DNA of 64,000 nucleotides from NCBI RefSeq assembly GCF_018977255.1, contig NW_024704781.1:558001-622000 (forward strand). The letters are read 5' to 3'. Made by a program: the position numbers and the translations under genes. Numbering within the stretch: the first letter of the stretch is position 1; every line of letters begins with the position of its first letter. This document shows positions 1 through 64,000 of the stretch, in pieces. This stretch comes from Callorhinchus milii (Eukaryota). The notes under the pieces are model-generated. The model was not told where the DNA came from. It did no database searches and saw only the letters and a list, made by a program, of their open reading frames with translations.

Positions 1-26348: not shown

Positions 26349-28891
26349 CTACACTCTGACTGTGGCGTAGATTGGACCATCGTCCACGTCTTCACGGCGA
26401 TTCCCACTCCTGTTTCCTTATGTCAGTTTGGCGTAGGTGATATCAGGCCAACAATCAGCACGTGTGCTGAGGATCATGGAGAAACCACTCCCAATGATTT
26501 CATCTTTCGGCTCCAAAGGGACCCCAAGACATAGCTTCATTATATGTCCGTGGGTGTGTGTCCCTGTCTCCTCCAAAGCCCCCCGGGAAACCTCAACCGA
26601 CAGCTCTTGAATGGGGGTTGTATTTCTCCCCCGCCCCCAGCTGGGGACCGCAACCCACATATCCAGTGTATGCGCGCATGTCTCCACCTCTCCCCCATGA
26701 ACGCTATGGCTGTTAAAATGCCTGGAGGTCAAAACAAATCAATTGATCATGAGAAAATCCCCCGCTAATTAATTTGTAACGCATAATAATGATAATAACC
26801 TTTTATTTGCTAGATGCTGCCAACGTGAAAGATATTATATAGGTGTAAATCGTAAACACACATGTAGGTAAAAACAAAACGAGCGACAGACAGACACACA
26901 GACAGAAACATATACACACACATACACATACAACCGCTTACACAGATCCAACCCGCACACCCACGGACACATTATACACTTACACAAATTTACATACCCA
27001 AAGATTAGCACTGGATCAGCACATGACCTGAGCTGGTCGAACACAGGGCTGAGCTGGGCTGTCATAGGGTCTGAGCAGGGCTGACACAGGGCCTCAGCTG
27101 GGCTGACACAGGGCTGAGCTGGGCTGACACAGGGCCTGAGATTGGCTGACCCAGGGGCTGGGCTGGGCTGTCATAGGGTCTGAGCTGGGCTGACACAGCG
27201 ACATAGCTGGGCTTACACAGGGCCTCAGCTGGGCTGACACATCGCCTGAGCTGGGCTGTCACAGGGCCTGAGCTGGGTTGAAAAAATGAACCCGTATTTA
27301 CTCACCTCTGGAGGCAACGATTCTTGAGCAAATCTCACCGACGCATCTGAAACAAACAGAAACGTGATTTAACACGAGGACAATTCAGTAATACTCAACG
27401 TTACTTATTTTATCATCAATTACATTGATACTTGAAACTTTTAACGGTTAATGATCAAGACAGTAATAATTATTAGACAGACAGTTGTACATCAATAATC
27501 CCAGCGTACGATATAACTATTTATCGCCTCTTCGCAAAGTCCCAACGCTTTCACAGAATATACTGCATAGTGGATTCTGTGTGCTTTTTGAGCCAGACAA
27601 AATATCCAGTTTGCAGCGAAACTAACATGTATAAAAGAAGTACTATATTTTGTGGATTGTCGACCTGAAAACGGGAAAAAAAAGTCCTTCTTTGAATAAT
27701 GCGGCTGGATATTTATTGTCCACCTGAACAGGCAGATGAACCTCAGTTTAACATCCCATGTGAAGGACAGAACACATGAAGCGGCTGAAATTCAGAGAAG
27801 TGAGTCACACACAGACACACGGATACAGTCAGACGTGCAGACAAGCATACAGTCAGTCATGCAGAAAAATAGACAGAAATATAAAGAGACAGATATACAA
27901 ACAGCCGGTCAGAAACACAGACATACAGTGAGACAAGCAGACACACGGGCACACAGACAAACAGAATCAGAAAGACACACAGTCACACACCCTCACATAA
28001 AAATAGACTAAGAAAAAAGGGGAGTAACAGAGCTGGAGAGAGGGGCAAAGAGAACAATGGCCTCTGGTTTGGGGGAGGCTCATGAGCAAGCGATGGCTTC
28101 GTGTGGGGCTCGGGCACACTGCTGACCAGACATGTTTGTGATCAGCTCCTTTCCCTCTGGGCTCAAACCCAGGAAACCTCTTACTCACATGTGACGTTGC
28201 TGGTCGGGGGTCCACCTCCTGTGGCGGCATTGCTGAAAGAGAAACAAAGTGGAAGGAGAGAGCTATGAATGCTCTGCTGTTTTTGATTATTATTGAAACT
28301 CATCCACGTGATTGCACCATCTACACGAGGTGATGAGTTCCAGTCACACTCCTTCACATGGAACTACATGTGTTTCTCATGAATGTGCAGTTTCTCTGCG
28401 AACCGAATCACCATGAGGATTAGACATAGGCTGGCGAGAGTCAATGTGTCTCTACTTTAAAGTGTGCATTTATGTAACTGATGGGGTCCCACCATCGAAA
28501 ACTACGTAGCTTGTTATTGGAAGCTCTGTCTGCCAAGCTTCTGCTTGTCCAGTTTGCATCTTCCTACCACTTAGGGCTTTTTCTTTCAGGGTAGCAAGAG
28601 CTGAGTTCGATGACTCTCGAGCCCCGTTATGAGGTCTGCCCTTCCAATTCCTGCCGATGAGTGTGTGAGTGAGTACAAGTGCAAACACAATGTGGAGCAC
28701 CAACGAATGGGACTACAGTGGAAAGCTGCACTGGGGAGGGAGCACCAGCACAGGCAAAATGAGGTGAGAGCAGGGAATGCTGTTAGAAGAGAGAGATACA
28801 GATGGAAGCACCTGCGCAGGAAGGATAGGGAGAGAGCATGGATTAGAATAGAAATGTACTCACCTTTGCTCTCTTGGAATATACTGTTTAC
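26349..28891 (-). pseudogene. Cytoplasmic-tail exons of an ITIM/ITSM-type receptor (exons 28891-28864, 28232-28189, 27346-27306, plus a terminal segment about 26467-26349); partial or pseudogenised
   Basis: Three AG/GTGAGT-flanked exons join in phase to GKQYIPREQSNAATGGGPPTSNVTYASVRFAQESLPPE. The downstream segment reads DITYAKLT*GNRSGNRREDVDDGPIYATVRV*. The phase into the last segment does not match, and no ectodomain or TM exon was confidently found. Confidence 0.6.
27025..27280 (+). repeat. Minisatellite, about 22-bp unit (GGGCCTGAGCTGGGCTGACACA), about 11 copies
   Basis: Tandem periodicity read directly. Confidence 0.9.
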
Positions 28892-29834
28892 CTGCAGTAT
28901 AATATGTAATAAATCTTAAATATTCTTCAGTATTCGTTTTATAATGCTGTGCGATTAAATTTAATAATCCTCGCCTTTATTTCACAGTAAAAAGACCCTC
29001 ATAGGCAACTGTTGCCATGTGTTGTTCCCCCAACCCCCCACCCCACACCCCAACTTCCCTCCTCCCCCCACTCAACGACTGCCATTGGTGGACGAAGTTT
29101 CAGCCACTGCACCACGGATCTCTGGAAATGCATCCCTGATTTACCCCTCGCTCCCACTCTCATGCCCCAACACCCATCAATTCAACCGTGTCTAATATTA
29201 CTATTACTATTCAGAGTAACGCAAGTGTATTGATTTACTCCAAGTGTAGTTACTGTGCAGCTTTTTAAATGAAATGCGCCAGTCAATTGCACTCAAGAGT
29301 GTCGCAGAAACAGCAATGGAGTGAGTGACTAATTTTATTTGCCAGATTATTGGTCAGGATACTGGAAGAAACTCGTTTCTCTTTTCGAATGGTGCTGCAG
29401 GATCTGGAATTCGGTTTAACGGTCTGACGGGTGGTACAGGCGGAAGAACTTAACACTAAATCAATATTGTCAAACTACAGTAGCTTCTGCACTGGGAATT
29501 GCTAACAATAATCTCATACCAAGAGGGCCATTGCATGTGAACCTCGATATTGTCAGGTACTCAAAGTTAAGTATGAAACAGTCCATTGCCAATTGTACTA
29601 TCATGAATAAATGCATGTCTTGCTGATTTAGGACAACGGTGCTGTCTAATCTCTACCAATACAGATTAGTTGATAAACATCGAATACTGGTTTTGTAGCT
29701 TCAGGTACTCATCTGCACTCATTTACACAGCAGAAAAGCAATACACAGTGGTTAGTTCTGTTGCTGTCTCTTACTTTATTCCCAATAATTGTAAACTATG
29801 TTCATTGATATTAATTGACCTTTAGTTAGACCAT

Positions 29835-30118
29835 TAAGTTAGAGCGCTCACCTCGTAAATGAGAGACTTGTGTTTGACTCCCAACATGATTAGGCAAGTT
29901 CCCGTGTGCCACGCGCTTGATAATAATTCCGCAAAAATACAAAATAATGCTCAATTGCTCACTTTAATCCACGAATGTTTGTGACACATTGCTGTGAGTA
30001 ATTCGCTGCCGCATTTCGCCCAAAAGTATGCTGTCAATTCATTATACAGTATATTCTGTGAAGTGCATTGAGACGTCGAGAAGATTTTGAAACTGCTGTG
30101 CTAAATGCAACGATTTAA
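29835..30118 (+). mobile_element. tRNA-derived SINE, diverged
   Basis: Head, GGCAAGTTCC linker, core and tail recognisable. Confidence 0.7.
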
Positions 30119-30714
30119 TATTTATTTATCAGCTCAATATCTGTTTCCTGAATACTGGTTGCTCTCATTGTTGAGTCTTGCCATTGTATTAGCATTGAGC
30201 GTGGAACAATAATAAAGGAAACAATAATCAAATTATTTAATGACTAAATAAATGATACATTCATCTTTTTCTCCAAATTCGGACTTCAAGTGGTATCTGA
30301 ATTTTAAAAATATTAAGGCGTGCAAACATAAAAAGTGCTCTCGGACAAAAGTTGTCGGTAGTACTCAATAAGTACAGTCCGCAATCTGGATGCTGTTAGT
30401 TTTGGGAAGAAGTCCATTGTTACATAGGTTTTGGTTGGATTAGCAACACACGAGGACTTAACGCGTCAGTCGGGAAGGAGACATATAAAAATGTAAGAAA
30501 CAGACATAGCAAGGTATAAAGAGGTGGAAAACATAGGTGGCAAATCACTCCCGTTGTGCTTCACATGAAGGAAGTGATGATGAAGACAGTAAAGGAGAGT
30601 GTTTTGGATGCGAAGTGATGGCAGGTTCGAGAAGACGTCCATTGTTAAGATACCCAACTAAGAATTGCAAAGACACATGGACTTTACAGAAGTATTTATT
30701 GTAATGAAATGCAT

Positions 30715-30775
<61 letters not shown>

Positions 30776-30800
30776 TTATCTCTATCTCTCTCTCTATCTA
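30715..30800 (+). repeat. (CT)n microsatellite
   Basis: Direct reading. Confidence 0.95.
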
Positions 30801-33800
30801 TCTCTGGAGGGACGCTTCCTAATTACATAATTCTGGAGAATTTTGGCTGCAGGACTGCGAGAGGCAAGACCTTGGACCCCAATGTATGTTGGGTAACGGC
30901 TGGAGTCTAACTACATGAAACCGCATAGTTTCCCACTGAGGGTTGTGTGGGAAGACACTACTTCTCCTGAGAGGACCAGGCTCCCTGTTAGCGCTTTGGA
31001 TTGCAGCGTTAACAAGAGCTCACTTGGAGATTTCCTGTCCCAGTGACAGCTAAGCCCTTTCACGTTCTCCCGCTTAGCGAGGCTGTGCTGTCATAAGCAG
31101 TGTCCTGGAATAGTGCGTACTTAATGTAAATGTAAATGTAACTAAGTTAATCGAAATCAAAGCGTAAATAGGAACATTATATCCGTTTAAACGAAGGATT
31201 CAACAACAAATTTTCAATGAAATTTAGGTAGGTATTTAAAAAGGATAAACAAGTGCAAGGGTATGGGAAAGAGCATGAAGTGGGAGTGATTGGGCAGCTC
31301 TTCTGAAGAGTTGGCACAAGCGCGATGGGACGAATGGCCTCATTGTTTCCTTTGACTCTATGAGCGAAACATATACCGGCTCTGAGACTCCGTGAAATTG
31401 AAAGCCCTAATTTTACAGTCTTTCGTGTATCCGCACATGTTGGTTTAACACATGTGGCTAAAGTTGTCTCTTGGTATCGTGCAGCATTTTTTGTTTGTCT
31501 TGGTATCAATGTATGTTGTGCATCAGGTGCTTTATCAAATAGGAGGATGTCTATAATCCGGCAGAAGACTAACATATTACGGATGGGATAGAAATATTTG
31601 TTGTTGTTGTTGTTTCCATGTGACGAGAAGGATAAATTTGAAGGAGAACAAACGCTTGTTCCTCAGTCAAATCAAATAGCACTGTGTTATATGTAACTTT
31701 GTTCACCCTTTCAAGTTATGTTACATGCACCTTATTATTTTTTTTCTCTCAAGGATTAATTGAAATCTTTCCTCATGAGAATTCGCTGCTGGTGGGTTTG
31801 CTTCTGAAACAGAAGAATCCATCCGACGTGAAATGCGCTAGATAAATATAATTTTGTATTATATTTTATTGTATCCTTAGCAAACTTGGTTCTGTGGCCG
31901 GTAAAACACTCAGTTGCTTCACATTTACCCAAGCACCGAACATAAAAATTATTGAAAATGGTTAGATCCAAGTTTGGAACTTGCATCACAATATTACACG
32001 CTCAGAGTGCTGGCCGTCAATCAATGGCACCTCTATTTAGGAAAACAGATTTTCAAATGAAAAGCGATTTTTAGGTTACATTGAGTGCAAGAATTGCTGA
32101 TGATTAGCAAATGTTGGATAAGGTGGGTTTCGTGGAGATAACAGTGGAGTTCAGGATAAACTCTCAGGTGAGAGCTCCAAAACAAAGGATGTATTTGGTC
32201 AATTTTCCTTAAGTATAATTTAGGGGTGTGGCGGCAGGACTAGAACAACAACAACAACAACAAGATTCCATTTATAAAGCGCCTTTCACGTCAGGAGGAC
32301 GTCCCAAGGCGCTGCACAGTTGGGTCATGACCCGAGCAGGGGGGAAATGGTCAGGGTGAGGGGAGGGAAGGGAGGGAGCGAGGAGGGGGAAGAGAGTCGA
32401 GAGGGGAGCTGAAGGCTCGGCTGAAGGCTAGAAGGCTAGAATAAACCTTTGTAATATCAGTTGTCTTCATTATTTGCATCAGCGTTTTCCATCCACTTGG
32501 ATGAACTTTTCAAAATGTCACAAACGGTTTACCCTAATTGTAAGAATATGTTCTACTTGTGTTTGCGAACACGATTATGGAAAGAGCTCACAGCACTGAG
32601 AAACACATTGAGACAACATCCACACAAGAAATTAACATATTACAAACAAGTATAATGACGTGTGACTGTTCCCTGATGGTCTAGCGCCAGATCGGCGCTC
32701 TCATCTCATTGTTTATAGCATATCAGTCTCTTTTCATACTGACCTCAAAGATTGGTCAACGTATCTTTCGAATGGCTGCTTGGGATGTAATGTTGCACTT
32801 CCACCTCTGAACCACTGCCCCACTCCGCCACTGCCTCACCCGTCAGGCCACTGAAACCCTCATACACGCCCTCCTCGCTCTTTGCCCTTCATCATCCCCA
32901 AGCTGCCCCCATTCTCACATCCTGATCTCCGACTGTTCAGCGCATTGGGACGTCCGTCTGATGCGAAAGGTTCTTTATAGCCGTAATCATGATGCTGGAA
33001 ACCTGAAACAAAAACAGAAGTCGCTAGGAACAGTCAGCAGGTCAGTCGGGGTCTATGAAAAGAGAAAAGTGGGTCAACATTTCGATCGACGACCTCTGAC
33101 GAAGCGTAATGGACCCTAAATCTTGACTCACATTCTCCATAGATGCTGGCTGACCAACTGAGTGTTCCCAGCGACTTCTTTTTGCTTTACAAATTTTTTT
33201 TTTTTCCTGACGTGAAAGTCGCTATACAAATGTAATGTGTTGACTGATTTAAATAGTGAAATAAACACTAATACACACATGTAAAGGACAGAGAATGTCC
33301 ATATTGGCCATCCCAGATCATACCTGTTTTGGCTTTATGAACAGTTCTTTCATGGATGATTAAACATGCCCTGTCAACACACCATTTCATACAACCAAGC
33401 TCTGGGATTTCCATGTGTAGGTGGGATACTGGAATTCTCAACTTGATTTGGATACTCTTAAGCATGGTCACGACTTTTCTCTTTTGCCCGATAACCGAAT
33501 GATCACACGCCAAAAAAATCGAGATACTCATTTTGGATATTTTTCTGATTCATTTGGAAGACTCATATGGATTCTGCCGGTAAGACATTCCAGAATCTAA
33601 CTGCTCTGTGCCTGAAAACCAATTCTCCTAACATTCCCCATTTGCTCGTTTGATAACCAACCGAAACTGACACCATTTCATCAAGAGACCACACAAGCAC
33701 TTGCAAGAAATCCATTCACACACTCAGAATTTGGTCGCTGCCTTCAGCTCTACTGCATGTGTAAAAAAATGTTTAGTACAATAAATTAAACTATTGTATG

Positions 33801-34009
33801 ACTCACAATATAGTCCGGCCCCGCTTACTGCAATTACGGACACAACTTGAGGAAAAATACATTTTCAAAAATAGTATTGTCCTTACCTGAAAATGAAATG
33901 CAATGAATTCAGAAAACTAAATCAGTCGCACACCAATCAATTTAATTGCCAGGAAAATATTTAGGGAAAGGTGAATTCATTTTGCAAAATACTTTCTATT
34001 CCTGTGTAT

Positions 34010-34450
34010 ACAATTCCCCGGCTGGACTTCTCTAAAACCTTCGCGGGTCTCCCCTCCCCAACTATTCACAAAATTCTGCTGATGCAAAACACCACTGCCC
34101 GCTTTCTCACCCGCACCAAACATCGTGCCCGATTACTCCAGTCCTTACCAAACTCCACTGCTTCCGTGACACATAAAGGATCAATTTCAAAATCCTCTCT
34201 CCAGCATTTGAATCCCTCCATTCCTTGCACCCGCACGTCTCTATCCTCCTCTCTCCCCGCAGCAGCACCCACTGCCTCTGCTGTATTGGGTCCGGCCTCC
34301 TCCGTATCCCCGAATTCACCTTTCCAGCATCGGCGGCCGTGCCTTCAACCCCGAAACTGGAAAACCTTCAATCAACCCCTTCGCCCGTCCTCTGCTTCAT
34401 GTTCAGGTCGCCTGAATAGCTTCCTGTTCGACCAGGCCTATGGTCATCTT
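34010..34450 (+). mobile_element. L2-clade LINE 3' fragment
   Basis: LDFSKTFAGLPSPTIHKILLMQNTTARFLTRTKH matches the L2 ORF2 C-terminus; frameshifted. Confidence 0.8.
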
Positions 34451-35687
34451 TACCCTGCCCATGGCTAGGCCTCCAGCTCCGCCAATTTTACTTACTGGAT
34501 TAATTTCCAAATGATATGATATAAAGATAGTTGATTTTCTTCTGAAAGTTTACAATGAATGTATTCGCCAGATATCGACCCTGGGACCTACCACTCGTGA
34601 TAACTGCTACACTATAGAAACTCGAAGAGAGACGGTCAATTGGCAATGAAAAATTGAAATACAAAATGGGGTTTGTTGTCTGAAAAATTTCCAAGCTTGG
34701 TAACTGCCTGCTCCCGTTGTTCCACGATGGCCCCTCTGGTAGGTATTGATGCTCTAAGTGTATACATTGATTCCAGTTGAGACAGATTGGTTTGAGTTGA
34801 AGCACAAATCCGCTCTCATTGTCCTTAAACATTTAAATTCAGCAGAACTTTTTTCAATTGGTACTTTCCATTATAATTATGAATTCCAAAACAAGAGGAA
34901 AACGAAATATCATGAGTATTTGACTGCCTTTGTGTTAAACACCGCATTCGATTGATTTTGACCATAGAAAGATGTCAACTGTGAAACGTTCGCTTCAATG
35001 CAACATCTGAAAATGTCAAACGTCTCAAAACGCTTCACAGGCAATGATGTAAAATTAATTTGCTGTGTATTTTGTGGGAGAAACACTTCGTACGATTACA
35101 TAAGATATGTAATATATGTACAATGCATATTTTATTTTTATCTAATGTCACAGAACCACGATTTTTGATCGGTTTCGAGCCTAGGAAATTTACACTAAAC
35201 TGGACCGTCAAAACAGTTTGCGTGAAGGAAATGTAGCAAGGCTGTGAGACTCCGATTACTTTACCGTTGATCTGCAGCAAAGTTGATTCTGTGGGACATC
35301 AAATGCTCTATTGTTGAACATTTGTGTAAGTAAATAACAATGATTGCAATGTTATTTCTTCTGAATTCAATGACTCATCGCTTTTCCCACCATTTGTACT
35401 TATTTTTCAAAATGTCATAAAAGGCTGCCGTTTGGAAATCCGCTGACAGGATACGGCCCTTAGGATAACTTGACCACCAAATCCCTTGATGTGCATTTCT
35501 TCTACATTGTCCACAATGCCACACATCTTAAGATTTTTTTTATTCCTTAAAGATAAGCAATGATAATAATAATCCTTGCATTTGATGTATCGCTTATCAC
35601 GTCTTCGAGACATCTAAAAGCAAATTACTGAATATACTGTAGAGTGAGATGACCGTATATTTGTAGCTGGAAAAGGAATATGATATG

Positions 35688-38027
35688 TCATTTTCCTTGA
35701 TTGTTACAAGCAACTATGAGATGCCAAGGATATTTCACCGCATCCATCAACTGTTGCCTGAACTTACTTTGAGTCACAGCGTAAATGCATGTATTTGTGC
35801 AGGTACCCAGGAGCTGCAGTAAGTAGGCGCTTTCCTGCGTGATGTACACAGGGTCCTCGGGACCCGTGTAAGTGTACGTTTTTGTAATCCGCCAGTAGAA
35901 GAAGAACACAACTTGAGTCAGCCAAAGGAACACGAAGCAGCCGGTTATGGTGAAGAGCAAGACGATAGACCTTTTGCGAGTTTCTATTTCTGGGTCCTTC
36001 TGGTTTTCCCCTCTGCTCTGCCCGCGGAGCACTTGGCGCACCCTATTGGCCAATAAGATTGACCTCATGGTCAGAGCGTTTAGCAGGACAATCAGACAGA
36101 AGGGAAGCAGGGGTGTCAAGATAACTTGGAACCAGTCAAAAGCCGCCCAGGCCAGTGAAGTGTAAAAATTGGCCATCAATTGACACATCCATGGGATATT
36201 ATTGTTTATATATATTGGTTCTTGGATGAAGAGCCAGGGAATGTTTTTCACTCCACTAAGCAAACACACCGTAGTTATTACAAGGGCCGCCGTTCTCTCG
36301 CGGCAATATTTCACTTTCAGATTCGGGCAACAAATTGCAATAAATCTATCCAACGTGAAAGCCACGGTTAGCCAGACAGAGCCGTCCGTGGTGACGTAAA
36401 TCAGAGCCACTTTGATAGTACAAACGGGGGTGATGTACAGAAAGCTGTTTGGGAAGTAAAGCCCTCCGATGCGATTCAGTATCACGTCAACCAACAGCAC
36501 GAAAAAATCTGCTGCCGCCATGGCCACCAGATAATTGGTAATACATTTGGACAGACCACATCTCCCCCGGGATAGGATGGCCATCGCCAACAAGTTGACT
36601 AGAAAATAAAACAGACGGTGATCATTATTCTTATATGTTATTGAAAATTCACGATTGATTCTGTGCTTCTGAAATTATTTTGGGAGATAACTGGATGTAC
36701 ATTTACAAACTCTATCAAAAAAAACTGCCTGGCTCTGTTTCATTGGAAGGGCGGCATCTCTGTAAATTCAACACATTCTCAGCTCTGCATTGGAGTGTGA
36801 GGTTAGATTATAAAATAATAATCCTTCCATTAGACATAACGATTTTCACATCTTCTAGACGTCTCAGAAAATACTGTAAAGTGAATTGACTGTGTGTTTG
36901 TGGGTGAAATGCGGCATACAATTACACACATCCGTGTCCCGAAATTGTCGTGGAAACAGTGACCAAATAGTTATTTTTAAACCCTGAAATGGTGCTTGAA
37001 CTCACAGGCCTCTGTCTCAGAGGTGACAGTGCTTGAACTGAGACAGATTGACACTCGGTATAAAACCACTATATTCCTGCAATGCATTCCGGTTTAATGT
37101 GCCCCGAAATGACTCCAATTTACAGTGTTGTGCTTAGAAAGGTGATTCTTTCAGCTAATTTTGGCACAGGAATTTCCCATAGAAAAAAAAACCCACAGTG
37201 CCGCAACATAGAGTGAGTGTCCAACTTTATTTGGGCGATTCTTTACAGTAACCAAGAGAGGGAAACTAGCTCCTGTTTTCAACGATGCCACTGGATTCAT
37301 AACGTCGATTAATCATACTGAAGGGACCTCTATTAAAAGTCTGAGTACATGAGATATCCGACAGCACATCCCCATCCCACTACTGCAGCACACATAAACC
37401 ATTGAACTTGAATGTCAGCACAGTCTTGGTATCCATAGTCTACATGGGTTCCAGGTCCTGATGCAGGACTTGAACTGACAATCATCTGACTGAGTGTCGA
37501 GGGTGTCAAAAATTGAGCTAAGCTGACAATATGCATCGTTGGATGTATCAACGATGCACTCTCCTTTTCAATATCTATATGCTCACTTTCAAGGTCGTTT
37601 GATCCATGAACACTTTAGCCTCCCGTATGCTGTATTTTGATACCAGCCTTTCCTCGACCTCAGAATCTCTGGCTTACCTTGTAATATTCCTGTACACGTG
37701 TTAGTCCAGGACACACAATCCATCCTGATTTTCACACATGGAACATATTGTGCATGGAAACGGTTTCAACTGACCTGTCATATATCCAGATATGCTTTTG
37801 TATTATTTTAATATAAAATTTATACGTTTTATAATTCTGCAACTATATCCCCCTCTGCACCAAACTCATACTCTTAACAGAACTCTCACTGTGATCCACC
37901 TCACTCAGTTCTCTTCTCCCTCTGTTGGGCACTCTGCTCAAATTATCACAACCTTACCAGGTACGCCAACGGCTGCAAGAATAGGATAACATATTGCATA
38001 CACGCGTCCTTCTGTTGGTTTATGCAT
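35688..38027 (-). CDS. GPR139-like class A GPCR, copy C (divergent paralogue); exon 1 38027-37958, exon 2 36598-35688; 326 aa
   Basis: Exon 1 MHKPTEGRVYAICYPILAAVGVP ends CCTG|GTAAGG and joins in phase 1 at TTATTTTCTAG|TCAAC (VNLLAMAILSRGRC). Seven TM segments, AADFF, DRFIAIC, TNTCIY; same intron position as copies A and B. Confidence 0.92.
36815..37050 (-). mobile_element. tRNA-derived SINE, diverged, in the intron of GPCR copy C
   Basis: Reverse complement of tail, core and a weak head. Confidence 0.65.
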
Positions 38028-38539
38028 ATCGTTAGATGATTATACCATATAGCTGTGCTGTGCGACAATCTGTGATAAAATCAGAGGCCCTTTTATTTGT
38101 TCCAGAGTAAAACCTCCCGGGATACAAACAGTTTGCATCATCATGCTATCAGATGGCTGTTAACAACAACACATTTACGTTGATGTGGGGCCTTTCATGA
38201 CAGGATGATGTCCCAGTTGGGCTGGCCATTCCAGGTACGTTAAACTAACTTAATCTTTGATTCTGGTTTACTGCAGAATTATGGAAATACAGCTGAGATC
38301 AGTGGTACCCACTTCCTCAAGGTAAACTCTTGATGTCTCCAACTGGAGCTTCCCAGTTAGAGATAAGTGGTCTACTCGTATAAATTTGTGCTTAAACCAG
38401 TTTGTTTCTGCTCTTATTAGCTTCACAACAGCAAATTGTTATTCCCAATGCTTGAAACTGGATAAAGGCAGATGCTTCTCCCAATTTGAAAAAAAAAGTG
38501 ACTGAGGATCAAAGGACTAGTGATTACATTGCGAGTAAC

Positions 38540-39340
38540 CTCTTGGAGATTCGTATCAAAAAATAAGATGACGCAAAATTCGGATAGTAACATAATCCTA
38601 AACGGTTGGTACTGAAAATAAAGAAAGCAGATATAGTGGGAGTATCTTACAATGGATACGTAATTGGCTGACCGACAGAACCTAGAAGTGACTGTTTTGG
38701 GATATCTTTTATTTAATATCTTCATTAAATAACTGAAGCTGGGGGTCACAAGCATAGTGGATAAATTTGCAGATGACACAAAAGTAGTGAAAATGTTATA
38801 CTGGAAAGAGGAAAAGGATCACTTACACGACAATTTCAATATTCTTGGGAATTGGTCAGGAAAGTAATGTTATTTATATGGTGAGAAAATAATTTGTACG
38901 ACAAATGAAAACGACCTTCGGATTCCAATTGAGAGTAAATTGAAGCTATCACCGCAATGCTCGTCAGCAGTGAATAATGCAATTTAGAAGCAAGGCCGTA
39001 ACAAAAGCGTGATATTGAGCCTAAACAGATGGATAAGCCTTTGCAAATCATGAGTGTGACCACACTTGGAATACGGTGTGCAGTTTGGATGACCGCAACA
39101 TAAAAAAGATATTGCAACGATTGAGAGGATACAGAGGAGGGGAATCCAAATTGTTGATGTGATCGAGGGACCATACTTGGAGGAGGGATGAGATAAACTG
39201 GACATGTTCACATTGGAGCAAAGTAGGTTGATGGGTGATATGATTACAGTCTTTAAAATTGGGAAGGAAATATATAATATAGAATACGATATGCTATTTG
39301 GGACATGCCGAGCGACTTTTAGGCTGGAAGAAGGCGATCT
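38540..39340 (+). mobile_element. CR1-clade LINE, decayed RT fragment
   Basis: AAATTTGCAGATGACACAAAA (KFADDTK) followed by CR1-like C-terminal sequence (CAVLDDRNIKKILQRLRGYRG in shifted frames). Confidence 0.8.
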
Positions 39341-40646
39341 GGATGAAAGCTTGTCTTCTTCCGCCAATCAAAGTTTTCTGTTCTTCTGAAACTACCAAAT
39401 GTGATTTCAATCCAGAATTACACAGAAGGTATTGAGGTCCGAGTTCGTGAAGACATATTCATATTAACTGGTGAAGTAAAACTGTGAAAGGGCGCAAAAC
39501 ACAGTTTTGTACGGCACATAGGATTTTTATGAAGTCCTGAAATGAGTGACCAGATATATAACAAACATTAAGAGATTCCAGAAAACATGATTCCTTGACT
39601 GCTGTTCAATAAATTTTGAAACTAGCTCTTTGGAAGACCCAAAATAGCTTATTTGGTAGAGCGTAAGACCGAAAATATAAAGAACCCTGCTTGAAGCCGA
39701 GTTTCCGTATTTTTCTTTCTCAGTCTGACACTCACTCATAGTCTCTGTATTCCTCAAGTTAACACAATCATAAAAGTAAATCTGACGGTTTGTGTAACAA
39801 TCCTTTGTTTCTTTTCTCCGGATTTCTGCAATTGAATCGAGCACGCACATTGGGTCATTTCCGGATTGTTGATATTTTGAAACAAATCTCATACTAAAAC
39901 AACAACAACAAAAAGATTCCATTTATAGAGCGCCTTTCACATCGGGAGGACGTCCCAAGTATGCTGGACAGTTGGGTCACGACCCGAACATGGGGGAACT
40001 ACAAAGATTGTACTCCCTGCCTTGCCTACTTGAAGCAATGTTTGAAGTTACTCCTCTTCGATCACCTTTCCAATCCTAGCTACGCTGTCCTACACCACTC
40101 CTGATCCCAACGTTCTGATCCGGGCCAAAACGCTGACTGTCCAGCAAATATGGTATAGAAATGTAATTATTGTGGATGTTGTTGTTAGGATCCAGCGTGT
40201 AATGTTGAACACGATAGAGACTGCATCCAGCGATCCCAGTTCCAAGCTTGATAAGCTTTGCTTATTTGCTTATCCCGGCTTTCATCCAAATTTCGCGGAA
40301 TATTGGTAAAATGTCTGAGTCCAGGTTAAAACGTTAATTCCATCGCAGAATACCGATCGTTCTTCGGAGTTTGCAGCGGAATCTGGAACAACTTTTCTAA
40401 CGTCACAATTCGAAAGCTCAAGAGGTGAACACTCAATTATATTTCAGTCTAAAATATAACATATTAATTTCCTTTTTCTGGAAGTTTTGGAGAGATGAGA
40501 AAACCACATGAACACATCGACTCTGCATTGCTAGGTACACAACCGTCACTGGTGCCTGAATTCGCAAATGTTTCTCCGTCTGCCATTTCGAACAATGTTA
40601 TCCTTTACACATAGTTTTTTTTCCCCCAAGCTCCGTTGCAGTTGTA

Positions 40647-40713
40647 GCAGCGATGGCCGAGTGGTTATGGCCTTCGTCTTGAAATCCAATGGGGAAATCC
40701 GCCGGCTGCAGCG
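40647..40713 (+). pseudogene. tRNA-Ser(TGA) pseudogene with the T arm deleted; duplicate of 12089-12171
   Basis: GCAGCGATGGCCGAGTGGTTATGG...CTTGAAATCCAATGGGGAAATCC; shares the TTATGG variant and downstream flank with the 12-kb copy. Confidence 0.8.
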
Positions 40714-42063
40714 TTGCTTAGATACAATTTCGTAAAATGCAGCCATCACAATCATTCGCAGTTTCTTGCCATGGGAAGTCGAAATAGTATACAAAGGATA
40801 TATCAATATATAAATCAATAAACATTCCATTAATATTGTTTTTTTTACTTGAGGAACACGTCACAAATCACTTGACAGTGGAGGGTTATATATTGTATTC
40901 TTTGAAGATCTTTGAGAATTCTCAATGTAGTGATAATTCGCTATATCATATGCAACTGTTATTATAAAGTTGTCACTTTAATTGTACGTATTAATTTTAG
41001 GTTAGTTACACTGAGATTATAACTGTCTCCTGCGGCGCTAAAACAATCGTATTTTGATATATCGGCCACTCGGCCATCTTGATTCTTCCAGTACCAACTC
41101 TCAGTGGGATAGAGTTAACTTACATTTGTTTATCAAGTTTGTTCAACAAAATAAATATTATCCCTGATGTCCGAACAGAGAATCAACTGACAAACGGGTG
41201 TCTACTACCAACTATGTTACAGAGGTGTATGGAGCAGGAATACTGATCTATAGTGTAGCCCCATATGCGAATCAAATCGATTCTGTTTGGGACCCTTTTT
41301 GGATCACTTTGGCACATCGTCACATTAAAGGGCCATAACCATGTCTTTTTCAATTTTGACAACCGGTTAGGCCTCAGCTGGAGTATAGTGCCCAACTTGG
41401 GGCAAGGGGGACGAAAATCATGTCAAGAGACTAAATAAGTTGGGTTATTCCTCCAAGAGCAGAGACGGTTCATGGAAGATTTAGTGGAGGTTCATGAATG
41501 AAGATTTACGATTGCCAAGTAATGAAGATGTTTGATAGTGTCGATAGGGAAAAGCTGTTTCATCTCTCTGGTCGATTGAACTTGTTTTAGCTACACTGGA
41601 TGTGTGTGGCTGCAAAGCTTCTGTGGTAGTATTCAAGTTTCGCGAATGAGGCATTTTCATTGAAAACACAACAATCCATGTCACAGTATCCAGTGTAGCA
41701 GAATGGATAATTAAAATGCTCGCTGACGCTCATCGGATTAGAAAAGTGTTGTATTAAAAATCGAAAGGTTTTTGCTTGAGTCCCGAATATTATTTCCTCA
41801 ATCAGACAGTAAATGATAATTCCTGACTTTCCGAACTATTTATTGTAGAGTACTGCACATTTGATCCTGAAAACTACTTAATGGAAAGCCGGAGAGGGAG
41901 AAATGAAACTAACACCTTAATTATCACTTTACTTGGTCTTTTTTAAGGAAAATCTAATGTCATGCAAACATGGAGGATTCTTTCAATCAGACTTCTCCAA
42001 ACTGCCAGTGTAAGTAAAGTTCTATTTAAGAAATCGACTTTTACAATGGAAATGGCATCAGCG

Positions 42064-42145
42064 GCTGCGATGGCCGAGTGGTTAAGGCGTTGGACTCGAA
42101 ATCCAATGGGGAATTCCCGCGCAGGTTCGAACCCTGCTCGCAGCG
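42064..42145 (+). tRNA. tRNA-Ser(CGA), intact, with Pol III terminator
   Basis: GCTGCGATGGCCGAGTGGTTAAGGCGTTGGACTCGAAATCCAATGGGGAATTCCCGCGCAGGTTCGAACCCTGCTCGCAGCG followed directly by TTTTT; perfect acceptor stem. Confidence 0.96.
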
Positions 42146-42799
42146 TTTTTGAGATGGAATCTCTCGCAGTCATCAAGTGGAGATGTGGTGATTGTAAAAA
42201 CAAACTTGATAAGTCACAACAAATTATACGATTCTTAAGGTCAACCTCCAATCAGTTGTTTTTATCATCTTATTGGGAAAAAGGTTAGCATATTGCAGCG
42301 TCAGACAAAACTTTTAACGTATGCAATCCGAATCCGAATAGAATAATAATCTTTGCATTTCTTATAACACTGAGACAACTCAAAAGCTGATAAGGACAGA
42401 AAAAGAAAGTCTCATATTTAAGTCAGACGAAGAAGACCTGGTCCAAGTCAACAAAATTATCCAAACGATATAAGCCTTGTCTCCGTGGCAATTGTTTGTG
42501 GAAATAAATGAGACTGACTCACAAAATGTCACAAATGTTGGCAAGTCCAAGAGGTATGCGCATATTTCAGGCGCCTTAACACATCTGCTATAAAAGTTCT
42601 TATGGACAATACCACAATAATCGGATTGAGTTATAATTGATATATTGTTACCGTTTAAATCTTTCTATAGGGGTAACTTCTAAAATGCTTTCAGTGGGTT
42701 GTCAGCCATAAACAATAACACTGTCTCGTTGCATATGAATGGATGCCAAGTCAGTATTCAAGGTTCTGCACGGACCAAGTGAAGACATCGAGAGAATTT

Positions 42800-43150
42800 A
42801 TTGGAAGACACGAGGGGCATTAGCCGAACCATTCACTCCAATCTATACCTCGAGGTCGTGGAGGACACCATCTTCAGCCTAGACACTGCACTGAAGGACT
42901 GTACTGAGAAGGGGTGAAAGACTTTCTGATTATGATCATCCTTCTTCAAGGACTGCAAGGACTCAATGCCGGTAAAGTCTGTTGTATCAATACTGTGGTG
43001 CTAACAATGCTCCTTTATGGATCAGAGCACCAAAAAACGGAGCAGTCAGGCTTCCTCCGACCCATCTGTAAAATCAAGAGCCAAGTCGTGTGGTGGATTT
43101 GTGGCAAAACTCGGGAAGCAGATATAGAGAGGGAGGGATCCGGCCTCGAC
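42800..43150 (+). mobile_element. RTE-clade LINE fragment
   Basis: TVVLTMLLYGSE resembles the RTE post-RT motif AVVLSTLLYGSETW. Confidence 0.5.
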
Positions 43151-45068
43151 TGATCTGTTGATAAACATCCTGGAGGCGGGGAGACTTCACATCGAGCACG
43201 TATATTTGCTAAGGATTCCCCTTGAGTTCACGGATTAAGCAGCTAGTGTTGAGTTATCCTGAAGGCAGCTGAAGACAGATACTCGCCAGTTAGTTGATGA
43301 GGAACCTCTGAGGCTGAAGGTGACAGCTGCTGGAAGGCATTACCTGGAATTCGAGTTCGTGAACAGTCATTTGTCCAGCGCCTGGAATCCAGCTCGATTG
43401 GGCTGCAGAGAGGTAAGCAACTGCCGCTTATACTCCAACCATCCAACAGGTAAAAACATCCCTCAATGGGAAGGGTCATGTGAGCAAGTCGCGGAAAGGA
43501 AGCTGATGGCAATGCTCTCAACCGTATCGCACTGAGACACATTGCCCATCGTGAGGCTCGCAGCCAGTTTCTTGTACCTACCATCAACCGATTCAGGGAT
43601 TAAACCGGTGCTTGTCGGATATCTAACGGCCAACTTGTTACTATTCTGTTGATGGGGTAGTTTCTGCTTGGAGCTGAACTGGCTCCAAGATGACACACCT
43701 GGCAATACAATGTCGCGATCGAGTGACGGTCTTGAGGCGGCTTCCTGAGCGAGTCGATTCATCAGTATTCCAGGACAGCGCTGCTGACTGCGTAGCAATC
43801 CTCATTCATCTGCAGGATTTGGAGGGGCAGACAAGTCACTGGGATTAGGGAGTTGACCCACTCAACGACTTTTTCCACTGTAAGCCAAAGGGCGAATGGG
43901 TAAATTGGCGCTACTTGGGCAATCAATGGCAAAGCTTCCCGGACAGCAATATCCATGGCAAGCTCTGTGGTTTTCAATGGCTAGACTTCAGGATTACCCA
44001 AAGAGATACGCCGGGGTCCACAAGACTTGGCTGTTGCCAATCTGCGCCTAATGCTTTCCGGAATTGGGTAACCAGAGTGCGTCCCTCCAGGGGGTGAGTG
44101 TACATTCCATTTCATTGCTCTGTCTATGGCATTTCCAAGTGCAGAAGGGACACATGGAAGTCTCAGCTTGGTTTGATACTGCTAAGAAAGTTGATAGGTT
44201 TTGCGTGTGACAGACATCCGGCTGAACACAACAAAAGATGCTGAAATGCTTTTCAACTTTTCGAATTCATAACATAACTTGGTTCTGCTGGATGTTGATA
44301 TTTTCTTCACAATTTATTTTGTGAAGCCATTTCTAAATTGTTTTACTAACCTTCCCAGCTTCACAGATGATTCCAGATACTTTTCTTTTTGTGTTATATT
44401 GCCATATAAAAACATTTTCAAATTGTAGATTGCTATATTCCCTGATCTTAACTAGTTCCTTATTTTCTTGTTAATGTTCCCCAAAGTAGTGGTTATGACC
44501 TTCACTTTGCTAGCGGTTTGACCCGGGTTCAGTTCGGTGCAGGTTTACAAGAACCAAGGTGCAAGGCCCTTGAGTGTGCATTAGTGCACATGTTGACCTT
44601 TACCAGCTTGTGCAGCAGTGCGAGTGATTGCAGGCAATGCCCCACAAGCTTTCCGCTGGGAGATGTCTACGTATTAGAGGTTTGTTATGTTTAACAGCAG
44701 CCGATGAAATGGCTCACTGATGGCAGTGACTGGACTACCCTCTATTTCCTGCCGATGAGCCATTCTGGCAGGTCTGTCAATCACTGAGCACTGGGGTTCT
44801 GTGGACACGCCTGTCTCTGGAAACAAATTTAATATTATTATAGAGGATTGACTTGATTTCCTAATTGTGTTGCCAAGCAACAATCGTGGATCCAGCTCAG
44901 CTCCCAAAAGAATCTGTTCACACCCTTATCCCAGGAGAGCAGTTGTAAATTTACTGGAAATAATCTAAGTGCAATTCTGGATGATCGCCTGTTGGGACTT
45001 CTTTCTTTTACTGTATAAATAGTAATCCATCCAATATCTTGGATTCAGTGCCGGCTGTACGTTTCAAC

Positions 45069-47737
45069 ATGAAGAGATATCACAGCTTTTCAGAAAAGGT
45101 GTATCAAACAGGCACAATATTTCAGATAATGTACATATACTATCCTTTTCTGGCTGTTATTGGTGTTCCAGGTACGTCTATATCAATAAGAATTTAAATC
45201 GTGTCTTCTACGAAAATGCAGTGAAACTATTTTGATGTATTAGTTACACTGACATATGCCGCGGAAGAATAACTGCCTGGTTTCTTTCATTTATTTTATT
45301 TTATTTGCATTGCAGAGGACCACCAATTCGCTGAATTAATAAATAGATGTACAATAGTATGTTATTATTATATTACATGTTATATATTTCCTTGCATTTC
45401 ATACAGCGCCTTATATGTGTACAATACGTCTCAAAACGCTTCACTGAATATCCTGTAAAGTGGGATGAATGCATATTGTGTGAGATCTTAAATAACTTAC
45501 CGAAAATGGGATTGTAAATAAAAAATAAATTCAGCAATTTGCAAAATTAGAATATCAAAAACGTTGTTGAAATAAAAATGTAGACACAGATGCAATATTT
45601 CCTCCATTGTTGCTTTAATACTATTACATAAATTTGCACCATGGACCAGACCAATCGGGCCATTGAGTTTGCATCGCCTCTCAGCAACGTGTTCTGTCTT
45701 AACCAACTCATTCCGCCTGAAGCCGCTTTTCCTACGAAATATGCATTGTATTAATATTATCGAAAATCAAGACCTACACGGTGTATGTTTTATTTATGTG
45801 AAATTAAGTGCTTCCATCTTTTTGTTGAAGATTCATGATTGCATTATACAGAACAATTAGAATGAACATGCCTCTGCCATAGATTGGCATAATAGATAAT
45901 GCGCCACAATATATTTCATTTCGCAAACAGTCTTCAATGTTTTCCATCGTCTCCGACCCGTATTCAGTGGAAAATCATCAGAGTGATTCATCCTAAGTCA
46001 ATGAAAACTGTAGTGGAATACCATAAATTTCATTATTTAACATTCAATCATACTTCATTACTTGTGACATCTCAAATGAGATTGCGTGAAATTCTAATTA
46101 TTTGATACACGTTCAAGGATTAAAACTGACATCATGCGCTTTTTCTGCATTTACTCCCTTATTCCATGCATCAATTTTACCTGAGATTCTCATTAATATT
46201 GCAAAAATTAATTAATTTTACATAATGACTTTCACAACAAGAGACATTTTTAGTGGATTTTCTGAAAGTTGTAGTGACACTGTAATTTATAGGCGAAGTC
46301 ATCAGCCAAATTGCAACTTTACAATATTGTGGCGGGATCTTTAAACGTTCACTGAACAGCTTTGAATCTATCGAGTTAAAGTCTTATCTTAAGAACTGAT
46401 ATTCCGAACACACAACATTGCCTCAGCAACAAACTGCAAAGCGAGCTCGGAGCTTGAGTTCAAAAAGTTAAAATGCGGTGGTAGAAAACTGAAATTAAAA
46501 CAAAAACCGCTGAGGACACTGTTGAGAGAGGAAAGTGAGTTAACGCTTCTCTCGTGAGTTCGAAGCCTGACTTTAGTTTTAACTGAAGCTGAATATAAAC
46601 AGGAATAATGTTTATCGTGTTATATTTTATCTGTGTAGTACTAACGGCGTTTTATCTCTTGGTGAGAAATACAAGGTTGATAATATTTAATAGCTTATGT
46701 ATCTGAAGAGATGCAGTTGCATTTAAAAGACCAGATTATCCCAGAATTCAAACTTGTTAGATTATTTAGAATACATAGACCGATTCTGCGTTATTTTAAA
46801 TCGATATTTTTAATTAACTTGTATCTTTCTTTCAGTTAACTTGGTTGCAATTGCGATCCTATCCAGAGGTAAATGTGGACTCTCCAGATGCATCACTCGT
46901 TACCTGGTGTCCATGTCAGCAGCCGATCTACTGGTTATTATCAGTGACGTGATATTGACTCGACTGAATTATCTTTATTTCCCAATTTGCTTCCTGGACC
47001 TCACTCCCATGTGTTCGCTAGAAAGTACTCTGCTCTGTGCAGCAACTGACTGCTCTGTGTGGCTAACAGTGGCCTTCACCTTTGATCGCTTTATAGCTAT
47101 TTGTTGCCAGAAATTCAAAACCAAATATTGTACTGAGAGAACAGCGACGCGTGTGATAGGAATAGTCTGTACTCTGAGCTGTTTCAGAAACATACCCTGG
47201 TATTTTATTTATCAACCTTGGTATATAATTGACAATTTACCGTGGTTTTGCAAGACAAAAGAAATTTATTATAGTTCATGGGCCTGGGGAGTTTATTCCT
47301 GGACTTCCACCTTATTAACCCCTTTTGCTTCCTTTGTTCTAATTTTTCTACTAAACATCCTGACCATCAGACACATTTTAGCGGCAAATAGAGTCCGCAG
47401 GTGTGTTCTCGGCCAAAACAGCAATGAAAATGCTAACGACCCAGAGATTGTCAACAGGAAAAAGTCCATCGTTATTCTCTTCGCTATATCCGGGAGTTTC
47501 ATACTTTTGTGGATGACCTACATTGTATATTACTTATATAGACAAACTGCAAACTATTTCTCTTACTCGGGGTACAATGATCCAGTCTATGTTCTGTATG
47601 AAAGCGGTTGCATGCTGCAGCTTCTCGGTAGCTGCACAAACACGTTCATTTATGCTGTGACGCAGGCTAAATTCAGGGAGGAATTTAAAAAAGCAGCTAA
47701 ATATCCAATAAATATGATACGCAAAGTGGCCCAATGA
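45069..47737 (+). CDS. GPR139-like class A GPCR, copy B; exon 1 45069-45171, exon 2 46836-47737; 334 aa
   Basis: Exon 1 MKRYHSFSEKVYQTG...AVIGVP ends CCAG|GTACGT; acceptor TCTTTCTTTCAG|TTAAC; about 90% amino-acid identity to copy A in exon 2 by manual comparison (30 differences in about 300). Confidence 0.92.
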
Positions 47738-49879
47738 TGTAAATGCTGTGGCAAAGCGTAACTGATCAGACAAAGGCTTGTGTGCATCAATGCAATGAAT
47801 TTGCTTTCTGTCCCAGGGCTGTGCAGCCCATATCCACAACTTCTTATGTTATATATTTGTATATCCTTGCATTTGATACAGCGCCTTATATCTGTCCAAG
47901 ACGTCTCAAAACGCTTCACGGAATATCCTGTAAAGCGTATTAACTATATTTTGTGCAAGATATTAAACAACTTACCGGAAAACGGATTGTAGATAAAAAA
48001 TGAATGGAACAATTTGGAAAATGAGAATATCAAAAATGCTGTTGAATATAAAAATGTACACACAGATGCAATATTTTCTCCGTTGATGCTTACATACTAT
48101 TACATATGTTTACACCATGGACGGAGACCAATCGGGCCATTGAGTTTGCATTGCCTCTCAGCAACGTGTTCTGCCTTAACCAACTCATTCAGTTTGAAGC
48201 AGCTTTTCCTCCGAAACATGCATTATACTAATATTATCCAAGAATCAAGTCATACGGTATATGTTTTATTTCTGTGAAATTAAGTGCTTCCATCATTTTG
48301 TTGAAGACTCGTGATTGCATTATACAGAAAAATTCGAATGAACAGGGTTCTACCATTGATAGGCATAATAGACAATGCACCACAATATATTTCATCCAGC
48401 AAACAGTCTTCAATGCTTTCCATCATTTCCTACTCCGTATTGAGTTCAAAATCATCGAAGTGATGCAGCTTCTGATACACGTTCAAGGATTAAAACTGAC
48501 ATCATGTGCTTTCTCTGCATCTACTCGGTTATTGCATGCATCAATCTTAACTGAAATTCTCATTAATATTGTAAAAATGAATTAATTTTACACAACCACT
48601 TGCACAAAAAGAGAATTTTTTTGTGGATTTTCTGAAAGTTGTAGTGACACTGTATTTTGTAGCCGAAGTCATCAGCCAAATTGCAAATTTTCGAACATTG
48701 TAGCGGGATCATTAAACATTGGAGTGCCGCATACTCATTACCTAATTGAGGTCCCTCACTGTATTGTCCCATCTCTGAAACCATATTCACCCATAATTAC
48801 AAGCACATTCCCCTCGCTTAGCTGGTACAGGTCGACTCATCTGTCAGGCCCTGCAAACAGCACCGTATTGTTCTCGGCTGCATTGGTTCCGAAGCCCAAA
48901 TAGATTGAGTTCAGGATCCTAGTTCTCTCATTAATGTTCCTCCACGGTGTTATCCCCCAGCGTCAATGTAATCTCATTCATCCACACCATCAGTTATGTT
49001 CCCTTCGCTCAGCGGAAATTCGTTGACTCCTACACACCCCGCTCTTTCTCCCCATCCCATCATATTCGGTTGAGCTACCAGCCAATTTGCCACCAAAAGG
49101 GACTAAACCGAAGAGCTTATGAATTTTATGATAAACCGCCTGACCGGCTGCTAACCAGGATTTTGATCAACAACAACAAATTATAATAATAATCCTTCCT
49201 TTTGATGAGGCACCAAGTCGGGCCGTTGAGTTGTCTCCAAGCGCTTCACAGAATGTACTGTGAAGCGAATTGACTCTGTAATTTGTGGGAGCTATTCTCA
49301 AAACTATGTGGGGAGGGAATTATTCAGCAGTACAAGCGAATTGAGGGAACAGAACAATACGCACTTACCATGTGGGCTTCTTCTAACTAACTATAAGGGG
49401 AAATTGCATTTATGGTAACATTATGGATAAAACAATACACACCATTTGAATGTAAAATACCTGATTCATTTCTGAGAGTTCAACAGGAAACAATTATAGA
49501 AAAAAACATTGAACGCTATCCCGAGACACAATAATAATACGTTACATTTGATCAGTGCATTTCACTTCGGAAGGACCTCTCCAGGCGCTGCATTGTTGGG
49601 GATTTTAAGATGAGCTACGGGTTGGATTCAGGAGGGTTGGAAGGCAGAGATGGTAAGGGTAGGAGGATGATCGAACGGGTATTAGAAACGATAGATATTG
49701 GAAAGTTTCTTGTGTCGATGTATCTCAGTGGTTAGAGCATTCGCCTCGCAACCTGGAGGACCTGGGTTCTCGGGCTGGGCGAAATGTGGGACCATTTTCC
49801 TTGATCCATTCGCCTCTGCTTACGAAGCTTGTTGTTACACGATTAGCGGAATACTTTTCTGGGCTGTTCTTGGACACTT

Positions 49880-50270
49880 TTCTGTCCTCACTCCCCCAAA
49901 TCCGCGCCATGACTGGCACTACTTCCGACCGACCGCCTCCGCAACATGGCCGGACTGCTCCACTGCCTCACCCCTCAGGCTGTCGAACCCCTCACCCACG
50001 CATTTGTCACATCAAGCTTCGGTTATGGGAACTACCTCTTCATCGGCCTTCTCAACTCTACCCTTCACAAGCTGGAGATCATCCAAAGCACTGCGGGTCG
50101 TGTTTTCTCACGCACCAGGCTCCGTGAGCCCATCATTCCTACCCTCGCCCGACTCCACGGGCTCCCCATCCCCCAGAGGATCGAGTTCAAGATCCCCGTC
50201 CTCACATTTAAGGCCATCCATGGCCTTGCCAACTCCTAAATCTCTGACCTGCTGACTCATTACCAACATG
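49880..50270 (+). mobile_element. L2-clade LINE 3' fragment (duplicate of the 20.3-kb element), preceded by a SINE head
   Basis: HCLTPQAVEPLTHAFVTSSFGYGNYLFIGL...IIPTLARLHGLPIPQRIEFKIPVLTFKAIHGLA. Confidence 0.85.
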
Positions 50271-51295
50271 CCCGCTCCATCCGTTCAGCTGGCTCCGGCT
50301 GCTCCATGTCTCCCGCCAGATGCCCATTGATTAACTGCCAGATATTTGAGGTGATTGGCTCCAGCCTCCGCAGTTATGACATGTGCTATCGTCCAATAGG
50401 TCAAGTGCAAAAAGTCCACGAGATCAGAAACTCTTTGAAATCAATTATCTTTATATGAATAACAGCAAAGAACAATAGTATCGTGAATTATAAGGAAGAT
50501 AATGAGGCTATGAGGTCCATTGTGAAAGTTTCGACTCTATGAAAGGGTTTTCTCAGTCAGGCCCACTGCCCATTCTTTCCCCATATCCATGCGATTTTAT
50601 TTTCCTTTGTAAGTTCCAGTCCAATTCCTTTTTGAAAACTACTATCGAATCTGTTGCCACTTTCACAATTTACATTCTAAACCGTAACAAGACTATTATT
50701 TAAAAATAAAGTCCCTCCGTCTCTCCTCTGGTGTTTTGACAATTATCTTCAATCTGCGAAAGCTTCTTCAGAAGCTACAAAAGTATAATTTGGAAACGAA
50801 GTGTGATGTATGTTATGAAGAGTTAGGAATAAAATTGAATACAGGATTAAATTATGTTTCACACAAAAACATTAATGATAATGTGCACTGAAATGTGCAC
50901 AGCTCACCTTCACTGAGAAAAGTGTCGCAAAGTCTGTGGCCAATGGATCAAAGGTATTATGACAGAGGGATACCTCAAGCATTAAACATGATATAACGTG
51001 AATTGTTGTGACTGTATCTGTCAGTCAATTGCCAGTCAATTCACTTTACAGTAGATTCTGTGAATTGCTTTTTAACATCTCGAAGACATGATAAGTCGTT
51101 GTATTAACTGTATGAATTAATAATATGTCTTTCACTCTTTCACTACATGAACCATTCTATCAGTGTTTGCTTGTGGTTCACAATTAGCCGAGTGTTTCCT
51201 CTGAGAGACACAGCAGCAAAGTCACAATCTGCGAAATAGGTCAACTGTCAGGACAAACATCTGTTCTGAGATGAAACCCTTTCGCTCCTCTTTGG

Positions 51296-51683
51296 AGTTC
51301 AAGTACATTGGTGTAGTCTGACAGTAGCACCGTGTGTGTGATGGCACAATAATGCTGGTGTCAGATATAGCCACGGGGATCTTAGCTACAGTTGATCTCT
51401 TGCTGATCGTCTCCAGATTAGTGGTGAAACGTGCTGTTGTAAACTCAACACTGAAAGTGTCCAGATTTGGTGTTAAGCATTGTGTTGGAAATTCAGCACT
51501 GAAAGTCCCCATCATAATTATATCTGTGTGTGTCCAGATGAGGCTCCCCTGGATACTGACTGTACCAGAACTTTAAAACAACAGTGAAATCAGCAGAGTA
51601 GGTGCAGCTCAGGGTTACAGTCTGACCTTCAGTAACAGACACTTACATCTGTGATGGCACAACGCTGATTCTATTCGCTTCCT
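51296..51683 (-). pseudogene. TCR alpha/delta-type V pseudogene with 23-RSS (V exon 51683-51335)
   Basis: After acceptor CTGGCTACAG: EANRISVVPSQM*VSVTEGQTVTLSCTYSADFTVVLKFWYSQYPGEP; later frameshifted ...SDTS/HYCAIT; RSS CACGGTG (51334-51328), 23 nt, ACTTGAACT. Confidence 0.8.
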
Positions 51684-53103
51684 CTGTAGCCAGAGAGAAC
51701 ATATTATTCACTCTCACACAAGGGCCAGAGGTAAATCTCAAAATTGTTTTAAGATTGCGAGAGAGTGACTTCCGCATAAGCGCCCAAAATAATGAATTTA
51801 ACGGCGCAAAGTATTTAGAGGCGCAAATGGGCTGCGGTGTTATTCTACAAAACGTAAAGTCACCACACGTTACAGTCAAACTATACAACGCGCTTTTGGA
51901 CATTCTCCATACCGAAACGACATTCTGTGTAAGGACTATCGACTCCATCATTTAGATTCTATCCTGGGATGTAAAAAAATCAACCTGGTAATATATTGTA
52001 GTTCAAGTCAGACCCAATCTGCCTGTAATCCCATATATTTATATAATAATAAGAAGAATCCTTGCATTTTGATATAGCGCTCTTCACGTCGGGAGGACGT
52101 CACAAAGCGCTTCAAAGAACACACTCTAAAGAGAATTGACTGCATATTTGTGGGCGAACGCGGCAGCCAATTGCGCACAGCAATGTCCCACAAACAGTCG
52201 TAGATTGAAAATGACCAATTTATTATTGCCTGTGGTTTTGGAGGGATTATATATTTCAATTATCCCTTCAATTCCATTTCAAATCATTATTTTGCTTGAT
52301 TTCATCTGCATTAAGTAATATAATAATCCTTGCATGCGATGGAGTGGATTTATATTTTCAATTGGAGCGCACAGCAGTGTCCAACAAAGAGTCATGGATT
52401 GAATGACCAAACCACTGTCAATTACAAATGTTTTTCTTGCATTGTTTATTATCCCGAAAAAGTATCCGCCAATCGACTAACAACCGTGTTCCTTCTCTGT
52501 GATTTGTAAACGCACTCGTGTGTGCTGAATAAGGAAACTTGCCAAAAATTTCGCCGAACCCAGGTCCTCTCGCTTGCGAGCCGATTTGTCTCACCAGTAC
52601 GGTACAAGACTCCACTGACAGTAAAATATCGCTTTCCAAAATTTCTCTGTGAAAATGAATGTCAGATAATTCTTAAGTGCTGTATTTTGCATCATAGTAT
52701 TATTTTACCCACCGCTATGCTACAGAACTCCGAAGGTCCTCTCTCACTCTAACAAATGAAAAATTGGCTGCGGCCTTTTGACTCCCAAAATATACAGTGA
52801 ATTCAGTTTACAGTATATTTTGCGAAGCACTTTGAGACATCTAAATCGCATTGATTATTCGATTTGTTAATATGCTTCTTCATTGCTATTGACAACATGT
52901 CTGCATTCCAACAAACATTTATCACAATCTGTTATCTGTTGGTGAAAAAAATCTCAAATGTACAGTAAGAAAAGTATTATATATTATAATTCACTTAATA
53001 TGAATTAAATAAAGTGTAAGCTAGGATCGCAGTTGGAAGAGGGTTTGTTACACTCTCTTTCACTAACTGTACTCTTTTGGTTCCCAGCTTTGGTTGTGAT
53101 GAG

Positions 53104-53444
53104 GGTTACTGTACGAGGTTTCCTATCATGTGTATCACTGTGGTGCAGACTGAGTGCACAGTGATACAGAGCGGAGTCTGTCAGCCGCACGCCGGCGATG
53201 GTTAAAATGCTGATTCCCTTGGCAGTGTCAAGAGAAGCAGAAATATGATCTCCAGTGGGGTTTCCTCCCTCTCCTGAGGGTTTTCTGTGGAGCAGGTATT
53301 TCAGTGCCTCGCCAGGGGACGGACGGTACCAGGAGACGCTGAGATCTTGTCCGCACAATCCTGAATATTTGCAATGTAATGTAGTGTTCTGACCAGCAAA
53401 CGCCGTTTGTTCAGGCGGTGTCTGGGAAACTGTATAACTCGATT
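53104..53444 (-). CDS. Leaderless NAR-TCR supporting TCR-delta V exon (53444-53143) with 23-RSS
   Basis: Acceptor CCATACAG|AA; SSYTVSQTPP...LHCKYSGLCGQDLSVSWYRPSP...LTDSALYHCALSLH; extra Cys in CDR1; RSS CACAGTG (53142-53136), 23 nt, ACAGTAACC (53112-53104); no leader exon found. Confidence 0.88.
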
Positions 53445-53529
53445 CTGTATGGTTCAAAATCAAAAGATACTTTGAATCGCACCATCTTAGAATCGTATAA
53501 TATTTGCAATTGTCATACCGTATTATGAG

Positions 53530-53882
53530 GAATTCGGACGTCTCAAAACGCTTCTAAGAATGCATTGTAAAGTGCAGTGACTGTGTACACTGTGGGTGAA
53601 AATCGGCAGTCGATTGAACACAACAGTGTCCCACAAACACTCGTCCATTGAGCGTCTACGTTTTTACCATAATTATTCGTAAGTTTCTTTAAGGGATTAT
53701 TACACCTAGAAGAGAGATCCACTATCGACTGACTATCGGGTTCCTACTTACAGTTTGGTAAATATAGGCGTGTGTGTGGTTGTAGGAATTTACCCAAAGT
53801 TGTGTCCTGCCCGGCAATCGAAATCAAGTCCTCTCTCTTGCAAGAAAAGTTGTCTCAAAACTGAGCTACATGACTCCACAGG
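53530..53882 (-). mobile_element. tRNA-derived SINE, diverged
   Basis: Reverse complement of tail, core and head. Confidence 0.75.
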
Positions 53883-54664
53883 ACTTGTGGTGTCTCTGAC
53901 CTGAGGTTCAACGGCAACTGTGAACCACTGGAATCATGTAGCACAGAAGGAGGCCATCGGGTCTAATGTGCCTCAACGTCTCATTGAAAGAACTGTATAG
54001 CTCTACTCATTCCCCTCCTGATACACTATAGCTTTGCAGTTGTTGTTTTTTCAATTAAATTGTCTACGAATTCCGTTTTGAATTTTTTTATTGTATCTGC
54101 TTACATTTCAAACAGTGCATTCCAAACTCTAATGACTTCATATAAATGAAGCCCCGCCTACCCTATATCAATCTGGTTAATCACCTTTGCTCCCCGTCCA
54201 AGGCCTTGATATCTTTCCTAATTGAAATGCTTCGTACCAAATGTCAGGATTATTATTATAACAGTGACAGAAACAGCAGAGGAATGGATTAATGTAAAGA
54301 GCACTTGTAGATGAGCCACATTTTAATGCAGAAACAAACAGTGTAACTATTTCTGTGACACCAGTAATATGATCTCTCATAAATGCACCGATTAATTAAG
54401 CTTTGTTCTAATCTTGTACATGTTTACTGTGGCGGATTTTCCACATTGAGGCTTTGGGTGTCTGTGATCATGGGAATGTTTAGCAGATAATCAGGTGTCA
54501 GTTTGTAACGTTTTCTGAGCGGGTTTACAGTTGAGGCACATGGAAAGTTTCCCTTCTGTAAATGCCGTTACTTTAACATTGGTGTTGGAGGAGCTTCAGC
54601 CTCTGACTTGTTGCCAATATCAGTTTCTCGCTCAGTCTGTGAGCCGCTCAATACAGTCTCACTT

Positions 54665-54901
54665 NNNNNNNNNNNNNNNNNNNNNNNNNNNNNNNNNNNN
54701 NNNNNNNNNNNNNNNNNNNNNNNNNNNNNNNNNNNNNNNNNNNNNNNNNNNNNNNNNNNNNNNNNNNNNNNNNNNNNNNNNNNNNNNNNNNNNNNNNNNN
54801 NNNNNNNNNNNNNNNNNNNNNNNNNNNNNNNNNNNNNNNNNNNNNNNNNNNNNNNNNNNNNNNNNNNNNNNNNNNNNNNNNNNNNNNNNNNNNNNNNNNN
54901 N
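54665..54901. other. Assembly gap (237 N)
   Basis: Run of N. Confidence 1.
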
Positions 54902-55511
54902 GTTATATTCTTTTCAGTCTTTCTTCAAGTTTCTTATCTTTCATTTTGGCAAAACGAGTGAATATTTACTTGCCCGTTTGTGTAGAATAACGCAGAAATC
55001 GATGGGATCAATCAGCACGTGTGTAGAGAGGAAAGTGAGCTAATATTTCAAGTGGATGACCTTGCGTCAGAACTATATGTTGTTGGAAGGCAGCAGTTTG
55101 TAGAATGTTTCTCAACGTAATCAATTCAGTCGAAGGTGGCTCCAGTTTTAGTGAGATTTGAGCAGAATAGGAAATGTAATACTTTCTTTGGATCAAAATA
55201 TGCTGCTTAATATGTTACTGAATTTACACTCAACAGATGCTCTGAGGATGTTCCTTTGGAACTCATTTCCAGACAACGTCAGAGACTTTATAAAACATAG
55301 CAATAATAGCTGTTCATTTGAGAAACAAGCTTCATTGTGGGAGCTCATTAATATTTTCCACAACATGGAATTTATATTCCATAATTTGTCAAATGGATTG
55401 TTGAAGTGGCTCGGTTATAAATAATTGGGAGAATGAAATAGACTAATGCATTTTACAAGTTCACGTGAATAAAGTTTTACTTTAGTATGGTATAAATGTT
55501 TTCTCACTTAC

Positions 55512-55603
55512 TTTTCTCTACAGCTACTTTGGTTCCTGATCCATCGATGGTTTCGCCAAAATATCACAGTAACGCAGCTCTCCTTCTACAAGGTGCAAAA
55601 ACT
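55512..55603 (-). CDS. NAR-TCR J segment (55564-55512) with a 5' 23-RSS
   Basis: Nonamer AGTTTTTGC (55603-55595), 23 nt, heptamer TACTGTG (55571-55565); codes YFGETIDGSGTKVAVEK; donor AAAA|GTAAGT in phase 1, compatible with the 53444 acceptor. Confidence 0.88.
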
Positions 55604-55915
55604 GTTCTATAAGATCATGTTTGAATTCTGCACCAAAACAAACAAATGCTGAGAGATTGGACAGGATATCCTATTTTTCCATCATTATCCCATCTTCTGA
55701 ATTTTGATTTGTCCAAATCATGTGTATTTTCTTTATTTCCTCCCAAATACAGACAAAGTGCACGGCCCAAAGAACGCCTCTCTGCAAATAATTTCACAAA
55801 ATGTCTGCTTGAAACAATCAAGATTCAAAGCCAATTTTCGTCATGTTGAGGAGCATTAAGCAGGAAAAAATTATCTGTGATCACGCCTCTTGTATCTCCA
55901 TGCAACTAGATATAC

Positions 55916-56694
55916 AGTATTTGTGCTGATGTTTCACAATGTGATAATCCCAACCCAGTAACCTTGTAATCTTTGTATAGAGCTGTACATTTGTAGTCAG
56001 CGCTGTCTTCAACTTGCAAGTCATTAATTTCCAGAGAAGACGACTTCGATCCCGTGTCTATCTTTACAACAAACCGTCCTTCACGAGGGATGGGCATCCA
56101 AGGTGTGCCTTTTCCAAACTGCATAAAAAATTCCACGTTCTTGAAGTATTCACGGTTACCTGCTTCAAAGACACAGCTGATGGTCAAAGCCTCGCAATCT
56201 TCTTTCCTAATGGAGGATGGTGTCTGCTTTACTGAGGCACTGAAAACATCTGAAAATTATACACAACATAACATCAGTTAAACAGGTCTTCAATGCTGAC
56301 CGCTTCTATAAAAATTACATCCCAAACTTTGGCTTAATTATGATTGATATCAATTAACATGATTTAATCACGATATACAATATCATTATATTATGAATTC
56401 ACATAAATAATTTTTATATATAATATAATTATCATAATATAATTTATAGCAATTCCCTGTTTAATTCCTGCCACAAATAACGCAGTTATTTCACTTCACA
56501 ATATATTCCGAGAAGCTCCTTAAAACGTCTCATAGAAGTGTTAAAGCAATATATCAATGCAAGGATTATTAGTATAATTATTATACCGCAGATTGTGATG
56601 ATGACATTCACTGGTGCTGTGTAGTGTTTTGTAATGGAAACAAACACTTACATTGTAGGAAGAGGAAGGAGATGGAGACACAGAGGAGAGACAT
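55916..56694 (-). CDS. NAR-TCR (IgNAR-like) V gene: leader 56694-56652, V(-D) exon 56249-55944, 12-RSS 55943-55916
   Basis: MSLLCVSISFLFLQ|YVFSASVKQTPSSIRKEDCEALTISCVFEAGNREYFKNVEFFMQFGKGTPWMPIPREGRFVVKIDTGSKSSSLEINDLQVEDSADYKCTALYKDYKVTGLGL. IgNAR-like frameworks with the CDR2 region deleted; RSS CACATTG, 12 nt, ACAAATACT. Confidence 0.9.
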
Positions 56695-56975
56695 TCTCTC
56701 ACCGCTGGGAGATACCGTCAGCCCCGGGCAACTCAGAGTGACTGTGAGTAACACAGGGCTGTTCTGTAAGAGCTTTGGAGACTTGGATTATTTGTGATGA
56801 ACAGTGTCACATCATGGCTGGTGTCAACGGCTTTGAGGGGTGGGCGGGGGATGGTTTGGAGCTGGAGGGGAAGAACATACATGAGGAAAGGGACTGACTG
56901 ACTGTGCCAGAGAGCAGTGGGCAGAGAGGGCGATTTGGGGTTGACTGTTCGAGGCTCATTTAGGTTTAAATGAAC

Positions 56976-57306
56976 AATTAATAATAATAATAATAATAAT
57001 AATAATCCTTGCATTTGATATAGCGCTTTTCACGACGGGAGGACGTCCCAAAGCGCTTCACAGAACACACTGTAAAGTGAGTTGACTGTATATTTGTGGG
57101 CCTACGCGGCAGCCAATAGCGCACAGCAATGTCCCACAAACAGTCGTGGATTGAAAATGACCAATTTATTATTGTTTTTGGTTTTGGAGGGATTATTATT
57201 AGGCTCTGTGTGGAGTAAGGAAACTTGCCCGAGGTTTCGCCCTCTGCCGGGAATTTAACTCAGGTCTCTCACTTGAAAAGCGAGTGCTCTAACCACTGAG
57301 CTACTG
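56976..57306 (-). mobile_element. tRNA-derived SINE, young near-consensus copy
   Basis: Close match to 22646-22969 in reverse orientation; long (TAA)n tail. Confidence 0.92.
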
Positions 57307-57879
57307 AGGGAGTGTAATCTAACAATGTGAGAGGGACAAAGGCTGTGTGATGTAGAGATTTACTGAAAATTGGGAAAGGCACATAAAGAAACTACTAACA
57401 CACCTTTGAGTTGGAGTGAGTTCTGTTACAGTGACCAGCAGCAGGACGGGGAAGCCGATCAAGGCAGCAGTGAGTTAGTGAGATATGGCTGATAATGGGT
57501 GAGAAGGAGGAGGGACAAATAGGGGTAAAGGAGTGTTGGGTGGGGTGGTTATATAATCCGTGGGGAGAGAGGGGTTGACAAAGGGATGATCGTCTGCAGG
57601 GGGATAGAGAGGAGAAAGAGAAGGCAGTTCATAAGATGTTTTCTTTTCAGCATACATGTGAAGAGGTTTATCACGACTTAACCATATGGTAATGCACAGT
57701 ATTAAACGCAAGCATTATTGTTAATAATTAATAACTCGGATTGTCTGTCTCTATGTCAGTGTGTCTGTGTGTTTCTCTTTCTGAGTGTTTGTTTGTCTTT
57801 GTCTGTCTGTTTCTCTCTCTCTCTCTCTGTCTCTCTCGCTCGCTCTATTTATTTGAATACTTAGGAAAGTTTCCTTGCT

Positions 57880-58010
57880 GCACGAATGCACACACACACA
57901 GACACACACACACACATACACACATACACACACACGCACACACTCACACACAGACACACACACACTCACACACACAAACACACGCACACTCACACACAAA
58001 CAGACATACG
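57880..58010 (+). repeat. Degenerate (CA)n microsatellite
   Basis: Direct reading. Confidence 0.9.
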
Positions 58011-58404
58011 CGGTTAAGCGGTAAGTACAAACTTACCGCTATACCGCTTGTTTTTCTAATGTTGGATTGTTTTCCAGCCGTAAACATCCCTACAATCTAA
58101 TAATAATAATAATTTGATTACTTAATCCATGACTGTGTATGGAAACACGCTTCTGTCGGTGCGTTTCGCCTACAAAACCCAGTCACTACCCTTTATAATA
58201 TATTCTGTGGAAAGCTTTGTGGCATCTTGTTGACGTGATGACTTATAGAGTGTGAGGAGGGAGCTGAACACAAGTGGAATCAATATTTTGTGATTATTTT
58301 TTGACATTAACGATGGACGGGGAGGTCATAGCAGTTTGGGAATGTGTGTGAGGGAGAGGCGATAGATTGGATCATGTTGGAGCCCGTTTTATTCTTATAA
58401 CCAT

Positions 58405-58810
58405 AATAATCCTTGCATTTGATACTCAACATTTTCTCGTCCCAAAGCGATTCACAAAATATACTGAAGAGTTAATCTATTTCATGTTTAGGTGGTAAAA
58501 TGAATCAGCTAATTGTGCTCATCAGTGTCCTACAAACAGTCGGAGATTGAGTGACCGAATTAATATTTTACTTATGGAATTATTGACATGTTTTAAAATA
58601 AACATGTAATTGTTTTATTTTAAGGGATTATTGCAGCCGGTAAGTTAACCTCCAAACGAATAACATGAGTGTTCCTATTTAGTGTTAAGTAATCAATCGC
58701 GTGTGTGGCTTAAGGAAACTTGCCTAAGGTGTCTCCCCACCCGAGAATCGAATTCAGATCATCTCGCTTGCGAAACTTGTGTTTTGACCACTAAGTTAAA
58801 AGACTCCACA
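58405..58810 (-). mobile_element. tRNA-derived SINE, diverged
   Basis: Tail at about 58405 and head (GGAAACTTGCC...GAATCGAATTCAG...TCTCGCTTGCG) at about 58710-58810. Confidence 0.7.
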
Positions 58811-59147
58811 TTATTCAACGAATGAGGTATCTTCCTGATGCGAAAGCTGCTGTTCAAAGTCAGTTTTATTGTATTGTTATATGGCGACATCTATCGGCAT
58901 TTCAGTAGAATGTCAGTGTATAGTCGTGTTCGAGTGACCAAATTATTATTTTGTTTTAGAGAGCTTATTACCCCCAGAAAAGCAATCCGTTAATCAACTA
59001 ACAATCGTGTTCCTATTTACTGCTAAACAAACTGAAGTGTGTGGAGTAAGGAAACGTTCAAAATTTTGCACGGCTGGGAGTCAAACACAAGTCTCTCGCT
59101 TGCGAGCCGAGTGCTATAACCACTGGCTACAAGGCTCAACTTGGTTG

Positions 59148-60088
59148 GGTTTTTGTACAAGGAAGTCATTGACTTGCAGCACTGTACAGCTGTGCTTAAG
59201 TCGCAATAATATGTGGCAGCGTCAGTGACAATGACACTGAATATGTTTAATGTGGTTTGTCTCTGATTCTTGTCAAGCTGTGAAGTGAAACGGCCTTTGG
59301 CGAAATCTGCTGTGTTGCTTCCTCCCTTAGTATTACTGTCGAGAATGTATTGAGGAGCCAGACCTGGGTGATGTCTGTACCAGTACAGAGCAGCAAAGGA
59401 CGAGCTGGTGGTATATGAGCAGCTCAGACTCACTCTTTCACCCTCTTGTTTGCTCAGCACCGCTGTCTGCTGTCTGACTGAATCTCCCAGCACCACATCT
59501 GCAACGAGAGGAAAGGATCAACATCAAACATGGCGCTATTGCAGGCGTGTAGTTCAGTGGTTTGTGCACTCGCCTCTCAAGCGAGAGGACCACGGTTCGA
59601 TTCCCGGGCAGGGCAGGGAGAAATCTTCGGCAACTTTCCTTACTACATACACAAGCCCCTATTTACGAAGCAATAAGTAGGAACCCAGTTGTTAGTCGAT
59701 TGGCGGATTGCTTTTCCTCGGACAATAATGGATAAAAAATAAACGTGGTCTCTCAATGCACCACTTTCTGTGGAAGTCTGCTGTGTACAGTTGGCTGCAG
59801 CGTTTCTCTCACAACATATACGGACTTGTCAATGAATGGTGAGACGCGCTTTGAGATGCTGCATTTATTTTAAGGCGTTTTATCAAATACAAGAATTACT
59901 ATTATTAGCTTTCCATTCCTAACATCTCAAGTCCCAAACCCAGCTCGGGTGACCAGCTAGGACTGCCAAACAAAATGAACCATCCTACTGATGAGAAAGC
60001 CTCTATATCAATCTTAATCTGTACTGTATTTCACAGCCTCACCTGACATAAAGTTCAATATGAGCAGGTAGTCGATGAACAGCCACAT
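59148..60088 (-). CDS. TCR alpha/delta V gene, open frame but defective RSS: leader 60088-60043, V exon 59498-about 59187
   Basis: MWLFIDYLLILNFMS|DVVLGDSVRQQTAVLSKQEGERVSLSCSYTTSSSFAALYWYRHHPGLAPQYIL...FAKGRFTSQLDKNQRQTTLNIFSVIVTDAATYYCDLS; consensus nonamer ACAAAAACC, but the heptamer 23 nt away reads TACAGTG. Confidence 0.88.
59534..59910 (+). mobile_element. tRNA-derived SINE in the leader-V intron
   Basis: Head GTGTAGTTCAGTGGTTTGTGCACTCGCC...GGTTCGATTCCCGG, then core and tail. Confidence 0.8.
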
Positions 60089-60849
60089 TGTCGCTCTTCC
60101 CCTAGAAGTCTTTACCATCAGAGTTTGATGATGGAAAGTATATGACGGGTTTCACCATCACATCCGTGATACCACAGCAGTGTTTCCTTGACAAACTTAC
60201 CCCTTGAACTTGTTGTCAGGTTGCTAAATATGGGCGTTGGGCTACACTCATTTTCATGTTCAGTGAATTCGGAGCCACCGCAAAGCGGTGTCAAAACTGA
60301 TGTGAATAACATTTTGTTGAGAAAGAATCTTAATAATCCTTGCATTTCATAAAGCGTCGATCAGTCAAGAATCACACCAACAAATTGCATTGAACAGCGC
60401 CTTTTTACGGGAGTACGTCCCAAGTACTTGAGAGTGAAGCGTTTTGGACTCGAGCTGCAGTTTGGGAAGAGAGAGGGGTGGAGAACCTGTTGAGTTGAGG
60501 AGGGATGATCCCTGAAGACACAGTTGTAAACGAAGATCTTGAGAAGGAAGCAAGTGGACGGAGACATTTTATTTGCTGTTATATATACTCTTCCACCTTT
60601 AAATGCTACCAAGATGTCTGCAACCCAACCTCAGCGCCTGCACAAACATTACCATCTCGGACACTCATTTCTCACTGTCGGGATATTGATAATCGTTTCG
60701 AGTCGTTCCGTGAGATATTTAGCATCCACTTGAACGTGGATGTCGTGACCAATATTATTTTTAAAGGGGATAATGTCCACCAGAAAAGTAATAAGCCGAT
60801 CGATTAAAAATCGGGTTCTCATTTACTGCAAGGTAAACATAAGAGTATT

Positions 60850-61120
60850 ATTAATAATAATAATAATGTTTCCATTTGATAGAGCGCTTTTCACGTCATC
60901 TGGATGTCTGAAAGCGCTTCACAGAATATGCTGTAAAGCAAACTGACTGAATATTTGTAGGCGAAATGCTGCAGCAAATTGCGCACAGCAGCGTCCCACA
61001 AACAGTCGTGGGTTGAAATGACCAATTTGTTTTTAGGGAATATTTTCAGGCGTGTGGAGTAAGGAAACATGCCCAAGCTTTCATCCTGGCGGGAACCATA
61101 CGCAGATCTCTCGCTTGCAG
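60850..61120 (-). mobile_element. tRNA-derived SINE
   Basis: Reverse complement of tail, core and partial head. Confidence 0.85.
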
Positions 61121-61512
61121 ATTAATTAGAAATTAATCTGCCTGAAATTTCACCCGACACGGAATCCAATTTTACTCCTCTCGTTTGACAGGCGAGTCTT
61201 TTTCACTCCATCAAAGGTCTTCGTGTGACTTAGTAACACAAATAAATCAAGATTTGTTTTAATTTTGTTTGCAATCCGAAGTAAAATATATAGCAACTGG
61301 ACCTATAGCGCCTAACTCATTCATGAATTAGAGTCTGCGTTTATTTTGACATATGATTGGGTGAATGTTCAGCTGTCAAGTTGATATAAGGTGAATGTGG
61401 TTTCCTCTGAGTCTGGCTACCGACATGTCTGCTCACCGCAGGACCTCAAGGCCTGACCAAGTTACCACACACATTTCAACAGACAGATCATCCCTATGTA
61501 CAAAGTGAAGGC

Positions 61513-62508
61513 AATTGTTGTGCGAGACTTGATGTGCAGTCTATCACTGTGGTGACACTAAAGGCACAGTAATACACAGCGCTGTCAGACACCACCAGCT
61601 CAGAGATGGATAAACTGCTGGTGTAGTTGGATTTCTGTAGCTGAGCAGAGAAACGGTTTCCAAATCCTTCTCCTTTGTCTTCATCGTCATTCGAAGAATA
61701 TCGCGCAACTATAAACTCTGGCTGTGAGTCTGGGTAATGTCGGTACCAGAAGAGACGGTAACTGTTTTCAGTCGTGGAATAGGTACATTTTTCCCATCAC
61801 GGTTTCTCCTTCTCTCCTAAGCATCGAGGCTTCTTTCTGATTGACAGTGTCCCCATCATAAAGTTCTGTGTTAGGCATGGAAGAGTACGACGATATATTA
61901 TTCGCTCCTTGGCTGACACTTGTTCCACGCATTGGGTTATCCTCCAAAAGGGAAAGGCCCTATACACATGCCGTTTGTTAATAGTTAAATAATAGTTTCT
62001 TTAGCGCATTATCGCGGTGTTGAGACGTCTTTGTGCGCTGCATAAAATACACTATAAAGTGAACAACTGTGCATCTTGAGGGCAAATTTGCTGCACAGCA
62101 GTGTAACACAAACAGTTATGGAATCAGCTATCAATTTATTATTTGAACAAAATCGCATGTGTTGTTGCCGCCGAATCCACTGCAAACGAATGAATGGAGA
62201 ATTATTATTTGGAATGTTTATTACCAACGTGTTATAAACCAATGTGCATGCTGCTTACTGCTTGGTGAACAGATGTGTGTCTGTATGTATCGAGTGAAAA
62301 AACTTGCCTAAGGTTTCACACTGCCAAGGGAATCGAACCCAGATCTTGTCGCTTGTGGGGCGAGTGCTCTATACACTGAGCTACAGGTTTTCCTACTCCA
62401 GTTGTTATTGACATGGAGCTGACAATCAGCAGCGATACTGAATTAGCTGAACACGACCTCACTTGACATAAAGGTTCCCAGGACAAGACAGACAGCAAAC
62501 AGCCTCAT
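61513..62508 (-). pseudogene. TCR alpha/delta V gene with a +1 frameshift: leader 62508-62463, V exon 61865-61552, 23-RSS
   Basis: MRLFAVCLVLGTFMS|KLYDGDTVNQKEASMLRREGETVMG, then frame shifts to KCTYSTTENSYRLFWYRHYPDSQPEF...SISELVVSDSAVYYCAFSV; RSS CACAGTG (61551-61545), 23 nt, ACAACAATT. Confidence 0.87.
61990..62392 (-). mobile_element. tRNA-derived SINE in the leader-V intron
   Basis: Head reverse complement at about 62300-62390 (GGGAATCGAACCCAG...CACTGAGCTACAGG); tail at about 62000. Confidence 0.75.
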
Positions 62509-63429
62509 TGCTGCTCTGCAGTCTGTGTGGTTGTGTCTGCGACATCAGTTTGCTGAACCCGCAGTGATTGCCGTCGTTGGCGGAGCTACAGTCTCTCGTC
62601 ACCTCATTGACATCTCGTGTTTCGTAAAGAACGACCAATTGCTTTTATTCAGCGGTATTCCCAGGGATTGTGGGCTGGGAATGCTCCCACACAGCTCCTG
62701 TTAACACGGCAATATTTAAAGGACTAGAATTATGTCCAGGGGATGATTAGGAAAGTTCTTTCACTATTAGCAAGTAATATTGACATAATGTAGGACCGTA
62801 ATCTGACGTTAGTTCTTCACTACGTGACACTCAAGACAGCCATTGCTTCCGTTTCTTCGTGGAAGCGAAGAGTAATTTGAAATGTCTTTAAAATAGTACC
62901 ATGTTATTTTTAACGTCCACATCAAGACAAATACGAGATATCTGTCTAATATTAATAATAATGCTAAACCTTGCATTTGATACAATGCATCACCCCGACT
63001 TCCAGACGTTTCCACGCGCTTTAGAGAATATACGGTAAAATGAATTGACTGTAGATTTCGTGGTCGAAATGCGGTAACATGTTGCTCACAGCAGTATCCT
63101 GGAAACAGACGTGGATTAAGTGATCAAACTTTATCATTATCATTATTACTATTTCGCAGACATAGTATCGCCTGGAAACGCGACCTGTCCATCAGTAGGA
63201 CGGATATTGAATTCTTCTCCAATTTCACTTCGATTTGATTTAAAAAATATATTTTAGCACATTTATGTTGATTAAGGATTAAATATATTAATTCTCAAAC
63301 CTAGTTGGCATGGATGTTTAACAGATATCATGAGTTAAAAAATAATAGTAACTTGCCACCATCTATTGGTCAATACCGAACAGTTCTGCTTTGCTTCAAA
63401 TTTTATGCACAAATTCACTTAAAGTTATG

Positions 63430-63940
63430 AATAAATAAAATACAGAGTTGTATGTGTAAATCGCCTTTCGCGCTGGGAGGTGGACACAAGGCACTGAATA
63501 TTCGGGGATTAGGGTCGAAGCGCGGGGGATGGGGTCGTGAACGGGTGGGGGATGGCGATTGTTGGGTTCAGAGATGGTGGAGAACAGAGAGTGTAGGACG
63601 GTAGCCGAAGTCAGGGTCGAAGCGGGAGGGTCTTTACGTATGCCTTGAAGAAAGCAAGGGAGGAAGCGTGGTGAAGGGAATGTGGGATGGAGCTCCAGAA
63701 GATAGGGCAGAGAGACTGAAAGCCCGACCACCGATGGTAAGGCGGGACAGGCCAGTGACCTGGAACTGGAAGTCGGGAGGGAGTGGAGAGGTTGATGTGG
63801 GGTTAGCAGGTCGGAGAGGTAGGAAGAGCAAGACCATGGGGAACTTGAAGGTGAGGACGAGACTTTGGAACTCAATCTGAGAGCGAGTGGACTCGGGCGA
63901 AGGGGAGTGCGATCGCGTCACGGATGTGGCTGCGGGACAG
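63430..63940 (-). mobile_element. L2-clade LINE 3' fragment
   Basis: RSQIEFQSLVLTFK and IGGRAFSLSALSSG on the minus strand match the L2 C-terminus. Confidence 0.8.
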
Positions 63941-64000
63941 GATACCAGCTGCAGAGTTCAGCAAACGATAATGTATTGTGGTTTCCAGTGCCTTATAACA

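What the first reader, a model, noticed from the sequence alone, without database searches (positions are those of the whole stretch)
26349..28891. Hidden micro-exon chain encoding an ITIM/ITSM receptor tail, about 25 kb downstream of the TCR V array on the same strand
Seen: exons of 28, 44 and 41 nt, each with a pyrimidine-tract AG acceptor and a GTGAGT donor, join in phase 2 then phase 1. They create VTYASV across a splice junction. Further on, one frame holds ITYAKL and IYATV separated by a single TAA. Established: (I/V/L/S)xYxx(L/V) is the ITIM consensus, and inhibitory Ig-superfamily receptors have tails built of short exons. Inference: an unannotated inhibitory immune receptor gene or recent pseudogene. 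Caveats: the third exon ends in phase 0 but the best acceptor for the last segment (CCTCAG, about 26468) is phase 2, and I could not place an Ig-domain exon.
Basis: partly seen in the sequence, partly recalled or inferred. Interest (0 to 1): 0.7.

Follow-up and report, generated by a model that had tools for sequence, protein, structure and literature searches.

The report
Orphan ITIM-like tail exons, elephant shark
Downstream of a GPR139-like receptor gene in the elephant shark T-cell-receptor V region lie a few tiny, well-spliceable exons that spell inhibitory-receptor (ITIM) motifs, but there is no ectodomain or membrane exon, the frame is broken, and no relative was found, so it is at best a gene remnant and could still be chance.

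Summary
Exons of 28, 44 and 41 nt (28891-28864, 28232-28189, 27346-27306) each end in GTGAGT. Joined, they read KQYIPREQSNAATGGGPPTSNVTYASVRFAQESLPPE. Further on, one frame holds ITYAKLT-TAA-...IYATVRV-TAG.

The window is Callorhinchus milii, in the TCR alpha/delta V region. No Ig-domain exon and no type-I transmembrane exon lies on that strand between 28.9 and 51 kb. Exon C ends in phase 0, but every usable acceptor for the ITYAKL frame needs phase 2. No intermediate exon repairs this, and a TAA splits motifs 2 and 3.

Three protein-database searches found no homologous tail. ITIM-like chains in general are common by chance (55% of shuffled windows). Only the narrow "YA" type is rare (2% for the chain, about 10% for the pair).

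An old RefSeq model of the upstream GPR139-like gene uses exon B's acceptor, in another frame. GPCR > X > A > B > C > 26466 is also one open 341-aa frame.

Ranking:
- orphaned, decayed ITIM tail module: about 0.4
- chance: about 0.33
- live alternative GPCR tail: about 0.17
- intact IgSF gene: about 0.07

No intact Ig-type inhibitory receptor gene was found in this window. Interest is modest.

The parts
28864..28891 (-). Micro-exon A (28 nt), reads (x)KQYIPREQ(S). Possible cassette exon whose inclusion sets the ITIM frame.
   Evidence: sequence; acceptor at the 93.7th percentile, donor AAG|GTGAGT at the 99.97th. No copy elsewhere in the window.
28189..28232 (-). Micro-exon B (44 nt), reads NAATGGGPPTSNVT + T in the ITIM frame. 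The old RefSeq model XP_007909117.1 uses the same acceptor but in the MPPQEVDPRPATSH frame.
   Evidence: acceptor 99.7th percentile, donor 99.2nd; the model maps to 28233-28123.
27306..27346 (-). Micro-exon C (41 nt), reads (Y)ASVRFAQESLPPE. It completes VTYASV across the B/C junction and ends in phase 0.
   Evidence: acceptor 99.3rd percentile, donor GAG|GTGAGT 99.95th.
26349..26466 (-). Putative terminal exon segment after the cctcag| acceptor. In the phase-2 frame it reads TRADCWPDITYAKLT-TAA-GNRSGNRREDVDDGPIYATVRV-TAG. In the frame actually delivered by exon C it reads HTC-TGA (stop at 26457-26455).
   Evidence: acceptor at the 98.4th percentile. The first poly(A) signal lies 1.8 kb further on, at 24574.
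27020..27281 (.). 22-bp x 12 minisatellite in the C-to-terminal intron. The old RefSeq model translates it as CDS.
   Evidence: TRF; model residues 337-405 map to 27271-27065.
32919..33002 (-). Exon X (84 nt, phase-preserving) of the old RefSeq model. It is derived from a dispersed SINE-like repeat.
   Evidence: 77-89% similar copies at 32255-32323, 39898-39998, 57009-57063 and elsewhere; acceptor 99.9th percentile, donor 97th.
35691..36674 (-). GPR139-like 7TM receptor exon. It has an internal consensus donor AAA|GTAAGT (last exon base 35768), 30 codons before its natural stop. That donor's phase is compatible with exon X and exon A.
   Evidence: 7tm_1, E 1e-17; 98% identity to C. milii XP_007909117.1, and hundreds of chondrichthyan GPR139-like hits..

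Best explanation
This is an orphaned, partly decayed cytoplasmic-tail module of a former ITIM-bearing type-I (most likely Ig-superfamily) inhibitory receptor. It is stranded in the elephant shark TCR alpha/delta V region, 7 kb downstream of a GPR139-like gene.

In the ancestral gene, the short exons and the terminal exon would have encoded a tail with three tyrosine motifs: VTYASV, ITYAKL and xIYATV-RV-stop. Src-family kinases would phosphorylate these motifs, and they would recruit SHP-1/SHP-2 through their tandem SH2 domains. The 22-residue Y-to-Y spacing in the terminal exon fits that mechanism.

Today the module cannot work as such a receptor, for three reasons:
- No ectodomain or transmembrane exon precedes it.
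- Exon C (phase 0) cannot be joined in frame to the ITYAKL frame, which needs phase 2.
- A TAA separates motifs 2 and 3.

Its still-strong splice sites may be used only by read-through transcripts of the upstream GPCR gene.

Shown here: the sequence anatomy, the absence of Ig and TM exons, and the frame defects. Inferred: the origin from a real receptor gene and the signalling mechanism.
For: - The three motifs share a (T/I)YA core. The in-frame pair is 22 residues apart, and the last motif sits 3 codons from a stop, as in LILRB1, LAIR-1 and SIRPa tails (my knowledge of those families, not tested here).
- The YA-type chain occurs in 2% of shuffled windows and the YA-type in-frame pair in about 10%. 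Their adjacency, same strand and correct order make the conjunction about 5e-5 per window.
- The splice sites of B and C, and the donor of A, are in the top 1% of all sites in the window.
- A good acceptor (98.4th percentile) sits 25 nt before ITYAKL.
- The exons are unique in the window and are not repeat copies.
- The absence of Ig and TM exons and the frame defects fit a remnant.
Against: - No homologous tail was found in 5.8e9 proteins of length 220-795 aa.
- phmmer of the terminal open stretch against 1.84e9 representatives gave nothing relevant. These searches are insensitive for 37-54-aa queries.
- A whole-gene pseudogene should leave Ig and TM debris, and none is seen. A tail-only duplication or a deletion must therefore be assumed.
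- Perfectly kept splice sites sit oddly beside lost reading-frame continuity.
- The statistical rarity depends on a post-hoc 'YA' definition. With any ITIM allowed, such compositions are common.
Confidence: 0.4

Rival explanations
1. Chance. Generic ITIM hexapeptides and splice-like motifs are frequent, and a motif-driven reader strung together unrelated pieces. Nothing here is or was a receptor tail.
For: - There are 275 ITIM matches in the window (222 expected), and [TI]YA.[LVI] occurs 4 times against 4.1 expected.
- 55% of shuffled windows give an open three-micro-exon chain with an ITIM.
- Strong micro-exons number 8 observed against 5.4 expected, and clusters of 2 are common.
- The chain does not connect in frame to the other two motifs, and a stop lies between those two.
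- There is no Ig or TM exon and no homologue.
- My estimate of about 5e-5 per window still means roughly one chance case per 1-Gb genome if a whole genome was scanned.
Against: - All three motifs share the canonical (T/I)YA core, and their spacing and position next to a stop are typical of real tails.
- The splice sites are far better than the null required.
- A RefSeq model independently uses exon B's acceptor.
Confidence: 0.33
2. These are live alternative 3' exons of the upstream GPR139-like gene. Splicing from the internal donor at 35768 (with or without the SINE-derived exon X) into A-B-C and the 26466 acceptor would replace helix 8 and the short natural tail. The new tail would be about 68 aa, cytoplasmic, and would carry one ITIM (VTYASV), ending ...SLPPEHTC-stop. 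Skipping the 28-nt exon A shifts the frame to a short tail (...ATSHMRR-stop). This resembles the way the 53-nt exon 7 toggles the CEACAM1 L and S tails.
For: - GPCR(36584-35768) > X > A > B > C > 26466 is one continuous 341-aa ORF. The tail would lie on the cytoplasmic side, which is the correct topology.
- The C. milii model XP_007909117.1 already joins the GPCR donor, exon X and exon B's acceptor.
- Splice-site percentiles are high.
- There is precedent for ITIMs in GPCR tails: SST2 (PMC6148080).
- There is precedent for a frame-toggling micro-exon: CEACAM1 exon 7 (PMC2490704).
Against: - Phase compatibility is a 1-in-3 event.
- Exon X is an exonised repeat.
- The RefSeq model uses another frame, ignores B's donor and translates a minisatellite, so it looks partly ab initio.
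- No protein of 220-795 aa containing the A-B peptide or of 250-795 aa containing the full A-B-C peptide is in the database.
- None of about 120 listed chondrichthyan GPR139-like homologues, including the long ones inspected, has such a tail.
- The two other GPR139-like genes in the window have no comparable downstream exons.
- This reading does not explain the out-of-frame ITYAKL/IYATV pair.
Confidence: 0.17
3. This is an intact inhibitory Ig-superfamily receptor gene whose leader, Ig and TM exons lie outside the stretch examined, that is, beyond the GPCR and the V segments or beyond the window.
For: The motifs and splice sites are as above. Large introns and nested genes occur in vertebrate genomes (my knowledge).
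Against: - It would need an intron of more than 22 kb containing a same-strand GPCR gene and rearranging V segments.
- The chain is frame-broken before motifs 2 and 3.
- No matching protein is in the databases.
Confidence: 0.07

Closest known systems
Cytoplasmic tails of LRC/FcR-like inhibitory IgSF receptors (LILRB1, LAIR-1, KIR, PIR-B type)
   Same: The motifs have the form (V/I)TYAx(L/V) and xIYATx. Two motifs lie about 20-30 residues apart, and the last is a few residues from the stop. The tail is split over short exons. This comparison rests on my knowledge of those families. The ITIM consensus itself is quoted in PMC6148080.
   Different: There are no Ig or TM exons, the frame is broken between exon C and the terminal exon, and a TAA lies between motifs 2 and 3. 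PIYATV lacks the -2 aliphatic or Ser residue. No sequence homology was demonstrated.
CEACAM1-L / CEACAM1-S switch by the 53-nt exon 7 (PMC2490704)
   Same: Including or skipping a micro-exon whose length is not a multiple of three decides whether the ITIM-bearing frame is read or an early stop is reached. Here the 28-nt exon A would play that role.
   Different: CEACAM1 has Ig and TM exons and experimentally shown isoforms. Here nothing is known about expression, and the upstream coding body would be a GPCR.
GPCRs with ITIMs, e.g. somatostatin receptor SST2 (PMC6148080)
   Same: An ITIM in a 7TM receptor's C-terminal tail could recruit SHP-2.
   Different: The SST2 ITIMs are part of the constitutive receptor sequence and are not supplied by alternative downstream micro-exons. 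There is no evidence that the shark isoform exists.
C. milii RefSeq model XP_007909117.1 ('probable G-protein coupled receptor 139', 405 aa)
   Same: It maps to this locus: 98% identity over the GPCR part and 100% over the downstream exons. It uses the GPCR internal donor, exon X and exon B's acceptor.
   Different: It reads exon B in another frame, runs through B's GTGAGT donor, skips exons A and C, and ends in the minisatellite. It contains no ITIM chain.

Membership tests
ITIM-bearing type-I IgSF inhibitory receptor | At least one cytoplasmic (S/I/V/L)xYxx(I/V/L) motif | tested here: met
   VTYASV (across the B/C junction) and ITYAKL fit the consensus. PIYATV does not, because it has P at -2.
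ITIM-bearing type-I IgSF inhibitory receptor | Extracellular Ig-domain exon(s) upstream on the same strand | tested here: not met
   The regex signature scans find none between 28.9 and 51 kb. Pfam on 141 open stretches from 28.9 to 52 kb finds only rearranging TCR V segments and a V pseudogene, at or beyond 51.2 kb.
ITIM-bearing type-I IgSF inhibitory receptor | Single-pass transmembrane segment followed by basic stop-transfer residues, upstream of the tail | tested here: not met
   Hydropathy scans of the minus strand from 28.9 to 52 kb find none outside the GPCR.
ITIM-bearing type-I IgSF inhibitory receptor | Uninterrupted reading frame through all tail exons | tested here: not met
   Exon C ends in phase 0, but all YAG acceptors for the ITYAKL frame need phase 2. 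No repairing intermediate exon exists. A TAA lies between motifs 2 and 3.
ITIM-bearing type-I IgSF inhibitory receptor | Sequence homology of the tail to a known member | tested here: inconclusive
   There were no candidates or no score at E<=10, and phmmer of the terminal open stretch gave only a compositional hit. The queries are too short for these tools to see distant relatives.
ITIM-bearing type-I IgSF inhibitory receptor | Transcription and use of the predicted junctions in leukocytes | not testable with these tools
   No RNA-seq or vertebrate genome collection is available. Exact-product look-ups found nothing.
ITSM-bearing receptors (SLAM family, PD-1) | TxYxx(V/I) motif | tested here: not met
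   None of the three tyrosines has T at -2; the residues there are V, I and P.
GPR139-like rhodopsin-family GPCR (the upstream gene) | 7tm_1 domain and close homology to annotated GPR139-like proteins | tested here: met
   Pfam 7tm_1 at E 1e-17. 98% identity to C. milii XP_007909117.1, and 1150 hits at E<=1e-20.
GPCR isoform with an ITIM C-tail | In-frame junction of the 7TM body to the ITIM exons | tested here: met
   A 341-aa continuous ORF runs through GPCR-X-A-B-C-26466. This is shown only in silico.
GPCR isoform with an ITIM C-tail | Existence of the isoform (mRNA or protein) and conservation in relatives | tested here: not met
   No database protein of 250-795 aa contains the A-B-C peptide. 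No inspected homologue carries such a tail. RNA evidence cannot be tested here.

The most novel reading that the evidence does not exclude
A chondrichthyan GPR139-like 7TM receptor acquires an ITIM-bearing cytoplasmic tail by alternative splicing. The tail would come from downstream micro-exons captured from a defunct Ig-type inhibitory receptor, and a 28-nt cassette exon would switch the ITIM frame on or off. That would be a GPCR wired to SHP phosphatase signalling by exon capture, inside the TCR alpha/delta locus.
Probability: 0.12. Interest if true: 0.65.

Novelty: new member of a known kind. Interest (0 to 1): 0.3.

Why it matters
If the remnant reading is right, an ITIM-type inhibitory receptor gene once sat among the TCR alpha/delta V segments of a holocephalan. 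That would be a small data point for the history of paired and inhibitory receptors near antigen-receptor loci in the oldest jawed vertebrates.

If the exons are live as an alternative GPCR tail, it would be an unusual example of exon capture linking 7TM signalling to SHP phosphatases.

If it is chance, the case is a useful calibration. Generic ITIM-plus-splice-site chains can be found in about half of random 64-kb windows.

Tried and rejected
- **Word-indexed protein search of the spliced peptide, padded to receptor length.** The first attempt had the region mis-set and covered only KQYIPREQSNAATGGGPPTSNVT. The second covered A-B-C plus LSTRADCWPDITYAKLT. Neither found anything.
I then used that job on the exact 106-aa open stretch 26421-26738(-). 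It gave only a T/S-rich mucin-like compositional hit. I state this openly.
- **Exact-product look-ups.** I tried the GPCR, P0001 and two local ORFs. Nothing was on record. Two of these look-ups were wasted on an off-by-one-codon error.
- **Searches for missing gene parts.** I looked for Ig or TM exons, for an intermediate exon that would repair the phase, for copies of the tail elsewhere in the window, and for similar exons downstream of the other two GPCR genes. All were negative. The only other TYAAV (21748, + strand) lies in a tRNA-derived SINE directly after a stop.
- **Literature.** No paper links C. milii or the shark TCR loci with an ITIM gene. UrIg2 near TCR alpha/delta (PMC12227049) has no reported ITIM. 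Peptide-string searches gave only noise.
- **Type-II (C-type lectin) receptor with an N-terminal ITIM.** Rejected, because no usable ATG or frame exists and the stops follow immediately.
Full report
**Observation.** On the minus strand the three micro-exons are exactly as described.
- Exon A is 28891-28864 (28 nt, ctgcag|, AAG|GTGAGT).
- Exon B is 28232-28189 (44 nt, tctctttcag|, CAT|GTGAGT).
- Exon C is 27346-27306 (41 nt, tgtttgtttcag|, GAG|GTGAGT).
- Joined, with two leading nucleotides completing a split codon, they read KQYIPREQSNAATGGGPPTSNVTYASVRFAQESLPPE. The tyrosine codon of VTYASV is split T|AT across the B/C junction.
- About 0.9 kb further on, one frame reads ...LSTRADCWPDITYAKLT, then TAA (26420-26418), then GNRSGNRREDVDDGPIYATVRV, then TAG (26351-26349).
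- The cctcag| acceptor places the first exon base at 26466.

None of the motifs is an ITSM, because none has T at -2. PIYATV is not a strict ITIM.

**Where we are.** The window is Callorhinchus milii.
- The 7TM open frame at 35691-36674(-) hits Pfam 7tm_1 at E 1e-17. It is 98% identical to XP_007909117.1, 'probable G-protein coupled receptor 139' of C. milii, and has hundreds of chondrichthyan GPR139-like relatives.
- Two further GPR139-like genes lie on the plus strand, at 16574-17539 and 46814-47734.
- On the minus strand, rearranging TCR V segments lie at 53.0-53.5, 59.0-59.5 and 61.5-61.8 kb. A frameshifted V pseudogene lies at 51.2-51.6 kb. A VNAR-type V lies at 55.9-56.3 kb.

**Is there a gene body?** No.
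- Strict and loose Ig signatures find only the V segments.
- Pfam scanned all 141 open stretches of at least 40 aa on the minus strand between 28.9 and 52 kb. It gave one V-set/ig hit, which I attribute to the V pseudogene at about 51.5 kb, the only Ig-like stretch the signature scan found in that range, and nothing else Ig-like.
- Hydropathy scans find no single-pass TM segment with a basic stop-transfer outside the GPCR.
- The tail exons have no copy elsewhere in the window.

**Does the chain hang together?** Only in part.
- A>B>C is open and phase-consistent.
- Exon C ends in phase 0, whereas every YAG acceptor that opens the ITYAKL frame (26721, 26709, 26703, 26640, 26466) needs a predecessor ending in phase 2.
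- No intermediate exon of length 3n+2 with positive-scoring splice sites exists between them.
- Spliced C>26466, the frame reads ...SLPPEHTC-stop. ITYAKL and IYATV are then out of frame, and they are also separated from each other by the TAA.
- The first poly(A) signal after the TAG is 1.8 kb away.

**Chance.**
- Generic ITIM matches are everywhere: 275 in the window against 222 +/- 15 in Markov shuffles. [TI]YA.[LVI] occurs 4 times against 4.1 expected.
- With permissive splice criteria, 55% of shuffled windows contain an open three-micro-exon chain with some ITIM. Only 2% contain one with [SILV].YA.[ILV].
- An in-frame YA-type pair 12-40 codons apart, allowing one stop, occurs in 9.75% of shuffles.
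- Requiring both, on one strand, in the right order and within 3 kb, gives about 5e-5 per window. That is small, but it amounts to about one chance case in a 1-Gb genome.
- In favour of reality, the sites are much better than that null demanded. Donors of A, B and C are at the 99.97th, 99.2nd and 99.95th percentiles of all GT sites. Acceptors of B and C are at the 99.7th and 99.3rd, and the terminal acceptor at the 98.4th. Exon A's acceptor is only at the 93.7th.

**Homology.**
- The word-indexed search of 5.8e9 proteins found nothing for the A-B part (220-700 aa candidates). It also found nothing for A-B-C plus the piece up to the first stop (250-795 aa candidates; 6 word-sharing candidates, none at E<=10).
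- The exhaustive phmmer search accepts only exact window sequence. Run on the 106-aa open stretch ending in ITYAKLT, it returned one T/S-rich repeat protein, a compositional match to the non-motif part.
- Exact-product look-ups found no contigs.
- These negatives exclude an annotated or assembled protein of ordinary receptor length carrying this exact tail. They cannot exclude diverged relatives of so short a peptide.

**An unexpected link.** XP_007909117.1 (405 aa) maps onto the window as follows:
- The GPCR from 36584 to an internal consensus donor (AAA|GTAAGT, last base 35768), 30 codons before the natural stop.
- Then an 84-nt exon X (33002-32919).
- Then an exon that begins at exon B's acceptor but is read in the MPPQEVDPRPATSH frame, straight through B's GTGAGT.
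- Then the 22-bp minisatellite at 27271-27065.

Exon X is a fragment of a dispersed SINE-like repeat, and the last junction uses weak sites, so the model looks partly ab initio. It still shows that a gene-prediction pipeline connected the GPCR to exon B's acceptor.

The GPCR donor leaves phase 1, X preserves phase, and exon A needs exactly phase 1. GPCR>X>A>B>C>26466 is therefore one 341-aa open frame ending ...VTYASVRFAQESLPPEHTC-stop. Leaving out the 28-nt exon A gives ...ATSHMRR-stop.

This topology is legitimate, because a GPCR C-tail is cytoplasmic. It recalls the 53-nt exon 7 of CEACAM1, which switches between ITIM-bearing long and short tails (PMC2490704), and ITIMs are known in a GPCR tail, SST2 (PMC6148080).

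Against this reading:
- Phase compatibility is a 1-in-3 event.
- No homologue inspected carries such a tail.
- The other two GPR139-like genes here have nothing comparable downstream.
- No such protein is in the database.

**Verdict.** The letters are real. The inference of a hidden inhibitory receptor gene is not supported, and what remains is a ranking of explanations.
- A stranded and decayed ITIM tail module, possibly picked up by read-through transcripts of the GPCR: about 0.4. It explains the canonical (T/I)YA motifs, their spacing and near-terminal position, and the good splice sites. It also fits the missing body and the two frame defects.
- Pure chance: about 0.33. The rarity rests on a post-hoc motif definition, and nothing external corroborates the exons.
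- A live alternative GPCR tail: about 0.17.
- An intact IgSF gene with distant exons: about 0.07.

RNA-seq junction counts and a tblastn against chondrichthyan genomes would settle the matter. Neither can be done with the collections available here.

Noticed in passing
window 55909-56256 (-) and 53008-53553 (-): A V domain whose best solved-structure matches are shark VNAR domains (E 4e-14). About 2.5 kb downstream lies a V segment with an extra CDR1 cysteine (CKYSGLCGQD) and a 23-spacer RSS (heptamer at 53142). This looks like a NAR-TcR V plus its 'supporting' V-delta in a holocephalan. The N gap 54665-54901 lies between them.
   Followed up: partly
window 16574-17539 (+), 35691-36674 (-), 46814-47734 (+): Three GPR139-like 7TM genes are interspersed with TCR V segments, reminiscent of olfactory-receptor genes at the mammalian TRA locus. 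None has an in-exon ATG before TM1, so a short 5' coding exon is likely.
   Followed up: partly
window 27020-27281 and 32919-33002 (-): The old RefSeq model XP_007909117.1 translates a 22-bp x 12 minisatellite and a SINE-derived exon as coding sequence, and truncates the GPCR's natural C-terminus. It is probably a chimeric or partly ab initio model. The model also differs from the window at 5 of 273 GPCR residues, while its downstream exons are identical.
   Followed up: partly
window 51225-51642 (-): A TCR V pseudogene. It reads CTYSADFTVVLKFWYSQYPGE... in one frame and ...RFTTNLETISKRSTV...Y.C in another, which implies a frameshift.
   Followed up: no
window 21650-21760 (+), 32247-32346, 39898-39998, 57009-57063 and others: A dispersed tRNA-derived / SINE-like repeat family. 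One copy supplies the only other TYAAV match in the window, and another supplies exon X of the RefSeq model.
   Followed up: partly
window 3766-4335 (+): A stretch open in two overlapping frames, made of repeating units of about 20 residues (…TETRPVIQRPGLLYRDQACY…). It looks like a long-period tandem repeat and is probably a minisatellite rather than a gene.
   Followed up: no
window 25400-26230: A CT/GA-rich low-complexity block, including (CT)48 at 26103-26199, lies immediately 3' of the putative terminal exon. It gives long spurious open frames on both strands.
   Followed up: no
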